A stretch of DNA of 64,000 nucleotides from positions 1,920,001-1,984,000 of the forward strand of contig CAVSBL010000002.1 of NCBI GenBank assembly GCA_963726255.1. The letters run 5' to 3'. The DNA comes from Candidatus Bathyarchaeota archaeon. GTDB lineage: Archaea; Thermoproteota; Bathyarchaeia; 40CM-2-53-6. Within the stretch, counting starts at the first letter, position 1. Each line of letters starts with the position of its first letter. The notes below the pieces were generated by a model, which saw only the letters and a list, made by a program, of their open reading frames with translations, was not told the origin of the DNA and did no database searches. Positions 1 to 64,000 of this stretch are shown here, in pieces. The position numbers were made by a program, and so were the translations under genes.

Positions 1-805
1 ATGTTGCCGTCGTGCCTTCATCATACCACCCTGCTCCCGTAGAGTTTGTTTGTGGCCCGGTTATTGCTAGGAGGTTCTGCGTCGTGTAGGTCACATCGAG
101 GTTTGTGTCACCGGTTACGAAGACGTTCCTGTTGGCGTTGGTCGACCCATCTGGCCAGTGGTCAAACCTTAACCGTGTTGTTGGATTGACCTGAACGAGG
201 AGGGGCACTGTGATATTATGTTCACCCAATGCGACTCCAACCGCGGCCGGTCCTGGCGGTTGTTGTAACCCGTCGACGGAGACGGCCACAGCCGCTGGAA
301 CAGTCACCCTCAAGGTTACAGGGGTCAGCTCGATTCCGAATAGGACGCTGTTGGTTGTCTTCGGGATTAGCGCGCCACTCGAGTCGAAAAATGCTGCTGT
401 CATGTTCAACTTCCAAATTCCGGGTTGATGTTTCCCGCCGAGTACTCCGCCGATTCTGAAGCTCAACTGTTCAACACCTGATGCTGCGCTGACGTTAATG
501 ATGCAAAACGCTGTGAGTACAAACTGGTTTATGCATGGGTTGGGTGAAGACGTGGCAATGCCTGGTACGATTCTCTGAGGCGTCATTTCCGCGTCAAGTA
601 CGCCCACCGCGAGGGAATTGCCCGGGAGAGCATCACTGTAGTTGACAGTTGCCGTGACGTAGATAGGTTCTGCGCTGCCGGCGGTCGTCTGGCTAGGGTG
701 TGTGAGCCCATAGATACTTGTCGCCTGAACTGCATAAGCGTTAGGCAACGCGATAACGAGAGAAGTTACGAGCAAGCTTACGATTAAGATTTGAGCGTTA
801 TTCAA
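1..805 (-). CDS. Secreted/cell-surface beta-rich protein, 3'-truncated by the window edge (not in ORF track)
   Basis: Hand translation from TTG at 805 is open to base 1: MNNAQILIVSLLVTSLVIALPNAYA (signal peptide) ... RFDHWPDGSTNANR ... TGAGWYDEGTTAT. GxGWY and FxxWxDG motifs are typical of archaeal surface-protein repeats. Confidence 0.8.
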   Translation of the reverse strand, partial: MNNAQILIVSLLVTSLVIALPNAYAVQATSIYGLTHPSQTTAGSAEPIYVTATVNYSDALPGNSLAVGVLDAEMTPQRIVPGIATSSPNPCINQFVLTAFCIINVSAASGVEQLSFRIGGVLGGKHQPGIWKLNMTAAFFDSSGALIPKTTNSVLFGIELTPVTLRVTVPAAVAVSVDGLQQPPGPAAVGVALGEHNITVPLLVQVNPTTRLRFDHWPDGSTNANRNVFVTGDTNLDVTYTTQNLLAITGPQTNSTGAGWYDEGTTAT

Positions 806-877
806 TTGGAAGCCTGCGCAAATTGAAGTCTAACGGCAAGGGTCCGTTCTGGGTGAAAACCCTTCCGGTTAACTTCA

Positions 878-3805
878 TCAGATTCTGGTTTGCAGGGTTT
901 TCGCGAGTTTAGCAGAGGTCAAAGCGGCGGACAGGAAGAGCATTGAAAGCACGACGGTTGCAGAGGATGCCATTAGAAGTTGTGGAAAACTGAAGATTTC
1001 ACCGAGCAGAAGACCCGCCATACCGCCGAGTAAGCAAACTCCGAGCAATTTCACGAGTAAGTTTTGCTCTCTCAACCCACGTAAGCGCCGGACCTTTGTC
1101 CTGACTAGGCTGAGCGGCAAGCCAAGATAGAAGGCGCCAATTAGGCTGCTCGCCAATAGTCCCGAGAGGAGTGCGGCGAGTTCAGGATAGGCTGATGTCG
1201 TCGAAAACAGGTTTGAGGTTAGGTAAAGGATTCCTATGAGCGGGTACAACACGCCTTTCATTATTGTTCGCTCAACCCAATGCGTTGTCAGGTAACTCGC
1301 CGCGTACGGGCTGAAGGAATAGTACCATGCGTTGAAGGCAACCATGAAGTTTGAACCAGCCTGCGTCTTCATAATTGAAAAGTCACGGAAATTACGCAGC
1401 AACTGTACTTCTGGAGCAAGCTCGGAACCGTATGTTGCGGTGGCAATGAGACATTTCGGAGCTGCTGCAGCTGCAATTAGTATTGCTAGATTCGCGCTAT
1501 GAGTTATCGCGCCACTCGTCCCGGTAATAGACAAGGTGAAGGAACCTGTTGACGACGTGGACGTTGCGCTCACCGTGAGTGTAGAACTTGCAGGAGTGCC
1601 TGTTGAGGGTGTTACAGGACTCGACAAGCTAGCTGAAACACCGGACGGGGCCGACCCTACCCAAGAATAGCTTAGGTCAACCGCCGAATTGAAGCCGTTT
1701 ATTGAAGTAACCGTGATTGTCGACGTCCCGCTCGCTCCTTGGGTTACCGATATTGATGTCGGGTTTCCGCTAACCGAGAAGTCGGGTGTTATCGTGATCG
1801 TCAACCCTAGTGGTTGTGAGTGGATCAAACTTCCGCTTGTGCCGGTGATTGTTATCGTTGTAACTAGAGGGAGCGTTCCAGCGTCGACGCTCACGGTTGC
1901 CATGGATGTTACCGTACCGCCGGCGGGCGGCGTCACAGCTGGTGGAGAGAAAGTCACGTGGACGCCAGCCGGTAAGGCGCTTGTGCTCAGGGCGACAGCT
2001 GAGTTGAACGACCCCATGGATGTAATCGTGACGGTGTCAGTTGCCGAGCCACTAGCTCCAACACTTAGGGTCGGCGAGGTGAGTGACAATGAGAAGTCAG
2101 CACCAGAAGTAACGGTGAGCGCGAAAGATGTTGTATGCGTTCCTGACGAACCCGTCCCACTTACCGTTATGGTTGTAGTTCCCACGGGTACGCTAGCGCC
2201 AACGTTGATGGTCAGCGTGGCAGAGGCGCTCCCACTCGATGGAATCGAAATGGGATTCGGGCTGAAAGCTGAGAAGGTGACGCCGGCTGGGACTGAGCCG
2301 GTTACTGAGAGTGCGACAGGGCCCGAAAAGCCTAGTTGGGAAGTGCCTGTAATCGTAACCATGCCCGAACCGCCCTGCGGAACTGAAACGGTTGGCGGTG
2401 AGGGGCTTAGGGTGAAGTCTGAGGCGGTCGGCGATAGCTCGGCGACTTTGTTCGCTCCGGCCTCCAGGATCCAAACGTTGCCAGAAGAGTCGACTACGAC
2501 ATCATGCGGCTGTGTGTGACTGCCTATTGACCATTCTGTGAACTGCCCGTTCGGTGCACCAACGTTAGGCGCACTTGCCGGCGCAACCACATTCGTTGAA
2601 ACTGCAGTCGGAGGAAGAACTGCCGCCGTAACTGCGACTGGTCCACCACCTGAGGGCGAGGTAACTGGTGTCGCAGAGACAACTGAACCACCTGCAGACG
2701 GGTCGAGTTCAGCCACTTTCCCATTCCCTGCGCTTACCGAGTCTTCCGCTATCCAGGGGTGTTGAGTTAGCGGGTTGATGCTGATCAGCCTCGGGTCCGC
2801 GCCGATGGTTGGGATCTGCCATTCCTTGATAGTGTTAGCTCCAATATTCAGTAATCCAACATAATTATCGGCACCCGACGCCGACTGGACGCCTTGTGTG
2901 TACCATACTTGTCCAAGGCTATCGACCGATATGAAATCCCCTTGTGCCGAGCCGTGAGTTGGCAATGGCCAGACTGTATATTGGTTCGTTACCCTATCCC
3001 ATTTCACAATGCCAGAAATCCCTTGATACCAGACGACTCCTGGACCCGCGTAGACACCATTAGCGCCTCCGCCCGCGCCTGCAGGAAAAGTATCTTCATA
3101 AAGCGTGCCGCTGTTCGGAGTTCCAGGGCTATAGATTATTTCCCCATTCACATTTCTAAGGATCTCAGTGAACCACACTCTCACATACGTTCCCGAAGGT
3201 TCAATTGAGACATACTCCGGCCCCGAACCTGCGGTGGGCAACGGGAATTCCTTAAACGTGGACGTGCTTGGCAAGAAAACAAAGACCTTGTCCTTTGCGA
3301 ATTCAGTTCCCCAAACTTCCAACTGGCCGGAAAATGTAGTTGTTGTAATCCCTGTTGGCTGTGCACCCGCCGTGGGTATTGCCCATTCCTGGAAGGTGCC
3401 GGTTGTAGGGTCAAGGTGGGCGAGATTATTGGTAAAGTATTCCAGAAACCAACAGCAGTTACCAGACGGATCGAGTGACAAACCATATGGTCCACTGTTT
3501 GCTGTCGGTACAGTCCACTCGGTCAAGGTGTAGTTAGTGGACGGGGCATATACGGGCTTAACGAGTGGGCTCCCAACGCCAACGAATGAGATTGAAAGCA
3601 GGAATACGGACAGAACAATCAAAGACTTGACGAAAACTCTTCGACTTCGGGCGGCATGACCATTTCTATTGAAGGTTACGGCCAAGGTTAGAACAACTAC
3701 CCACATATTCTGAATTGTAGGTATTTCTTGTTTTCTGCGGCCCCTCCTGCTTCCTTCATGCGGGTTGCAAGCCCAACGGAACAGGTACCTACGCGAACTA
3801 CACAA
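878..3805 (-). CDS. Surface protein: Vgb-lyase-like beta-propeller, three Ig-like repeats and a CFI-box-CTERM anchor
   Basis: Repeated EWxxPTxxSGP/VWFTE propeller blades; three DFxLSxxxxTxSV...GFxxxVxLS repeats; C-terminal CLIATATYGSELAPEVQLLRNFRD plus TM helices. True start is probably near 3706, downstream of the called start. Confidence 0.85.
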   Translation of the reverse strand: MCSSRRYLFRWACNPHEGSRRGRRKQEIPTIQNMWVVVLTLAVTFNRNGHAARSRRVFVKSLIVLSVFLLSISFVGVGSPLVKPVYAPSTNYTLTEWTVPTANSGPYGLSLDPSGNCCWFLEYFTNNLAHLDPTTGTFQEWAIPTAGAQPTGITTTTFSGQLEVWGTEFAKDKVFVFLPSTSTFKEFPLPTAGSGPEYVSIEPSGTYVRVWFTEILRNVNGEIIYSPGTPNSGTLYEDTFPAGAGGGANGVYAGPGVVWYQGISGIVKWDRVTNQYTVWPLPTHGSAQGDFISVDSLGQVWYTQGVQSASGADNYVGLLNIGANTIKEWQIPTIGADPRLISINPLTQHPWIAEDSVSAGNGKVAELDPSAGGSVVSATPVTSPSGGGPVAVTAAVLPPTAVSTNVVAPASAPNVGAPNGQFTEWSIGSHTQPHDVVVDSSGNVWILEAGANKVAELSPTASDFTLSPSPPTVSVPQGGSGMVTITGTSQLGFSGPVALSVTGSVPAGVTFSAFSPNPISIPSSGSASATLTINVGASVPVGTTTITVSGTGSSGTHTTSFALTVTSGADFSLSLTSPTLSVGASGSATDTVTITSMGSFNSAVALSTSALPAGVHVTFSPPAVTPPAGGTVTSMATVSVDAGTLPLVTTITITGTSGSLIHSQPLGLTITITPDFSVSGNPTSISVTQGASGTSTITVTSINGFNSAVDLSYSWVGSAPSGVSASLSSPVTPSTGTPASSTLTVSATSTSSTGSFTLSITGTSGAITHSANLAILIAAAAAPKCLIATATYGSELAPEVQLLRNFRDFSIMKTQAGSNFMVAFNAWYYSFSPYAASYLTTHWVERTIMKGVLYPLIGILYLTSNLFSTTSAYPELAALLSGLLASSLIGAFYLGLPLSLVRTKVRRLRGLREQNLLVKLLGVCLLGGMAGLLLGEIFSFPQLLMASSATVVLSMLFLSAALTSAKLAKTLQTRI

Positions 3806-3824
3806 TGTTTCTGAAGATAGCAGC

Positions 3825-4055
3825 CTAGTTCTTTCCAGCTGTAGCCCCGTAGAGCAACAAGAGTGCTCCCAGGAGAATCAGGGGAACCGCGAACAAAAGG
3901 TTCGGGTAGATCACAACGCTGCGAGCGGGGTTCTGCAACCCCACTATGAGGGGTATGGGAGCTGCAAGAAGAGCCACCACAAGCACAAGAAAGCCAAGGA
4001 GAATTCCGAACTTATTCACGCTGCCCACCCGACGTCTTACTAGTCCACTCACCAA
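3825..4055 (-). CDS. Small two-TM membrane protein
   Basis: Two hydrophobic stretches; co-oriented with and overlapping the upstream gene. Confidence 0.6.
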   Translation of the reverse strand: MVSGLVRRRVGSVNKFGILLGFLVLVVALLAAPIPLIVGLQNPARSVVIYPNLLFAVPLILLGALLLLYGATAGKN

Positions 4056-4498
4056 GCGTACCCGTACAACGCAACTAATCTCGCGACCACGCTTTCAGAA
4101 ACTACGGCCTTGATAGGTCTTTGCTCTTTCGTTGAGATGTTTTCTACGGTGGCCTTTGACCATTGGGCTTCAGATGAGCCGTACATCGAAAGCTCAAGAG
4201 TAGATTGCAATGCATCCAGCTTAACTCTCTGAGTTGGATAAGTGAGATTCAATTCATAATCGTAGCCAGTGAGTTCATCTTTGAAGATGAGGCGCTTACT
4301 TTCTCCGCCGCCACCCTCGCCTATTATGTAACGTACTAGAAAGATGCGTCGCGGAGAATTGCCCGGGCCGCGGTCTGCGATAAGAAGCGGCTCAACGCCG
4401 TGCTCCTCAGCAAACAGGAGTCTCAGGAAGCTATCAGACAAGCGGTACACCAATGTCTCCATGTAAATTGGGCCTCTCGGCGAGTGCACATTTCTCAA
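4049..4498 (-). CDS. Hypothetical protein
   Basis: 149-aa ORF with protein-like composition, in an operon-like position. Confidence 0.55.
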   Translation of the reverse strand: MRNVHSPRGPIYMETLVYRLSDSFLRLLFAEEHGVEPLLIADRGPGNSPRRIFLVRYIIGEGGGGESKRLIFKDELTGYDYELNLTYPTQRVKLDALQSTLELSMYGSSEAQWSKATVENISTKEQRPIKAVVSESVVARLVALYGYAW

Positions 4499-4566
4499 GG
4501 GTTAGCTGAGAGCGATAAAGTATAAGCATGAGAATGTAACACTGCTGGCGGAGTTGCATACCGTTG

Positions 4567-4677
4567 ATGTCAAGGTTTGAAAAGGAAGGCCAGCGCCTAA
4601 CATGCGACAAGTGCGGCTTTGAAACAAACAGTCAAGAAATCTTCGCATTGCACAAGAAAAACTGCCCAAGAATTTGA
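4567..4677 (+). CDS. C2HC zinc-finger microprotein, 36 aa (not in ORF track)
   Basis: MSRFEKEGQRLTCDKCGFETNSQEIFALHKKNCPRI: C-x2-C-x12-H-x3-C; TATA-like AAGTATAAG upstream at about 4518. Confidence 0.7.
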   Translation: MSRFEKEGQRLTCDKCGFETNSQEIFALHKKNCPRI

Positions 4678-4755
4678 CCCGCTCCGTTACATCCCAAACT
4701 CTAGCGGAAAAGACGCTCTTCACCTTCTTTCAGCCCTCACAGGGGTAGTAGTGTC

Positions 4756-5016
4756 ATGGGGATTGAAATCGAAGGTTTCGCGTTCAACGACTACTGCCTG
4801 CAATGCCAGAAAACCACTGTACACAAGATCGAACTAGAAAGCAAAGAGCTGCTGGGGGCTTGCTCTTCATGCGGGGAAAAGCGTGCATTGACCGAATTAG
4901 AACAGGTCCATTACTCGAATACAGATCTTTGGGTTACTCGATTCAAGATAGGGAATCTTCCGAGTGTTGTTGCAGGCAGACTCCTGAACGCCGTACGCAA
5001 CACTAAACGGACGTAA
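4756..5016 (+). CDS. Zinc-ribbon protein
   Basis: CLQC...CSSCG motif pair; GGGGT SD-like sequence upstream. Confidence 0.7.
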   Translation: MGIEIEGFAFNDYCLQCQKTTVHKIELESKELLGACSSCGEKRALTELEQVHYSNTDLWVTRFKIGNLPSVVAGRLLNAVRNTKRT

Positions 5017-5405
5017 GCGTGTATAATTCCTCAGTCTACGTTTTTCGACTGAACTCGAGCTCGCCCATCATATCCGCTACTAGGAAATTTCCGGTGAATC
5101 ATCCACCACGAACTTTGAATTCCTCATCCAGATTTGTCCCAAAAACTCCATTCTATCTTCACGTGTAATTCAAAACTCGCGTGCGATCGATGGGAAAATT
5201 TCGCTTGTCGCGAACGTCAATCGGGATTCGTTGTAACATTTCGGGTTTGCGCGGGAATGCAAACCAAAATTCGTGATGACGCGGATAAATCTGGTGAAGA
5301 AATTTTCCGCGCGGCGCGTGATCATTTTGGAGTAACGCTTATATGCAGATTATTTAAATTAAGGGTAGAGTCGGGAATTCTTCCGGAGGATCTTGAGTAC
5401 AAAAA

Positions 5406-5813
5406 TTGTCTGCTAGACCTTACGCTTACAGGCAAATTGTTGCAACGCTTTTCGGATGCCGCTCAGACCTTCTCGACGACAAACTTCTCCTGAACACAAC
5501 TGTGAGAGCAATCCACAACGCGAACATGGAACTCGCGAAAACGAAAACCGCGAACCCACTCGTCTATCGAGTTGCCGACGACATAATGGGTGGTGGAGTA
5601 AGCGTGAATGCTATAATTACGACAAGCCACCTTACAGTTCACACTTCAAAGATGCATTCTACAGCGGAGTTTGATTGCGCGACATGCGGTTGTGACAGTA
5701 ATCCGTGGGCTGCGCTCGAGACTTTCAAACGTGCCTTAAGGCCTACGCACGTTATAATGCATTATCAGCATGGTGAGCAGCCAGTTCTAACAGTTCCACC
5801 CATCCAAGCCTAA
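5406..5813 (+). CDS. speD: Pyruvoyl-dependent S-adenosylmethionine decarboxylase-family proenzyme (SpeD/SpeH-like; may instead be an arginine decarboxylase)
   Basis: GGGVSVNAIITTSHLTVHT self-cleavage region and DCATCG (cf. DVYTCG). Confidence 0.75.
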   Translation: MSARPYAYRQIVATLFGCRSDLLDDKLLLNTTVRAIHNANMELAKTKTANPLVYRVADDIMGGGVSVNAIITTSHLTVHTSKMHSTAEFDCATCGCDSNPWAALETFKRALRPTHVIMHYQHGEQPVLTVPPIQA

Positions 5814-5831
5814 GCGAACTGCCCGTAAGTT

Positions 5832-6227
5832 TTACTGCGCTTCTTCCCTTGAATTATCGGCGGTAGCAAGCTCAAGCTTTCTAACCGAGTTACCGATCTC
5901 GTCCAAGAGGACCTCTTCCACTCCCGGTTCCAGACTCAAAACTACCAGATGAGCCGCAGTACGGTAGAAAACCAAGAGCACTTTATCGTAACGCAAAGCC
6001 ACACGCTTAGTTGAGCCGCAGAATGGCCGCAGTTTCTCCGCAGCATCCACAATCAAGGGTGTAGCGATGGTAATGAAGTCGCGGTCGGTTTGCGCAGGTG
6101 TTAAAGAAGAAACTCCTTCTCGCATTCTCGATTCCAGAAGGTCATACTGGTGATTTAGAATAGCGATGTACCGGATGCGCTTGTCAAGTTTGAAGATGGT
6201 ATCAGTAATCTCCTTGTTCTCGATCAA
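5832..6227 (-). CDS. Roadblock/LAMTOR-like (DUF6659-like) protein
   Basis: LDKRIRYIAILN...MREGV...G.....LRYDKV pattern typical of TACK roadblock-like proteins. Confidence 0.65.
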   Translation of the reverse strand: MIENKEITDTIFKLDKRIRYIAILNHQYDLLESRMREGVSSLTPAQTDRDFITIATPLIVDAAEKLRPFCGSTKRVALRYDKVLLVFYRTAAHLVVLSLEPGVEEVLLDEIGNSVRKLELATADNSREEAQ

Positions 6228-6340
6228 GTTTCCCAGCGATTAACCGCTGTCTACGTGGATATATGGGCTTGCAGGCGGAGGTTTTAGTGTAAGACTTAAT
6301 TCGGGCCAACGCCGGTAGGCAAATCAGTGGCGTTCAACCC

Positions 6341-6859
6341 TTGCTTGACTCGACAAAATTACGACACGAAATATCAAAGTTGTACGATAAGAACCCTCAA
6401 GGCTGGAGGGTTCTAGTCGGCAAGGACAGAACCGGATTCTACGACGTACTAATCTCGCATGGGACGGACGCTTGGCAAGTAAAAGAGTACCAGGTAAACC
6501 CCTACAAGTTCGTGGGCTTAGGGTCGAGGCTCCCTAACTCAACGCCTGGACCGTTGATTTCCAACGAAAATACCTTCGGTTTTAGACCTCTCGGAGTCGG
6601 TCAAATGAAAGAACTTGCGGCCCTAATAGATGACCCAAGGGCGGTAAGCGACCTCGCAACCAAGCTTCTAACCAAGAAACCCGTCAGCTCAACCGAAGCC
6701 CTAGAGAGCCCAGCGGTTCTGCACGGCCCAATTCTTCAAACCCCAAGGCCGATCGAAGCCCTCTCCTCTTCTCATACGAAGCTAGACGAGAAACTGAGGA
6801 GGGAGTTACAGCGGATCGTCAACAGGGAATTCAGGCACACAGTCGCCCCATACATTTGA
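6341..6859 (+). CDS. Conserved archaeal hypothetical protein
   Basis: 172-aa ORF with PQGWRVLVG, YQVNPY and FGFRP motifs; function not recognised. Confidence 0.65.
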   Translation: MLDSTKLRHEISKLYDKNPQGWRVLVGKDRTGFYDVLISHGTDAWQVKEYQVNPYKFVGLGSRLPNSTPGPLISNENTFGFRPLGVGQMKELAALIDDPRAVSDLATKLLTKKPVSSTEALESPAVLHGPILQTPRPIEALSSSHTKLDEKLRRELQRIVNREFRHTVAPYI

Positions 6860-6920
6860 ACAGAATGCGCGGAACCTTCCGGGTTCACGTTCAAGGTTGA
6901 GCGCATAGGTTGCATGAATT

Positions 6921-8105
6921 ATGAAGATAGCCAACGTTGACATTTTCCAACTCGGTGAACAGGCGGCGGGGGTAAGTGCAACTTGGGCAGCGAACTCCAT
7001 AATCCTCAAGCTCACCACCTCCACCGGCCTTGTAGGCTATGGCGAGGCGGTCCCCACGCTTAGAGTTCAACCAGTAATACAGTCTCTTCGTGAAGTCGCT
7101 CGAGTCTACGTAGGGAAGGACCCTTGTGATGTTGAGCGCAATTGGCATGAGTGGCGTAAGCACGACTTTTACCTACCCGTATCCTTCGAGTCGACAACCG
7201 CGGTTAGTGCATTCGACATAGCCTGCTGGGACATAATCGGAAAGCAGTTCGGCGCACCATTACACAAGCTGATGGGGGGATCAACGAGAACGAAAGTGCG
7301 TCTGTACTCAAATGGATGGTACAATGACTGCGTAACACCAGACCAATTCGGCCAACGTGCGAAGCAGTTTGCTGGAATGGGATACACTGGCCTAAAGTTC
7401 GACCCCTTCGGAGATTACTATGACTGGATCGATACGAAAGGGTTGAGCATAGCATACGAACGGGTCAAGGCCGTACGGGATGCAACTGGCGGGAAAGTGG
7501 ACTTGCTCATCGAACACCATGGAAGATTCAACCCTAACTCCGCCATAATGATCGCCCGGAAACTTCGTGAATTTGACCCGCTCTTCATGGAGGAGCCAGT
7601 TCACCCAGAGAACGAAGACGGTCTGAGAAAGTACAGAGAGGCAACCGACGTAAGAGTTGCCATCGGCGAGAGAATACTAACCAAAGAGCAGGCGGCCCAT
7701 ATCCTCTCGAACAACCTCACAGATTTTCTTCAACCCGACATAACAAACATCGGCGGAGTAACGCAGGCGGTAAAAGTTGCGGCCATCGCAGAGGCATACG
7801 ACGTGGAAATCGCATTCCACAACGCGTTCGGCCCCATCCAAAACGCGGTAACCATCCAACTGGATGCCACCATACCCAACTTCCTGATACAGGAATCCTT
7901 CTACGACGTTTTTCCACCCTGGAAACGACAATTGGTGAAGGATCAGTCAAAGGTTGAGAACGGCTACGCCTCAGTGCCAACAAAACCTGGTCTAGGCGTT
8001 GAGGTAGACGAGAAGATTCTAGAGGATCACAAGGCGGAAGGTCAAGAATACTTCAACCCAGACGAACCTGTCTGGGTCGTGAAGAACACTTGGAGGAGTC
8101 CGTAA
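6921..8105 (+). CDS. Mandelate racemase/muconate-lactonizing enzyme family sugar-acid dehydratase
   Basis: KFDPF, EHHGRF, MEEPV, GER, QPDITNIGG and HNAFGP enolase-superfamily motifs. Confidence 0.9.
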   Translation: MKIANVDIFQLGEQAAGVSATWAANSIILKLTTSTGLVGYGEAVPTLRVQPVIQSLREVARVYVGKDPCDVERNWHEWRKHDFYLPVSFESTTAVSAFDIACWDIIGKQFGAPLHKLMGGSTRTKVRLYSNGWYNDCVTPDQFGQRAKQFAGMGYTGLKFDPFGDYYDWIDTKGLSIAYERVKAVRDATGGKVDLLIEHHGRFNPNSAIMIARKLREFDPLFMEEPVHPENEDGLRKYREATDVRVAIGERILTKEQAAHILSNNLTDFLQPDITNIGGVTQAVKVAAIAEAYDVEIAFHNAFGPIQNAVTIQLDATIPNFLIQESFYDVFPPWKRQLVKDQSKVENGYASVPTKPGLGVEVDEKILEDHKAEGQEYFNPDEPVWVVKNTWRSP

Positions 8106-8175
8106 GAGAGTAGCCACCGCAATCCAACCGAATGAGAGAACGGGTTAAGTTACCGCAGAATAATCGGGATATTCT

Positions 8176-9180
8176 ATGCAGATTCAATTCGGGTATAGGG
8201 CAGAAGCCGAAGGGCACCAGCCCGACGAACTCTTACGGTTCGCAGCGCTTGCTCAAACCAGCGGGTTCGATTTCATCCCAATAAGCGACCACTTCCACCC
8301 GTGGTTTCACACAAACGCTGCTTGCCCATTTGCGTGGTCATGGATGTCCGCTGCGGCTGCAACTATTCCTAACATTAGATTCGGAACGATAGTCACCGCG
8401 CCCATTGGCAGATACCACCCTGCTGTCATTGCTCAAGCCTTCGCAACCATGGACGCCATGTTCCCGAACAGAGTCTTCATTGCACTAGGAACTGGCGAAG
8501 CCATGAACGATTCTCCCCTCGGCTACCCATGGCCAAAATTCCCGGAAAGACTGGAACGGTTGAAGGAGGCCCTAGAAATAATTCGCCAACTATGGACCAT
8601 GGACTTTGTTAACTATTCAGGCACCTACTATACACTAAACGGTGCGAAACTCTACACCAAACCCAAAGGTCGTATTCCGATTTATGTTGCTGCCAACGGC
8701 CCGCAAGCGGCCAGCCTAGTTGGCAAATACGCCGACGGATACGCTACTATTGACCCAGTGATGAGCAACATCAAGACCTTATGGCCCATAATTGAACAGG
8801 CAGCAAAAGACGCTGGACGAGACGCAAACCAGCTTAACAAGAACGTTGAACTCTTCTTCTCCTACTCTCAGAATTATGATGAAGCCTTAGCTTCCGCGAG
8901 GAAATGGAAATCCAGCCTAATACCAAACATACTGAACCTGCCCATTCATGATCCCAGAGAGCTCGAAAGACAGGGAAACGAAATCTCAGACGATGAACTC
9001 GCAAAAGTCTGGACGATCGCAATTGACGCTGAACCAATAATCAAGAAGGCAGAGGCGGCAATATCGTTGGGATACAATGAGATTCAACTCCACAGCGCGA
9101 GCCCCTCCGAGGAGAATTTTCTGAACATGTGTAACAAAGATGTGCTACCTCATCTCAAACAAGAATTCGGTTCGGTTTAG
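8176..9180 (+). CDS. F420-dependent LLM-class oxidoreductase (G6PDH/TIGR03557-like)
   Basis: SDHFHPW, YHPAVIAQAFAT, LGTGEAMND, AKLYTKP. Confidence 0.9.
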   Translation: MQIQFGYRAEAEGHQPDELLRFAALAQTSGFDFIPISDHFHPWFHTNAACPFAWSWMSAAAATIPNIRFGTIVTAPIGRYHPAVIAQAFATMDAMFPNRVFIALGTGEAMNDSPLGYPWPKFPERLERLKEALEIIRQLWTMDFVNYSGTYYTLNGAKLYTKPKGRIPIYVAANGPQAASLVGKYADGYATIDPVMSNIKTLWPIIEQAAKDAGRDANQLNKNVELFFSYSQNYDEALASARKWKSSLIPNILNLPIHDPRELERQGNEISDDELAKVWTIAIDAEPIIKKAEAAISLGYNEIQLHSASPSEENFLNMCNKDVLPHLKQEFGSV

Positions 9181-9297
9181 TCCTTGCATGTATACCCCTG
9201 AATATTGTAGGTAACGCTCAGGCCGCTGTGTCTCTGAATTAAGGGATAGCCGTAAATCGCTACTCGGGCGATGCAGATCTGGTCCTGGGAACTACAT

Positions 9298-9549
9298 ATG
9301 TCAACGAAAAAAGTGCGGAAATGTGTTGCTTGCGGGAAACCGATTCGGGGGAAACCAGCATTGATGCAGCTGCAAATCACCCATGAGCAGAGGAAGCTCA
9401 TGGAACGCGCGAAGGAACTCGGGTTTACTTCGGAGAGCTGGCGGGCGGGTGATAGTATGGAAGGTGTTTTCGATAAGAACTGTTTCAACGTGGCGATGCT
9501 GGTTTGGCAAGTGGCCTTCAACACACGTGCGTTAAGCCCACGTCGTTAA
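9298..9549 (+). CDS. Small zinc-binding hypothetical protein
   Basis: CVACGKPI N-terminus and a distal Cys; ATG at 9298 is the likely start. Confidence 0.6.
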   Translation: MSTKKVRKCVACGKPIRGKPALMQLQITHEQRKLMERAKELGFTSESWRAGDSMEGVFDKNCFNVAMLVWQVAFNTRALSPRR

Positions 9550-9648
9550 CAGATAATGCTCCGCCGAGCTCGCCGAGAGGAACTATTAAGGCTCAGTCTA
9601 CAGGACTGGTTTAGGAAGAACTCCATTCCGCATTAGGAAAAGATCGCA

Positions 9649-10476
9649 TTGCAGTCTCCAGCACAAGCCAAGCTTTGCCCGCTCTGCGGCCAACCCTCAA
9701 TGTTTGATGATTTGACAGAATTCTACTACTGTAACCATTGCGACCAGTTCGTTCAATGGTTACCCGACAGCTATGCGCTAATGATGAGTGGCCCGCCTGG
9801 AGCCGGAAAGACCCCTAGTCTCCATTATTGGTGCGATTTCTATCTGCGGAACAATCGCCCTGTCGTCCTACTAGCGTTCGACGACTCCCCCTCAAATCTT
9901 CGGGGTCCCTTAGGAATGTATACCCACGAGAAACTGGCGGAGTACGAAAAGTCGGGCCTAGCAGCTCTCGTGGATTGCTATGGGTCGATAGCCGGAGTGA
10001 CCAGCCAGGAGAAGTATGCGCTGAAGAACCGGGCTGACCTAAACGAGTTAAGCCTTCTAATTACCGACCTGCTGAATGAGAAAGCGAAGCTTGGCAGCCC
10101 TAAGGTCTTTATGGATTCTGCTACGCCTCTCTTTACCTACAAAGACCCCCAACTTGTCCTGCAATTTCTCACGACTATGGCAGTTAAAATCAAAGCGAAG
10201 GGCGGCGCCTTCATAATCGCTGTCACGTCGGGGACAATTAACGAGGAAGTCTCTAAGCGTTTGGAGACGCTTCTGGATCTATCAGTGGAGCTTCGAATAT
10301 TGGAAGTCGACGGGCGCAAGAAACGCCAGATGAGAATTGCTAAGGCACGGGGGCAGCGGGTCTACGAAGATTGGATTCCCATATACATTGGGAATAAAGC
10401 GATTTCAATAGATGTAGGAGAGGACCCCGCCAAGTACGACCGGTTGAAAAAGGCCCTCCGCGGTACGACAGCCTAA
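9649..10476 (+). CDS. RAD55/KaiC-family ATPase with N-terminal zinc ribbon
   Basis: CPLCG..CNHC; Walker A GPPGAGKT; FMDS Walker B; IAKARG. Confidence 0.85.
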   Translation: MQSPAQAKLCPLCGQPSMFDDLTEFYYCNHCDQFVQWLPDSYALMMSGPPGAGKTPSLHYWCDFYLRNNRPVVLLAFDDSPSNLRGPLGMYTHEKLAEYEKSGLAALVDCYGSIAGVTSQEKYALKNRADLNELSLLITDLLNEKAKLGSPKVFMDSATPLFTYKDPQLVLQFLTTMAVKIKAKGGAFIIAVTSGTINEEVSKRLETLLDLSVELRILEVDGRKKRQMRIAKARGQRVYEDWIPIYIGNKAISIDVGEDPAKYDRLKKALRGTTA

Positions 10477-10732
10477 CTCATCATTTTCATTTGTGCCCCA
10501 CAACACATACCAGGCGTGCTCGATTCTTTGCCGCAGGATTCACATTTGTACATAGCCATTCTGAAACTCACCTCCAGAAAGGAACGAGAACTATTCGGTA
10601 TGACAATGAATATGCATTAAACAGTATATTTTGTTTGTGCAAAGTGTTTGCATGCGTGTTCGAGAGGATGGAATCAACGAACCTAATTAGGGGCCGTTAT
10701 TGTTGCGTGCTCGCGAAAAATACTGATGCGCC

Positions 10733-11722
10733 ATGAACCCTGTAGAAGTTAATGCACTGTCGAAGACCTTCGAAACGAAAGAAGGGCCACTGTTTCGTAA
10801 GGTTCCTAGGACGGTAGTTGCCGTGGACGGCATTAGCTTCAACGTGCCCGAAGGCGAAATCTTCGGGCTACTCGGGCCAAACGGGGCGGGGAAGACGACG
10901 ACTATCAAAATGCTCTGCACTCTGATAACGCCCACATCCGGAGACGCTCACGTCGCAGGGTTCAGCGTAGCGAAAGAACAACAGAAGGTTCGTGCGAACT
11001 TGGGCGTAATGTTGACGGGGGAACGAACGCTCTACTGGAAGCTCACAGGGCGAGAGAACCTCGAGTACTTTGCTGCTCTCTACCACATGGACCCGAGCTA
11101 CGCGAAGAATCGCATCGAAGACTTGCTCACGTTGGTTGGTTTGAAGGAACGTGAGGACATGTTGGTTGAGAATTATTCAACCGGCATGCGAATTCGGCTC
11201 TCGTTCGCCAAGGCACTTCTCAACGAAGCCCCAGTCCTGCTTTTCGACGAACCAACAGCAAGCCTTGACCCTCAATCTTCACGGTTAATCCGGGACATCA
11301 TTCGGGATTTGAAGAAGGGCGGCCACGCTATTATCCTCACGACCCACAACATGGAGGAAGCCGACATGTTGAGTGACAGGGTAGCAATAATCGACCACGG
11401 CAAGATCGTAAGCCTCGGACCCCCATCAGAATTGAAGCAGAAAGTGAAGAGTAGCGACGTAATAGAGATAGAAGGTCGCAACCTTACCGACGAAACCGCG
11501 AATTCTCTTCAATCCTTCAGCGAGGTTTCAAAAGCCGCATACTCAACGGAGGCCGGCGAGAAAGGATTGCTGCGCATCCACGTGGAGAAGGGAAAGGAAA
11601 TACTGCCGAAAATTCTTGAATTTCTGGTTCGCAAACAAGCCACCATCACCAAAGTCAATTTCATAGAACCCACTCTAGAGGACGTCTTCATCGCTCAAAC
11701 AGGCAGAAGCCTGAGGGATTAG
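10733..11722 (+). CDS. ABC exporter ATP-binding subunit (DrrA-like)
   Basis: GPNGAGKTT, YSTGM, LLFDEPT, TTHNMEEA, EPTLEDVF. Confidence 0.95.
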   Translation: MNPVEVNALSKTFETKEGPLFRKVPRTVVAVDGISFNVPEGEIFGLLGPNGAGKTTTIKMLCTLITPTSGDAHVAGFSVAKEQQKVRANLGVMLTGERTLYWKLTGRENLEYFAALYHMDPSYAKNRIEDLLTLVGLKEREDMLVENYSTGMRIRLSFAKALLNEAPVLLFDEPTASLDPQSSRLIRDIIRDLKKGGHAIILTTHNMEEADMLSDRVAIIDHGKIVSLGPPSELKQKVKSSDVIEIEGRNLTDETANSLQSFSEVSKAAYSTEAGEKGLLRIHVEKGKEILPKILEFLVRKQATITKVNFIEPTLEDVFIAQTGRSLRD

Positions 11723-11723
11723 A

Positions 11724-12563
11724 ATGCGAACTAGGTCAGGCCTTAAGGCCACGTTTGGGGCGTTGGCCGCAATTTTCTGGAAGGCAATAAAGCACTACAC
11801 ACGTTACCCTGGGGGATTTGTGATATACCTAATCATGCCTTTCCTGTTTTCGATCCTGATCTTCGGGATGGGTCAATTTGTCGGTGGCGGGAATGCCGCG
11901 TCGAATTTCGCAGTTCGAACTGGAACAACCAATTTCATCGTCTACGAAATTCTTGGCAGTGCTGTTTGGATGACAAGTTGGGTGGTAGTAGAGGATGTCG
12001 GGGTAGCTTTGCGAGATGAGCAGATGAAAGGAACTCTGGAGCAGAACTTCTTGGCACCAATTAGTCGGTTCACTCTCTTAGTCGGCATGAGCCTCGCTGA
12101 CGTTGTTATCACATCAGTCATCTTCCTTGTAGTTGTTGGCGTGACGATGGCGGTCGTTCTACCTTCCGGTTTTCTGAACATTTTTCAGGCCTTCCTGACT
12201 TTGCTTATTGGTCTGGTTCCGATGTTTGGCATCGGTTTTCTGTTCGCTGGGTTCGTGGTCAAGTTCAAGGAACCCTATGTGTTCACTCAGTTGATCAATC
12301 TCATCTTCGCCACGCTGACCGGGACATATTATCCCGTGACGTTCCTGCCATACTGGGTTCAATTCATGTCCGGAGTGCTTCCCCAAACCTACGTGATCGA
12401 AGATATGCGCCGTATTGTTCTGGCTGACCAGACACTTGTGAGCCTTTACGGGAGCGTCTTCATACTGCTAACGCTGGCTCTCGCTTACCCAGTTATTGGG
12501 TACGCGATTTTCAGGCAACTTGAGAGGAGGGCAAGTGTGACCGGTGAATTCTCAAAATACTAG
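11724..12563 (+). CDS. ABC-2 type permease
   Basis: Six TM segments; EQMKGTLEQNFLAP; YYPVTFLP. Confidence 0.9.
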   Translation: MRTRSGLKATFGALAAIFWKAIKHYTRYPGGFVIYLIMPFLFSILIFGMGQFVGGGNAASNFAVRTGTTNFIVYEILGSAVWMTSWVVVEDVGVALRDEQMKGTLEQNFLAPISRFTLLVGMSLADVVITSVIFLVVVGVTMAVVLPSGFLNIFQAFLTLLIGLVPMFGIGFLFAGFVVKFKEPYVFTQLINLIFATLTGTYYPVTFLPYWVQFMSGVLPQTYVIEDMRRIVLADQTLVSLYGSVFILLTLALAYPVIGYAIFRQLERRASVTGEFSKY

Positions 12564-13374
12564 CTTCACCAGACAGTTGTTTGTGGAATTCAAAGCTTCA
12601 TTCGTAAAGGACCTTCGCTCTTACGTGCGGTACCCAGCTTGGGTCTTGGGCGAGTTCATTAGCACGCCGCTTTGGTTCTTCTTCTTCGCCCTAGGCGTAA
12701 CGCTGTTCGCGCCAGCTACAGCTTCTTCCTCACGTGGCGGGGGCTTAGCTTTCTTCTTTTTCGGGTTTGTCTTCATAATTCTCTTCAGCACGTCAGTCTG
12801 GGGCGTGGGTCAAAGCATTCGCAATGAGCAGACTGCTGGGACGCTTGAACAATTTTTCCTCGCACCCGTCAACCGAGCCACACTTATCGTAGGTAGGTGG
12901 GCACGTGTTTTTCTCACGGACGCTCTCATCATCAGCTACACGACGTTTCTACTCTACCTGCTCGGCGGCGGGCTCGTAACTCTCCTCAATCCTGTGTCCT
13001 TCCTCTTCTCGTTGGGGTTGTATGAAGTAGCCCTCGTAGGCTTCGGGCTGTTCATAGCGGGGTTGACAATGCGTATCAAATCGTACAATACTCTATCCAA
13101 CTTAGTTTTCTTTGGTTACATGATCCTCACAGGCGCGCTATTCCCGGTCACAGTCATTCCCATGCCGTTCCGCTATCTTTCATTAGCGATTCCTTTCACA
13201 TACTTCAACGACCTTATGCGGCACGCAGCGTTGGGCAGTCCAACACTTTTTCCACAAGTCCTAGAATACGTCGCTGCAGTTCTCTTATCGATCTCTATGC
13301 TATTAGTGGGCTTTGTTACATTCAATAAAATTGAGGAAGAAGCACGAATTCAAGGCAGCATCGGAACAAGTTAA
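12544..13374 (+). CDS. ABC-2 type permease
   Basis: EQTAGTLEQFFLAP; GALFPVTVIP; paralogous to the upstream permease. Confidence 0.9.
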   Translation: MNSQNTSFTRQLFVEFKASFVKDLRSYVRYPAWVLGEFISTPLWFFFFALGVTLFAPATASSSRGGGLAFFFFGFVFIILFSTSVWGVGQSIRNEQTAGTLEQFFLAPVNRATLIVGRWARVFLTDALIISYTTFLLYLLGGGLVTLLNPVSFLFSLGLYEVALVGFGLFIAGLTMRIKSYNTLSNLVFFGYMILTGALFPVTVIPMPFRYLSLAIPFTYFNDLMRHAALGSPTLFPQVLEYVAAVLLSISMLLVGFVTFNKIEEEARIQGSIGTS

Positions 13375-13500
13375 TTTGCACTGCGTCCAAGAAGGCGATA
13401 GCATGTTTACGATAAACACGTGCGTGGACGAAGCAAGACGGCCTGGAAGCTTTAATGAATAGGATGCCATACTGAAGGACTGCTTCAAAGGCGCGTCTAA

Positions 13501-14541
13501 TTGATGGCCACGCTTCGGCTCGGGTATTGGGCTGCGCAAGAACAATACGACCCGGAACGCCTGTTGCAGAACGCGGTCCATGCTGAAGTCGTTGGCTTCG
13601 ACATGATAGTTACGAGCGACCATTTTCATCCGTGGGGCGACACGGGCGGCCAGGCAGGGTTCCCATGGGTGTGGCTGGCAGCAGCTGCGGAGAAAACTAG
13701 GAAGGTTGAGGTGGGGACCGCTGTTACGACTCCCCTCTTTCGGTACCACCCCGCAATCGTCGCGCAGGCTTTCGCAACGCTCGACAACCTCTACCCTGGA
13801 AGAATTTTCATAACCCTTGGCACCGGCCACTCCATGAACGAGACACCGCTGGGTTTCAAGTGGCCTGGCTTTGAGGAAAAAGTTGCGAGGCTGCAGGAGT
13901 CGCTTGAGATAATACAGAAACTTTGGACGGGCGACTTTGTCACATACGAAGGAAAATATTACCAACTTAACAAGGCCAAACTCTACACGAAACCGAAGAC
14001 CAAGATCCCAGTTTACTTAGCTACTTCAAACGAGCGGGTCGCAAGACTCGCCGGCCAATTCAGCGACGGAATCCTCACCAACCCCAGGGGGCTGGACCGC
14101 TTCAGGAAGATTGTGAGGGCCATGGAGAAATCCGCCGCAAAAGTAGGCCGCAATCCGAGCAAGCTCAGCAAGAGCATGGAGTTCAAGGTCGCCTACGACA
14201 TCGACTACAATCGAGCCCTCAAATCAGCCATGTTCTGGGCGACCACTGCCATACCCCGCGAGAAACGAGAGCACATTTGGGACCCAAGGGAATTGCAGGC
14301 GCTCGTTGGCCCCGAAGAGGAAAGAAAAATCAAAGAATCCTGGCTCATAACAACTGATTCCGACGACATCATAAAGCGCCTGGGTGATTTTCTCAAGATG
14401 GGTTTCGATCGAGTTTACATCCACAGCGCCAGCCCCATCGAAGGACGATTCTTGAACTTGCTGGGACGCGAAATACTGCCATGGATGAGAGAGTATTATG
14501 AAAGCCTATTCCGCCCCGTCCGCACAGTAGCCGTAGAATAA
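13501..14541 (+). CDS. F420-dependent LLM-class oxidoreductase (G6PDH/TIGR03557-like)
   Basis: SDHFHPW, YHPAIVAQAFATL, LGTGHSMNE. Confidence 0.9.
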   Translation: MMATLRLGYWAAQEQYDPERLLQNAVHAEVVGFDMIVTSDHFHPWGDTGGQAGFPWVWLAAAAEKTRKVEVGTAVTTPLFRYHPAIVAQAFATLDNLYPGRIFITLGTGHSMNETPLGFKWPGFEEKVARLQESLEIIQKLWTGDFVTYEGKYYQLNKAKLYTKPKTKIPVYLATSNERVARLAGQFSDGILTNPRGLDRFRKIVRAMEKSAAKVGRNPSKLSKSMEFKVAYDIDYNRALKSAMFWATTAIPREKREHIWDPRELQALVGPEEERKIKESWLITTDSDDIIKRLGDFLKMGFDRVYIHSASPIEGRFLNLLGREILPWMREYYESLFRPVRTVAVE

Positions 14542-14959
14542 CGATGCTTCAGCGACCCTCCAACATTACAGTATGTCGCTGCTGACTAACTGCATAGTTG
14601 CTAGGCAACCCGCTTCAACCTAGTAACCAGGAAAGTGGTTAATGGGATCACGGCCAGCGTTGCGGTGCTGTTGGATATTCAGGGATTGGGGTCATCGTGA
14701 ACGTGAAGGAAAGGCATTCGACCCCACGCCACACCTAGACGCTTGCGGTATGCACCGTCCTTACAGCGCAGATGGTAAGTGGATTGGTCCAAATCCACAT
14801 GCACTTTGTCAAGCGGTTCAGTTACGGCCTTCTCCACCTTCGGCGCCTACGCAACAGGAACACGTTTCCAGAGGTTCTCTCAAAGGATTCGAGTGACTAA
14901 GGATCAATCAGGTGGTTCCGAGTTCCTTAGCTCTCTCTCTCGCGAATGGAGATATTTTT

Positions 14960-16129
14960 TCAAGAGGTTACGGAATGGTGCCATCTGAGTATGTATTCAG
15001 GTAACCTTAGGCCGCGTTCTGCAACCTTCTCTACTAGGTATATCGGAAGTGGGCTGAGTGCGAAGGCGGCCTTCACGTAGAAACTGTTAGGCCTCCCCTC
15101 AAGCCCGTTCCCCTTTATTGTGAAGGACAGGTCGGAGGTTGCGGCTATGGTGCTGTCTGGGTTTCCAACCACTGATGCGACGAGTGCTCCCATGCGTTTG
15201 AAGTTTTTGCACCAGCCAGCCACAATCTCCGTCTCTCCACTATTAGAGATGACAATTAGAACGTCGCCCGCGCGTGGTGCCGGTGTATTAGATTCCCCTG
15301 CCACGTAAATCTGGTCGCCCATCGCACGCTTCACATGCCCAACCCGCACGGCCGTCATGCGCGCAACCTCCCTACCGCTACCCAGCCCAACGAAGAAGCA
15401 TGAGTGCCTCTGTTCGAGGGCGTCTACTAATGATTTGAAGAAACCTGAGGCGACGAACTCATCCACAAGCGAGCCGATTTCTGAGAAGAGCTGTTTAGAT
15501 CGTGATACAACGCGATCCGCCGGCGCGTTCTCGTATAATGCTTCGGCAATTGATTGAAAGAGCACACCCGTGCCTAGGATAAACAGGTCTTCAAGGATTC
15601 CAGTCGTCCGAAACTCTTTGGATTCGGTCGGTGCCTCATCAGGCTCCCGCCCCTTGAGCAGGAGCACATTCCCATACTTAGTGCCGAGTTTACCGATAGG
15701 TGAGTCTCGGTCGGAGGTCACCGCGTCTATGCGGAAGTCTCGTGAGTTTCCATGCTCCGCAATATACATGGCCAAATGTTGTGCGTCAAGGAGAGGCATC
15801 AGTGACTTGCCGCTGCCCGAGTTGATCAGTAAACATACCTGCCCAAAACGCTGCCTCAGCATTGGTGCAGCTTCCATGAGGTTTCGACCCGGGAACCCGA
15901 TGTCTCCACGGTCTAGAACGAGCTTACCGCCGCGCATCTTGGCCATTTCACTGCAAGCTATGCTGAGCGCGCCTTTCGAACGCCCTTCACCTGAGGGGAG
16001 AATCACTGCAGCACCCATAATATCGTGGTATAATGCTTCGATTTCCGCCCGGTTGGCTTCCTCTAGGTTTTGGTATATCCGATTTACGAAGGTAACCGAG
16101 CTGATTTCGCTTGGCATTTCACTCTTCAC
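14960..16129 (-). CDS. Tandem-SIS-domain sugar-phosphate isomerase (6-phospho-3-hexuloisomerase-like)
   Basis: Two SIS halves: GEGRS...NSGSGKS...SPIG and GLGSG...VISNSGET...NPDSTIA. Confidence 0.75.
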   Translation of the reverse strand: MKSEMPSEISSVTFVNRIYQNLEEANRAEIEALYHDIMGAAVILPSGEGRSKGALSIACSEMAKMRGGKLVLDRGDIGFPGRNLMEAAPMLRQRFGQVCLLINSGSGKSLMPLLDAQHLAMYIAEHGNSRDFRIDAVTSDRDSPIGKLGTKYGNVLLLKGREPDEAPTESKEFRTTGILEDLFILGTGVLFQSIAEALYENAPADRVVSRSKQLFSEIGSLVDEFVASGFFKSLVDALEQRHSCFFVGLGSGREVARMTAVRVGHVKRAMGDQIYVAGESNTPAPRAGDVLIVISNSGETEIVAGWCKNFKRMGALVASVVGNPDSTIAATSDLSFTIKGNGLEGRPNSFYVKAAFALSPLPIYLVEKVAERGLRLPEYILRWHHSVTS

Positions 16130-16267
16130 AGCGCACTCCGGGTGGTCGTTTCAACCTTGGTATGAATCTCAAATAAGTGGTTTCGCGTTGAGGACCAATG
16201 GCAAATGAGAGAACTGTAAGTATGATTCGAAGGCAACCTAGAAAAGGAATATAGTCTCACTACTTTT

Positions 16268-16292
16268 TGCGTGAAAAGCTTCTTTTCAGGCA
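16268..16292. promoter_or_regulatory. Inverted repeat upstream of the hydrogenase operon (candidate operator)
   Basis: TGCGTGAAAAG-CTT-CTTTTCAGGCA, 10 of 11 positions paired, in the divergent intergenic region. Confidence 0.4.
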
Positions 16293-16330
16293 CGAGAACT
16301 ATAGTGACCGCTTAAGTAGCTTCTGGCGCA

Positions 16331-16915
16331 GTGGCCCGCATTGAGGTTCGTCTGATCTTGGCTAAGCTAGAACGGCCACGAGAACAGACGACCTCGGCTG
16401 AAATTTGGCAAGACCTACTAAAGAAAATCGTGAAGGCTTGTTCTTCAAAAGAAAAGCTTGGTATCGTCGGCGTTGGCCACCCTATGCGCGGCGACGATTA
16501 TGTTGGAAGCTATGCCGTGAAGGCCGTAATGGAAGCAACGGATGGAACGTTGCCGCAGGGCGCCTACCTATTTGACGCTGAAGATAACGTGGAAGCGCTT
16601 ATTTCGGGGATTGCCAGGCTCGGACTCAAACGTGTAGTATTCATCGATGCCTGCGAGATGGCGCGGCGGCCTGGGGAAGCAGCCCTGTTGCCTCTTGGGA
16701 AGACAAGCTATCCGTTCTTTACAACTCACGGCATCCCGCTGAAGGTTCTAGCAGAACGATTGTTCCCCGAGAGCGAGGTCTGGATTCTGGCAATCCAGCC
16801 GAGGCAGACGGAGTTCAATGATGCTCTTTCTCCAGAAATTCGGGAAACCGCGATGAACGTTTCAAAGTTCATCGCAACTAATTTGATAGAAGGAGGCTGC
16901 TCGATTGCTGGTTAG
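16331..16915 (+). CDS. hycI: Hydrogenase maturation endopeptidase (HycI-like)
   Basis: IVGVGHPMRGDDYVG, FIDAC, TTHGIPL. Confidence 0.88.
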   Translation: MARIEVRLILAKLERPREQTTSAEIWQDLLKKIVKACSSKEKLGIVGVGHPMRGDDYVGSYAVKAVMEATDGTLPQGAYLFDAEDNVEALISGIARLGLKRVVFIDACEMARRPGEAALLPLGKTSYPFFTTHGIPLKVLAERLFPESEVWILAIQPRQTEFNDALSPEIRETAMNVSKFIATNLIEGGCSIAG

Positions 16916-17252
16916 CTTTGACCTTGCCACTGTGATCTCGTCGGTCGTAATCTTCGTGCTGGTCTTCTACTTTGTGGCGGGAAGGCTTGGCAAGGTTAGT
17001 ATGGGCAGCGGTCCGAAGTATGACGCGTTTGCGGGGGGAGAAGAACTTCCACCCGAGCGTGGGAAATACAGCTCCGAGCTATTCGTCTACGCAGCGCTCT
17101 TTGTAGCATTCGAAGTAATCGGGTTACTTCTCGCTAGTTCGATTGCAGCTAGGGGATTTCTCTGGCCGCTTCTATTCACTTTGGCGGGGGATTTCTCCCT
17201 GTTCGTTATGATGCTTTGGTTCGTGGGAACTGGAGGCGCGGAGCTTGCTTGA
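16905..17252 (+). CDS. Membrane hydrogenase subunit, NuoA-like
   Basis: Three TMs; KYDAFAGGE loop; YAALFVAFE. Confidence 0.75.
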   Translation: MLVSFDLATVISSVVIFVLVFYFVAGRLGKVSMGSGPKYDAFAGGEELPPERGKYSSELFVYAALFVAFEVIGLLLASSIAARGFLWPLLFTLAGDFSLFVMMLWFVGTGGAELA

Positions 17253-17667
17253 ACAAGTAGCAAAATGGGCGAGAAAGCGGTCCCCTTGGGTCTACCACAT
17301 AAACGCCTCCTCATGCAACGGCTGCGATATCGAGCTTGTCGCTAGCCTGACGCCACGCTACGACATTGAGAGGTTCGGAGCCGTCCTTGTACCGAGCCCT
17401 AGGCATGCCGACGTTCTCATGGTTACTGGAACAGTGAACGCTCAGACCAAGGACAGGTTGAAACGGGTCTACGAACAGATACCAGAACCGAAACATGTGA
17501 TTGCCATAGGAGCCTGCGCGGCTGCTGGCGGTGTATTCAAGGGCTGCTACAATGTTGGCCAGGGAGTTCAAGACGTCATACCTGTCGACATGTTCATCCC
17601 AGGTTGCCCACCGCGCCCTGAGGCAATTATGTACGGAGTGCTGAAGCTTTTGGGGGAAGTGAAATGA
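17245..17667 (+). CDS. Group 4 [NiFe]-hydrogenase small subunit (NuoB/MbhJ/EchC-like)
   Basis: SCNGCDIE, SPRHAD, GACA, PGCPPRPE. Confidence 0.93.
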   Translation: MLEQVAKWARKRSPWVYHINASSCNGCDIELVASLTPRYDIERFGAVLVPSPRHADVLMVTGTVNAQTKDRLKRVYEQIPEPKHVIAIGACAAAGGVFKGCYNVGQGVQDVIPVDMFIPGCPPRPEAIMYGVLKLLGEVK

Positions 17668-18146
17668 GCGAAGTTTTGCTTCGGCAACTCAAGAATTACG
17701 CGGCGGACGCTAATGGCAAGTTCACCGTGCTGAGGGAGGGCGAGGTCACCGTCGAAATCGACCAGAAAAACGTCAAGGGTTTCATCTCCCGCCTTGTCAA
17801 CGACCTCCGCGTCCGCCACTTATCCACAATGACAGGCCTCGACCTAGGCCAGAATATTGGAATCATCTATCACTTCTCGAGGGACAAGGACATGATCGAC
17901 GTGAAAACATTCGTCCCGAATACGCAGCCAACTGCTGTCTCAATAGTGGACATTGTTCCAGGCGCAATACTCTACGAGATGGAAATTCATGACATGTTCG
18001 GCGCCAACTTCGAAGGCAACCCATGGATGGATAGAAAGCTGCTGCTCCCGGACACTTGGCCCGCGGACCTGCCACCGCCACTTCTGAAAAGCTCGAAACC
18101 TGATGAAATTCGAAAAAGGCTGCACCTGGAGGTTGAAAGAAAATGA
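17664..18146 (+). CDS. NuoC/MbhK/EchD-like subunit
   Basis: LSTMTGLD, YEMEIHDMFG, LLPDTWP. Confidence 0.88.
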   Translation: MSEVLLRQLKNYAADANGKFTVLREGEVTVEIDQKNVKGFISRLVNDLRVRHLSTMTGLDLGQNIGIIYHFSRDKDMIDVKTFVPNTQPTAVSIVDIVPGAILYEMEIHDMFGANFEGNPWMDRKLLLPDTWPADLPPPLLKSSKPDEIRKRLHLEVERK

Positions 18147-19393
18147 GCGCTGAGGATCAATCGAAGCGAAGGGAAGAATCAGCGGGCCTGATGAAGTACT
18201 CCGCGGAGAACCTTGTTCCCTTCGGACCAATCCATCCCGCCCTAAAGGAGCCTGAATACTTCAAACTGATTCTCGAGGGGGAAAGAATCGTACAGGTCAT
18301 TCCGAGAATCGGATATGTTCACCGGGGCCTTGAGAAGGCAGCTGAAACTCGGCCTTGGGTACAGAACATGTACATGTTCGAGAGGACCTGTGGCATCTGT
18401 AGCTTCGTCCACAGCCTAGCCTACGGGCAAGCGGTAGAGGGCCTAACAATCTATGAGGTGCCGAGACGGGCCAAATACATCCGGCTAATCATCGCAGAGA
18501 TGGAAAGGATCCACAGCCACCTACTCTGGGTCGGGCTAATGGGGCACTGGGCTGGCTTCGAAACATTATTCATGTGGGTCTGGCGCGACCGCGAAGTTGT
18601 GCTCGACCTAGTGGAAGCGATTTCTGGCAACCGAGTTCACAAATCAATGAACGCCTTCGTAGGCGTTAGGCGCGACATGCCTGAAGGCATGGAAGATAGA
18701 ATTGTAGAGCGAATGAAATTCCTCGTGGACCGGGCGCGGTATTACAAGGAAATCATTGACACTGAGGAAACAATGCTTGAGCGGACAGAGAAGATCGGAA
18801 AGCTAAGCTCGGAGACTGCGGAGAAGCTTTGTGCTGTTGGGCCGATGGCCCGTTATGTGGGGCTGCAGAAGGACGTTCGGTTGAACGACCCCTACGCGGC
18901 CTACGATGAAGTACCCTTCGACATAATTATCAGAAACGAAGCCGATGTCCACGCACTCCTCCAACTCCGCTTGGATGAAATCGTAGCCTCAGCCAACATG
19001 ATCAGTTATGCCGTTCAGCATCTACCCGACGGCCCAATCAGGGTTAAGATTCCGCCGATAATTCCAGCGGGCGAGTATTCCACGCATTGCGAAGCCCCAA
19101 GGGGCGAGATTTTCTATTACGTCAAGTCTGGCGGCGGAAGAACCCCAGAACGCGTTAAGGTCAGGACTCCAACCTTAGCTAACCTGCCCACCGCCTTAGA
19201 GATTTTGAAGGGGCAGACCATCGCCGACGTACCAATAGTTCTCACGGCAATTGACCCTTGCTTCGGCTGCATGGACAGGATGTCTTTCTTGGACACTGAG
19301 ACGAACCGCCAGTGGACATGGTCTGGAGAGCAGCTGAGGCAGTACGGTATCAATTACTACTTCCCAGAGAGGGCGAAAAAGTGTCGGCCATAA
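18143..19393 (+). CDS. Group 4 [NiFe]-hydrogenase large subunit
   Basis: L1 motif ERTCGICSFVH and L2 motif DPCFGCMDR (all four Ni-binding Cys), followed by a cleavable C-terminal extension. Confidence 0.95.
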   Translation: MSAEDQSKRREESAGLMKYSAENLVPFGPIHPALKEPEYFKLILEGERIVQVIPRIGYVHRGLEKAAETRPWVQNMYMFERTCGICSFVHSLAYGQAVEGLTIYEVPRRAKYIRLIIAEMERIHSHLLWVGLMGHWAGFETLFMWVWRDREVVLDLVEAISGNRVHKSMNAFVGVRRDMPEGMEDRIVERMKFLVDRARYYKEIIDTEETMLERTEKIGKLSSETAEKLCAVGPMARYVGLQKDVRLNDPYAAYDEVPFDIIIRNEADVHALLQLRLDEIVASANMISYAVQHLPDGPIRVKIPPIIPAGEYSTHCEAPRGEIFYYVKSGGGRTPERVKVRTPTLANLPTALEILKGQTIADVPIVLTAIDPCFGCMDRMSFLDTETNRQWTWSGEQLRQYGINYYFPERAKKCRP

Positions 19394-20370
19394 CAATCTT
19401 GGAAGCCATAGTTTTCCCCGGCGTACTATTCACCATCATGATGGGATTTCTGTTTGACTGGCTTGATAGAAAAACTGCGGCCCGAATGCAAGGCCGAATA
19501 GGGCCGAAGATTACTGGCCCATCAGGAATACTTCAGCCGCTGGCCGATTTCCTGAAACTACTCTTCAAGGAGGAGATAATTCCTTCCCATGCAGACAAAG
19601 TGATCTTTCTATTCGCCCCAGCGCTCTACTTCCTTGCTCCTCTACTATCGATGCTTTTCATTCCGATAATCGGTTTGGTGCCTATTGCTGGTTTCGATTT
19701 CGATTTATTGGCCATACTCTTCCTCCTAGCCTTTGCAGCGTTCGTAGTTGCAGTTCTCAGCTACTCCTCCGCTAGCAGCTTCACGACCATAGCTACGGGG
19801 AGGCTGGTCTTGCAGTACGTTAGCTACGAAATCCCGTTAGTCCTCGCAATAATCACATCAGCAATCTACTCGCGAAGCCTCTCCGTGGAGGGAATCGTTG
19901 CATCCCAAACTAGGGTCTGGAACGTTTTCGTAATGCCGTTCGCCTTCGCAGTTTACATTATCGCCCTCATGGCAGAACTAGAGAAACCCCCCTTCGATAT
20001 CCCCAGCGCCAAAACAGAAATTGTGGCCGGCTGGCTCACAGAATTCTCCGGCCGCGCATTAGCCTTTCTTAAACTCACAAAAGAAGTGGGTTATGTCTTC
20101 GGTTCAGCGCTGGCAGTCTCACTCTTCCTCGGCGGACCCCTTGGCCCACAGCTTGGCGCAACTGTCCCGGGCTGGGCCCAGTACTTCATCTATTTCATAA
20201 TCAAAGTTCTAGCCGTTGGCTTCCTGATATTCGTGCTGAAAACTGCGCTCGCCCGCATAAAAATAGGGCAAGCAACCGAACTGTTCTGGAAGGTACTGAC
20301 ACCCGTCAGCTTGGGGCAGCTTGCACTAGTCCTAGTGATAATTCAGGGAGGAGTCTTTCTTGCCGCGTAG
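19381..20370 (+). CDS. NuoH/MbhM-like membrane subunit
   Basis: DRKTAARMQGRIGP, QPLADFLKLLFKE, PPFDIP, EIVAG; likely start is GTG at 19381. Confidence 0.92.
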   Translation: MSAITILEAIVFPGVLFTIMMGFLFDWLDRKTAARMQGRIGPKITGPSGILQPLADFLKLLFKEEIIPSHADKVIFLFAPALYFLAPLLSMLFIPIIGLVPIAGFDFDLLAILFLLAFAAFVVAVLSYSSASSFTTIATGRLVLQYVSYEIPLVLAIITSAIYSRSLSVEGIVASQTRVWNVFVMPFAFAVYIIALMAELEKPPFDIPSAKTEIVAGWLTEFSGRALAFLKLTKEVGYVFGSALAVSLFLGGPLGPQLGATVPGWAQYFIYFIIKVLAVGFLIFVLKTALARIKIGQATELFWKVLTPVSLGQLALVLVIIQGGVFLAA

Positions 20371-20749
20371 AAGAGCGGGCGCGGCCATCCCCGAAATGTT
20401 CCGCACGTTAATCGAGAAACCCAGCACGCAATTCTACCCATACCAGAAGGTGGACTTACCGCAACGGTTCCGTGGGAAATTAGACATTGACCCAGAGAAA
20501 TGCACCGGTTGCCAGGTCTGCGCAATGGTCTGCCCTGCCAGCGTCATAACGATGGTTGATTTTGGGACTCGCAAGGTCGGCGATCGCGTATTGCCCGTCA
20601 AACGGCCAGTCTTCGAGTTAGCTACGTGCATTTTCTGCGGTGAATGCGTCGACAATTGCGCGTTCAATGCGCTTGAGATGACGAAACAGTTCGAGTTAGC
20701 TACACCACACAAAGAAGACTTGGTGATGAGGAAGGCTCTTGTAAAATGA
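20360..20749 (+). CDS. NuoI-like 2x[4Fe-4S] ferredoxin subunit
   Basis: CTGCQVCAMVCP and CIFCGECVDNCA. Confidence 0.92.
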   Translation: MPRRRAGAAIPEMFRTLIEKPSTQFYPYQKVDLPQRFRGKLDIDPEKCTGCQVCAMVCPASVITMVDFGTRKVGDRVLPVKRPVFELATCIFCGECVDNCAFNALEMTKQFELATPHKEDLVMRKALVK

Positions 20750-21264
20750 GCTTCGAAATTTCCCTAATCCTGGGAGCAATGCTAGTCGGCGCCACCATCG
20801 TAGCCTTGATGGTACGCAAACTCGTTTGGTCTCTAATCATGCTCTTCTACTCTAGCATAATCTTCGGCGTGTTACTGATTAGTTATGGCGCAACTTTCGC
20901 GGGCTTATTCCACATCATAACCTTCGCCGGCGCGGTATCCGTGCTCTTCATGGTCATACTAATGATCGTCGGCGGCCAAGCCTTCAGCTACACGGATAAG
21001 CTCAGCAAAGAAAACTATACTGGAATGATTATTGCGATTCTCGCCGCGATCCCCCTCGTTGTCTTGGTCTCAAACTTTGAGCCATTCGCCGTCAGAGTGC
21101 AGGAACAAACCCAACTTGTAGGGTTGGCAAGCCAAGCGGGCGACCCGCTCGCGTTTCTGTGGGCCCTACGGTCTTGGGATCTACTGCTGGTTGTCATACT
21201 AGTAGCCGCCGCTATGCTTGGTGTGATGAACTTGTTCTCAAGGGAAGGGGGCCCTGAAAAATGA
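20746..21264 (+). CDS. NuoJ-like membrane subunit
   Basis: Five TMs; FAGAVSVLF. Confidence 0.8.
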   Translation: MSFEISLILGAMLVGATIVALMVRKLVWSLIMLFYSSIIFGVLLISYGATFAGLFHIITFAGAVSVLFMVILMIVGGQAFSYTDKLSKENYTGMIIAILAAIPLVVLVSNFEPFAVRVQEQTQLVGLASQAGDPLAFLWALRSWDLLLVVILVAAAMLGVMNLFSREGGPEK

Positions 21265-21569
21265 ACGAGCAACAGCTCTTGCAGGTCTTCGCGGCCCTAC
21301 TGTTCGTTTCAGGTTTCGGGACAATCGCCGCTGCAAAGAACCTTGTCAAGGCGATTATGGGGTTCCAAGTGATGATTTGGGGCGTCAACCTCGCACTCTT
21401 CGCCGGAGGCCTAATCAACAACGAAGTCACGCTTTTCGCGACGTCGCTCGTCGTTCTCTCCATTTCCATCGGTGCAAGCGTTGAAGCGCTCGCCCTCTCC
21501 CTCGTGATTCTGACATTTCGAAGGTACGGTACCCTCAACCCATGGGAGATTAGGAGGCTCGCCCATTGA
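21261..21569 (+). CDS. NuoK/MrpC-like membrane subunit
   Basis: Three TMs; KNLVKAIMG, GASVEALAL, YGTLN. Confidence 0.82.
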   Translation: MNEQQLLQVFAALLFVSGFGTIAAAKNLVKAIMGFQVMIWGVNLALFAGGLINNEVTLFATSLVVLSISIGASVEALALSLVILTFRRYGTLNPWEIRRLAH

Positions 21570-23332
21570 CCACATTCTACGCGGAATGGCTCGTTTGGGC
21601 CCTGCCCTTCATCGCCATACCCTTCACCCTCGCCCTATCCCGCTGGCCAAAGGTAAGGAACTGGTTTGCCGCAACCATAACTGGGCTCGCTTTCCTCTTA
21701 GCCATTGACCTGCTGCTCGAGGTCCAGAGTGGCCGGATTATCGATTCGTCGATTTCGTGGCTGTCAGTTTACGGTTTCCAAGTGAAGGTGCACGTAGACG
21801 GCTTAGCGGCCTTCTTGGCGGTGGTGGTGAACTCGCTTGGTTTCCTCATCGTGGTCTATTCACAGGGTTACATCGGCCATGAGAAAGGCCTGCCCAGGTA
21901 CTATTCACTCGTCCAACTCTTCATCGGCGCTATGACTGGGCTCGTCCTTGCTGGAAACTTTCTCCAGCTCTACATATTCTGGGAAATAGTAGGCATCTGC
22001 TCCGCGTTCCTGATAGCCTTCTGGTATGACCGGCCTGAAGCAGTCCGTGCGGGACTGAAGGCTTTCCTCGTCACAAGGGTTGGGGACGCAGCGTTACTGG
22101 TCGGGTTTCTTTGGCTCTACGTCACAAGCGGCACCGTGGATTTCCAGAAACTAGGTACGCTCGCATCTCAGGGGTTAATTCCTGCAACGGTCCTTGCAGC
22201 CGCAGGACTCCTAATCCTAGTCGGTGCAATGGGGAAGTCGGCGCAAGTCCCGCTCCACGTTTGGCTACCAGACGCAATGGAAGGGCCGACGACCGTTAGC
22301 GCCCTAATCCATGCTGCAACAATGGTTAACGCCGGCGTATACCTAGTCGCCCGAACCTACACAATCTTCTCCTACAGCCAGACTTGGCTGTCCGCGGTTG
22401 GTTGGGTGGGCATAATCTCAGCCTTGTTAGCGGCAAGCATCGCCACCGTCACCATGGACATAAAACGAGTCCTAGCATACTCCACAATCAGCCAACTCGG
22501 GATGATGTTCGCGGCACTTGGAACGGGAACAGCGGGCGGATGGTTCGCGTCCCAGTTCCACCTCATGAGTCAAGGCTTCTTCAAAGCCCTGGGATTCTTG
22601 GCTGCAGGTTCTATCATCCACGTTCTGGGAACCCGGAATATGGATGAGATGGGCGGGTTGCGGAAGCGCATGCCGATCACGTTCATCGCATTCCTCTTCT
22701 CAACGCTTGCGCTGGCGGGTGTTCCCCCGTTCGTTGGTTTCTGGAGCAAAGACCTCATCATAACCGAACTATCCCTAGCCGGCCAAAACGTCCAAGCCAT
22801 GCTAATTCTTGTTGTCTCGATGCTCACATCCTTCTACATGTTCCGCGCGCTCTTCAAAGTCTTCTTCGGGCCCGAGAGCAAGATGGCGCAAGAGAAGGAT
22901 ACCCATGAGTCACCGAAGGTCATGACGATACCGCTCCTAATCCTAAGCGCTTGCGTACTCGGGTTGGGCTTTATAGAAAGCCCAGCCGCGAACCTACTTG
23001 GAATAACAGAGAACCTTACCTTCGAGCTGCCAATTATCGGCGCTTCCCTCATTGCGATTCTGATCGGGCTAACGCCCACGTACTTTGCGTTCTACCTGCA
23101 CAAACCTGACCCGCAGACATTTCTCGAACACCACCCCGGCCTTGGTGGCTTCAGGCGGGTTATGCTTGCTGGGTATGGGTTTGACGCACTCTACCTCGCA
23201 GTGTTCGTTCGACCCCTCTCCAAGATCTCGAGTGCGGTGAGAGAGTTTCAGACCGGAATTCTAGGGAAGAACCTCTGGCCTATGCTTGCAGTTTTGGCGA
23301 TTCTCGTGCTATGGATGGTGCTGTACCTATGA
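21566..23332 (+). CDS. NuoL/MrpA-like antiporter subunit
   Basis: FWEIVG, GKSAQVPLHVWLPDAMEGPT, SALIHAATMV, FWSKD. Confidence 0.93.
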   Translation: MTTFYAEWLVWALPFIAIPFTLALSRWPKVRNWFAATITGLAFLLAIDLLLEVQSGRIIDSSISWLSVYGFQVKVHVDGLAAFLAVVVNSLGFLIVVYSQGYIGHEKGLPRYYSLVQLFIGAMTGLVLAGNFLQLYIFWEIVGICSAFLIAFWYDRPEAVRAGLKAFLVTRVGDAALLVGFLWLYVTSGTVDFQKLGTLASQGLIPATVLAAAGLLILVGAMGKSAQVPLHVWLPDAMEGPTTVSALIHAATMVNAGVYLVARTYTIFSYSQTWLSAVGWVGIISALLAASIATVTMDIKRVLAYSTISQLGMMFAALGTGTAGGWFASQFHLMSQGFFKALGFLAAGSIIHVLGTRNMDEMGGLRKRMPITFIAFLFSTLALAGVPPFVGFWSKDLIITELSLAGQNVQAMLILVVSMLTSFYMFRALFKVFFGPESKMAQEKDTHESPKVMTIPLLILSACVLGLGFIESPAANLLGITENLTFELPIIGASLIAILIGLTPTYFAFYLHKPDPQTFLEHHPGLGGFRRVMLAGYGFDALYLAVFVRPLSKISSAVREFQTGILGKNLWPMLAVLAILVLWMVLYL

Positions 23333-24834
23333 ACGATTGGCTCACGCTATTCGCAACTTTCGCCCCAGGCTTCTTAGGCGCATTCGCCATACTCATCCTC
23401 GACCTCATATTCAAGAGAAGAACAACGCACCGCTCTGCTCTTAGCGGGGTGATAGGCCTCGCAGCTTTCGCTCTGATCGGCTACAGCAACTGGCAACAGG
23501 CCGCGACTGTGCTGGCGACTGGTAACCCCATTGTAATTCGCCTCGAACCCAGCCTGCTAGCTACAACCTTCACGATAACGCAGTTAGGCGTTTACATTTC
23601 CACAATCGCACTTCTACTCTGCGTTCTGATCAGCGTGTACTCGATCGCATACCTCTCTAAGGAGGGGAGTTGCGCGCTCTTCCAATCCCTGATCCTCCTA
23701 CTCTACCTGAGCATATACGCCGTCACAGTCTCCGGCGACCTGCTCACCTTCTTCATTGGCTGGGAGGGTATGAGCGTCGCCGCCTACGGCCTAGTTGCCT
23801 TCTACAAGCACAGCTGGGAAGCCATCGAAGCGACCGTAAAATACCTCCTAATGAGCGGAATCGGAAGCCTCACCGCACTCTACGGCATCGCCCTGATCTA
23901 CGGCCTAACGGGAACGTTGAACATTGAGAATTATGTGAAAGGTTTCGCCAACATAACCCCCATTGGAACGTTGGCGATTCTCCTGATCTTCGTAGGGTTT
24001 GGTGTCGAAGCCGCGATTGCACCGCTACACATGTGGTTGCCTGACGCCCATCCCGCCGCCCCAAGCCCAATGAGCGCGCTCCTGTCTGGAATCATCATCG
24101 AGGTGGGTAGCTTCGCCTTCATACGCCTACTCGGCGGAATCCTAACCCTCCCAGCTTACGTGATTCTGGCTCAGCCAATGCTTGCAGCCGCGGCGGTAGC
24201 TACTATGTTCGTGGGCAACTTGTCTGCGTTACAGCAGGATGATTTGAAACGGCTATTAGCCTATTCGAGCATCGCGCAAGTCGGTTACATACTCCTCGGA
24301 ATCGCCACGCTTACACCGCAAGGTTTCGCGGCGAGCATTTTCCACATCTGGAACCATGCACTCCTGAAGGGGATGTTGTTCCTCCTCGCAGGAATCGTCA
24401 CTTTCCAGATTGGCACAAGAAGCCTAACTGAAATGGCAGGCTTAGGAAGGAAGAGCCCAATCCTCGCGGCCATGTTCGGGCTCAGCGCTTTAGCCATGAC
24501 CGGCGTCCCACCCTTCGGCTTGTTCTGGAGTGAACTGTTGATAGTTCTCTCAAGCCTGGCCGCGGGGTCGATTATCCTTGACGCGGCGGTTGTGATGATG
24601 CTGCTCAACCTACTAATCTCCATAGCGTACTATTTCCGTGTCATACGGGTTGTCGCCTTCGCACAACCAAGCAGCCACCTTAACGGAAACGGCGCGGTGA
24701 AGATACCGAAACTCCTACTGATTCCATGCATCATCCTAATCGCCTTAAGTTTGATTACAGGGCTCTACCCGAACGTTTTCTACCAGCCAGCAGCAAATGC
24801 GGTTAACGGCATACTGGCCGGATTCTCATGGTGA
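23329..24834 (+). CDS. NuoN/M/MrpD-like antiporter subunit
   Basis: GWEGMS, LHMWLPDAHPAAP, KRLLAYSSIAQVGY; ATGA overlap with the NuoL-like gene. Confidence 0.92.
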   Translation: MNDWLTLFATFAPGFLGAFAILILDLIFKRRTTHRSALSGVIGLAAFALIGYSNWQQAATVLATGNPIVIRLEPSLLATTFTITQLGVYISTIALLLCVLISVYSIAYLSKEGSCALFQSLILLLYLSIYAVTVSGDLLTFFIGWEGMSVAAYGLVAFYKHSWEAIEATVKYLLMSGIGSLTALYGIALIYGLTGTLNIENYVKGFANITPIGTLAILLIFVGFGVEAAIAPLHMWLPDAHPAAPSPMSALLSGIIIEVGSFAFIRLLGGILTLPAYVILAQPMLAAAAVATMFVGNLSALQQDDLKRLLAYSSIAQVGYILLGIATLTPQGFAASIFHIWNHALLKGMLFLLAGIVTFQIGTRSLTEMAGLGRKSPILAAMFGLSALAMTGVPPFGLFWSELLIVLSSLAAGSIILDAAVVMMLLNLLISIAYYFRVIRVVAFAQPSSHLNGNGAVKIPKLLLIPCIILIALSLITGLYPNVFYQPAANAVNGILAGFSW

Positions 24835-24840
24835 CCTAAA

Positions 24841-25194
24841 ATGAGTGAAAATGTGAGTGAAGGAGGAAGAGAGCGAATAATCAAAGACGTAGAAACTCTT
24901 GACCAGGCAGTCAAAGCCGAGAAGGATGTTGAGTCCGGCTACCATGGCGTCATAGACGAAAACATCTCCTACTGGTTAGCCGTAGAAGAAGACATCGTTG
25001 AAAGCTACATGAAGCTGGCCAAGAAAAGCAGAAACAGGAAAACCAAGACCACCCTCAACAAAATCATAGCCGACTCTAAAAACCACATCCGAATGCTCAC
25101 ATCGATACGTAAAGCCTTCAACAAGATCATGGCAGACGAACACCGCCACGCAGCAATGCTCCAAGAATTAGCCGACAAATCCCACAAGAAATAA
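24841..25194 (+). CDS. Ferritin-like/rubrerythrin-type helical protein
   Basis: AVEEDIVESY...IIADSKNH...DEHRH diiron-like motifs; 6 bp after the operon. Confidence 0.6.
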   Translation: MSENVSEGGRERIIKDVETLDQAVKAEKDVESGYHGVIDENISYWLAVEEDIVESYMKLAKKSRNRKTKTTLNKIIADSKNHIRMLTSIRKAFNKIMADEHRHAAMLQELADKSHKK

Positions 25195-25251
25195 GCTACT
25201 GCATCGCCTTACTTGCTGTAGCAACAACGCTCTACGGCTTCCTGTGGTGTA

Positions 25252-25857
25252 TCATGATTTCTCTCTATTTAGTAGCATGTTGATTATCCTGAAAGTTAAC
25301 CCCCATATCACGTTCCCATCGTAAACGTAAGCTTCGACATCCAGTTTGCCTTCCTCAACTCCTACCTCGGATCTGCTGACAGTGATTCCATTCAGAGTAC
25401 TTAGGGGTACCCAGAAACTCTCCGCTACTTCATCGTTCGATTGAACGGCAACATCAGTCTTCAGTTGGAAAACGTAAGAGGCGACTGGGACTTGGCGAGT
25501 GCGGGAAAACATTACTGGAAGTTGACCGAGAAGCTCATGCTCCTGCAGGTCGATGCCAACTTCTTCCCGCGCTTCTCTGATGGCTGTTGCTAGGAGGTCT
25601 CGGTCGGCATGGTCCTTGTGGCCTCCGGGGAAGGCCACCTGCCCCGACCAAGGGTCACCCACACGTTCCGTCCTCCTGATTAGAAGAATGGAGCCTCCCC
25701 GATCGTTCGGATTGATGATAATTGCGACCGCCGCCACCGGTTCGCCCTGATCTGATTCAGAGGCGGATGGTTCCCTTCGAAGACGCTTCTTGAGAGACTC
25801 AAGGTCAACGGTACCTGTCAAAGCAGCCACCTGGTCAGGCCGCACTAAAGTGCGCAT
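25252..25857 (-). CDS. Nudix hydrolase, CoA pyrophosphatase family
   Basis: WSGQVAFPGG...AIREAREEVG; IWGLT. Confidence 0.9.
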   Translation of the reverse strand: MRTLVRPDQVAALTGTVDLESLKKRLRREPSASESDQGEPVAAVAIIINPNDRGGSILLIRRTERVGDPWSGQVAFPGGHKDHADRDLLATAIREAREEVGIDLQEHELLGQLPVMFSRTRQVPVASYVFQLKTDVAVQSNDEVAESFWVPLSTLNGITVSRSEVGVEEGKLDVEAYVYDGNVIWGLTFRIINMLLNREKS

Positions 25858-25961
25858 TCTATTTGAACGGTCCCTCTCAGAGCATCAGTAATCGAACCGC
25901 CCTTTTGGATGCGTCCCTTTTATCCGAAAGCGTCGTAATCTTGCCAAAGAGGACGGGGACT

Positions 25962-27479
25962 ATGGGATACTCGTTTGAGCTTGACGAAGTTACGATAGAT
26001 GAATTTCAGCAGGGGATGCGGTCAGATAAATTCACAGCCCGTTCCATAACCGAGGCCTATCTAGCCCGCATTGAAGCGCTAGATAAACAGGGACCAGCAA
26101 TCAATGCTGTCATCGAGCTGAACCCTGATGCCCTCGCGATAGCTGATCAACTTGACATCGAATTCAGAGAGAAAGGGCCACACGGGCCTCTACACGGCAT
26201 CCCTATCCTGATTAAAGATAACATTGACACTGCAGACCGGATGAGCACCACCGCCGGATCCCTCGCCTTAGAGGGTTCCGCCGCTACGTACGACGCCTTT
26301 CTAGTGCAGCGTCTGCGTGTAGCAGGCGCCGTAATTCTTGGAAAGGCGAACTTGAGTGAGTGGGCGAATTTTCGAGCTTCCCATTCAGTTAGCGGTTGGA
26401 GCGGTCGTGGAGGGCAAACTCGCAACCCGTACATCCTTGACCGAAATCCATGTGGTTCAAGCTCAGGTTCTGCGGTAGCGGTTGCAGCAAACCTGTGCGC
26501 CGTTGCCGTTGGCACAGAAACCGACGGCTCAATCGTATGCCCCTCCGCGGTGAATGGGATTGTTGGGATTAAGCCGACGCTCGGCCTCGTTAGTCGGAGC
26601 GGAGTTATTCCCATCGCTCACAGCCAGGACACGCCGGGGCCGATGGCGCGCACCGTGCGCGATGCAACCATTCTCCTGAACACCCTTGCTGGCGCGGACC
26701 CCGATGACCCTGCCACGAAACAGGCTGCTTCCAAATCCGAACTTGACTATACGAAATTCCTAGACCTCAAAGGGCTCAGCGGCGCCCGTTTGGGGGTTGC
26801 GAAAAAATTCTTCGGTTACAATGCAGCAGTGGATCGAGTAATCAATGACTCCATTGCCAAAATGAAGCAGTGCGGCGCCAAAACGATAGACCTAGTCGAC
26901 TATCCGACGCAAAAATTAGGTGACTCCGAACTCGAGGTTCTACTATACGAGTTCAAAGCCGACCTCAACGCCTACCTCAAAAGACGGGGAGGCCCTTTCG
27001 CCATCAGGTCACTTGCGGATATCATAGCATTCAACGAGGGAAGGCGCAACGAGGAGATGCCTTACTTCGAACAGGACATTATGATCAAGGCCGAAATGAA
27101 AGGCCCCCTCACCGAGAAAGCGTACAGGGACGCGCTCGCTAGGAACCGCAAGTTCTCCCGGGCGGAAGGAATCGACGCTGTCATCGGCAAACACAACCTC
27201 GACGCCATCGTAGCCCCAACCACGGGCCCAGCTTGGCTTACGGACTGGGTCACAGGCGACCATGAGTCGGGAAGTTGTTCCACACCCGCAGCCGTAGCCG
27301 GCTACCCACACATCACAGTCCCAGCCGGATTCGTAGCCGGCTTACCCGTGGGCGTCTCATTCTTCGGCCCAGCTTGGAGCGAACCAACCCTACTCAGGTT
27401 AGCGTACGCTTTCGAGCAAGCCACAAAGATGCGGCGCGCACCAGGATTCCTTCCAACTGTTCGATTTGAAACAATTTGA
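25962..27479 (+). CDS. Amidase-signature family amidase
   Basis: IKDNI, GSSSGS, GTETDGSIVCPS; likely start is ATG at 25962. Confidence 0.93.
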   Translation: MGYSFELDEVTIDEFQQGMRSDKFTARSITEAYLARIEALDKQGPAINAVIELNPDALAIADQLDIEFREKGPHGPLHGIPILIKDNIDTADRMSTTAGSLALEGSAATYDAFLVQRLRVAGAVILGKANLSEWANFRASHSVSGWSGRGGQTRNPYILDRNPCGSSSGSAVAVAANLCAVAVGTETDGSIVCPSAVNGIVGIKPTLGLVSRSGVIPIAHSQDTPGPMARTVRDATILLNTLAGADPDDPATKQAASKSELDYTKFLDLKGLSGARLGVAKKFFGYNAAVDRVINDSIAKMKQCGAKTIDLVDYPTQKLGDSELEVLLYEFKADLNAYLKRRGGPFAIRSLADIIAFNEGRRNEEMPYFEQDIMIKAEMKGPLTEKAYRDALARNRKFSRAEGIDAVIGKHNLDAIVAPTTGPAWLTDWVTGDHESGSCSTPAAVAGYPHITVPAGFVAGLPVGVSFFGPAWSEPTLLRLAYAFEQATKMRRAPGFLPTVRFETI

Positions 27480-27537
27480 GCGAGCCGAAGCATTCCTTCG
27501 TTGGACAGGGGCCGCTACGCCGGCTAGTCGCCCGTGC

Positions 27538-28263
27538 TCAAAGTGGTTTGGTCCCGATGTACAACCCTCTTCCTATGAGGCCTTTCGAGTCGCGAACCAC
27601 TCTCAAACCAACCGAACGGAACGCTTTCATGTACTCATCATTCGTGAAGAGTCCGAACTCGTCTTCTTCCTTGAAATCGCTGATATTGTCCGGCGTCCCA
27701 ACCATGTAGTGAAAATCGAGTTTGGAAATTCGTCCTTTCACTACGGTTCGGTTCATTCGCACAATTTTCATTTTGGGTTGGTTCACAAATACAGCGCTTA
27801 TTCTGCCGGGATGGAAGGCGGTCGGCGTCAACCAGGGTTCAACAATTAACACGCCTCCCGGCTTCAGGTGCCGCTCCATGTTCCTGATAGCTTGCTGCAG
27901 CCTCTGGTAGCTTGTCATGTATCCGATTGCGCTGAAGAGGCAGGTGATGACGTCGAATTGTTTCTTGAGATTGAAGCTCAACATGTTACTATAATGAAAT
28001 CTAATCCCCGGGTTTCTCTTGCGTGCAATTGCCAGCAACCTTCGGTCTAAATCCAAGCCTTCAACCGTGAAAAACTGTTTCAGGAAGGAGATGTGGCGGC
28101 CTGTTCCACAGGCCACGTCCAGCAGCGTTTTGCCCGTGGATTTCTGCCGCTTTCGAATTATCTCGCGCAGCCGCTTTGCCTCTCTCCCATAATCCTTTCC
28201 AACAGCGTCGTAGATGGCATCGTAATAGCTAGCTGATTTCTCGAACAAACCCAACCCGAACAA
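27538..28263 (-). CDS. Class I SAM-dependent methyltransferase (TylM1/DesVI-like)
   Basis: LLDVACGTG, FDVITCLFSAIGY, PGGVLIVEPW, GRGLYIG. Confidence 0.9.
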   Translation of the reverse strand: MFGLGLFEKSASYYDAIYDAVGKDYGREAKRLREIIRKRQKSTGKTLLDVACGTGRHISFLKQFFTVEGLDLDRRLLAIARKRNPGIRFHYSNMLSFNLKKQFDVITCLFSAIGYMTSYQRLQQAIRNMERHLKPGGVLIVEPWLTPTAFHPGRISAVFVNQPKMKIVRMNRTVVKGRISKLDFHYMVGTPDNISDFKEEDEFGLFTNDEYMKAFRSVGLRVVRDSKGLIGRGLYIGTKPL

Positions 28264-28276
28264 CCCGTGTCAGATA

Positions 28277-28879
28277 TTAGCAGAGCTTGCTATGTGAGGT
28301 TAACGGGAAAAACTTCGGTACGCGCTTCTGATACTGACGGTAATCTCCCTTAAACCGTTTCGTCAATTCCCGTTCTTCCAAGGGGATTGTTAGAAAGTAT
28401 GAGGTGAAAAAATCAATCAAAGCGAGGACGCCTGTCCCGGCAAATCCTGTCATGAGGAAGATGCCCACGAAGATCATGGTATGGGCGAGGTAGGTGGGGT
28501 GCCTTACTAGTGAGAATGGCCCAACCTTCACCGGCTTCCTCGGTCCCGCTTGCGGCTTCAACTCTGAATAGGCGATCAGCGATTTCCAGCCAAGCAGTTT
28601 AGCAGTCCAAGCATTCAGTGAAAGTCCGAGAACGAACAATGACGCGCCCAACACCAACAAAAGCCCGAGGGCAAGCATCTGGCCCAGCAAAAATCCTTGG
28701 AAGGTAATTACGATAATCATGACCGGTATCATTTCCACAAGAACAATCAGGTAGGTATACGCTCCGAGTTTTCTCCAAAACGATGGGTTACCGTGCACTT
28801 GCAGGAAGAAGACTGGGATGAAGGGCCATAGAGCAAGTGCTGCAACAGCTAAGGCCCGTAGCAAGAACAACACCAGCAT
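28277..28879 (-). CDS. Isoprenylcysteine carboxyl methyltransferase (ICMT/PEMT) family membrane protein
   Basis: GPFSLVRHPTY, EEREL, YRQYQKRVPKF. Confidence 0.88.
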   Translation of the reverse strand: MLVLFLLRALAVAALALWPFIPVFFLQVHGNPSFWRKLGAYTYLIVLVEMIPVMIIVITFQGFLLGQMLALGLLLVLGASLFVLGLSLNAWTAKLLGWKSLIAYSELKPQAGPRKPVKVGPFSLVRHPTYLAHTMIFVGIFLMTGFAGTGVLALIDFFTSYFLTIPLEERELTKRFKGDYRQYQKRVPKFFPLTSHSKLC

Positions 28880-28955
28880 CTGCGTAGACAGCGGTCAAGC
28901 TTTATCTTTCGGTCGAACGCCAACTCACGCCCTCGATGCTCTGGAGAGTTTTGAA

Positions 28956-30185
28956 TTGGCAAGTGTAGAAGATGCAATAGGTTGGATTGAGAAATCCCGC
29001 GATGACATGACACGTTTCATGCTAGAGGTCCTGAAGATAAAGGCCGTAAACCCAGATGGCGGCGGTAAAGGCGAGTATCAACGCGCGCTCTTCGTCAAAA
29101 AATGGCTGGAGGACATAGGGTTCAAAGTGACCCGCCACGATGTTGAGGATAAGCGCGTCCCAGAGGGCGTCCGCATAAACCTGACCTCAATCCTTGAGGG
29201 ACAGGACAAGAGTAAGACTCTCTGGTTAGCCGCGCACCTGGACACTGTCCCTGAGGGTTCCCGGGACTTATGGGCAACAGACCCGTATGACCCGGTCGTG
29301 AAGGAGGGTAAGATTTTCGGAAGGGGCTCCGAGGATAACGGCCAAGCCTTGGGTTCCACGCTGTTCACGGTGAAAGCGCTCAAACAGCTCGGCCTTAAAC
29401 CCAAAATGAACCTCGGAGTTGCATACGTGTCCGATGAAGAGTCAGGCAGCAAATACGGCGTCATCCCGCTTCTAGAAAGGAACGTGTTCAGCCCCACGGA
29501 CATCGCTATAGTTCCAGACACGGGGACGCCGGACGGCTCGCAGATCGAGGTCGCAGAAAAGAGCATCCTATGGTTGAAGATTACCACGAAGGGACGGCAG
29601 GTTCACGGAAGCACACCTGAAAAGGGGCTTAACGCAAGCAGAATTGGAATGAAACTAGCCCTTCAACTGGATGAATTGCTGCATGCAAAGTATGCTGCAA
29701 CCGACCCATTATTCGACCCGCCCGTCTCAACTTTCGAACCGACCAAGCATGAAGCCAACGTGGAAAATGTGAACACCGTTCCAGGCCTCGACGTGCAATA
29801 CTTTGACTGCCGGGTTCTTCCAAGTTACCCATTGGGAACTGTGATGAAGGATGTTGAATCATTGAAGTCGAAGCTGGAAAAAGAATCGGGCGCAACGATT
29901 GAACTCAAACCCGTACAATCCGAAGAGAACACCAACCCAACCCCGACTGACAGCGTTGTTGTTCAGAAGTTGAAAGCGGCGCTGAAGAAGCTACGCGACA
30001 TAGATGCAAAGCCTATTGGCATTGGGGGTGGGACTGTGGGATTATACTTCAGGCGGAAAGGAATTCAAACCGCCGTCTGGTCCACACTAGACGACATGGC
30101 TCACCAACCCAACGAGTACTGCAAGATTGACAACATGGTCAATGACGAAAATCTTCGTCCACGTAGCGATGAACTGACCCCATAA
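28956..30185 (+). CDS. M20/DapE-family metallo-hydrolase; extreme C-terminus appears frameshifted
   Basis: HLDTVP, GRGSEDNG, DEESGS, AEK, HQPNE; likely start is TTG at 28956. Confidence 0.9.
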   Translation: MASVEDAIGWIEKSRDDMTRFMLEVLKIKAVNPDGGGKGEYQRALFVKKWLEDIGFKVTRHDVEDKRVPEGVRINLTSILEGQDKSKTLWLAAHLDTVPEGSRDLWATDPYDPVVKEGKIFGRGSEDNGQALGSTLFTVKALKQLGLKPKMNLGVAYVSDEESGSKYGVIPLLERNVFSPTDIAIVPDTGTPDGSQIEVAEKSILWLKITTKGRQVHGSTPEKGLNASRIGMKLALQLDELLHAKYAATDPLFDPPVSTFEPTKHEANVENVNTVPGLDVQYFDCRVLPSYPLGTVMKDVESLKSKLEKESGATIELKPVQSEENTNPTPTDSVVVQKLKAALKKLRDIDAKPIGIGGGTVGLYFRRKGIQTAVWSTLDDMAHQPNEYCKIDNMVNDENLRPRSDELTP

Positions 30186-30219
30186 CCCCAGCTGCACTGA
30201 CCAACGAAGCCGTGTAAAC

Positions 30220-31011
30220 ATGTCGCTAATCAGCCTGCTAACTGATTTCGGGTTGTTAGATTCCTTTGTTGGTGAAATGAAGGCGGTTATTCTCTCCATT
30301 TGCCCCGATGCTAGAATCGTTGACATCACACATCAAGTAGAGAAATTCGACGTTCGAATGGGCGCTTTCCTCCTAGCCGGAGCAGCATCCTATTTTCCAG
30401 CAGGGACGGTTCATGTTGCTGTAGTCGACCCTGGCGTGGGGAGCAAACGTCGCCCAATCGTCGTTGAGACAGCGCGGGCTGTTTATGTTGGCCCGGATAA
30501 TGGACTGCTGGTTCCCGCCGCTCAGCGTGAAGGCATTCTTCACGTTTACGAGTTAACAACCCGTTCTTTCATGCGGGAGAAGGTTTCCGCGACATTTCAC
30601 GGGAGAGATGTTTTTGCTCCAGCCGCCGCGCACCTAGCTTCTGGGAAGCGGCCCAGCGAATGCGGGCCTGAGGTCACGGATTATGTGCAGCCATCCTATA
30701 CCAAGGCCCGCTTCGACGGTAAGAGAATCACTTGCGAAATTTTCCATATTGACGGTTTCGGAAACATCGTGACGAACGCTTCGAATGAAATCGAGAAATT
30801 GGGGTTGGCGTTCGGGGATAAGGTTTCGCTTACGCTGGAGAAGAGACGGTTTCAAGCGCGCTTCGTTCGAACCTATTCAGACCTTGACGGGAAAGAGCTC
30901 GGTGTCCTTTTCGGGAGCCATGGGTTTATGGAGGTCGCCTGCCGCGAAGCCAGTGCGGCCGATAGGCTTAGGGTTAGAATTGGGAGTGCTGTGCATGTCG
31001 GTGCTGTTTAG
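30220..31011 (+). CDS. SAM hydroxide adenosyltransferase (DUF62, chlorinase/fluorinase family)
   Basis: LTDFG, VVDPGVG, GPDNG, TFHGRDVFAP, DGFGN. Confidence 0.93.
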   Translation: MSLISLLTDFGLLDSFVGEMKAVILSICPDARIVDITHQVEKFDVRMGAFLLAGAASYFPAGTVHVAVVDPGVGSKRRPIVVETARAVYVGPDNGLLVPAAQREGILHVYELTTRSFMREKVSATFHGRDVFAPAAAHLASGKRPSECGPEVTDYVQPSYTKARFDGKRITCEIFHIDGFGNIVTNASNEIEKLGLAFGDKVSLTLEKRRFQARFVRTYSDLDGKELGVLFGSHGFMEVACREASAADRLRVRIGSAVHVGAV

Positions 31012-31540
31012 GCTCGTCGGTTAGTGCAAGTTCTTTCAGCCTTTCATCGCCGAAAATGCTTTTGATGTACGCGGCGACTGAGTCGGGTACGAGTTTCTCC
31101 CAGCTGTCGCCGCGAACAACACGTTCGCGTATCTCGGTTGACGAGTACGTTTCCCGGTCGAAGAAGGGTATGGGTTCGACGCGGAAGCCTGCCTCCTTGA
31201 AAAGGCGTGAGGTAATGGGTTCGTTTGAGAATACGACTTCGAAGCGGGGAGTTTGGGAGACTAGGTGTGGAACCCAGAGGTCGTGGATTCGAAGGTCCCG
31301 TATCGGGATAAGGTAGTATTTGGCAGCGTCAATCTTAGCCTCATCGAGAGCCAAACGGATCATGGTGACCCGTTCCCCTGCTGTGAACGGGTTGTGCAGC
31401 GTATGGCTGAATTGCGCGCTCCCGATCGCGATGATAAGCTCAGGCATCTTCTTCAAGGCTTGTTGGACGCAATGCACGTGGCCTAAGTGGAAGGGTTGAA
31501 AGCGCCCGATCAACAATCCGCGATTCTTGCCGCTGTCCAA
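30974..31540 (-). CDS. nadM: Nicotinamide-nucleotide adenylyltransferase
   Basis: GRFQPFHLGH, GSAQ, NPFTAGER, SSTEIR. Confidence 0.93.
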   Translation of the reverse strand: MDSGKNRGLLIGRFQPFHLGHVHCVQQALKKMPELIIAIGSAQFSHTLHNPFTAGERVTMIRLALDEAKIDAAKYYLIPIRDLRIHDLWVPHLVSQTPRFEVVFSNEPITSRLFKEAGFRVEPIPFFDRETYSSTEIRERVVRGDSWEKLVPDSVAAYIKSIFGDERLKELALTDEPKQHRHAQHSQF

Positions 31541-31708
31541 GCTTCAAGTACCCTAGCCCAGTTTCAGGCAGCGAACTCAACCTTCAACCGCCTATTAAGA
31601 GAACACCTTCACGCAGAGACGCGTTCGCGAATCTGTGCTGAGATGGTTTAGCTGAGCATGCTTGGGTCTAAGCGTTTGATGAAACGTGTCTTCTACTCTA
31701 GTCTTCGT

Positions 31709-32275
31709 TCATTCGGGTTTCCAAAGTGATTCCACGGAAACTCTTTCGCCTCGGAATACTACGCCCTCACGTTCAAGCAATCCGCGCTTGACATAGCCCC
31801 CCTCGGAAGGCTTCCGGCCTGGCATTCCATAGTTTCCAACCATCAACGACGCAGGAACAACTCTGTGACATGGGATAACTAATGGGAATGGATTGGTGGC
31901 CACCGCCGTCCCAACCGCACGAGCGTACCGCATACCTCCAAGCTTCTTAGCTAAGGTCCCATAGGTTGCGACCTTGCCGCTTGGAATTTCCCAGAGAAGA
32001 CTGTAGACCTTTCTCCTAAATTGCGAAACGTTCGACAAGTCCAGAGGCTCCGGTTTTCCTTTACGCTTGCCTGAATAGATTTCGAAGATTTCTTGGAATA
32101 TACTTGAGTCAACCGAGCCGCTTTCAATCTGTGACTTGGGAACCATCCGCTTGACCGATTTCTCAGCTTCGCTTCTACTGGAGTCCGAAAATGCGCAAGC
32201 AACCAACTGGTCTTTCTCATTCAGCGCCACGGTGAACCACACACCATCTTTCTGTTGGGATCGGATTCGAATCAT
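31709..32275 (-). CDS. ogt: Methylated-DNA-protein-cysteine methyltransferase
   Basis: ARAVGTA, NP, PCHRVV active-site motif. Confidence 0.92.
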   Translation of the reverse strand: MIRIRSQQKDGVWFTVALNEKDQLVACAFSDSSRSEAEKSVKRMVPKSQIESGSVDSSIFQEIFEIYSGKRKGKPEPLDLSNVSQFRRKVYSLLWEIPSGKVATYGTLAKKLGGMRYARAVGTAVATNPFPLVIPCHRVVPASLMVGNYGMPGRKPSEGGYVKRGLLEREGVVFRGERVSVESLWKPE

Positions 32276-32386
32276 GCAAGTCGCCGACCCGGTCTATGTT
32301 TGTGAGCGTAGATAAAATGTGGGCCGGCGGTGGACGAGTAGTTTCATTAGCCTCTCTGGCTGATTAAAGAGGCCCATCAGATTTCA

Positions 32387-33721
32387 GTGGTCCTGATGGG
32401 CTTGGGCTCGCTCCAGAACCTTGAGTGGATTCAGAAGAGAACCGGCCTAGACCCTGCCCAGAACCATGAATCTCTTACCTTCATCACAACAACTTCCTCC
32501 ACCATCTGCATGCAATGCCGCGGTAGCCGCATGCTTTGCGGAAAAGCCTCCTGCCCAATCCTATCAAAAGCGGAATTGCTTGTTAAGCATCTGCCGGAGT
32601 TGGGTAGGTCGGAGATTGATGGCTCAAGCCCGCCTGGTGCGTTCGTGGGGCATGTCGGTTACCCGAAAGTCTACGTTGGCCCATTGATTCCGCCCACGAA
32701 AGGCGACACGCATCTTCTTGATACGCCTGAATTATGGCTCGGCAAGGATATCCAGACGATTATTGACTTCAGGTTCAGCTTGATTCGCGGAAAATCGCTG
32801 CTAGATATTCACGACGCCACCGACCCTAACTCGTACCTACTCGACCTGCATGACCTTGCTCTTTCGTCGGCTTCGGTTGATGTGGACGCGAAGTTTCGCA
32901 AGAAACCGCGAATGGCTGTGACCCTAAGCAACGAAACGCAACCCTTCGGCCCGTCGGCGATGATTGAGAAGCTGCAGGTCTCGCCGAGTACCGGTGAACG
33001 GCGGCTTGAGGCTGTGTACTACGATGGGGATGAGTTGGCGGTGGAAGGCATGTTCGATCTTTACACGGACGGGGTTGAGGTTTCGCGCATCCAACGCACG
33101 CTAAGCCTTGGCATGCTCGGCGTGCAGAAGCAGAGGAAAATTGTTCCAACCCGCTGGAGCATCACCGCTGTCGATGACACACTCTCAAAACGGCTGCTTC
33201 GTTCAGTGAGAAATTACCCGCCCATCGACAAATACCAAGTCTACACATACCAGTATCTCGATAATGTGTACGAGGTCCTACTGTCACCGAGGAATTGGGA
33301 GTACGAGTCGATTGAAGCTTGGTTCCCAGGGACGGCTTGGAACGAGAATGGCACGATGCCCGCAATCATGGGCGACCACGAGCCATACGAAGGTAGAACA
33401 ACTTACGCCTCTATCGGAGGCTGTTACTACTCATGCAGGCTGGCGGCCTCGGAAGCACTCGAGAGAGTGCAACGGCAGGCCGCGGTCCTAGTTCTTCGGG
33501 AAGCACGACCAGGCTACATCCTTCCCGTCGGCGTTTGGAACGTCAGGGAAAGCGTGCGCGCGGCCCTCAAAACAAAACCAGCAACCTTCGACACCTTCCA
33601 GCAAGCGCTACACTACGCCTGCACCAATTTCATAATCCCGCAAAAAACCTGGATTGCGAATAGCGTTCTCATCCGCAACGAGATGTTTCAGCGACGCCTC
33701 AACCAATACTTCGCCAACTAA
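32387..33721 (+). CDS. nreA: Archaeal DNA repair protein NreA
   Basis: CxxCRG..LCG...CP zinc finger; GSSPP; VPTRWSITAVD; C-terminal PIP box QRRLNQYF. Confidence 0.92.
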   Translation: MVLMGLGSLQNLEWIQKRTGLDPAQNHESLTFITTTSSTICMQCRGSRMLCGKASCPILSKAELLVKHLPELGRSEIDGSSPPGAFVGHVGYPKVYVGPLIPPTKGDTHLLDTPELWLGKDIQTIIDFRFSLIRGKSLLDIHDATDPNSYLLDLHDLALSSASVDVDAKFRKKPRMAVTLSNETQPFGPSAMIEKLQVSPSTGERRLEAVYYDGDELAVEGMFDLYTDGVEVSRIQRTLSLGMLGVQKQRKIVPTRWSITAVDDTLSKRLLRSVRNYPPIDKYQVYTYQYLDNVYEVLLSPRNWEYESIEAWFPGTAWNENGTMPAIMGDHEPYEGRTTYASIGGCYYSCRLAASEALERVQRQAAVLVLREARPGYILPVGVWNVRESVRAALKTKPATFDTFQQALHYACTNFIIPQKTWIANSVLIRNEMFQRRLNQYFAN

Positions 33722-33763
33722 TGTTCAAATCTTCGTAGAGCACGAGAAAGGATACTCTTTTTC

Positions 33764-34870
33764 GTGAACGAAGCCGTTGTAACCAGCGCACAGGAGTCTC
33801 GCGGATCGTTGATCGAAATAGCAGGCGACATGCTGGAGGGAGGAGGCCAGATTGTTCGTACAACAGTAGCCCTCTCCGCCCTCACGGGGAAGGACGTCAG
33901 AATCACGAAGATACGAGATAAACGGCCTAACCCTGGCTTGCAAGCGCAACACGTGACAGCGGTGCGGTCGGTTGCAGCTGTTGCTGGTGCGGAAACCGAG
34001 GGCCTATTGCCGGGGTCTAGGGAGTTAGTGTTCAGACCCCGCAAGTATGTTGCGGGCCGCTTCAGTTTCAATGTGGGAACAGCCGGTAGCATTCCGCTTA
34101 TCCTGCAAGCTGTGATGCCTTCAGCCGCCTACGCCCCAGGCCAAGTTGAGTTCGAGTTGACAGGCGGGACAGACGTGCCTTGGAGCCCCACGATTGACTA
34201 CATTCGCCTAGTCGAGCTCCCGATATTGAAGTTGATGGGTTACCGGGCTGATTTAACCGTTGACCGACGGGGACATTATCCCAAGGGAGGAGGCCGCGTT
34301 ACAATAGTGGTTGACCCACCAAGAGTCCTGAAGGCCGTTAGACTGCTTGAACACGGCGAGCTAACAGGTGTGGAGGGAATTAGCCATTGCGTGAAACTTC
34401 CCAGCCACGTAGCCCAGAGGCAAGCGACTGCTGCGACGGAGAGGCTGAATGCGAGCGGAATTCACGCGGTGAACATAGCCATCGAAACCCACTCACCAGC
34501 CCAAGATCCACACTTCGCTCCGGGAAGCGGCATAGCCCTGGCCATGAAATTCACAAACGGCCCTATACTCGGTGCAGATAGCATTGGGGAAAGGGGCAAA
34601 CCAGCTGAACGAGTAGGAGAGGAAGCCGCAAGCAAATTGCTTACAGAGTTCGATTCCAAAGCCGCCGTGGACCAGCACATGGGCGACATACTCATACCAT
34701 ACATCGCCGTAGCCGAAGGGCGCTCCGAGCTACAAATCTCAGCAATCACAACCCACACATTGACCAACATCAAGGTAGCCGAGATTCTTTCGGGCGTAAA
34801 ATTCCAAGTTCAAGGGTCGCTGCATGAACCTGGAAGAATTAGTGTTGAAGGAATAGGTTTGAGAACATGA
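33764..34870 (+). CDS. rtcA: RNA 3'-terminal phosphate cyclase
   Basis: EGGGQIVR, PGLQAQH, GGTDVPWSP, YPKGGG, THTLTN. Confidence 0.95.
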   Translation: MNEAVVTSAQESRGSLIEIAGDMLEGGGQIVRTTVALSALTGKDVRITKIRDKRPNPGLQAQHVTAVRSVAAVAGAETEGLLPGSRELVFRPRKYVAGRFSFNVGTAGSIPLILQAVMPSAAYAPGQVEFELTGGTDVPWSPTIDYIRLVELPILKLMGYRADLTVDRRGHYPKGGGRVTIVVDPPRVLKAVRLLEHGELTGVEGISHCVKLPSHVAQRQATAATERLNASGIHAVNIAIETHSPAQDPHFAPGSGIALAMKFTNGPILGADSIGERGKPAERVGEEAASKLLTEFDSKAAVDQHMGDILIPYIAVAEGRSELQISAITTHTLTNIKVAEILSGVKFQVQGSLHEPGRISVEGIGLRT

Positions 34871-34945
34871 AATGAGCTGAGGACTAGAGGGTAGGGATAA
34901 AATAACGGCTTCACGTGGTACGAAAGCCTACTTGGCGAATCCACT

Positions 34946-35374
34946 ATGTTGGCTAACTTCATCCAAGTTCTCATTGTGATTCTGCTTGGTGTCCTATTCG
35001 CGTACCTGTACGGCTTCATTGAGCATGGTTACATTCCTCCAGCCGAGCACCTTCGGCTGCGTTTTTTCAATCATTTCGCGAATTACCATATCATCATGTT
35101 CGGGTTGTTTTCAGCGCTGCCCTTAGTGGTTCTAGTCTTCGAGCCAAACATACTGGGCATCTTGCTGAGCTTCGGCTTGTGGGCTTTCCTACCGGTAGGA
35201 GAAGATATTTCCTGGTACCATTTCGCAGGTACCTGGCCCACACCTGAAGATTGGACCTCATGGGGAGGCGGCTACCACATCAGAAAAAGATGGGTGCCCA
35301 GATGGTACGTTACTAATTTGGTGTTAACGGGCCTGTTCTTCGGACTAGCTTTAGCCCTTCCCCTTTTCCAATAG
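34946..35374 (+). CDS. Hypothetical membrane protein
   Basis: Four hydrophobic segments; YH and EDxxW motifs. Confidence 0.7.
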   Translation: MLANFIQVLIVILLGVLFAYLYGFIEHGYIPPAEHLRLRFFNHFANYHIIMFGLFSALPLVVLVFEPNILGILLSFGLWAFLPVGEDISWYHFAGTWPTPEDWTSWGGGYHIRKRWVPRWYVTNLVLTGLFFGLALALPLFQ

Positions 35375-35402
35375 CTTCGCCTATCAGGGGACAGCGGCCG
35401 AT

Positions 35403-35630
35403 CTAGAGGCGTTTCACGATTTCGGCAAACACGTGGCGTGCCGAACACATTGTTATTCGAGCCTTGACTTTCTCCCCTGCCTTCGCGCCTTTCACAAAAA
35501 CGATGCAGCCATGCATCCGGCCTATCCCATCGCCTGAGCGTGAAATCTCCTTGATTTCCAAGTCAACCTCGTCTCCAACCTTCAACCCATGCCAAGCAGC
35601 CAACAAAACCAACCTCGACGTGCAATTCAA
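35403..35630 (-). CDS. Single TRAM-domain RNA-binding protein
   Basis: VGDEVDLEI...GDGIGR..G.IVFVKGAKAGEKVKARI; start uncertain. Confidence 0.85.
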   Translation of the reverse strand: MNCTSRLVLLAAWHGLKVGDEVDLEIKEISRSGDGIGRMHGCIVFVKGAKAGEKVKARITMCSARHVFAEIVKRL

Positions 35631-35763
35631 CAGACTCGTACTTTGCTATCAACCTGTCCCTGAGATCGAACTCTTCGCACGTGATGTGCTGCCCAGCTTC
35701 ATCTGATGCCATGTTGGACTCCAATCCATCTGCCTGGAATGCCTGGGCATGTTAGTTGCATGT

Positions 35764-35870
35764 GCGCGCACGCTTGGAGGGACCCCCCGGGGGTGGTACA
35801 TTTTTTGAGGTCAAGGGGGGTTGATTTTGCGGTTTTCTTGGAGTGGCGCGTACGCTTGCGGGGACCCCCC
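35764..35870. repeat. Imperfect 25-bp GC-rich direct repeat pair in an intergenic region
   Basis: GCGCGCACGCTTGGAGGGACCCCCC (35764) vs GCGCGTACGCTTGCGGGGACCCCCC (35846): 22/25 identical. Confidence 0.7.
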
Positions 35871-36065
35871 CTGGTGGGGGGGCTAGCCCATGCAGGGTGG
35901 GGCATCCTCGCTTCCTACCATGCACATGGTCGCCAGCGACCAGGTGCATTGTTCCGCGGTCAAACCACTGAAGCATAACATATGCTAGACATCATTCGCG
36001 CTTGGTAAGGGTAAAAGAACTTGCACGGGGAACGTTGCTGGGACCATGCCGCGGCTAGAGGTTCC

Positions 36066-36923
36066 TTACTTCTTTCTTTTTCTGTCTTCTTTGTTCTTGC
36101 TGGTTCCCTTGTAGGTTAGTACTCTGCCCCAGAGGTCCTTTGTTCCCCAGATTCCTCTGCGCAGAGTTTCTAAGTGAACAATTTGGCTGTGGTCTACGAA
36201 CAGGTTCACTTCCGGACCGTAATTCTTGATGTACCAGCCGAACACCTCAGGGTCTGCGGCTTCAAACATTACCTTTTCCAATCCCAACGCATCGATTATT
36301 TTTGGCGGCACGTCGGTCCGCCAGGTTTTGACATTTTCCGTTATTCCTTCCGATTCAATCATGATCATGTACGCGCCTGCGTCTAGGAAACGCTTAGCCT
36401 CTGAGATTGCCCAAGCTGGGTCCTTTGTTCCTTCAGCTTCGAGTTCTGCGATTGATGTGGCGCCGCCGGAGCCGAATTGGATTCCAACTTCAGGTTTCGG
36501 CTTCAACCCAGCTTTCTTGACAAGCTCCACCAGTTGGACCCAATCGTCGACAGGTATTGTGATGAAACCGCAGGAAATCTCAATTATGTCAAAGCCAATA
36601 TCCTTGCATTCCTTCACGTAGCGTTCCACGGCCTCAGGGCCCTGTGTCAAAACGTATTCCATCCACCCGCCCGTCGAGACGAGCACGTTGTACCGGTGCG
36701 CGGTGTCGATAATCTCCTTGAGCACGTCTCTCTTCATGAGGCTGAAGGATCCGGCTGCGAACTTTAGTGAGTCCACGTATTCGCCCATTGTCTCCAGAAC
36801 GTCTTCGAGGTACCGTTTCCCCATGACCGTGTAGTATGGGCCACGGATCTCAGTAACTCCTTTCGTTCGGGGCTTTCCAGGCCGTTCGTTCATTTTGATA
36901 AAGGAAAACGCTCTGCCGCTCAA
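36066..36923 (-). CDS. comA: Phosphosulfolactate synthase (ComA) family
   Basis: KPRTKGVT, KFAAGS, STGGWME, IEISCG, MIESEG, MFEA, PEVNL. Confidence 0.88.
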   Translation of the reverse strand: MSGRAFSFIKMNERPGKPRTKGVTEIRGPYYTVMGKRYLEDVLETMGEYVDSLKFAAGSFSLMKRDVLKEIIDTAHRYNVLVSTGGWMEYVLTQGPEAVERYVKECKDIGFDIIEISCGFITIPVDDWVQLVELVKKAGLKPKPEVGIQFGSGGATSIAELEAEGTKDPAWAISEAKRFLDAGAYMIMIESEGITENVKTWRTDVPPKIIDALGLEKVMFEAADPEVFGWYIKNYGPEVNLFVDHSQIVHLETLRRGIWGTKDLWGRVLTYKGTSKNKEDRKRKK

Positions 36924-38335
36924 CGCTTTGTTCCTCTTTTAGGGTCGGGAATATTTTCCAAAAGCTCCGTAAGGTCTGTGACATATAGGTCTTCCATCTG
37001 ACTGATGCAATCCACGATTTGCTTTCGCAAATTCTTGTCAACATATCGCGTGCTGAGGCTGTCAAATTTCTGAACCGCCCTCTCCCAGCCCATGGGACGT
37101 GTGAAGAAGCCCTCGTAGTCCCGTTTCTCCTTCTCAACCATCCGCCCGCCCTTCAAATGAACTATCAGGTGGGACGGCATCTCATTCGGAAACCTACGGC
37201 TGTAATCTTCTCGGGGTCTGACGACGATCTTCTGTAGAAGTTCCTGAACGTCGCTTCTGTTAATTCGGTCAGGATAATATTGCTCGGGCATGACTGTCCC
37301 ATCCAGAATCGCCGTAGCAACAATGTAGGGGAGACTGTGGTCTGCTTCTTCTTTCGTACGGATGTGTTTCTTTTCGCCTTCTTCTCCGCCGCCGATTATG
37401 TTGTAGGCTACGTCGAAGACTTCGACCTCGACTTTCTCGATGTCCGCCGGGGCAAAGCCCTGTTCCCTCTTGAGGTTTAAGATGCCTTCAATTGAAGATT
37501 GGGAATGAACCTCGGCATTGTACTTCTTTATGATTGTGCGTGTAACCCGCTCCAAGTTCTCCTTAGACCAGTCAATTTCGAATTTTCCAGCAATCGAATC
37601 CATGAATCCCTTGTTTCCTTCAAAAACCTCAGCCGGCCCAGTAATGCCGCGCATTGCCAAGAAGGCTGCATGAGTCGCGCCGAAGCCAGTGAAAGGATAA
37701 GCCAGCCCCTTCCAGTGGGACAGTTTCCCAGTACGCGTTACGCGAAGTGCGTTTAGGGCTGTGCCGCTGATAGCGATCGCATTCGCCGTCTTCTCAACAT
37801 CTAAGCCTAAAGCCTTGGAGACGCCTGCGGCTGCAGCGTACGATCCCTGTGTTGTATGGTCGAAGCCTTTGCTTCGGACCGGGGCCACGTCGCTGAGGCG
37901 GCATTGCACTTGGTAGGCTACAGCGAGCGCCAGCAGGAAATCGGTTCCCTTCGCCTTCGCGTACTCCGCCGCAGCTAGAACGGCGCCAACATTATCGTTA
38001 GGATGGCAAGTCTCCCCTTTTGCTAAGTAGCTGTCGTTGAAGTCCAAATAGCGAACCAGCGCCCCGTTGTACAACGCTGCAAGGTCGGGAGCCGTCTTCC
38101 CACCACCAACAAGCGTGCAATGCGCTTTTCCCCCGAAATCATCCAGCTGCGCCTGCAGCATGCGAATTGGTTCGCCTTCGAGGGCACCAATCGCACACCC
38201 GAGGGCATCCAAGACTCGGATCTTCAGCTCCTGCTTAGCCGCTGGTGACAAGTCTTTGAAAGACGCTTTCGTCACAAATTGCGCAAGTTCATGAACTTTG
38301 GTTGATTTCTGAGACAAGGCTGAAGCCGCCAGCAA
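36920..38335 (-). CDS. MmgE/PrpD-family dehydratase
   Basis: RYLDFNDSY, HPNDN, GFDHTT, LSHWKG, ADHSLPY. Confidence 0.92.
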   Translation of the reverse strand: MLAASALSQKSTKVHELAQFVTKASFKDLSPAAKQELKIRVLDALGCAIGALEGEPIRMLQAQLDDFGGKAHCTLVGGGKTAPDLAALYNGALVRYLDFNDSYLAKGETCHPNDNVGAVLAAAEYAKAKGTDFLLALAVAYQVQCRLSDVAPVRSKGFDHTTQGSYAAAAGVSKALGLDVEKTANAIAISGTALNALRVTRTGKLSHWKGLAYPFTGFGATHAAFLAMRGITGPAEVFEGNKGFMDSIAGKFEIDWSKENLERVTRTIIKKYNAEVHSQSSIEGILNLKREQGFAPADIEKVEVEVFDVAYNIIGGGEEGEKKHIRTKEEADHSLPYIVATAILDGTVMPEQYYPDRINRSDVQELLQKIVVRPREDYSRRFPNEMPSHLIVHLKGGRMVEKEKRDYEGFFTRPMGWERAVQKFDSLSTRYVDKNLRKQIVDCISQMEDLYVTDLTELLENIPDPKRGTKR

Positions 38336-38384
38336 TTATCAGCACTAAGCTATCTTTGTTACCATGTGCTCGGTCCGAGGGAGT

Positions 38385-38516
38385 TCACGATTTCTGGCAG
38401 GTCTTCTCATGCTCAGGCAAGCATTTCTCGCACATGGTGTTACCGCAGTTCTTACACATTTTGAGCGGGCCTTCGAGTGGTTGACCGCAAAAGCCGCAAT
38501 AGTTACCAGACAGCAA
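38385..38516 (-). CDS. AN1/B-box-like zinc-finger microprotein, 43 aa (not in ORF track)
   Basis: MLSGNYCGFCGQPLEGPLKMCKNCGNTMCEKCLPEHEKTCQKS: three CxxC plus HxxxC; TTG start. Confidence 0.75.
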   Translation of the reverse strand: MLSGNYCGFCGQPLEGPLKMCKNCGNTMCEKCLPEHEKTCQKS

Positions 38517-38684
38517 AGGATTGCAACTCTTTCTTTCTACCTTCAACGGTTAATGTTTAGACCTAATAATCTGCCCGTTAATCGCGGCAGTTGACGATTG
38601 GAGAGGAGACTCCATCACGAACGTGATGCGGTAACTTGACGCATTCGAAGTTTGAGCGTTGGGGGCCGCCCGAGACTAAACAGC

Positions 38685-38837
38685 CTACTTGACTACGACC
38701 CGGTACGCTCGTAGGACCTTTTGTGAGCCGCGGCAGGCTGGGCATTCTTCAAAGCATCCAATGTCCTTGATTATCTCCCATCGGCCGCCAGACCCGTGGC
38801 ACCATGGGCAGTCAATTTCCCCAAGCTCCTCAATCAT
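38685..38837 (-). CDS. DnaJ-type zinc-finger microprotein, 50 aa (not in ORF track)
   Basis: MIEELGEIDCPWCHGSGG...ECPACRGSQKVLRAYRVVVK; ATGA overlap with the upstream gene. Confidence 0.72.
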   Translation of the reverse strand: MIEELGEIDCPWCHGSGGRWEIIKDIGCFEECPACRGSQKVLRAYRVVVK

Positions 38838-39007
38838 AGGTCCAACTCCGCTCGGCGGGCCTTTCGCTCCAACTTGTTACCGATCTTCACCCATGTTTGA
38901 AGGCAATCAGGGCACGAATAACCAGCTGAGACCTCAATGCCTCTCGCATGCCAACTGTATTCTATGCTTTCCAATTCCAAGGTACAGATGCATTGTGGGC
39001 AAATCAT
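38834..39007 (-). CDS. Zinc-ribbon microprotein, 57 aa
   Basis: MICPQC...YSCPDC; ATG at 39007. Confidence 0.72.
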   Translation of the reverse strand: MICPQCICTLELESIEYSWHARGIEVSAGYSCPDCLQTWVKIGNKLERKARRAELDL

Positions 39008-39146
39008 GAGCTTGAGCCTGCCGAGAAAGAAAGTTAACCGCATAGGTGAGTGAATTCCTTCGACAGAGACAGCTGAAAGAAGTGGCTCATCTTGGAGGAT
39101 TCACCGTGTTTCAGTCGAGTTCACCAAGATAGTTTCGAGGGGCTTG

Positions 39147-39428
39147 TCAAGCTTCATTGGGTCTAGTTTTTCGGCTCACCCACAGAGTTGAATCGTCGAC
39201 TGTGTTACGTATCTCTAGGATTCTATGAAACGGGATTAGTGTCTCATCGCCTTCGTGCGATTCCTGTATCGTGAAGTAGGATTTTCCGAGTGAATGAATC
39301 TCAGACGCTTTGATTTGCTTCACGTCGCCTGGCGCTCCCCGGTGGCGGTACGTGATGACATAATCGTCAGGGTTCTCCTTCTCATCCCAGCGGAGCCTGT
39401 TGAGAACGTTCTTCAGCGGATGAACCAT
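39147..39428 (-). CDS. DUF504/MJ1316 RNA-repair domain protein
   Basis: LNRLRWD, YRHRGAP, IPFHRI. Confidence 0.88.
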   Translation of the reverse strand: MVHPLKNVLNRLRWDEKENPDDYVITYRHRGAPGDVKQIKASEIHSLGKSYFTIQESHEGDETLIPFHRILEIRNTVDDSTLWVSRKTRPNEA

Positions 39429-39558
39429 GAACCATCTTCAGCTTTGCCTATGTTTGCTAGCGTAGGAGGCGGCGTTCTAGATATTGCTCTCGAAATTGGT
39501 TGCTGTCAAGTCAGCTTAAAACCCTGACTGGCGCAAGGGTTGTTGGGTTTAGAGAACG

Positions 39559-39975
39559 TTGGCTAGCCAGAAACTTCTTGACATGTTGAACAAGGCAATT
39601 GCTGGGGAGCTTCAAGCCATAATTCAGTACATGTGGCAGCACATCCAGTGGAAAGGAATTGAGCACTACGCGGTCAGCAAAGGATTCGAGGAAACCGCGA
39701 TGGCAGAAATGAAACATGCCGAGAAGATTGCTGAGAGGCTCTGGTACCTAGGCGCAAAGCCAACAATACAACCTGCCCCCATCTTCGTCGGAAATTCACT
39801 CGAAGAGATGATTCAATCCGACGTGAAAGCAGAGTTAGAAACAATAGCTCTATACAAAGAAATCATGGAACAGGCACAAAAGGAAGGCGACGTTGCCACA
39901 AAGGAAATCTTCGAAGAGATAGAGGAAGACGAAGAAGAACACCACGACTTCTTCTCAAGCCTACTCGAAAAATAA
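39559..39975 (+). CDS. Ferritin-like protein (bacterioferritin/DPS-like)
   Basis: ELQAIIQY, EMKHAE, DEEEHH ferroxidase motifs. Confidence 0.9.
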   Translation: MASQKLLDMLNKAIAGELQAIIQYMWQHIQWKGIEHYAVSKGFEETAMAEMKHAEKIAERLWYLGAKPTIQPAPIFVGNSLEEMIQSDVKAELETIALYKEIMEQAQKEGDVATKEIFEEIEEDEEEHHDFFSSLLEK

Positions 39976-40189
39976 GCGCCCCCCTTCGCTTTCGCGATAA
40001 TGCGCTCCTGCGTTCGCGCCGCGAGAATCTAATGGCGTTCGAAGAATGCAACTGTCTCCTACGAGGAGGGTCAGCAAAGTCCATGAATTGTCCAGAACCC
40101 TTCACGTTTAACCCTCTTCGAGGTACCGTAAATGAACAAATACTTGCCGCAAGCTTTTTTCAACAGGTCCACTAAGAGCGGCGATAGCC

Positions 40190-40300
40190 TTGTATCCAGA
40201 ACCTTCCCGCCGCAATTGCCCCAAATGTGCTCGGTGCGGTGGATGCACACAATGGTCAAACGGAAGATGGTTCTGCTTGTTCTGTAGAATCTACTACTAA
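40190..40300 (+). CDS. Zinc-ribbon microprotein, 36 aa (not in ORF track)
   Basis: MYPEPSRRNCPKCARCGGCTQWSNGRWFCLFCRIYY; TTG start. Confidence 0.6.
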   Translation: MYPEPSRRNCPKCARCGGCTQWSNGRWFCLFCRIYY

Positions 40301-40434
40301 GCATCCTTCATGCTACCGGTGGTTTCTGGTTGGGCGAGTTGCGGTTTGCGTCAATCTGTAGGTGTGACTAGGTTTGAGGCTTCCAATACCTTATTAGTCC
40401 GCTTGCGGGGGGATTCCCGAATCGGTGTTTCTGA

Positions 40435-41040
40435 TTGAGTGAATACTACTTGCCAGGCGCAACAACGATCGGCATCGTCTGCAAAGATGGCGTAATACTC
40501 GCTGCCGAACGGCGCGTCACATACGGATATTTCGTCATGAGCAAGAGCGGTAAGAAGGTCTTCAAGATCGCTGACAAGATTGGCGCAGCATGCGCCGGCA
40601 TAGTTGCTGACATGCAAATCCTGACCCGCGAAGTCGGCGCCTACCTCAACCTCTACACCTACGAACGGGAGCAAAGCGTGACCGTCCGCACAGCCGCCAA
40701 GCTGATGGGTAGCATGCTCTTCGAGCGACGCTACTTCCCATACCTCGCACAAACAATCGTTGGCGGAATCGACGAGGGCGGCCCGAGATTGTTCGTTCTC
40801 GACCCGTTGGGATCAGTTATCGAAGACAAGTATACAGCGGTGGGCTCCGGGTCGGAAATCGCTATGGGTCTTCTTGAAAGCGAATTCAAGGAAGGCCTCT
40901 CCATTGAGGAAGCGAAGGGTCTTGCAAGGAAGGCCGTGAAGGCTGCTTCGGCCCGGGATATAGGCAGCGGCGAAGGCCTTGACATGCTCATCATAACAAA
41001 CAACGGCGTGCTCGAAGAACAAGAACTGCCCGCCAAGTAG
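40435..41040 (+). CDS. psmB: Proteasome beta subunit, probably non-catalytic
   Basis: GATTIGIV, AAERR, KVFKI, AGIVAD, GSGS, RDIGSG. Confidence 0.93.
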   Translation: MSEYYLPGATTIGIVCKDGVILAAERRVTYGYFVMSKSGKKVFKIADKIGAACAGIVADMQILTREVGAYLNLYTYEREQSVTVRTAAKLMGSMLFERRYFPYLAQTIVGGIDEGGPRLFVLDPLGSVIEDKYTAVGSGSEIAMGLLESEFKEGLSIEEAKGLARKAVKAASARDIGSGEGLDMLIITNNGVLEEQELPAK

Positions 41041-41095
41041 CCAGCGAGCAACCTTATTTCAAAGGAAGATTCCTCGCAGCCAGCCAGCGAGCCCT

Positions 41096-41743
41096 ATGCT
41101 CTCCAAGAGCGACGTTGAAAAAATCCAGGCCGAGTTACTCTCCTACGACAAGGCAAGGGAGAAACTTCAAACATTAACCCGTAACGCGACTAGGTTATGC
41201 AGCTGGGCGATAATACAAGTTCACCGCGGAAAACTTGGCGAAGCCATCAAAACCCTCAACGAAGCAAAACGCTCACTCGACGAACTCCAAAGTCTCCTCA
41301 CCGCCCACTCTGAGCTGCCGCAATTCGGGCAAGTTCTCGTCGCTTTCCAAGAGTACGCGGAAGCAAAACTACTCTTCCACTTGAAAAAGAAAGGCACCAT
41401 AGCGTCCCTGCAAGACGTTGGCACTAGCAGCACGGCCTACCTCCTCGGCATGTTAGACTTCATCGGCGAAATGCGCCGAATGATCCTCGACGCGCTCAGG
41501 CGGGCGGACGCTGACCAAGCTCAGAACCTACTCACAAAGATGGAGAGCCTATACGAAGAACTCATGTCCCTCGACCGAACATCAATCCTTCCGAACTTTC
41601 GAAGAAAACTTGATGCAGACCGGAGGATACTAGAGACTACGCGCGGCGATGTAGCAACCGACCTACGCCGCGTCTCCCTGGAAAAAGCACTCCGCAGCGT
41701 AGAACGCAAGCTTAGTTCCAGCGGCAAAACTAAACGCGGTTGA
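41096..41743 (+). CDS. Translin/TRAX-family protein
   Basis: QEYAEA, YLLGMLDFIGEMRR, RRKLD. Confidence 0.88.
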   Translation: MLSKSDVEKIQAELLSYDKAREKLQTLTRNATRLCSWAIIQVHRGKLGEAIKTLNEAKRSLDELQSLLTAHSELPQFGQVLVAFQEYAEAKLLFHLKKKGTIASLQDVGTSSTAYLLGMLDFIGEMRRMILDALRRADADQAQNLLTKMESLYEELMSLDRTSILPNFRRKLDADRRILETTRGDVATDLRRVSLEKALRSVERKLSSSGKTKRG

Positions 41744-41744
41744 A

Positions 41745-42407
41745 ATGCCAATCCGGATTCCAAGCAGGATCTCACCTCGCGCAGCGATAGCCCTTCAGGA
41801 GAAACTCGCGTCACTCGTCAGTGAGACCACCGACCTTCCAGAGAAGACTGCCGGCCTAGTAGGTTGCGATGCGACATACTTCCGCGAGACGACTGTAGCC
41901 GCAGCGACGCTCGTCGATTACGACAACCTTGCACTTCTCAAAACCAAGTGCCTAAGGGAGCGGACTAGGTTCCCCTACATCCCTGGCTTGCTGGCATTTA
42001 GAGAAGGCCCGGCTGTCTTGCGAGCGATTCGAGCATTGAGAACCAAATCATACGTTTGCCTAGTGGACGCGCATGGGTTAGCCCATCCACGAAAATTTGG
42101 CTTAGCTTGCTTTGTCGGCGTAGCTTTGAACCGTCCCACAATTGGAGTGGCAAAAAGCCTGCTCTATGGTTGGGTTCGGGGAAAACAGGTAGTTGATCGT
42201 GAAGGTTATCCGATCGCAGAGCTCGTCCCGTTGCCGCAGAGTGAGAAAATGGTCTATGTGAGCGTCGGACACAAAGTATCCTTAAAGGACGCTGTGGAAA
42301 TTATCAAACACTGCCTTACCGCACGAGGGCCGGCTCCAATCATCTTCGCACACGATGAGGTAACGAAAAGCAAATGGCAACTCAAGAAATCAAACCCAGC
42401 CTCCTAA
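41745..42407 (+). CDS. nfi: Endonuclease V
   Basis: FPYIPGLLAFRE, VDAHGLAHPR.FGLA, IGVAKS, YVSVGH. Confidence 0.92.
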   Translation: MPIRIPSRISPRAAIALQEKLASLVSETTDLPEKTAGLVGCDATYFRETTVAAATLVDYDNLALLKTKCLRERTRFPYIPGLLAFREGPAVLRAIRALRTKSYVCLVDAHGLAHPRKFGLACFVGVALNRPTIGVAKSLLYGWVRGKQVVDREGYPIAELVPLPQSEKMVYVSVGHKVSLKDAVEIIKHCLTARGPAPIIFAHDEVTKSKWQLKKSNPAS

Positions 42408-43078
42408 TCACGCTTTACAAACTGATCGAAGTCGGCGCTTACCCAGACGAAGTAATTTTCACAACAAGCGAGCTAGCAAAGCTTCTCGGCGCGTCCCAGC
42501 AAACCGCCTCCCGGCACTTAATTGAACTTGAAAAGATGGGGTTAATTCACCGCGTCCGCTTGGGCAGGCGGGAATCAATCAAGATTACCACTGGCGGCGT
42601 CAAACACCTCGACAACATGTTCCTAACCTTGAAGCGGGCTTTTGAGATGAAGAAAACTGAAATCGTGTTCGAAGGCGCCGTCTTTTCGGGGCTCGGGGAG
42701 GGCGCGTACTACATGAGTCAGGAGGGTTACCGGAAACAGTTCACTGAGAAGCTAGGTTTTGAGCCATACCCTGGGACCTTGAACCTTCGAGTACGGAAAG
42801 AGAACCAGGAAGAAGTGCGCATGCTTGAGGCTTCACCATTCATACTCATTGAAGGCTTTACGGACGGAAACCGGAGCTTCGGCCCTGCAAAATGTTTCCA
42901 CGGAAAAATCGCCGACAAAATAGAAGGAGCACTCATCTTCCCCGTTAGAACCCATTATTCGGGGGACGTAGTTGAAATCATCTCACCCGAACAGCTGCGA
43001 AAGGCGTTGCACTCAAAAGACGGGGACACGGTCAAAGTTAGGGCGTTTACCTCAGTTCCTAAACGACCTTCCAACTAA
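42374..43078 (+). CDS. ribK: CTP-dependent riboflavin kinase with N-terminal winged helix (RbkR type)
   Basis: SQQTASR HTH; SGLGEGAYY, PYPGTLN, RTHY, EIISP. Confidence 0.93.
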   Translation: MATQEIKPSLLITLYKLIEVGAYPDEVIFTTSELAKLLGASQQTASRHLIELEKMGLIHRVRLGRRESIKITTGGVKHLDNMFLTLKRAFEMKKTEIVFEGAVFSGLGEGAYYMSQEGYRKQFTEKLGFEPYPGTLNLRVRKENQEEVRMLEASPFILIEGFTDGNRSFGPAKCFHGKIADKIEGALIFPVRTHYSGDVVEIISPEQLRKALHSKDGDTVKVRAFTSVPKRPSN

Positions 43079-43201
43079 CCGACACATACCGTCGAACTAG
43101 ACATCTACTCGCACGTGAATGTATTGGCCAGAATACACATTCAATGGTAAGGTGTCCTACACCCCAATGCCGTCTCTAAGCAATTGAAACCGAGTTGGCT
43201 G

Positions 43202-43834
43202 TTAGCGGGGTTCCTCAGAGAACTTCTGCCTGAGCGACGAGGAGCTTGCATATTTCTCATGATCGAATTTTGAGAGCTTCACGATCTGAATCTGTAGCTT
43301 GTGCCTTTCAATGATTTCACGTACGGTGTTCTCTAGTTTTTCTTGATCGTAGCCAAAGGCTACTATGTTTGGCATGACCTCCATCAAAACTTGCTCAAAA
43401 CCAAACCCAACGTCCTCATAACCCAAGATTGCCTTGTCAACGGGCTTCAGGCCCTCGACGAGTGCCCGTCTATCATTTTCTGGGAAGAGGGGTTTGCGGC
43501 CCTTCAACACTTCAACCGTCACATCGGTCGCGACAACTGCGACCAGGACGTCGCCGAGAGACTTCGCTTCGCTCAATGCAGCTAGGTGGCCTAAGTGAAG
43601 GACATCATAAACTCCGCCGGCCAAGATGACTTTGATTTGGCTGCGGCCTTTATCTGTCAACGAGTAGTGGAGGTCGCCGCTCTCATCCTTCGTCAGATAC
43701 CCAAGGTTTAGGAGATTTTGAAGTTCAGATCTGCCCGCCGATATTTCAAACTCTTGCTGGGTGAAGGGTCCGTGCCTGAGCTGCAAAAGGTATGCTGCTT
43801 TGATGAAGGATTTTAGATCCTCTGAGCTCATCAC
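43202..43834 (-). CDS. ribL: FAD synthase with an N-terminal wHTH-like extension
   Basis: GGVYDVLHLGH, GRKP, FGYDQ, SSS; N-terminal YSLTDKGR wing motif. Confidence 0.85.
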   Translation of the reverse strand: MMSSEDLKSFIKAAYLLQLRHGPFTQQEFEISAGRSELQNLLNLGYLTKDESGDLHYSLTDKGRSQIKVILAGGVYDVLHLGHLAALSEAKSLGDVLVAVVATDVTVEVLKGRKPLFPENDRRALVEGLKPVDKAILGYEDVGFGFEQVLMEVMPNIVAFGYDQEKLENTVREIIERHKLQIQIVKLSKFDHEKYASSSSLRQKFSEEPR

Positions 43835-43888
43835 GCCACAGCCGCCAAATATACTCGTGCCCTAGAGACAAAATCTCCACTAAAGGGC

Positions 43889-44173
43889 TTATTGGGTTTC
43901 TGTCTCGACATTTCTGGTCAGGTTCAGAAATTTCAACGCGTCGAGCAACCCTTCTGCATATGCGATTGATGCCAACGCTGTTGTGGGTTTACCGCTCGTG
44001 AGATAGAAGCGGGCGTCTTGCAAATAGCGATGTATGGCGTCTGAAACCTTTGCAATGTTTGCAACTTCTACCACTCTGCATTCTTTCAGGGGATTATTTT
44101 GTTGAAGGGCCTTCTCCATGGTAGCGATGTATCTGCGTGCGCGTTCCGCCGAGTCTTCGCTAGGCTGGCTCAT
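43889..44173 (-). CDS. DUF357 protein
   Basis: YLQDARFY, ALASIAYAEGLLDAL. Confidence 0.88.
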   Translation of the reverse strand: MSQPSEDSAERARRYIATMEKALQQNNPLKECRVVEVANIAKVSDAIHRYLQDARFYLTSGKPTTALASIAYAEGLLDALKFLNLTRNVETETQ

Positions 44174-44973
44174 TGCCCTATTGTCACCAGTTCTTTTCGG
44201 GCTCCGCAGAGTAGCTGAAGTGCTTCTGCTTCAACAAAGTGGAGTTGGCCTGGGAAAATCATGACGTAAGGTGGTCCCCCGAAATCAGTTTGCTCCAGTT
44301 CTGAGACGGTGCCAGCTTTGATTTTCATGTCGGGTGCTTCGAGGCGGGAGATTCCCACTGCCAGCGTTTCGGTGCCGATTGGGCTGATTGAGCTCTGCTT
44401 GGAGGCGTTGAGGAGTTGCCTTAGGGCTTCGGGGATTGTGATGTGGTGTTTGTTCTCGACATCCACTTCCAAGAGCACGAGCGAATGCAGCCCCGAAGAG
44501 AAGTTGCCCTTTATGGCTATGTGGACGCTTTCGGGAAATTCCCCCTGCCAAGAAGCGGGGATGGTTACAGTTCTGCCGAACTTATACGACTGCAGCCCCG
44601 CTACTCCTGCGGCTGCTGAGCCAACAGAGGCAGCGTGAACTATGCTCGTTCGGACCCCAGCTTTGTGTGCACGTAGTCGCAGGTCCACATGGGTCGTTGC
44701 AACCATGGGATCACCTGGAACCAGAAATCCAACCTTCCCACCCTTAGCCTTGGACAGTATTACCTGCTCAGCTCGTTCTTCGACGTCAACACGTGAGAGA
44801 ACCTGCACCGTTTTTCCAACGGTTTTCATAAGATTCTCCAGGTTCAGGCCGGGCATCACACTGGTATAGAATTCCGCAAAGAGATAGGTGCATGATTTCG
44901 CCTCCGTTAGGCCTCGAAGCGATAGCCCAAATTCGTCGTATAGGCCTAGACCGATGAAGACTAGCTCTGCCAA
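44170..44973 (-). CDS. dph5: Diphthine synthase
   Basis: IGLGL, EFYTS, GDPMVATTH, GLQSYKFG, GLHSLVLL. Confidence 0.95.
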   Translation of the reverse strand: MAELVFIGLGLYDEFGLSLRGLTEAKSCTYLFAEFYTSVMPGLNLENLMKTVGKTVQVLSRVDVEERAEQVILSKAKGGKVGFLVPGDPMVATTHVDLRLRAHKAGVRTSIVHAASVGSAAAGVAGLQSYKFGRTVTIPASWQGEFPESVHIAIKGNFSSGLHSLVLLEVDVENKHHITIPEALRQLLNASKQSSISPIGTETLAVGISRLEAPDMKIKAGTVSELEQTDFGGPPYVMIFPGQLHFVEAEALQLLCGARKELVTIGQ

Positions 44974-45046
44974 CGCAAACCACTCTGGCTTGACCTTTAC
45001 GCGAACAAGGCTTTAATGCGTGGGGAAACTTTCAGAAGCTTCCGGT

Positions 45047-45173
45047 GGGTCCGTAGCTCAGCCAGGTAGAGCGGCGGATCGGGCGCGAGCCGAAGCTCTT
45101 AGCAACCTGAGGGATACCCGAAGGTCGAGAGCCATCAAAGGCCGACAGGGTTCAAATCCCTCCGGACCCGCCA
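45047..45173 (+). tRNA. tRNA-Lys(CTT) with three BHB introns (30/31, 37/38, 51/52); CCA encoded
   Basis: Removing 45078-45094, 45102-45115 and 45130-45148 gives a 77-nt cloverleaf GGGTCCGTAGCTCAGCCAGGTAGAGCGGCGGGCTCTTAACCCGAAGGTCGAGGGTTCAAATCCCTCCGGACCCGCCA; TTTAAT TATA box at about 45012. Confidence 0.92.
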
Positions 45174-45367
45174 TCAAATCCGGATTCAAAAGACGTGAGC
45201 TAGAGTAACCCGCTTAAGATCGGCCTGGCTTCCGAGTTATGCCTGTTACACACTCCGCAGGGATAGAGGCCTTCCCTCCTAACTCATATCGTGCAATTTT
45301 TTGTGGGCTTCCCTAATGGTGCGCACACATACAGAACTGTGAAATTCATGACTAGATCTCTGTCTTG

Positions 45368-46291
45368 ATGTGGGCTGGAAGGATGGGCTGGCTGAACGAT
45401 GTCTACGGACGGACGATTGTGACACGAACCGATTGGTGGAAGACGTTGCCTCGGAAGATCTACTCGGAACTTCAGAAACTCGAATCCGACCAATTATGGT
45501 TCGAAGTCTACAAGATTGAACCCGACATCTACGTCTTCTACGAGTCTGGCCAGTACGAGGAAGCGATATCCTACCTTGTAGTCGGAAATGGAAAGGCAGC
45601 CCTAATCGATACTGGATGCGGGATAGGTAACGTAAAGCTGCTCGCTGAAGGGTTTACACAATTGCCCATCGTGGTCGTGAACACACACAGCCATTACGAC
45701 CACGTAGCACAGAACTATATGTTCAAGGAAATTGCACTGTTTGATGCGCCGAATGCACGCCAAGCCGCCGAAAACGGTTACAGCAAGGCCGAGATGTCTC
45801 ATCTTCTCGCCGAAGGGATGCTTTGGAAGACTCTGCCTCAGGGTTTTGATTCAGAGAACTACCACGTGCCCCCCTTCACGGTGACCTCATGGCTGCAGGA
45901 TGGCGATATTATCGATCTGGGGGACAGGAAGCTGGAGGTCATCCATACTCCAGGCCACAGCCCTGACTCCATATGCCTGCTCGACAGAGAGGCTAAGCTG
46001 CTCTGGACAGGGGATACTTTCTACACTGGTGCACTCTTCGTTCACCTGCCAGGTAGTGACCTCAACCTCTTCATCAATAGCTACGAGAAACTGATTGCTC
46101 TCTCTCGTCTTTACCAGAGACTTATGCCCAGCCACAACGAACCCTGGGTTGACAAGACGATTCTTGAGGAAGTCCTTGGAGGGGCCCGAGAGATTAGGGC
46201 TGGCAGGACAGGATACACCGAAGACCTCGAAGGCACTAGGATCCGTAGGTACGACTACTCACGTTTTTCAATCATAACCAAAGCCCGATGA
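45368..46291 (+). CDS. MBL-fold metallo-hydrolase
   Basis: IDTG, THSHYDH, HTPGHSPD, TGD, PSH. Confidence 0.92.
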   Translation: MWAGRMGWLNDVYGRTIVTRTDWWKTLPRKIYSELQKLESDQLWFEVYKIEPDIYVFYESGQYEEAISYLVVGNGKAALIDTGCGIGNVKLLAEGFTQLPIVVVNTHSHYDHVAQNYMFKEIALFDAPNARQAAENGYSKAEMSHLLAEGMLWKTLPQGFDSENYHVPPFTVTSWLQDGDIIDLGDRKLEVIHTPGHSPDSICLLDREAKLLWTGDTFYTGALFVHLPGSDLNLFINSYEKLIALSRLYQRLMPSHNEPWVDKTILEEVLGGAREIRAGRTGYTEDLEGTRIRRYDYSRFSIITKAR

Positions 46292-46396
46292 GTAAGCCAG
46301 GCCTAGCGCCAGGCCCCTCTAACCCATTTCTCAAGCTCGTCTCGAACGTGCATTTAGCCGCTAGCATGCCAGCTGGGTAAATCTCTAGAAGCTGCG

Positions 46397-46618
46397 ATGA
46401 TGTATGCTATGGCGGGAGTAACTATGACTGAGGACAAAGGTGCTGTTTTGGCTAAGATGGACGCTGCAGCGGAGGAAGCAGAAAAAGAGCTCGCAACATT
46501 GGACCAAAAAGCTGTCGAAGTTTTAGCCGCATGGTGGCTTAAGTGGTACATTACCGCGGGACACAAACGTTTAGGTAGATTGCTCGTAAAGATAGCAAAG
46601 TCTGCAGCTAAGAAATGA
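46397..46618 (+). CDS. Small hypothetical protein
   Basis: Helical, with a WWLKWYITAGHKRLGR motif. Confidence 0.65.
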   Translation: MMYAMAGVTMTEDKGAVLAKMDAAAEEAEKELATLDQKAVEVLAAWWLKWYITAGHKRLGRLLVKIAKSAAKK

Positions 46619-46757
46619 AAGATGACCGGTCTTTTCTTAGAGCACAGGCATCTCGATGGTCAACGAGCACACCATTAGACCCATGCACAATCCGATACTA
46701 TCCAGTACCGATAAGTAGTGAAATGCACGTTTTCCATTTCACTAAGGCGAATCCGAA

Positions 46758-47201
46758 TTGACAGGAAAAGCGTTTGCATTATTCACTTCGAGAACAATCA
46801 TCGTTCACATCATCACCTACGTGATCGCGGGCATCGTGGCTTACTGGGTTCAATGGGGCGGTGTGTATGGTGGGCCTGCAATGCAAACGTACATGAAAGC
46901 TCCAGGCGAATTCGCCCCGTGGGTGATTCCCTCTCTGGTTCTGCGGGGATTCATTTTGGCGGTAGCGCTCTACCCGTTTCTCGGCAGAATTCTTGAAATG
47001 AAACGGTGGGGTTGGCTGTCCGTCTCCTCACTCTACCTACTCATTGGGACAGTAGCTGGAAGCGGCGGTATCATCGTTCACATCGTCTTCACAACTACTC
47101 CCATACTCTTTACTTTGGAAACGCTTCCGGAGATAACTGCGCAAGGGTTGATGTTCGGATATCTACTGGTGTACTGGGAGCAGCGGTCGCATCGGAAATG
47201 A
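46758..47201 (+). CDS. Hypothetical four-TM membrane protein
   Basis: Hydrophobic segments; TTG start. Confidence 0.7.
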   Translation: MTGKAFALFTSRTIIVHIITYVIAGIVAYWVQWGGVYGGPAMQTYMKAPGEFAPWVIPSLVLRGFILAVALYPFLGRILEMKRWGWLSVSSLYLLIGTVAGSGGIIVHIVFTTTPILFTLETLPEITAQGLMFGYLLVYWEQRSHRK

Positions 47202-47261
47202 ATTGTCTATTTAAACCGTCGTTGGTTTGACGGTGTGTGGCACTATTCGTGTGTCGCTGAG

Positions 47262-47303
47262 TGAACCCACGATATTGGTGGGTTCGTATCCCACCGGCCC
47301 CAC
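47262..47303 (+). repeat. tRNA-3'-end-derived att-like site, copy 1
   Basis: TGAACCCAC-GATATTG-GTGGGTTCGTATCCCACCGGCCCCAC: T-arm plus acceptor 3' strand, with no 5' tRNA half upstream. Confidence 0.85.
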
Positions 47304-47335
47304 AATTGTTCGCTATGAGAGATAATTCATTGGCC

Positions 47336-47602
47336 TCAAAGGTACGCTGTTTCGCGTCTAGCGATTTTGAAAACGAGAATTTCATCTTTTGTCAGTGTTG
47401 CGTACAGGATTCTATAGTCGCCAACTCTGACCCTGTAGGCATTTGGTGCTCCTCTGAGTTTTCTGCAACCTGCGGGATAAGGCGTTCGGGAGAGTTCGGA
47501 TATCTTCTCTTCGAGCCGCCTTCTTACGTCTGAGGAGGTTTCCCGAAGAGCTTTCGCTGCCTTGCGTGACAGAAAGACCCTGAACGCTTGCGGGTCCTTG
47601 AT
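47336..47602 (-). CDS. relE: RelE/ParE-family toxin lacking a canonical start codon (not in ORF track)
   Basis: FRVFLSRKAAKAL...PYPAGCRKLRGAPNAYRVRVGDYRILY...IARRETAYL. Open frame from an upstream TAA at 47603-47605, with no ATG/GTG/TTG before the domain. Confidence 0.8.
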   Translation of the reverse strand: MKDPQAFRVFLSRKAAKALRETSSDVRRRLEEKISELSRTPYPAGCRKLRGAPNAYRVRVGDYRILYATLTKDEILVFKIARRETAYL

Positions 47603-47766
47603 TTAAGCGGCCTGAAAGTGACAGTCCTGCCTTCGCGATGTTCCTTCATCGCTTCCTCAAGCGCCTTCTTATCGTCAGCTGTCATTTCTTCCCCGAGTAC
47701 CTCTTCTATTGCTTCAAGCCTTTCCCTAATGAGATGAAGCTCCTTTTCGAGAATTAGCTTCGACAT
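47524..47766 (-). CDS. Putative RelB-like antitoxin
   Basis: EEMTADDKKALEEAMKEHREGRTV archaeal antitoxin pattern; overlaps relE; TTTAAA box about 27 nt upstream. Confidence 0.75.
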   Translation of the reverse strand: MSKLILEKELHLIRERLEAIEEVLGEEMTADDKKALEEAMKEHREGRTVTFRPLKSRTRKRSGSFCHARQRKLFGKPPQT

Positions 47767-47885
47767 GGCAACTTAACAATCCGGCTCCCGTCTTTAAATC
47801 GTTCTCCTCAAGTGCCAAACCAGACAGCGCACCCACGGGTTGTTTGATTTCCGTTACTAGCCGTCTAGTGGTGGAAGAAGTTGTC

Positions 47886-47928
47886 TGAACCCACTATGTC
47901 GTGGGTTCGTATCCCACCGGCCCCACCA
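47886..47928 (+). repeat. tRNA-3'-end-derived att-like site, copy 2 (adjacent to the integrase)
   Basis: TGAACCCAC-TATGTC-GTGGGTTCGTATCCCACCGGCCCCACCA; 26-nt core identical to copy 1. Confidence 0.88.
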
Positions 47929-47989
47929 CTCTCGTGGGTACAATCAGCAACTATATAAGTCCAATACAGACATCGCGCCTCGATGTCAG

Positions 47990-49489
47990 TTGCCGTACAA
48001 AGGCCTTGATGCACTGAAGGTGAGGATTGACGACCCTACCGTCCGAGCGTGGGCGGACAAGCTCAAACCCAAGTCACACACAAAACTGCACTCGTTCATT
48101 CTGTTCTGGGAGTGGGCGAAGAAAAGGAAGGAAGAAGACCCTAAGACCGGGAAGATGCGGCGAGTGGGCTATTGGGCCACAGCTCACGAGATGCTTGCCG
48201 ACCATTGGCGATGCATGCAGTCCAAGCAAGCCGAACGACCCTACAAGCACCTTGAGATCGTCAAGAAATACTTGAAGAGCAAAGGTACAAGCCCGAGTGA
48301 CCGCAAGATTGCTCTGAGCTCCATTCGGGCTTTCTACCGCGCTCACAAGCGACCATTGCAGGAGTTAGACAGCACGGAGTGGGAGGACGTTTTCGAACCA
48401 ACAGCGGTTGATTTGGAGCGGAAAAGGGAGCTAACACGCCCTCTCACGACGGCGGAGGTAGCCATGCTAGTTCGCGCCGCCAAGATGCCCTACAAAGCAG
48501 TTTTCCTAGTAATGTTTCAAGGAGCTATGGACGCGGCCGCCTTAGAGCAGTTTAGTGGCAGTCTCTGGCATGACAAGGACAACTTTGACGTGAAAGATCT
48601 CGACCGACTTGGCCCAACCAAGATTGGAGGTTTGATTCGGACGAAGACTATGAGTCGCCAGACAGCGTGCGGAGGCGACATCGACGTTTACTACACTTTC
48701 CTTAGCGAAGATGGAAAGCGCCACCTGAAGCAGTGGTTCGAGGAGAGGCGCGAAATGTTGCAACAGGCAGGGTTGACCGATTCGCCGTATCTTTTCCTGA
48801 ACTGGCGGCGCGGCGGACGGCAGAAATTCCATTCCGATCTCGCGCCGGTCAGCGGAAATACCATTGGTAAGACGGTTACAGGTCTAATCAAGAGACTCGG
48901 TCTCGTTCATCCACCTGAGAAGGCAAAGCGGTCTTCCCGGGTCAGATATTATTTCCACGGCCATGAGCTGAGAGACTGCTTCAAGAGCCAATGCTCGCCC
49001 CTCGGGGTAAGTGAGATTGCCAGCGAGTTCTTCATGGGGCACAATATTGATCGGCTTGGTTACAATAAGTCACCCTACAGCGACGAAGGCTTCAACTTTT
49101 TCCGTGGAGAATACAAGAAAGTGATGCAGAGCCTCGAGATCATTTCCTATCCACCAACTGCGGAGGGTAAGTTCCAACGCAAAGAGACTCTAGCTGAGAT
49201 TAATCGTCAAAACCTCCTGCTCAACAAGGTTCCGCGAAAGGTGGTTGACGGATACACTGTCGAGCAGTTAGCATCAATGACGGTCGAGGAAATGCGACGG
49301 TTGATACGGACGGGCGGGAAGGACACTCAGTCAGACACGGCGACGGACGGAAACGGCTGGGAGTCGGGGCAGCAGAAGGTCGTAACGGCCACAGTGCTGC
49401 GAGAGTGGATAGAACGCGGCTGGCGCTACGTAGACACCATTCCATCTACGGGCGAGGTCATCATCCGCTACCCGGAGAGTTCTTCGTAG
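47990..49489 (+). CDS. Tyrosine recombinase/integrase with C-terminal extensions
   Basis: LSSIRAFY core-binding helix; RTKT; HGHELRD; FMGH; GY. Box I reads GAMDAAAL (Asp at the usual Arg position). Confidence 0.88.
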   Translation: MPYKGLDALKVRIDDPTVRAWADKLKPKSHTKLHSFILFWEWAKKRKEEDPKTGKMRRVGYWATAHEMLADHWRCMQSKQAERPYKHLEIVKKYLKSKGTSPSDRKIALSSIRAFYRAHKRPLQELDSTEWEDVFEPTAVDLERKRELTRPLTTAEVAMLVRAAKMPYKAVFLVMFQGAMDAAALEQFSGSLWHDKDNFDVKDLDRLGPTKIGGLIRTKTMSRQTACGGDIDVYYTFLSEDGKRHLKQWFEERREMLQQAGLTDSPYLFLNWRRGGRQKFHSDLAPVSGNTIGKTVTGLIKRLGLVHPPEKAKRSSRVRYYFHGHELRDCFKSQCSPLGVSEIASEFFMGHNIDRLGYNKSPYSDEGFNFFRGEYKKVMQSLEIISYPPTAEGKFQRKETLAEINRQNLLLNKVPRKVVDGYTVEQLASMTVEEMRRLIRTGGKDTQSDTATDGNGWESGQQKVVTATVLREWIERGWRYVDTIPSTGEVIIRYPESSS

Positions 49490-49659
49490 ACGAGGTCGTT
49501 CCAGCCCTCCAGCTTTGCGCGGAGCACGGCCAGCGGGAGTTCATCCGGCTCGTCCAGCACTCTTTGAACCAGCCTGCTAGTTGGAGCTAGTCGACCCTGC
49601 GTTTGTAGTCCGCGGAGAAACGCCTTGTAAGGTCGCAGATCGACCATATCCTCGGGCAA
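49468..49659 (-). CDS. Small hypothetical protein
   Basis: 63 aa, directly downstream of the 85-aa gene; LxxEPDEL motif. Confidence 0.6.
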   Translation of the reverse strand: MPEDMVDLRPYKAFLRGLQTQGRLAPTSRLVQRVLDEPDELPLAVLRAKLEGWNDLVYEELSG

Positions 49660-49668
49660 CGTGCGACA

Positions 49669-49926
49669 CTACTGCTTCTTCTCGTCTGGCTCATGGAAAG
49701 GCTTGGTCCGGATGTCGTCCTTGATGAAGCTCTTCGCGGCCTCGTCCATGACCTTTGTGCGGATGAGTTCACTCATGCTTTCTTGAGTGAGCTTGCCGAG
49801 GTCTCCGAGTCCGACAATGTCTGCCGGAGAGTAACCCGCGAACATCAGATGATACTTGTTTATCTGCGCGAGAGTCTTTGTCTTGCTCGGCTGCTTTTCT
49901 TGCTCCGGGTCCATCGGCTCTGTCAC
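49669..49926 (-). CDS. Small protein homologous to the integrase C-terminal domain
   Basis: TLAQIN...LGKLTQESMSELIRT aligns with integrase TLAEIN...LASMTVEEMRRLIRT. Confidence 0.7.
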   Translation of the reverse strand: MTEPMDPEQEKQPSKTKTLAQINKYHLMFAGYSPADIVGLGDLGKLTQESMSELIRTKVMDEAAKSFIKDDIRTKPFHEPDEKKQ

Positions 49927-50019
49927 TATCTTGTTGATGCAGACTGGTGTCTTATTTGGGTTTCAAGGGGGCGAGTTTGGACTAGCCTGTTACCTTGAAA
50001 ACTGAATGGGGGTGGCAGT

Positions 50020-50045
50020 ATCCCTATACGAAAACGTATGGGGAT
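50020..50045. promoter_or_regulatory. Inverted repeat with TATACG-N4-CGTAT core (site 1)
   Basis: ATCCCTATACG-AAAA-CGTATGGGGAT, 10/11 paired. Confidence 0.55.
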
Positions 50046-50268
50046 GACGAGAATTTCGCCTACTTCTCGCAAGGCGCAAGGCTTTCAATAGTCGATTTCA
50101 TCGGTGCGCAGTCCGGAGGGATTCATCACTTTTTTAGTGCCGAATCCGATATTTCCAACTCCCTTTCACTGCAGAATACGTCGGCTGATTGAATCCCGGC
50201 TGTAATTTCAAGCTACATTTCTGCGTTAATTCTGTTTCGACAGCTAGTAGGTCCGAAGGAACTCACTA

Positions 50269-50290
50269 GCGTATACGTATGCGTATACGC
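50269..50290. promoter_or_regulatory. Perfect inverted repeat with TATACG-N4-CGTAT core (site 2)
   Basis: GCGTATACG-TATG-CGTATACGC. Confidence 0.6.
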
Positions 50291-50341
50291 GGTGGGTCTT
50301 CACAATCCTCAGATTAGGAGAAGACAAAGCTCTTCCGAGCC

Positions 50342-51118
50342 TCACTTTTCCGTAATGAGGCTCCGTTTCCCTTTAGCTTTGTCCCAACGTAAGTTTCCTG
50401 CTTCGGCGGCCTTTCGATTGATCTCGTCTTCCGTAAAGCCTCTCTCCCGGAGGCGGGATCGCAATTTGGTCGATAAAACACACGGTAACAGGAAAACAGT
50501 TCCCTTGCTCAAGATTGGCATCTCAAGCTCCTGACCGCCGCTTTTCTCCCAAGCTTTCAGGATCATAATCCCATAATATCCGTGGTGCACCTTGTTGACG
50601 TAATCTGTACTAGGCGCCTTAGTGTAGTTGATCTTTCCACGACGCTTCCGATAGAGCCAGCGGTCAACACCCGCCTTCCGTTTCCGGATTCTACCCCGCA
50701 AATACACTCTTTCTCCGTTCTCCAGTCCGAGAATCTGCGGAATAACTCCGAGGTGTCGCTGACCGCACTTCGTGCACATAGGCACCTCTCCCTTTCTCGT
50801 CCTCTTCAGTGCTAGCGTTGCGTCTGTCCTCCCGACAACTTGATAATAGCGTCGAATTTCACTGGGCCCCCCAGCGATCCCTCGAATCTCTAGCAGCATC
50901 CCAACCTCGACTCGGGTGGCATCGCCCCAAAGATGCTCGGCCCTCTGGTTTTCTAAATCAATCCAATACTTGGTTCCCGAAGGTTTCGGGTAGCAGATAC
51001 GAACAGACACAACCACATATCTTCCGTATCTGCCTGGTAACCTAAACTTGTCTTTCCTGATGGGGCAATTGACATGGTCTCGGCCCAGGGAGGTCCGATC
51101 AACAGGGAGGATAATCAT
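50342..51118 (-). CDS. Basic hypothetical protein with a Zn knuckle
   Basis: 258 aa, Arg/Lys-rich, CTKCGQRH. Confidence 0.6.
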   Translation of the reverse strand: MIILPVDRTSLGRDHVNCPIRKDKFRLPGRYGRYVVVSVRICYPKPSGTKYWIDLENQRAEHLWGDATRVEVGMLLEIRGIAGGPSEIRRYYQVVGRTDATLALKRTRKGEVPMCTKCGQRHLGVIPQILGLENGERVYLRGRIRKRKAGVDRWLYRKRRGKINYTKAPSTDYVNKVHHGYYGIMILKAWEKSGGQELEMPILSKGTVFLLPCVLSTKLRSRLRERGFTEDEINRKAAEAGNLRWDKAKGKRSLITEK

Positions 51119-51218
51119 CCCTCTACCTTTGCCAAAGCGTTCTGAGAATGCCGTGGTGTGCTCATCGCCCTATGTCTTGATCTTCTATGCTTACAGGCAA
51201 CAATTCACGATTCTGGAA

Positions 51219-51929
51219 TCAGTATGCAATTCCAAATTTCTGCAGGCGTACCTGCGCTCGTTGCTTAACCCAGTGCGCATCGAATCCAAGTCTAGACGTT
51301 AATCTGGTCAATCGGACCGCTTCCTCAGATTCAGTTATTTCATCCGTGATTTTTTCCAATTGTGATTCAATGTCTCGACGAGTGATTACGCCCCATTTCA
51401 ATATTGAACGGAGTGCTTTCACAACTGTGTTGAGGGACTCTCTGTGTACGTAGGCGCGTCTGCGTCTCATTACGTAGGCGCTCGCTTTTCCCTTGCAATA
51501 TGCGACTTCCCAATCTGCGTTCTGCCTTGCCCGAAGTTTTTTCAGTGCTTGCTCATCTTCCTCTATCCTTCTGTTGAGCCAGCGTATGTCAGATTTTGCG
51601 TCGGGAACATGCTTCAGGACTGCTCGTTCGGATTTCCAGATGCGAATCGACCGCTTAAAATCTGATAACCATGCTGCTCTCAATCGCCGCTGCTGACGTA
51701 GATATGATGCGTGTTTCGTGGGTCTCGGTCCGATTGTAAATTCAGCATTGTTTGCCCTCAGGATGCGTTTCACATCGTCGAGATGCCTCTTGCGAGTCCA
51801 CATTGTGCCATGAGACTGGTGAGTCACATACCGACTGAGAATGCCTTTCTTTTTCTTTGGATGTTTTCTTCCGAACAGCTTCTCATGTATAGTTGATTTG
51901 TTCTTCGCGGGGAGGCGATAACTAATCAT
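51219..51929 (-). CDS. Basic hypothetical protein; N-terminal ferredoxin-fold-like domain plus coiled coil
   Basis: MISYRLP...LFGR...GIL pattern. Start placed at ATG 51929 because the upstream ATG lies inside the 54-bp repeat. Confidence 0.6.
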   Translation of the reverse strand: MISYRLPAKNKSTIHEKLFGRKHPKKKKGILSRYVTHQSHGTMWTRKRHLDDVKRILRANNAEFTIGPRPTKHASYLRQQRRLRAAWLSDFKRSIRIWKSERAVLKHVPDAKSDIRWLNRRIEEDEQALKKLRARQNADWEVAYCKGKASAYVMRRRRAYVHRESLNTVVKALRSILKWGVITRRDIESQLEKITDEITESEEAVRLTRLTSRLGFDAHWVKQRAQVRLQKFGIAY

Positions 51930-51936
51930 TATGTCC

Positions 51937-51990
51937 GATTTTGACAAACTTGGACCGAATATTGTCCTAGTCATTTCGCTTTAAAAACAT
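51937..51990 (+). repeat. 54-bp direct repeat copy A (promoter/operator-like)
   Basis: GATTTTGACAAACTTGGACCGAATATTGTCCTAGTCATTTCGCTTTAAAAACAT; 51/54 identical to copy B. Confidence 0.9.
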
Positions 51991-52006
51991 CCTGCCTAAC
52001 AATTTT

Positions 52007-52843
52007 ATGACAATATTAGAGATCGATCGCGGGCCCGTCAAGAGGCTGCGGTTTTTCGGATATCTCGGTGGTAAGCAACGGCTAATCAAAACCATTCTAC
52101 CCCTCATCCCTAAGCACTCTCGATATGTGGAAGTGTTCGGTGGATCCGCAGCGATTCTACTGAACAAGCCTCCAAGCGCTGTCGAGGTTTTCAACGACAT
52201 AGATGCCGAACTAATCAACCTCTTCATGACCGTCCGAGACCATCCCAAACAGTTTGCACGCTATGTCCAAAGCCTGCCATACAGTCGGGAACTGTATGAA
52301 CGTTGGCAACGGCAAATCAAGAACGAGGGCTTACACGGGACCCAGCTTGAACACGCAGCCGAGTTCTACTACCTACTTCGGAGTTCCTTTTTCTGCCATG
52401 TTGAGAAAGGTTGGCGCTTCGCAACCAAAACAGACGAAGCGAGCCGACTCTATAACTGCATTGGTGAAGTTGAAACCATCGCACGGCGATTGCAGAGTGT
52501 TTACATTGATCACTTGGATTTCCGGCGCTGCATCAAGAATTGGGATAGGCCGGACACTTTCTTCTTCCTGGACCCCCCATACTATGGCGCCGTTCCGTAC
52601 CGGAAAGGTGTCCCCGCATTCACCGTCCAGGATCATGAGGACCTAGCATCTCTGCTTCATCACACCAAGGGCAAGTGGCTGCTCACATACAACGACCACC
52701 CGAGAGTTGTGGAGTTGTACGCTGGCGACAGGCGCATAGCAGTTTCCACGGCTTTGAACACGGACAAGATGGCTGCCAACCGCAGGCTTCAGCGGCAACT
52801 AATCATTCTAAAAAATAGTCAGAAAGAAGAAGGGCTTCACTGA
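52007..52843 (+). CDS. Dam-like (D12 class) DNA adenine methyltransferase
   Basis: YLGGK, YVEVFGGS, VFNDID, FLDPPYY, WLLTYND. Confidence 0.92.
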   Translation: MTILEIDRGPVKRLRFFGYLGGKQRLIKTILPLIPKHSRYVEVFGGSAAILLNKPPSAVEVFNDIDAELINLFMTVRDHPKQFARYVQSLPYSRELYERWQRQIKNEGLHGTQLEHAAEFYYLLRSSFFCHVEKGWRFATKTDEASRLYNCIGEVETIARRLQSVYIDHLDFRRCIKNWDRPDTFFFLDPPYYGAVPYRKGVPAFTVQDHEDLASLLHHTKGKWLLTYNDHPRVVELYAGDRRIAVSTALNTDKMAANRRLQRQLIILKNSQKEEGLH

Positions 52844-52856
52844 GGAAGGATATGGC

Positions 52857-53156
52857 ATGATCACCTTAGAGCTGAGCAAGAGGACCTTGCAATGGCTTGT
52901 TGATTGCCTGGAAGCCACTGTGCCCACGGTCTGCCGAGGATGTGGAAGAGAGATAATCCGCTGCCCCCTCTGCGGCGATTGGACATTGTACTACGCGAAC
53001 CCCGATTGCAGGTACGGCGGCTTGTCGGTTTCCGACATGCTAAAAACGCCATTCCACATTCACATTGGGGAGTCTTCTTCTTTCTTCTCCCTTAGGAGGG
53101 GTAAGAGAATCCACTCACACCACCCTCTGAAATCCTCAACATGCCACGGATTTTGA
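52857..53156 (+). CDS. Hypothetical zinc-finger protein
   Basis: CRGCG...CPLCG; GAGG SD-like sequence upstream. Confidence 0.55.
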   Translation: MITLELSKRTLQWLVDCLEATVPTVCRGCGREIIRCPLCGDWTLYYANPDCRYGGLSVSDMLKTPFHIHIGESSSFFSLRRGKRIHSHHPLKSSTCHGF

Positions 53157-53202
53157 CAATCTCGGACCGAATATTGTCCTAGTCATTTCGCTTTAAAAGC
53201 AT
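53149..53202 (+). repeat. 54-bp direct repeat copy B
   Basis: GATTTTGACAATCTCGGACCGAATATTGTCCTAGTCATTTCGCTTTAAAAGCAT. Confidence 0.9.
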
Positions 53203-53219
53203 TTGAAACAGCGCTTACG

Positions 53220-53756
53220 GTGAAACCGGTGGCAATAAGGGGAATAACGAAAGGAAAACTGAAGGTAAGCGCATCAGGGATCAAACACGCTCGTCAGTCT
53301 CCTGGGCGAGGCTGGTCAGATTCTACAATCCCAGAGTTGTGGAACTATTGCGACCTCTGGTTAGAGGATAGGAAGTGTGACTACTGGCGAAAGTTCCCCT
53401 GCCCAAAGTGCGGTGCCGACGCCTGGGAGTCGTTGACGGAGAGAGTAACCGACGACAACGGGTTCGGTGAAGAATGGGTTATTGAACAGGGAGGGGAGTG
53501 CGACCACGTCCCCTACGACAAATATGTTTTGGTCACGTGCCAAGCAGTCGATGTGGTCGAAAACGGCAAAACCGTAGCGGTTGTCGAACCCGACTCTTAC
53601 GATCCGGTTGACTGGCTAAGGTACGAGTACAAGAGGAATGGACCAGACGTAGATTACCGCCGTCCGGTCGCTGCCTTTGGCACTCTCTTCCAAGCGACGA
53701 CGGCGACGGTCGTGGAAAGCCGGGCCTTAGCGCTCGCCGAGGACGAGACCAATTGA
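53220..53756 (+). CDS. Hypothetical protein with Zn ribbon
   Basis: CPKCG...ECDH; 4-bp overlap with the ATPase gene. Confidence 0.65.
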   Translation: MKPVAIRGITKGKLKVSASGIKHARQSPGRGWSDSTIPELWNYCDLWLEDRKCDYWRKFPCPKCGADAWESLTERVTDDNGFGEEWVIEQGGECDHVPYDKYVLVTCQAVDVVENGKTVAVVEPDSYDPVDWLRYEYKRNGPDVDYRRPVAAFGTLFQATTATVVESRALALAEDETN

Positions 53757-56227
53757 GTCGCACGAAGGACGCCTCCACGTATTCGGAAATGAACTCGGTC
53801 GGGAGATTTGACGTGGGCTTTGCAGCTTTTGTTGCGTCTATAATATCGATTTTTGTCGTCCTCGTTCTTTTCTCATACACCGAAATCTTGTTTGTACTTC
53901 TTCTCCTCGCTCCTCTTTGGGTGCTTACGGGTTGGGTTGCAAACAGGCACATCGCACAGCACAACAAGCAGCCGAACGCTCAAACAATCATGGTTTGTCC
54001 CGGCTGTACTGTCGAAGAGAAATGGAAGACACTCGGTTACAGCATGATTGTTGCAGCGGTTCCAAACTACATCGCAAGCGCAGTCCTGACGGAAATCGAA
54101 GCGGTCAGAGTCCCACTCACAGGATGGCCCATCACCTTATCGCCCCTATTTCATGTGTTCACAGCGCTGTTCTTGATCTTGGCGATATTTACCATCCTTA
54201 AGGCGCGAAGTTACTCACATGACCTTGCGGAGTTCAAGACCGCCTACGCCTCCTCTACCACTTATCAAACATTAGAAATGGCAAAAGATGGGCGTGTCGT
54301 ACTCGGTCATGAATTTCGTTATGCCATACAAACTTCAGTACCGACCGCTGCTGATTCACTGCACCCTCTGCCTGGTGAGATTAGGACTAGAACCGTTAGA
54401 CAATGGATTGGAAAAGACGGTCCCTTCACAGTGGATCTGGAAAAGGAGAGAAACCCGCACTGTGTGGTCTTCGGCAGCTCGGGGACAGGGAAAAGCGAAA
54501 CCGTCAGAGCCCTCGTCCTCCGTTACTGGTTAGCGAAGCAGATTCCCTCTCTGATTATAGATTGGCAAGGAGAATACGCTTCTTTCGTGAGGAAGATTGG
54601 AGGAGTGGTTTGGTCGGTTCCGCAGGAATTCACTGTGAACCCACTTCGTCTGGAAGGATTCAGACCATCACAACGAGCTGCTGAAATCGAAGAATCGCTG
54701 ATTGTCAACCTAGAACTTACTGCTTTACAGGCATCCGAGGTGCGGAAAATTGTCTCTGAAGCCTACCGAGAAGCCGGCATAGAGGAAGAAGACAAGGAAA
54801 CATGGAAACTTCCTCCTCCAGTATGGGGCGACATCATCGAGATAATGAGCGCCAAACTGCGAAGCGGGCAATACACGGGCGAAAAAATCCAATGGATCGA
54901 TTGGGCTATTCTCAGGCTGCAACGGGCTGACCGTATCTTCGGCGAAGAAACGCAAGAATTCTTTGGCGTGGCATTGAAGGTGCCGACGTGCATCGACCTA
55001 TCAGGTCTCTCGGGCGCAGATGTCGCCAAGGCTCTGGTCACCTACACAATTTTCCAGCGCATATATGACCAGTTCGATATTAGAGGATTTAGCGTTCTCA
55101 AGCTCCTAGTTGTTTTGGAGGAAGCACACCAAATCCTGCAAAGCCAAATTGGAAAGACGAATAGTACTCAAGAGTCATTGATTGTCAGAATCATAAGACT
55201 CGGTCGAAAATATGGTTACGGAGTAATCCTTGCCAGTCATCAACCCACAGACATACCACAAGCAGCAATCTCGAATGCGGCAACCATAGTCGCCATGATG
55301 CTGGATGAACCACAACAGGTCAACTATGTAAGAAGATTCGTCAACCTCTCAAAACCTGAGAGAGAGATATACGCTACCCTACCGCAAGGCGGGGCATTCA
55401 TCAAACACCTGGGCGAGCCGCACTCGCACCTCGTCAAGACCCAGATGGTGTCTGTCGATGAAATTCAGTTCTCAAGGTCACTCACCGAAAAAATACGCAA
55501 TGAAGTACTGAAGCCTCCCACGCTGCAGCCGCTATCAATGAGGTCAACAGACCCTCCTGCAACCGAGACTACACAAGCACGTTCAGTTCGTGTATCCTCC
55601 AGTCCATCTCTGAATGAAGTGGACGAGGCTCTGACTATGCTCCAGAAAAGAATCCAGCATTTTCTGGAGGGCGGTCCAACGACAATGAAAAAACTGCTTA
55701 AAGCATTTCCTAATGTAGCTTACCGAGAATTGTTGACGTACCTCAGTGATTTGGAGAATCATGGCTTTGTCCAAGAAGAAAAAGTTGCAAACCTTGAAGG
55801 AAAGGGGACAGTCTTCTATGCTGCGCTCAAGTCGGAATGGCTTCAAAGCGAAAGCATAGAACACAGAGCAATGCTTCTGATGATTTCAGAAGCTCTGAAC
55901 CACCTCCGCCCGGTCCCGTATATGCGATCCGAAGCGAATGCGCCGGACTTGGGTTTGGAACTTACAAATCCAAAGATTGCCATAGAAGTTGAAACCGGGC
56001 GGAAAAAACTAACATTCGCTGAACTTGACAAGTGGGCGACAGATGTCAAAATCCGTAACATTAAACTCGGTTACAGAGATATACTAGTTGTCGTGCCAAA
56101 TGCATCTGTCGAAGCTCACTACAAAGAGGCGTGCGAAAAAACCGGATTAGAACTGACAACAATGGCGAAACTCGGAGCCAAACCATGTGACAGCGACAAA
56201 GGAGACGCGGAAAGCAACGCAGGTTAA
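53753..56227 (+). CDS. Membrane-anchored VirD4/VirB4/HerA-like ATPase with C-terminal wHTH and PD-(D/E)XK-like domain
   Basis: N-terminal TMs; NPHCVVFGSSGTGKS, IIDWQGEY, VLEEAH, GRKYG, SHQP; C-terminal EH...APDL...IAIEVETG. Confidence 0.85.
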   Translation: MSRTKDASTYSEMNSVGRFDVGFAAFVASIISIFVVLVLFSYTEILFVLLLLAPLWVLTGWVANRHIAQHNKQPNAQTIMVCPGCTVEEKWKTLGYSMIVAAVPNYIASAVLTEIEAVRVPLTGWPITLSPLFHVFTALFLILAIFTILKARSYSHDLAEFKTAYASSTTYQTLEMAKDGRVVLGHEFRYAIQTSVPTAADSLHPLPGEIRTRTVRQWIGKDGPFTVDLEKERNPHCVVFGSSGTGKSETVRALVLRYWLAKQIPSLIIDWQGEYASFVRKIGGVVWSVPQEFTVNPLRLEGFRPSQRAAEIEESLIVNLELTALQASEVRKIVSEAYREAGIEEEDKETWKLPPPVWGDIIEIMSAKLRSGQYTGEKIQWIDWAILRLQRADRIFGEETQEFFGVALKVPTCIDLSGLSGADVAKALVTYTIFQRIYDQFDIRGFSVLKLLVVLEEAHQILQSQIGKTNSTQESLIVRIIRLGRKYGYGVILASHQPTDIPQAAISNAATIVAMMLDEPQQVNYVRRFVNLSKPEREIYATLPQGGAFIKHLGEPHSHLVKTQMVSVDEIQFSRSLTEKIRNEVLKPPTLQPLSMRSTDPPATETTQARSVRVSSSPSLNEVDEALTMLQKRIQHFLEGGPTTMKKLLKAFPNVAYRELLTYLSDLENHGFVQEEKVANLEGKGTVFYAALKSEWLQSESIEHRAMLLMISEALNHLRPVPYMRSEANAPDLGLELTNPKIAIEVETGRKKLTFAELDKWATDVKIRNIKLGYRDILVVVPNASVEAHYKEACEKTGLELTTMAKLGAKPCDSDKGDAESNAG

Positions 56228-56746
56228 TTCCAGCCAATCTGAGGTCGTGGGTGTTGATTGCAGACCAGGTAGGTTTCCTGTGCGCCTGTCCCCTTGCCCC
56301 TGCATGATCCCCTCTTAATAGTGATTGACAACTTGCACTCTTTCTCCTCGGTTAATTGACCTCGTGTCCGTGCAATGCCTCTCCGGCAGTTGGCAGCCTC
56401 CCCGAGGGCATCTCTTTCTTAGCTTTCCGCTGCGAGCATGTCCAGGTCGCTTTTCGCTCTTTGTCTATGGCAGCTTACCGAGATGCTTGGAAGATGGGGC
56501 AGCGCCCCAGCCCCTCAACGCGGAGAGACGCCCACGGTACCCTGATGGGGGTGGCGACAAACCAACATTCTGCCAGGACAACTGGCGATTAAGTTCCAGT
56601 TCAAGTTGGGGGATTTCTCCCGCCTCATGCTGAGCAACTGCTGGGGCTGCTTGAGAAGGCGGCGGAAGAACAGAGGTACAACTAATCGAATATCTTTCCC
56701 GCCTCTATACACAGCGCTATGCGCTCTTTCAAGAAAACGCTGCATC

Positions 56747-57007
56747 TCATGATTCAGATGTCTTATCAGAAGACCAGTCGGAAAAGACATGAGGTTTACC
56801 TTCTGTTGTGAACTTTCCTTCCGTCCCCTTGATTCCTCCCCCCTTCAAGATTCCCTCATACTGTTCGTGCTCACATTTGTCACACTTGAATTGTCTGTAT
56901 TGTTGCCTAGCGCCGCTAGCTTCACCTTTGTCAAACGTTTGCCCTGTAGGATTTAGATGCCCTTCTCTGCATTTCGGGCAAAGGTCACCTGCTGGCAACT
57001 TGACCAC
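56747..57007 (-). CDS. Zinc-ribbon protein
   Basis: CPKC...CDKC. Confidence 0.65.
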   Translation of the reverse strand: MVKLPAGDLCPKCREGHLNPTGQTFDKGEASGARQQYRQFKCDKCEHEQYEGILKGGGIKGTEGKFTTEGKPHVFSDWSSDKTSES

Positions 57008-57083
57008 TAGATTGGAGAACCTTGCTTGTCGAATCCAAATCGGAGAATACCGGACGGCTGGACAATCCCTTTTCGTGTTCTTC

Positions 57084-57668
57084 TCAGTTGTTATGTGTGA
57101 AGATGTTGGTTACAGGTTTATGCCTCGGGTAGGGTGGAAGAAGGGCTGGGAATGTATCCGGCTTGCCTTTCAGGGTTAGCGATGCCCTCACGGCACTTTC
57201 TATTCGGCCACCAATGATACGCTCCACAGTTTTCGTTAATCGTTCCTGCCAGTCTGGCATATATGCGGAGAGCAGGTTCTTGAAGAGCTTGTTGTGTCGC
57301 CGCACCTTTAAGTGAAGAAGCTCGTGACAGATCACATATTCTACGAACTGCTTGGGCATGTTCAGAAGCTTTTCATTCAACGTAATGTTCCGCGACGGCG
57401 AGCAGGAAGCCCACTTGTTTCTTAGTCTTCTTACCTGAACGTTCCCAGTTTTGACGCCAAGCTTGTTTTTCCACGACTGAACCATTTGTCGGATTTCTCG
57501 GTTGGTCAGGCAACCGGTTAGGCCGTTTGTGTTGGTTTCCGAGACGGCTGACTCCAGGAGCTCTCTTGATTCCGCGGTCAAGGATTCAGGGAGAGCTATT
57601 GTCAGCACCTCAGGTGATAAGTAGTAACCGATTGAGTTTCGGGTTTCTTTCCTGAGCCTAATCTTCAT
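57084..57668 (-). CDS. M48/YgjP (DUF45)-family metallopeptidase-like protein
   Basis: KWASCS, YVICHELLHL, HN..F, YMPDW; ATGA overlap with hsdR. Confidence 0.88.
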   Translation of the reverse strand: MKIRLRKETRNSIGYYLSPEVLTIALPESLTAESRELLESAVSETNTNGLTGCLTNREIRQMVQSWKNKLGVKTGNVQVRRLRNKWASCSPSRNITLNEKLLNMPKQFVEYVICHELLHLKVRRHNKLFKNLLSAYMPDWQERLTKTVERIIGGRIESAVRASLTLKGKPDTFPALLPPYPRHKPVTNIFTHNN

Positions 57669-60553
57669 GGCCCGATCATCCTCCTGTGAACGTCGAGAAT
57701 TGAGTTGACTACTTCCGGGAGTTTTTCCGGTGAAGCCTTCCCAAGCAATAGCTTGTAGACTCGCATTCTCACGTCCATCTCCTTCTTCTTGTCCAAGGGC
57801 CAAGTCTTGTTGCTTTCAAGGAGCTTGAAGATTTGTCGTGACAAGGCTGTGATGTCATTTGGGATTTTGTATTCTCTGAGCGACCAGAACACGCCGTATT
57901 CCCCTGTGCTTAGCTTCAGCTGAATCCTTTCTGCTTCGGACTTTGCAATTCTGTCGGCGATCTCTAGAAGATGATTGAGAGCCTCTTTACTTTCGATTTG
58001 TCTTTCTTCGAATTTCCTGATTACCTGCTCAGCTATGACTCCGATCGAAAACAGATAAGGCTCTCGCTTCGCTCCAGTCTGGACGTGTATCACTATGCTT
58101 CTGTAGAGGTTCACAACCTTGGCTTTTTCAGGGATTCTTTCACCCTGAAGTTTCTCAACGACTTTGTCATCAATCCTGTAGGCCGGGAGGCTTGCAATTG
58201 CTGACTGCAGATCGACGTGCTTCCTAATCAGTTCCTTAGTCTTGTTTCTTAGGTCTCTGTAGAGATCCGCCTCTTTCGGTCGGAACATATTCTGGATTAT
58301 CTTGTATAGCTCGCCGAGCGCTGCATAGTCCTCAATGTAATCACGCAAAAACACGTCAGGAGAGAGAATTTCGAACAGCGCTTCAATTTGCTTGAACAGC
58401 TTCGAGAACTTCTCTCTTTCCTTCGGATCAACGAATCTCTCTGCAATTGCACCGAGCGTCTTGTCGTCAATGCCCCCTTTTATGAGCGCTAGGTAATCGC
58501 GTCCTTGCTTCATTAGTTCGACGAATCTCTCTTTGAGCACGGTGAGGTCTGTGAGAGCGCCTTCGACAGTCTCTGAGTCAAAGCTAAGTGCTCTTTTGAG
58601 GTCTTCGAGGACTCCGACAAAATCTACTATCAGACCCGCCGATTTCTTTTGGCCCGCTTCGTCATCCAATGGCCTGTTTACTCTTGCTATCGCTTGGAGA
58701 AGTGTGTGGTCCTTGAATGGCTTGTCCAGATACATGCAGTAGAGAATCGGTGCGTCAAAACCCGTAAGCAGCTTTTGAGTTACTATGAGAATCTTGGGAA
58801 GCTTGTCTGCAGACTTGAAGCTGGTTCTGACGTTTTCCTCCTGCTCCTCGGACAGGTGAAAGGTCTTGAGTAACTGTGAATCCCTCTGGTCCGGGGTGAA
58901 GACGACGGCAGAACAATCCGGCGGAAGATACTTGTCCAGCGCACGCTTGTAGAGCGCACAGCCCTCTCTGTCAACGGCGACGATGAAGGCTTTCAATCCC
59001 AACGGTTCTACGTATTGCCTGAAATGGTTAGCCATGAACTTCGCAACTTTGTCGACCCTGTCTTCCGACTTGAGAAAGTTCTTGAGCTTGACTGCTCTGT
59101 CAAGCACCTTGTCAAGTTCTTCGATGCTTGCGATGCCTTCCTTTTCAACAAGCGCGAAGAACTCTTTTTCGAGCAGTTCCTTGTCGACGCGCATGTCTTG
59201 AGGCGCTAATGCGTAATAGAGCGGCACTGTCGTGCGGTCTTGTATCGATTCCCTGATGGAATATTTGTCCAAATATCCTTGCGGGTCATGCTTGCCGAAC
59301 ACAACAAAGGTTCCTTTGCCGATGTTGCTTCTGTCGATCGGCGTTCCCGTGAAACCGAAATAGGAGGCACGAGGCATCGCTGCACGCATGTAAGTTCCTA
59401 GATTGCCTTCCTGAGACCGGTGCGCCTCGTCGACCAGTACGATTATGTTCTTTCGGGTGTTGATGTCTTTCTCGATGCCTTCGAATTTCTGTATCGTTGT
59501 TACAATCAGTCCTCTGTAGTCGCTCTTGAGCAAGTCGCTGAGATGTTCCTTGTTGTCGGCCAGTTTACAGTTTGGAAAACCGAACGAGACCAGGTTCTTC
59601 CACATTTGGCTCTCTAGTTCGGTCCTATCAATGACCACCAGGATGGTTGGCTTCTCAAGGGAACTCTGCTTTCTGAGCCTGTGCGCCGCCACAATCATGG
59701 TAAATGTCTTGCCTGAACCCTGAGTATGCCAAACGAGGCCTGAGTCAAGTCCCTCAGAAATCACGCGGCTGACTATTTTCTCAACAGCTCTCATCTGATG
59801 TTGATCGAGCACGAATTTGTAGAGCTCTTCATCCTTCGTGAAGAAGAAAGTATAGTCCTCTAGCAATCGAAGAATCCTGGATTTGTCGAAGAAGTCTTTG
59901 ACAAGGTTCTCTAGGTTTACATCATCGCCGAGTTTCCATTTGTGAATGTTCCTCTCATCCAGATTCCAAGTAGGTCCAAACTTAAGTTGAATCCCATCGC
60001 TCAAGGCGAAAAGCTGGACTACTTTCATGAGGTCAGGAATTTCCTCGTGATATCGTTGGACCTGTGCCTTCGCTTCCCTAATGGGATCCGAAACAGCAGG
60101 TGACTTCGTTTCGATGAGTGTCAGAGGGATGCCGTTGACGAAAAGTGTGATGTCGGCGCGGTCTGTCTCTATGTCAGAGAACTCAAATTCCTTTGTAGCA
60201 TGGAAATCGTTGTTCTCAGGATGGTCGAAATCGATGAGTTTGATGTTGAGTTCCCTTCTTTCCTTCTCGATATAAATCGTCTTCTCTCCTCGAAGATACT
60301 GCAGGAATTCCTGGTTGCCCCCAAGATTCGCGCGTACATTCTTCAGCTTCTTGACGACTTCGTCAACCTGCTCGTCTGTAGTTATGACGCCCTTGTTGAG
60401 TTCCTTGATCTTCTGACTCAATATAGGCAGGAGAAAGTGTTCGGTGATATTGTCGCGGAGTTCGAGGCACCTGTCTGGCTCTAAGTATTTCCAACCTATC
60501 TCGTCTAGGTACTTAATGATTGGATCCCGTACGGCTTTGAATTCAAGAGGCAT
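57665..60553 (-). CDS. hsdR: Type I restriction enzyme R subunit
   Basis: RADITLFVNGIPL.LIETK, WHTQGSGKT, VDEAHRS, FTGTP, LLTGFDAP, QAIARVNR. Confidence 0.96.
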   Translation of the reverse strand: MPLEFKAVRDPIIKYLDEIGWKYLEPDRCLELRDNITEHFLLPILSQKIKELNKGVITTDEQVDEVVKKLKNVRANLGGNQEFLQYLRGEKTIYIEKERRELNIKLIDFDHPENNDFHATKEFEFSDIETDRADITLFVNGIPLTLIETKSPAVSDPIREAKAQVQRYHEEIPDLMKVVQLFALSDGIQLKFGPTWNLDERNIHKWKLGDDVNLENLVKDFFDKSRILRLLEDYTFFFTKDEELYKFVLDQHQMRAVEKIVSRVISEGLDSGLVWHTQGSGKTFTMIVAAHRLRKQSSLEKPTILVVIDRTELESQMWKNLVSFGFPNCKLADNKEHLSDLLKSDYRGLIVTTIQKFEGIEKDINTRKNIIVLVDEAHRSQEGNLGTYMRAAMPRASYFGFTGTPIDRSNIGKGTFVVFGKHDPQGYLDKYSIRESIQDRTTVPLYYALAPQDMRVDKELLEKEFFALVEKEGIASIEELDKVLDRAVKLKNFLKSEDRVDKVAKFMANHFRQYVEPLGLKAFIVAVDREGCALYKRALDKYLPPDCSAVVFTPDQRDSQLLKTFHLSEEQEENVRTSFKSADKLPKILIVTQKLLTGFDAPILYCMYLDKPFKDHTLLQAIARVNRPLDDEAGQKKSAGLIVDFVGVLEDLKRALSFDSETVEGALTDLTVLKERFVELMKQGRDYLALIKGGIDDKTLGAIAERFVDPKEREKFSKLFKQIEALFEILSPDVFLRDYIEDYAALGELYKIIQNMFRPKEADLYRDLRNKTKELIRKHVDLQSAIASLPAYRIDDKVVEKLQGERIPEKAKVVNLYRSIVIHVQTGAKREPYLFSIGVIAEQVIRKFEERQIESKEALNHLLEIADRIAKSEAERIQLKLSTGEYGVFWSLREYKIPNDITALSRQIFKLLESNKTWPLDKKKEMDVRMRVYKLLLGKASPEKLPEVVNSILDVHRRMIGP

Positions 60554-61877
60554 ACTGAGCCCCCAAATCAAAATCCTTGAGTCGAATTATCCCAATCGCA
60601 AGCTTCCGGAGCATCGTGTTGAACAGTTGCTGAAGAATGCTTTTCCGGTTTTCTTCAACCTTGATTTTTCTGTCTAGAGACATCAACAAGTTAACTATTT
60701 CCTGTTGCTCGGGGATTGGCGGCAATGGAATCTGAAAGGTCCTTAGTCTTGTGGCGCTGATATTTGATTGACCGACTGCCCTGCTTGCGAGACCCTTGAG
60801 TCTTCGTTGGCTATTGGCCCAGTTCAGATAGTAGTTTACAAACTGTGGAAGGACTTGCTTTGGGTCGGTTTGTAGTCTTATCAGATAGGATGCGAAAACG
60901 AGCTCGCCTTCAAGGTCGAAAAACGATGTCTTCCCAACCAAATCAATGCTGTTCGTTCTATTGAACAATAGATCGCCTTTCTTCAACCGAAATCGGCGAA
61001 ATGTTTCCTCATCAAGATCTACATATTGCACATCGTCTAGCACCAAATCTCCATCTTCGAGGTTGTTCATCCGAAGTATAGGATACTGGCCTTCTTTACT
61101 TCCCTTCAAGGATAGACCATATTGAGCGACGGTAAGGACTTCGCTCAGAGTTGTAGGTTTCCATTTCTCAGGTACCGCGCCAATTTCTCCCCCTTCTTTG
61201 TACTTGGTAGGGTAAACGCCGCTAGTCAATAGCTTGTGCATAAGCGATTTCTTCAGATTTCTGATGGCCAGGAGCAATAGATCTTGCTTGTATACTGCCT
61301 GCTGGATCTTGGAAAGGACAAGAGAGATACTTTGTTGCTCATGAAGAGGCGGTTTCGGCAACACAAACGACTGAAGCCTACCCTGCGAGAGGTTAGGTAT
61401 TGTTGTCTTGATCCCTTCACCTGCATAGAGTCCGAGTTGAAGAAAAGCAGTCTGCATCCAGTACATGTAATATTCTGGACAAATGTCATCCCTCCGCTTG
61501 CGCAGACGATGAATGTGGTTCTGATGGGCACAGACTTCTAACTCGCCCCTCCAGATCGCCGTTCGACCAACTTCGCCCCCTTCGCAAACAAGAATGTCAT
61601 TTGGCTCAAGCCGTAATCTCGAAAGTTCCTGAGCAGTAAAATGCATATGATCCAGTGTTGAGAGGTCAATGCGGCCCCAAAGGACGTTCAGCGTGCGAAG
61701 AAAGGGATACTGCGGTTGTCTTGCGCGGCCCGCTGGCGACATAGCTTTTCCTTGTTGAATGTCAAATGCGTCGCCGAGCGCAACAGTTTCCCAATCTTCC
61801 GGTATTGGGCCGACTTCGCTATCCTTTACTCCCTCTGTTCTAGCTGCCAGAACTTCCATGCTCAATGTAACCTCCAT
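60543..61877 (-). CDS. hsdS: Type I restriction-modification specificity subunit
   Basis: Two TRDs with IPEDW/VPEKW and PPLHEQQ/PPIPEQQ conserved blocks. Confidence 0.94.
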   Translation of the reverse strand: MEVTLSMEVLAARTEGVKDSEVGPIPEDWETVALGDAFDIQQGKAMSPAGRARQPQYPFLRTLNVLWGRIDLSTLDHMHFTAQELSRLRLEPNDILVCEGGEVGRTAIWRGELEVCAHQNHIHRLRKRRDDICPEYYMYWMQTAFLQLGLYAGEGIKTTIPNLSQGRLQSFVLPKPPLHEQQSISLVLSKIQQAVYKQDLLLLAIRNLKKSLMHKLLTSGVYPTKYKEGGEIGAVPEKWKPTTLSEVLTVAQYGLSLKGSKEGQYPILRMNNLEDGDLVLDDVQYVDLDEETFRRFRLKKGDLLFNRTNSIDLVGKTSFFDLEGELVFASYLIRLQTDPKQVLPQFVNYYLNWANSQRRLKGLASRAVGQSNISATRLRTFQIPLPPIPEQQEIVNLLMSLDRKIKVEENRKSILQQLFNTMLRKLAIGIIRLKDFDLGAQYAS

Positions 61878-63408
61878 AATTCATCTTTCGAAGAATCGAA
61901 TCCAACTCAACATCAATCTCCCTTCTCTCTTCTTCGGCTTGAGTGAGCTCGGCGATGGCCTCGTCTATCGGGAGATACTCCTCTTCGCTGTCAACTGCAA
62001 CGTACTTAGCAGGCCCCAGATTGTAATCATTCTTGGTGGCCTGTTCGTTAGTGATGACTTTGCTGATTTTTTCCATGTCTTTCCAATTCGCGAAAACGTC
62101 CAGGATTCTATCGATGCATTTGCCAGTAAGATAGTTCTTAGGTCCTTCCTTGATGAACTCTTTAGAAGCATTGACCAGTAGAATCTGACCCTTGTGTTTC
62201 TTGGCTTTGTTAATGACTACAATGTTTCCTGGAGCGGTCGTGTTATAGAACAGGTTCTCGGGGAGGAGTATGACGGCCTCCAGGAAATCCTTGTCCACGA
62301 ATTCCTTTCTGATTTGCTTCTCCTTGTCAGTTCCGGCTTTTCCACTGCCTCTTGACACTGTTCCCGTATCTATGACTACAACAAGTCTGCCGCCATCTTC
62401 AAGAGAGGCGAACATGTGTTGGATCCACCCCCAGTCTGCAGAGCTCTTGGGTGGCATGCCGAAAAGGAACCTGTTATAGGAGTCGCTCTTGTAGAAATCA
62501 TCATCATAACCAGGTTGCCTCCACATGGGATTTGCAGTAACCTTGTGGAATGTCTTGAGAGCATTTTCGTGCAAGAATTTTGGATTCTTCAGCGTGTCGC
62601 CGACTCTTATCTCTCCCTCCATATCGTGAATGAACATGTTCATCCTTGCCATGGCATATGTTACAGGATTGAGCTCTTGACCGAAGAGACGCAAGGGTAC
62701 CTTCTCGGAACCGTTCCTCTCTTTGAGAACTAGCTGACATTTTATGAGCAGCCCTCCAGACCCGCATGCGGGGTCGTAAATCTCCTCGCCTTCCTTTGGA
62801 TCTGCAAGATGGGCCATCAGCCAGCCCACTTCTTTCGGCGTGTAGAACTCTCCGGCGCTTGAACCGGAACCCTCCGCAAATTTTCTCAAGAGATACTCGT
62901 AGGCCCTACCAAGTATGTCGGGCTCGACATCTTTCAGTCCCAACCTGTGGCGATTCAGGATTTCGATTAAGCTGCTTATTCTTCCGTCATCGAGAATTCT
63001 TTCCCCGCTGATTGTAGCATTGAAGTCTACGACATCGACGACGCCTTGTAGTTTGGGATTCTCCTTTGCGATTAGGCGCAGGGTCTTGCTGAGTTCCTCG
63101 CCGATGTTCTGCGTGAGCTTTCTGATGTCACGCCAAGTACAATTCGGGGGGAGGTAGAATCGTATGAGATTCCTGTCGTTTTCAATCAGTTCTCTAACGG
63201 CATTCTCGTCTCCAAGTTCAGTTTTGAGTCCACTGATTTCGTCCTCAAACACATCCGACAATCTCTTGAAAAACAGCAGCGGCAGAATGTAATCCTTGAA
63301 TTTAGGGGCATCCACCGGTCCCCTGATACTGCAGGCTGCATCCCACAACCACTGCTCCAGTTCTCGCAGGTTTAGCTTACCAACAGCCAGTTTTTCTTGC
63401 ATGCTCAT
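61840..63408 (-). CDS. hsdM: Type I restriction-modification methyltransferase subunit
   Basis: LWDAAC..RG, GEFYTP, YDPACGSGG, motif IV variant NPMW, LFYNT. Confidence 0.95.
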   Translation of the reverse strand: MSMQEKLAVGKLNLRELEQWLWDAACSIRGPVDAPKFKDYILPLLFFKRLSDVFEDEISGLKTELGDENAVRELIENDRNLIRFYLPPNCTWRDIRKLTQNIGEELSKTLRLIAKENPKLQGVVDVVDFNATISGERILDDGRISSLIEILNRHRLGLKDVEPDILGRAYEYLLRKFAEGSGSSAGEFYTPKEVGWLMAHLADPKEGEEIYDPACGSGGLLIKCQLVLKERNGSEKVPLRLFGQELNPVTYAMARMNMFIHDMEGEIRVGDTLKNPKFLHENALKTFHKVTANPMWRQPGYDDDFYKSDSYNRFLFGMPPKSSADWGWIQHMFASLEDGGRLVVVIDTGTVSRGSGKAGTDKEKQIRKEFVDKDFLEAVILLPENLFYNTTAPGNIVVINKAKKHKGQILLVNASKEFIKEGPKNYLTGKCIDRILDVFANWKDMEKISKVITNEQATKNDYNLGPAKYVAVDSEEEYLPIDEAIAELTQAEEERREIDVELDSILRKMNYGGYIEHGSSGS

Positions 63409-63601
63409 TGCAACATTCCCTCTTGTTTCAAGACCTTAGAAAATACACTGTTCACAAAATGTCCACAAGACTCTACACGGTTCCTCTTGGCCTCGCAAGT
63501 CATACTTACTATTTTCCCACGATGTCTCAAAAAGCTTGGCGGTACTTCTATTGTTCTAGACGAACGGACGATGATATTGTGCATGCAGAAGCAACGCCGC
63601 C

Positions 63602-64000
63602 TCATTCCAGCGCTGCACTCGCTACAGTGCCAGTTACATCTGTAAGCTTCAGTTCGAAATCCCTGGTAACATCGTCGGCGCCACTGAGTGCATGAGATGC
63701 TTCGTGCAATAGCGTCCCAGCATACTTGTCGAGAGAGCGGAGAGCGCTTCGCTTGACGATAATTCTGCCACTTCCAGCCTCCCATAACCCATCGTCTTCA
63801 ACAAACGACCCTAGCTTCTTCCTCATCGTCTCCGAAACCTTGATCTCCTTGACAATTCTTGGCTTGCCGCCAATGAGTCTGAGAATTTCGTCAGTCTTGT
63901 CAAACACTTTTCTCTCTGATTCCTTCAACTCTCTGGGATTTACAAACTTGAATTGGAAACTTTCGTGGTATTCGGTCACGAACTGGCCCAGGTCTCTAAT
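63602..64000 (-). CDS. C-terminal part of a larger protein with an HExxH zincin-like motif (5' end outside the window)
   Basis: Frame is open to base 64000; YAGTLLHEASHALSGADD. Confidence 0.7.
   Translation of the reverse strand: MRDLGQFVTEYHESFQFKFVNPRELKESERKVFDKTDEILRLIGGKPRIVKEIKVSETMRKKLGSFVEDDGLWEAGSGRIIVKRSALRSLDKYAGTLLHEASHALSGADDVTRDFELKLTDVTGTVASAALE

Follow-up and report, generated by a model that had tools for sequence, protein, structure and literature searches.

The window, by which we mean the whole 64,000-nt stretch of contig C2 of this genome (G000) that was analysed, carries two exact copies of a 26-nt tRNA 3′ end on the + strand, at 47278-47303 and 47901-47926. These are its sole occurrences in the window, and the number expected from 100 dinucleotide shuffles of the same sequence is 0.00. 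As recognised in an earlier note on this DNA, each copy is preceded by TGAACCCAC, which gives the dyad geometry GAACCCAC-N7/N6-GTGGGTTC, and both T-loops read TTCGTAT, a sequence from which A58 is absent. The first copy, c5 (47262..47303, + strand), belongs to a class with 7-nt spacers and is composed of TGAACCCAC at 47262-47270, the spacer GATATTG at 47271-47277 and the 26-mer, itself a T-arm-like segment followed by an acceptor 3′ strand. The second, c6 (47886..47928, + strand), is of a 6-nt-spacer class, with TATGTC (47895-47900) between TGAACCCAC at 47886-47894 and the 26-mer, after which CA completes the CCA. The two copies are identical at 35 positions (9 + 26) and repeat with a period of 623 bp, and the sequence upstream of them folds into little except the dyad hairpin. 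A far-end site of the 7-nt class, c7, is located at G000:C2:2003411-2003448, 19.4 kb past the window end. A scan of viral_contigs with the 26-mer gave 0 matches.

The earlier note placed only RelBE between the copies, and just two ORFs do lie there: a RelE/ParE-type toxin frame (47336..47602, − strand; PF05016, E=1.4e-7; phrog_1213, E=7e-15) and, upstream of it, a small RelB-like antitoxin ORF (47524..47766, − strand; 80 aa here and 61-63 aa in relatives) that has no match in Pfam or NCBIfam. The toxin, however, has lost its start codon in this genome. One G-to-C change at about 47582-47584 converts the RelB stop from TGA to TCA and the overlapping RelE start from TTG to TTC; the arrangement is intact in three relatives (L081, G007 and G001), and the first two of these have an 82-aa toxin ORF that starts with TTG. 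With the RelE start and the RelB stop gone, the cassette is decaying in this genome, and the toxin is probably not made.

The integrase gene (47990..49489, + strand; 499 aa; phrog_1, E=4.6e-6) begins 62 nt past c6 and belongs to an element of 36 kb, the cargo of which extends from 49490 to the end of the window at 64000 and on to G000:C2:2003410 and is absent from three other versions of the locus (G021, L078 and L081). Pfam searches of this cargo identified a D12 methyltransferase (52007-52843), a HerA/FtsK-like ATPase (53753-56227) and the type I restriction-modification genes hsdR, hsdS and hsdM (57665-63408); its defence-like content also includes an SMC/Mre11/HerA-like trio and a PLD-domain protein. 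The integrase itself has no match in Pfam and none in NCBIfam at E<=0.01, TIGR02249 included. A profile built from five integrase homologues does match the archaeal XerA structure 4a8e (E=5.4e-4) over the H-x-x-R and GH boxes and, with the phrog_1 match, identifies the 499-aa ORF as a divergent tyrosine recombinase.

On the other side of c5, a membrane-protein gene (46758..47201, + strand), an ORF without a Pfam family that is 92-96% identical in G021, L078 and L081, borders the inserted island. The first 49 nt of the island (47213..47261, + strand) form the arm left of c5, and identity with G021, in which the island is missing, ends at window position 47212. The same 49 nt together with a module recur at 79% identity in G016:C42, where homology begins at the same base. 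The possibility that this arm is the end of an element lying leftward was ruled out, as L078, L081 and G016:C42 show these 49 nt to be the left end of the island itself.

A site family derived from a tRNA-Pro gene and linked to integrase genes

The earlier note had guessed at a parent tRNA with a GGGGCCG acceptor, such as tRNA-Pro, and the parent is indeed a tRNA-Pro(GGG) gene. It contains four introns and is located at G000:C2:979301-979123 (minus strand), ~1 Mb from the repeats. The gene has GGGGCCG at its start and the T-arm and acceptor of the modules at its end, but with the canonical T-loop TTCAAAT, and the 26-mer differs from its 3′ end at 2 T-loop positions only. ARAGORN called the sequence tRNA-Pro(ggg) after removal of the four putative introns, the positions of which we deduced by comparing three orthologues for conserved and variable blocks. 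Genes for tRNA are riddled with introns in this genome, and only 17 regions genome-wide score above the Rfam tRNA cut-off. Within the window, ARAGORN found 0 tRNA genes, and Rfam found neither a 5′ tRNA half upstream of the copies nor any tRNA besides an intron-containing one at 45047..45170 (+ strand; 31.5 bits). The acceptor of the latter, GGGTCCG/CGGACCC, differs from that of the repeats, which bears out the view that this nearby tRNA does not match and rules it out as their parent. An ARAGORN candidate described as a tRNA-Pro(cgg) with a 2169-nt intron was rejected as a chimera of the 45047-45170 tRNA and c5.

The two copies in the window are members of a family that extends throughout the genus. 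In the whole genome (2.42 Mb, 5 contigs) there is a third exact 26-mer along with five near copies, against 0 for a reversed control pattern, and the regular expression CCCAC-N4-9-GTGGG-N7-CCCA identifies 9 full modules, all on contig C2. Among the genus's 23 genomes, 14 contain the pattern CCCAC-N5-7-GTGGGTNCNNATCCC, at 51 places in total, and its control again gives 0. Modules fall into three classes with spacers of 5, 6 or 7 nt, and those of the 5-nt class have canonical TTCRAAT loops and a left flank that ends in ATTAGT. Among 36 tabulated modules (27 loci from relatives and 9 of this genome), the dyad is extended by at least 3 Watson-Crick pairs past CCCAC/GTGGG in 21/28 of the 6- and 7-nt classes and in 0/8 of the 5-nt class, counts that are inflated by related sequences and carry supportive weight only. 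Paired changes distinguish sublineages, with GAA/TTC in place of GTA/TAC and C-G in place of T-A at the fourth outer position. Degenerate copies are present as well, in G001, in G007 (its second copy) and as c3 of this genome.

Integrase genes are physically linked to these sites. Homologues of the window's integrase are found at E<=1e-5 in 8 of 23 genomes, this one counted, and we read five loci in relatives, at four of which the homologue is full-length or nearly so and at one partial. At four of the five, the integrase gene starts within ~100 nt of a tRNA-Pro-type 3′ end that immediately precedes it and points the same way; at the G017 locus the module is inverted. Two features of a tRNA-targeting integrative element are present at the locus under study, namely a tyrosine recombinase gene beside att and att repeats that correspond to the 3′ part of a tRNA gene. 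An intact target tRNA at the left junction, which the window lacks for want of a 5′ half, is found at G004:C18 and G003:C12, where the upstream 3′ end belongs to a complete four-intron tRNA-Pro. A suicidal, SSV-type split integrase was considered and rejected: the conserved start of the homologues, MPYKGL, lies downstream of att in 5 of them, and no N-terminal integrase fragment runs into c7.

Cassette differences between strains at exact site boundaries

Comparison of cassette content among relatives, a check proposed in the earlier note, revealed that near-identical strains differ from one another in entire units, with the breaks at site borders. When metagenome contigs were scanned with window positions 47895-47926, six loci were recovered, two of which (L078 and L081) are versions of the locus described here. 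Together with this genome they make three near-identical versions that differ only between modules, and a fourth relative, G021, has none; the array is thus strain-variable in the way that cassette arrays of integrons are. Across versions the flanks are 92-99% identical, and all differences start and stop inside the block that the modules share. In G021, flanks of 92-95% identity enclose a locus from which everything between window position 47213 and C2:2003579 (36.4 kb) is absent, and the HAD-type hydrolase gene is intact. L078 and L081 match this genome at 95-96% in the membrane-protein gene, 94% in the 49-nt left end, 99% in the RelBE unit and 96-97% in a 131-nt right flank. The order in L078 is c5, RelBE, the left side of c6, a 1.0-kb unit that encodes a 97-aa ORF and a 160-aa PIN-domain protein, a 6-nt-class site and the 131-nt flank. 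L081 has this same order with the addition, ahead of the same 131-nt flank, of a 2.2-kb unit (a 132-aa ORF and a KaiC-type ATPase) and a 5-nt-class site. In G000 the RelBE unit is followed by the 36-kb element, c7 and the flank. No integrase is encoded in any of the three small units (RelBE, PIN and KaiC).

The difference between L081 and L078, both of them metagenome assemblies in which a mis-join at repeats of only 28-45 nt is possible in principle, is exactly what a single site-specific insertion would leave. The left side of the site is unchanged, the right arm of the new unit follows the shared block, and the left arm of the new unit, with another shared block, stands before the old right flank. 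The 36-kb element fits the same insertion logic. A TAC variant of an 8-nt motif, GTGGGTAC, occupies the arm adjoining the integrase (47934..47941, + strand) and recurs in both arms of c7, while the T-arm of c6 is of the TTC type, like that of L078, and TTC is found in all three positions of the elements in G004 and G003. By this comparison c6 is a hybrid junction, with its left side derived from the RelBE cassette and its right side from the 36-kb element.

Small units are also found apart from this array. The RelBE unit has homologues in five relatives: in G007 it has both sites and lies by itself among chromosomal genes, away from any integrase, in G001 it is flanked on both sides, the right module copy being degenerate, in G013 a module is present on the RelE side only, and in G016 and G012 no modules lie nearby. 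The PIN cassette recurs in an array at the native tRNA-Pro of G001, whereas a KaiC homologue in G014 (83% identity) has no modules within 1.5 kb and so lends no support to mobility of the KaiC cassette.

Logan contigs provide a further view of the RelBE unit. In run X1 an independently assembled 3863-nt contig spans c5, RelBE, c6 and the integrase with 1 difference, and in two other studies the unit forms a separate contig (4 differences in 655 nt and 3 in 572 nt) and the integrase is mostly uncovered. No joint across 47304-47926 is listed in the Logan contigs of four runs, in which contigs break at repeats. A loose end at 47212 in X2 could represent either an empty-site allele or the junction with the island's right-hand repeat.

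The array as a whole is located outside any tRNA gene. In L078 and L081 the island is closed on its far side by an imperfect direct repeat of the membrane-protein gene's final ~58 nt (78-79%; in L081, 1044-1101 versus 5600-5655 at 79%); from this genome the right repeat has disappeared, as have a 137-aa ORF and the HAD gene's 3′ portion. We read the direct repeat as the signature of an older integration into the 3′ end of the membrane-protein gene; no integrase for this outer event was found. Since the array lies inside an island bounded by a repeat of that 3′ end, the tRNA-Pro-type site was carried there by another element before it became a landing pad.

Strand exchange and the origin of the array

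The earlier note took the dyad and its spacer to be the crossover core, and from the differing spacers it predicted a low efficiency of recombination. Neither proposal survives comparison of attL and attR junctions. The elements in G004 and G003 terminate at their far ends in modules of the 6-nt class, the loops of which read TTCGTAT or TTCATAT. Since the variant loop stays with the far site and TTCAAAT with the tRNA, strands must be exchanged on the 3′ side of the T-loop; the junctions place the block common to all events at ATCCCACCGGCCCCAC. With exchange in ATCCCACCGGCCCCAC, outside the dyad spacer, differing spacers do not predict low efficiency. The T-loops of the modules can lack A58, since they sit in the element's arm and never enter the tRNA. 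This position agrees with the tendency of archaeal integrases to favour tRNA genes at their non-symmetric 3′ end, reported in the portion of a review available to us (PMC8371274).

We consider it likely, judging from these site comparisons, that site-specific units, all of which use a copy of the tRNA-Pro(GGG) 3′ end, have accreted here into a tandem array, and that c5 and c6 are att sites at the junctions between them. Each mobile unit would carry one site, consisting of a left arm, the shared exchange block ATCCCACCGGCCCCAC and a right arm. The left arm would be specific to the element and comprise CCCAC, usually extended to GAACCCAC or GTACCCAC, a 5-7-nt spacer and a T-arm look-alike, and the right arm would often bear a further GTGGGT(T/A)C. 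Integration into any resident copy would duplicate the shared block, so that every internal site becomes a hybrid with its left arm from the unit on the left and its right arm from the unit on the right. The 0.62-kb RelBE unit between c5 and c6 would then be an integrase-less cassette, and its neighbour an integrase-bearing 36-kb defence island. Integrases of the neighbouring kind probably moved the small cassettes in trans, with the GTGGGT(T/A)C/GAACCCAC repeats as their putative binding sites, and the RelBE unit may still be excisable. Several observations weigh against this reading: the Logan contigs, which break at the repeats, show no excision product, circle or empty RelBE site, the array lies away from a tRNA gene, the cassette is decaying in this genome, modules are missing near the RelBE homologues of G016 and G012 and the KaiC genes of G014, and the integrase lacks a Pfam or NCBIfam match. 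The earlier note's suggestion of an integron-like tandem att array is borne out as regards a tandem array of att sites with varying cassettes, but the integrase is not of the integron type, having no NCBIfam match to TIGR02249 or any other model.

A broader proposal, which we put forward only tentatively, is that an integron-like form of gene capture has been built in this genus on a mimic of the tRNA-Pro 3′ end. Integrase-less cassettes of 0.6-2.2 kb, mostly toxin-antitoxin pairs and each with a single site of ~45-60 bp that includes a conserved hairpin-capable dyad, would be inserted and excised in trans by the integrases of larger elements. Through the site copies that they carry, cassettes and islands would form portable landing pads away from the tRNA gene, at which defence islands like the 36-kb element would accrete.

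The small units might instead be inert scars, that is, deletion remnants of serially integrated elements that once bore integrases, with sites now out of use. Such an origin would account for the left-arm type that the full 8-9-kb elements in G004 and G003 share with the right end of the RelBE unit, for the inactivated RelE and deleted right end of the island in this genome, and for the degenerate module copies in G001, G007 and c3. We nevertheless regard it as unlikely, given that L081 and L078 differ by one clean 2.2-kb unit with no integrase remnant between shared flanks of 96.7-97.6% identity, that each of three different small units has one complete module, and that c5 and c6 have kept 35 positions identical, with c6 abutting an intact integrase gene.

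It is harder still to explain the array by general homologous recombination, with cassettes shuffled at short tRNA-like repeats and no site-specific recombinase involved. All junction differences fall inside 16-28 nt of identity that could in principle be used in this way, but such homology is very short, the linkage between integrase gene and site is conserved, the arm motifs are element-specific and co-vary, and the circular intermediates implied by single-site units fit site-specific integration; we judge this mechanism improbable. Scarcely credible is the idea that the copies are functional tRNA pieces, whether tRNA-like RNAs or 3′ halves from split genes for tRNA-Pro. In its favour, introns break up the tRNA genes of this genome extensively, a 5′ tRNA part without a partner is found at C2:907081 and a tmRNA model gives a weak match over c6 (17.3 bits against a gathering score of 47). 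Against it, a complete tRNA-Pro(GGG) is present, the T-loops (TTCGTAT or TACAAAT) lack A58 and the TAC variants also U55, several copies, including some in relatives, have broken T-stem or acceptor positions, the copies are numerous, strain-variable and placed at insertion borders, and the neighbourhood of the copies yielded no GGGGCCG 5′ half with a complementary trailer; a complementary 5′ half was what the earlier note had named as the mark of split tRNAs. Its description of the copies as dedicated recombination sites and not tRNA parts is upheld by the missing A58, the intact tRNA-Pro elsewhere and the strain-variable insertion borders.

Relation to known systems

Understood as a tandem accretion array, the locus is closest to the accretion of CIMEs (cis-mobilizable elements) with ICEs in streptococci (PMC5704250) and to tandem integrated archaeal elements (PMC6563490, PMC8371274), as far as the parts of these sources available to us describe them. 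Like CIMEs associated with ICEs or IMEs of the ICESt1 type (PMC5704250), the RelBE cassette is a unit flanked by attL and attR without integrase or transfer genes: c5 and c6 bracket only RelE and RelB. As in that system, it stands in tandem with an integrase-bearing element integrated into one att site, a single 36-kb element supplying c6 with its right side and c7 with its left, and integration is targeted to a tRNA-type site at its 3′ end. Under CIME-ICE/IME accretion both composite and partial excisions would be expected, and CIMEs are defined by an origin through decay (PMC5704250). For such an origin the evidence here is divided, as the left-arm type fits the full elements of G004 and G003, yet the insertion of a small unit in L081 relative to L078 is clean. 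The present array differs from CIME-ICE/IME systems in that its host is an archaeon with intron-rich tRNA genes, its units are very small (0.62-2.2 kb), mostly toxin-antitoxin pairs and several in series, it occupies a portable copy of the site and not a tRNA gene, and no conjugation genes were identified in it.

Resemblance to archaeal elements is greatest for those with non-suicidal, pNOB8-like tRNA integrases, in which, according to the accessible portions of two accounts (PMC8371274, PMC6563490), an unsplit integrase gene likewise lies beside an att that is the 3′ part of a tRNA gene. The module, at ~45 bp, is within the 29-69-bp range given there for crenarchaeal att sites, and tandem arrays are known among archaeal tRNA-targeting elements from the same sources. 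Archaeal integrases are grouped into 17 families in one of them (PMC8371274). In contrast to pNOB8-like systems, the integrase described here is too divergent for Pfam or NCBIfam models, the left arm includes an inverted copy of the T-stem motif, and integrase-less cassettes share the site.

Integrons, including archaeal ones (10.1101/2022.02.06.479319, seen in part), also consist of arrays of small cassettes with one hairpin-capable dyad site each, and have strain-variable content, toxin-antitoxin cassettes and a tyrosine recombinase supplied from outside the cassette. Here, however, there is no IntI-type integrase, no attI or common promoter platform was recognised on reading the locus, the sites are tRNA-derived (read as copies of the tRNA-Pro 3′ end) with exchange outside the dyad, and the cassettes occur in both orientations, some with an integrase of their own. 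The pdif modules of Acinetobacter plasmids offer another parallel, in that they too are small, include toxin-antitoxin modules, are bordered by short dyads with spacers and have had their movement ascribed to a recombinase encoded outside the module (PMC6449649 and others, in the parts available to us). As described there, pdif sites are dif-like sites for XerC/XerD with exchange in the spacer, whereas the sites considered here are direct repeats of a tRNA 3′ end with exchange outside the dyad; the array is also chromosomal.

If the small units are moved in trans, these uncultured sediment archaea would provide a compact natural system for the recognition of tRNA-derived sites by tyrosine integrases, and a model for the build-up of toxin-antitoxin pairs and defence islands at portable landing pads. 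The locus exists in four natural states (empty, with two cassettes, with three cassettes, and with one cassette plus the 36-kb island), which pin down the sites well enough for recombination to be assayed directly. In intron-rich archaeal genomes, tRNA-like fragments with odd T-loops should not be taken as tRNA pseudogenes or split tRNAs.

The island around the array

The att modules and their cassettes lie within a larger unit. An imperfect direct repeat of about 58 nt, derived from the 3′ end of the membrane-protein gene, brackets an island that holds the whole att array. The gene's own copy lies at about 47155-47212 in the window, and the bracketing pairs are found at 1044-1101 and 5600-5655 in L081 and at 5478-5535 and 7846-7901 in L078, near-identical versions of the locus that carry different cassettes. 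Such a repeat suggests an older insertion event within a protein-coding gene, for which no integrase was seen.

Within the array, a single G-to-C substitution at window 47582-47584 abolishes both the TTG start of RelE and the overlapping stop of RelB in the source genome. L081 and the relatives G007 and G001 have an intact pair.

Integrases at the sites

At locus L071 (7050-8087, on contig C3 of the relative G015), a 345-aa integrase ORF (PF00589, E=4e-19) starts with a GTG located in the T-stem of a module of the 5-nt class. In this integrase family the att site may lie inside the reading frame, as it does in the SSV type. On another metagenome contig (L077, about 137-230), the 32-nt site of the window locus is followed by an apparent integrase start, MPYKNLE, which by eye resembles the conserved integrase start and lies about 75 nt past the site.

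tRNA genes and a candidate interruption

Only 17 regions exceed the Rfam tRNA cut-off in the whole source genome, whose completeness is rated 98.5%. Intron content of its tRNA genes is extremely high genome-wide; tRNA-Pro(GGG), at 979301-979123 (-) on contig C2, is recognised by ARAGORN only after removal of four introns. An intron-containing tRNA at window 45047-45170, with acceptor GGGTCCG, has two competing assignments: ARAGORN with introns gives Pro(ggg), though with a long arm that is odd, and the earlier note read it as Lys. At C2:907081 (+), a tRNA 5′ part (GGGGCCG and D-arm) continues directly into a small minus-strand gene, and a 16-nt tRNA 3′ remnant lies 7.2 kb downstream at C2:914344 (+); together these may represent a tRNA gene split by insertion.

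Cargo and further arrays

The 36-kb element looks like a defence island: it encodes a type I restriction-modification system, an SMC-like ATPase, a metallophosphoesterase, a HerA trio and a PLD-domain protein, with defence-type cargo at window 57665-63408 and C2:1985013-1999990. Besides the window array, the source genome holds two further tRNA-Pro-type arrays, one with at least six copies within 27 kb (C2:459567-486070) and the other, located at the native tRNA-Pro gene (C2:973590-979301), with three. Contig C3 of G015 carries seven T-arm copies in 13 kb, between which lie citrate-transporter, NYN-domain and zinc-ribbon genes and one integrase.

Follow-up and report, generated by a model that had tools for sequence, protein, structure and literature searches.

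A small protein encoded beside a divergent tyrosine integrase in an archaeal window of 64,000 nts is homologous to one module of the integrase C-terminal tail, and it is accompanied by a second conserved small gene, orf63. Both small genes are under purifying selection, and the survey of loci described below supports a tight linkage between the small protein and integrases bearing the common module. We infer that the small protein and orf63 work as a pair, as accessory factors of the integrase. The broader reading, in which the pair would serve the integrase of an element associated with a tRNA end in an RDF-like or regulatory way, is drawn from the DNA and protein sequences, and the case for it appears evenly balanced. 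Modules A and B of the integrase tail and orf63 are three unannotated protein modules, which are defined here. The features of the locus are the following, with positions counted from the first letter of the window.

47263..47303, plus strand: att-like repeat, copy 1, whose sequence resembles the T-arm and acceptor strand on the 3′ side of a tRNA
47886..47926, plus strand: att-like repeat, copy 2, 64 nts upstream of the integrase start
47990..49489, plus strand: integrase of a divergent tyrosine type, 499 aa, phrog_1 match at 4.6e-6
49166..49321, plus strand: first part of the integrase extension, module A, made up of four short helices (aa ~393-444) and common to the small protein (hhalign 97%)
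49367..49474, plus strand: second part of the integrase extension, module B, a beta-alpha-beta-beta unit (aa ~460-495) absent from the small protein
49468..49659, minus strand: orf63, a conserved acidic protein of 63 aa, TTG start 9 nts past the TAG stop of the small gene
49669..49926, minus strand: small protein with module A, of 81 aa when read from the ATG at 49914 (P0001) or 85 aa from the GTG at 49926, stop TAG
49950..49957, minus strand: possible archaeal TATA-like element, 36-43 nts upstream of the ATG of the small gene, tentative and placed by eye

The integrase, its tail and the att-like repeats

The 499-aa protein is assigned to the tyrosine recombinase superfamily by the predicted fold of its catalytic domain and by its H-x-x-R, His and Tyr motifs. 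In a Pfam search no family was recovered at E ≤ 1 and the gathering score of PF00589 was not reached; among its 18 homologues, precomputed annotations place PF00589 on four. A Foldseek search with the AF2 model of the integrase returned 36 matches at E ≤ 0.001, and IntI (2a3v), XerA (5hxy and 4a8e) and Cre were matched with a probability of 1.00 and E-values down to 1.1e-5. An alignment of 15 homologues shows little or no variation at H323/H325, R328, H351 and Y358, whose catalytic roles are assigned by eye from motif position. As read by eye from this alignment, no Arg appears to occupy the expected box-I position.

The integrase thus has the same fold as Cre, XerA/XerCD, IntI and lambda Int and the same motifs (H-x-x-R, H and Y), and differs from them by an extra tail of ~115 residues, made of two modules and located after the catalytic Tyr358 and the next helix. 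This extension, with a GH...Y box upstream, is conserved across this integrase family. In the AF2 model, the helices of module A span residues 397-441 (pLDDT 74-80), and the strands and helix of module B residues 462-493 (pLDDT ~82); module A has a pI of 10.3. Both modules are found elsewhere. An HMM of part B matched many integrases, and module B is also present alone on another integrase family (L026), while a tandem double module A lies behind an Endonuclease VII domain in the protein P0050 (PF02945, 5.4e-14). A possible likeness of module A to helix-turn-helix domains of the LuxR or sigma-70 region 4 type, judged by eye, found no support in Pfam and is retained as a lead only; one HTH_37 match on the L048 protein (E 0.18) falls below the Pfam threshold. 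Neither the tail nor the cassette was found described in a limited full-text search of the literature, which is no proof that they are unpublished.

The two att-like copies share an exact direct repeat of 26 nts, just preceded by a near-repeat of 12 nts, for which 0 chance matches are expected. Positions 47263 and 47303 are the exact points of breakage or divergence in contigs of four runs. Rfam gave a sub-threshold match to a tmRNA/tRNA-like end at copy 2 (47860-47928). A search with an att-like 24-mer recovered only the two window copies and one inverted copy ~1 Mb away on the same contig, none of which coincides with a complete predicted tRNA, and the right end of the element was not found by this search. 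A scan for repeated short DNA motifs around the module, as possible binding sites, gave nothing convincing; sigma-70 and terminator scans, which are unsuited to archaea, were empty.

Defence genes are among the cargo of the island: a Dam-like methylase, a HerA/DndH-like ATPase and a type I restriction-modification system.

The small protein and module A

The integrase and the small ORF lie where the original prediction had placed them (47990-49489 on the plus strand and 49669-49926 on the minus strand), convergent and separated by 180 nts. The small protein extends module A by a long helix and by a tail of charged residues; its AF2 model has helices at residues 8-25, 30-34 and 44-69 and a pLDDT of 91 over residues 11-55. 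Seven homologues share 53-75% identity with it, and its profile matched 127 clusters (50% identity), 88 of which are A-only and ≤140 aa. Several family members have strongly basic tails, with a pI of up to 10.8; the small protein of the window is itself not basic (pI 6.1). Upstream of the gene, the TATA-like stretch is the sole conserved one, in three of the five aligned loci. With dN/dS values of 0.16-0.42, the small gene is real and under purifying selection.

The similarity to the integrase, which had been noticed by hand alignment, was reproduced over a slightly longer segment by BLASTP (18/54 identities, E 1e-4 in a single comparison), with residues 389-441 of the integrase aligned to residues 7-57 of the small protein. 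Comparison of a profile of eight small-protein homologues with one of 15 integrase homologues by hhalign gave a probability of 97.1% and an E-value of 7.2e-11 over 48 columns (small protein 13-60, integrase 395-444). In more distant members of the integrase family, module A is far closer to the small protein, with AGYS and GDL motifs. Taken together, these observations indicate that the likeness reflects homology and not chance. As proposed, the shared segment lies after the invariant Tyr358, in the extension. The description of the small protein as a copy of the integrase C-terminal domain stands for module A, the first half of the extension, and fails for module B, which is not shared.

The further idea that the small protein copies the integrase's own domain did not survive comparison among loci. 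Its identity to the module A of its neighbour is 35%, as against 30-41% to the module A of unrelated loci; because cognate identity is no higher than foreign identity, the small protein is best seen as an old paralogue, and its origin as a recent copy of the neighbouring module A was rejected. L038 and L039 are exceptions, in which the small protein is closer to the module A of its own integrase. Apart from these two loci, cognate pairs are no more alike than others, hence there is no sign of pairwise co-adaptation.

The small ORF could also be read as non-functional, left over from the 3′ end of an earlier integrase gene and now in decay. The same genome does contain integrase fragments, including an ORF of 84 aa that encodes modules A and B (L009, contig 2, 498136-498420) and looks like an integrase 3′ remnant. 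Stand-alone A+B proteins form 14 clusters of <200 aa in the databases, but many of them are gene fragments, their sequences starting at the GH box of a recombinase, so that stand-alone A+B proteins were not retained as a separate class. However, the small protein has a C-terminal helix and tail of its own, conserved in its family and absent from integrases, and the dN/dS values, the 88 A-only clusters and the fixed partnership with orf63, including fusions of the two, are not those of a fragment. Selection and conservation data largely refute this reading, which is very improbable.

Searches for relatives of known function were negative within their scope. Foldseek returned nothing for the small protein at E ≤ 0.001 in PDB and BFVD, and the best row of a wide VIA-align search reached a Z of 5.2, the rows being bHLH, MerR and ribosomal helices. 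Sequence-profile searches of PDB (alignments A1, the integrase, A2 and A7) gave nothing significant, and no relative was found in viral contigs scanned with the small family.

The conserved cassette and its linkage to integrases

The original prediction had pictured a locus of two genes. Its integrase and small gene are present as described, but a third conserved gene, orf63, had been overlooked. The 3′ end of orf63 overlaps the 3′ end of the integrase gene by 22 nts. The ORF is conserved in five of five convergent loci, all of which keep the same arrangement of small-gene stop, 9 nts and orf63 start. Its dN/dS values of 0.02-0.24, well below 1, show that orf63 is under purifying selection. 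It belongs to 38 protein clusters, none of which is named or carries a Pfam family, and its pI is 4.5-5.3. Two proteins, P0137 and P0056, are natural fusions in which a basic linker joins module A to orf63 (matches of 3e-21 and 2.8e-5). The Protein Atlas leads for orf63 were all below 0.9, and a likeness to the N-terminal core-binding helices of Xer-type recombinases was discarded after an hhalign comparison with the integrase family (probability 0.3%). Neither the small protein nor orf63 matched an Xis/RDF, regulator, toxin-antitoxin (TA) or defence family in Pfam, NCBIfam, PHROGs and PADLOC.

Fifteen loci containing the small gene were compared (the window, L016, L024, L032-L040, L042, L043 and L048). 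In 14 of the 15, orf63 adjoins the small gene, although L034 holds its first 29 codons only before the contig ends. In L037, the small gene lies beside an IS-like gene with neither orf63 nor an integrase. At 12 of the 15 loci the small gene has an integrase as a neighbour, and every one of these 12 integrases carries module A, the match being weak in L024 (E 0.014); the expected co-occurrence with C-terminally extended integrases was thus borne out. Module B is missing from the integrases of L024 and L048, and in L038 and L039 the integrase is built on another recombinase core, unmatched by the core HMM, so that two different integrase cores are represented among the cassette loci. The small gene is found on either strand, and is divergent from orf63 in L016, L038-L040 and L042. 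Whichever strand the small gene takes, orf63 always overlaps or abuts the integrase end and is convergent with that gene. The module of integrase, orf63 and small gene recurs in elements of Nitrososphaerales and Bathyarchaeia.

When genomes were sampled from the integrase side, the cassette was found at none of the eight loci whose integrase has no extension, and at two (L016 and L024) of the seven extension-bearing integrases with room downstream. A partial orf63 is present at a contig end in L015, and extension-bearing integrases lack the cassette in L017, L018, L019, L020, L022, L044 and L045. The cassette is hence optional for extension-bearing integrases. Conversely, L043 contains the small gene and orf63 with no recognisable integrase in the 1.29 kb available downstream.

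The last locus bears on a rather unlikely alternative, in which the two proteins would form a regulatory or maintenance pair (repressor/anti-repressor or TA-like) for expression of the element or stability of the island, with no part in the chemistry of recombination. The pair would then sit at the integrase end for transcriptional reasons, and module A would be a common small DNA-binding domain. Retention of the pair without an integrase in L043 would fit such a role, as would the translational coupling of the two small genes (stop, 9 nts, start in five of five loci), the combination of one acidic and one often basic protein, the antisense position of orf63 over the integrase 3′ end and the defence cargo of the island. 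Two small adjacent genes, apparently co-transcribed in the convergent-type loci, also recall TA pairs, but in the five loci listed above they are divergent, no TA, regulator or defence family was matched, and fusion of both partners, as seen in the natural fusions of the small protein and orf63, is unusual for TA pairs. Furthermore, whichever of the two recombinase cores and of the two archaeal lineages is considered, the cassette is restricted to integrases with module A, which argues for a link to the integrase protein and not just to the locus.

Possible roles in archaeal recombination

A link to the integrase protein could also take the form of a protein-level decoy. Module A would be a contact between protomers or an intramolecular docking segment, and the free module A would occupy its site and block or redirect synapsis, as a dominant-negative inhibitor or a directionality switch. 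In solved tyrosine recombinases such as Cre and lambda Int, a C-terminal segment is exchanged between protomers, and module A likewise lies after the catalytic Tyr; the integrases beside the cassette all carry it, and its homology to the small protein is solid. However, cognate pairs of small protein and integrase are no more alike than non-cognate ones, bar L038 and L039, the tandem module A on the Endonuclease VII nuclease and the common basic tails fit a nucleic-acid role equally well or better, and the constant partner orf63 is left without a role. The decoy is accordingly judged doubtful. A predicted complex of the integrase (A1) and the small protein (A4) gave an ipSAE of 0.00 in both uncontrolled runs, and no conclusion is based on it.

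Hints that module A may bind DNA come from its tandem occurrence on the Endonuclease VII protein, from its pI of 10.3 and from the basic tails of the small family. In the accessory-pair reading, the two small proteins would most likely set the direction or the timing of recombination, in an RDF-like or inhibitory manner. Both the free and the integrase-borne module A would act on one common target, for which DNA in or close to the recombination complex is considered more likely than the surface of a protein. More speculatively, antisense or transcriptional interference might come on top, given that orf63 and the integrase gene overlap convergently. A bolder version would make the pair the first RDF of an archaeal integrase, acting by domain mimicry: a free copy of the integrase tail module, which the acidic partner would retain or set free, would compete with or complement the module A of the integrase in the synaptic complex, and the outcome would decide between integration and excision. 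This version is unlikely as it stands.

The accessory pair can be compared with several known systems. Like the excisionases and other RDFs (lambda Xis, L5 gp36, Tn916 Xis), the small protein is encoded beside the tyrosine integrase of an integrated element, and some of its family members are basic. It differs from them in that sequence and fold searches linked it to no Xis/RDF family, and in that it is a paralogue of an integrase module and has a second, acidic partner; to our knowledge, none of the known RDFs is a paralogue of an integrase domain. Among archaea, a 2021 review states in its passages on these integrases that no RDF is required by any of those characterised to date, none having been described for them, and that IntSNJ2 alone is modulated by two small proteins (PMC8371274). 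The latter system, IntSNJ2 with Orf2 and Orf3 of the haloarchaeal pleolipovirus SNJ2, is likewise an archaeal tyrosine integrase with two small proteins alongside, as described in the same passages (PMC8371274). Its three genes form one operon, whereas orf63 is convergent with the integrase gene and overlaps it, a comparison made from descriptions only, and the relevant passages of the review report no domain shared between the SNJ2 small proteins and their integrase (PMC8371274).

The small protein and orf63 are good candidates to be the first known archaeal helper proteins for steering integration or excision. How the choice between the two reactions is controlled is well understood in bacterial phages; it is essentially uncharted for archaeal elements, for which the three-gene module provides concrete and cloneable candidates. 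If it is true that the free module acts by its likeness to the domain of the enzyme, this would be an unusual way of regulating a site-specific recombinase.

The integrase and its surroundings

The original prediction described a stand-alone copy of an integrase C-terminal domain, encoded convergently next to the integrase. This observation is confirmed and extended: a conserved cassette encoding two small proteins accompanies the integrase, and a module of the integrase tail recurs in one of them. The features concerned are:

47263-47303, 41-nt direct repeat resembling the 3′ part of a tRNA, copy 1
47886-47926, the same repeat, copy 2, just upstream of the integrase
47990-49489, + strand, integrase ORF of 499 aa
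49468-49659, - strand, orf63, 63 aa from a TTG start, convergent with the integrase and overlooked in the original prediction
49669-49926, - strand, small gene, 85 aa from GTG or 81 aa from an ATG at 49914, convergent with the integrase
52007-63408, island cargo: D12-class adenine (Dam-like) methylase, 824-aa HerA/DndH-like ATPase, YgjP/SprT-like metallopeptidase and type I restriction-modification R, S and M subunits

The 499-aa ORF, which itself has no Pfam or NCBIfam match, is a tyrosine recombinase, because it matches PHROG 1 (integrase, 4.6e-6), 4 of the 18 homologues found for it in databases carry PF00589, Foldseek matched its AlphaFold model (mean pLDDT 79.6) to IntI, archaeal XerA and Cre with a probability of 1.00, and H323/H325, R328, H351 and Y358 vary little or not at all among 15 aligned homologues. 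Read by eye, the alignment of this family lacks the arginine at the box-I position (residues ~168-190, window 48490-48560), for which the invariant R217 is a candidate substitute; the arginine is present in the other integrase core of loci L038 and L039.

A conserved two-module tail begins after Tyr358 plus one further helix, and consists of module A (residues ~393-444, short helices), a disordered linker and module B (residues ~460-495, beta-alpha-beta-beta). In searches of family and fold databases, modules A and B and orf63 could not be assigned to anything known. In a second, shorter tyrosine recombinase family (L026, 14695-15804), module B occurs alone, right at the C-terminus, hence the two modules can travel separately. 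The L024 integrase carries module A followed by a different, putatively SHOCT-like tail (by eye). Fragments of related integrases also lie elsewhere on the contig containing the window, at 498136-498420 (L009, 1537-1791), 471506-471739 (L012) and 1089247-1089459 (L014). One is an 84-aa ORF comprising just modules A and B (40% identity to the window integrase tail, E 7e-15), another an N-terminal piece of 79 residues (50% identity), and a further one a catalytic-region piece with an internal TAG, beside another tRNA-end-like site.

Downstream lies cargo of the sort that integrated elements typically carry; the far end of the element was not found. The edges of repeat copy 1 coincide exactly with points where metagenome contigs diverge. 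The two copies, 623 nt apart, enclose an 80-aa ORF (47524-47766, - strand), and a third exact copy of the repeat's 24-mer is found inverted ~1 Mb away on the same contig (973590-973613, L001); no whole tRNA was called at any of the three. In one groundwater contig (run X4), the sequence seems to join across the two window copies, skipping from 47292 to 47918 with a side of only 28 nt. Remnants of tandem integration could explain these features, as could an att-mediated rearrangement. The Dam-like methylase gene lies between the two copies (51937-51990 and 53149-53202, 94% identical) of a 54-nt direct repeat, each of which covers the beginning of a minus-strand ORF together with the sequence upstream of it. 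A 124-nt Rfam tRNA match at 45047-45170 (31.5 bits, just above gathering) is presumably intron-bearing; ARAGORN called no tRNA anywhere in the window.

The small gene and orf63

The small ORF is a real gene, as seen from its seven close homologues, the 127 clusters retrieved at E<=0.001 in a profile search of 1.84 billion representatives, and its pairwise dN/dS of 0.16-0.42 across five loci; that it is a dead remnant is highly improbable. Classed with our own module HMMs, 88 of these clusters are module-A-only proteins of <=140 aa and 9 are longer ones, and 10 are integrase-length proteins with A then B. Shorter A+B proteins make up 4 clusters at 200-399 aa and 14 at <200 aa, many of the latter plainly integrase fragments that begin at the GH box, and the remaining 2 clusters are unmatched by the module-A HMMs.

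The alignment with the integrase tail, first made by hand, is real: BLASTP gave 18/54 identities (E 1e-4), and comparison of the small-protein and integrase family profiles gave 97% probability (E 7e-11, 48 columns). The shared segment, module A, lies downstream of the catalytic Tyr358, as had been proposed. What is copied is module A but not the whole C-terminal domain, since module B is absent from the small protein, which carries instead a long helix and a charged tail of its own, both conserved in its family. Nor is it the integrase's own domain in particular: module A of distant integrase-family members is far closer to the small protein than that of the window integrase, and small proteins are no more similar to module A of their own integrase than to foreign ones, except at L038/L039. 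This makes the small gene an old paralogue; that it is a recent copy of the neighbouring module A was rejected. Outside L038/L039, cognate and foreign similarities show no pairwise co-adaptation of the two; the decoy mechanism originally suggested, in which free module A would have a protein-protein role, is unlikely.

The TTG start of orf63 lies 9 nt past the TAG stop of the small gene, and its last 22 nt overlap the integrase 3′ end. In all five convergent-type loci (the window, L032, L033, L035 and L036), the two genes share a reading frame, and a single TAG and a poorly conserved 9-nt spacer separate them (window 49660-49671). The acidic orf63 protein (pI 4.5-5.3) is strongly conserved (dN/dS 0.02-0.24); none of its 38 database clusters is named or has a Pfam family, and its family shows no relation to the integrase family. 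In two proteins from the databases, P0137 and P0056, module A is naturally fused to orf63 through a basic linker, which argues that the small protein and orf63 act together.

Linkage of the cassette to tailed integrases

Loci were gathered from the integrase, from the small protein and from same-class genomes. The integrase-first sample comprised 17 loci in a genome collection (Nitrososphaerales, Bathyarchaeia and Archaeoglobales MAGs). The tail is present in 9 of these integrases, 7 of them with room downstream, and the cassette accompanies 2 of the 7 (L016 and L024); L015 shows a partial orf63 at a contig end. None of the 8 tail-less integrase loci has the cassette. Among 9 small-protein-first loci on metagenome contigs, 7 have an adjoining integrase with modules A and B; at L034 the contig, which stops 92 nt past the small gene, still shows the beginning of orf63, and at L037 the small gene lies near the contig start with no partner and adjoins an IS630-like ORF (by eye). 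The survey of 301 same-class genomes detected module A in that of the window and in 4 others, all 5 of one family (4 of the 43 further genomes in it versus 0 of 257 in other families), a patchy spread of the kind a mobile element would give. L042 has the integrase, orf63 and the small gene. At L048, the integrase and orf63 are accompanied by a 216-aa protein ending in module A (1486-2133, - strand), whose extra N-terminal part of ~150 residues has no Pfam family and a putative PD-(D/E)xK-like motif (by eye); its gene comes first, then orf63, facing the integrase.

In total, orf63 is present at 14 of 15 small-gene loci and an integrase adjoins at 12; these loci are not all independent, and about six lineages were counted. 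All 12 adjoining integrases carry module A (weakly in L024, E 0.014), bearing out the predicted co-occurrence; module B is absent from those of L024 and L048. The L038 and L039 integrases have a different recombinase core, unmatched by our core HMM, yet carry both modules and the cassette. Wherever both occur, orf63 is convergent with the integrase and overlaps or abuts its end, while the small gene has two placements: in the window type it precedes orf63 and shares its strand, and at L016, L038-L040 and L042 it is on the opposite strand. L043 has the small gene-orf63 pair with no recognisable integrase within the 1.29 kb available. That the two genes form a regulatory or maintenance pair with no action on recombination has a small chance of being right.

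Possible function of the cassette

Indirect hints speak for module A having a nucleic-acid role, which would fit its carriage by two kinds of recombinase, the basic character of the integrase module (pI 10.3) and the strongly basic C-terminal tails of many small-family members (the window's own small protein has a pI of 6.1). The same role is favoured by P0050, a 205-aa protein from the representatives search and another DNA-junction enzyme, in which an Endonuclease VII domain (PF02945, 5.4e-14) precedes two tandem copies of module A. A limited full-text search found no description of this module in the literature, and a 2021 review states that no characterised archaeal integrase so far needs a directionality factor (PMC8371274). 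The most likely reading, with about an even chance of being correct, is that the cassette has an integrase-accessory function, in which it would act on the direction or timing of recombination.
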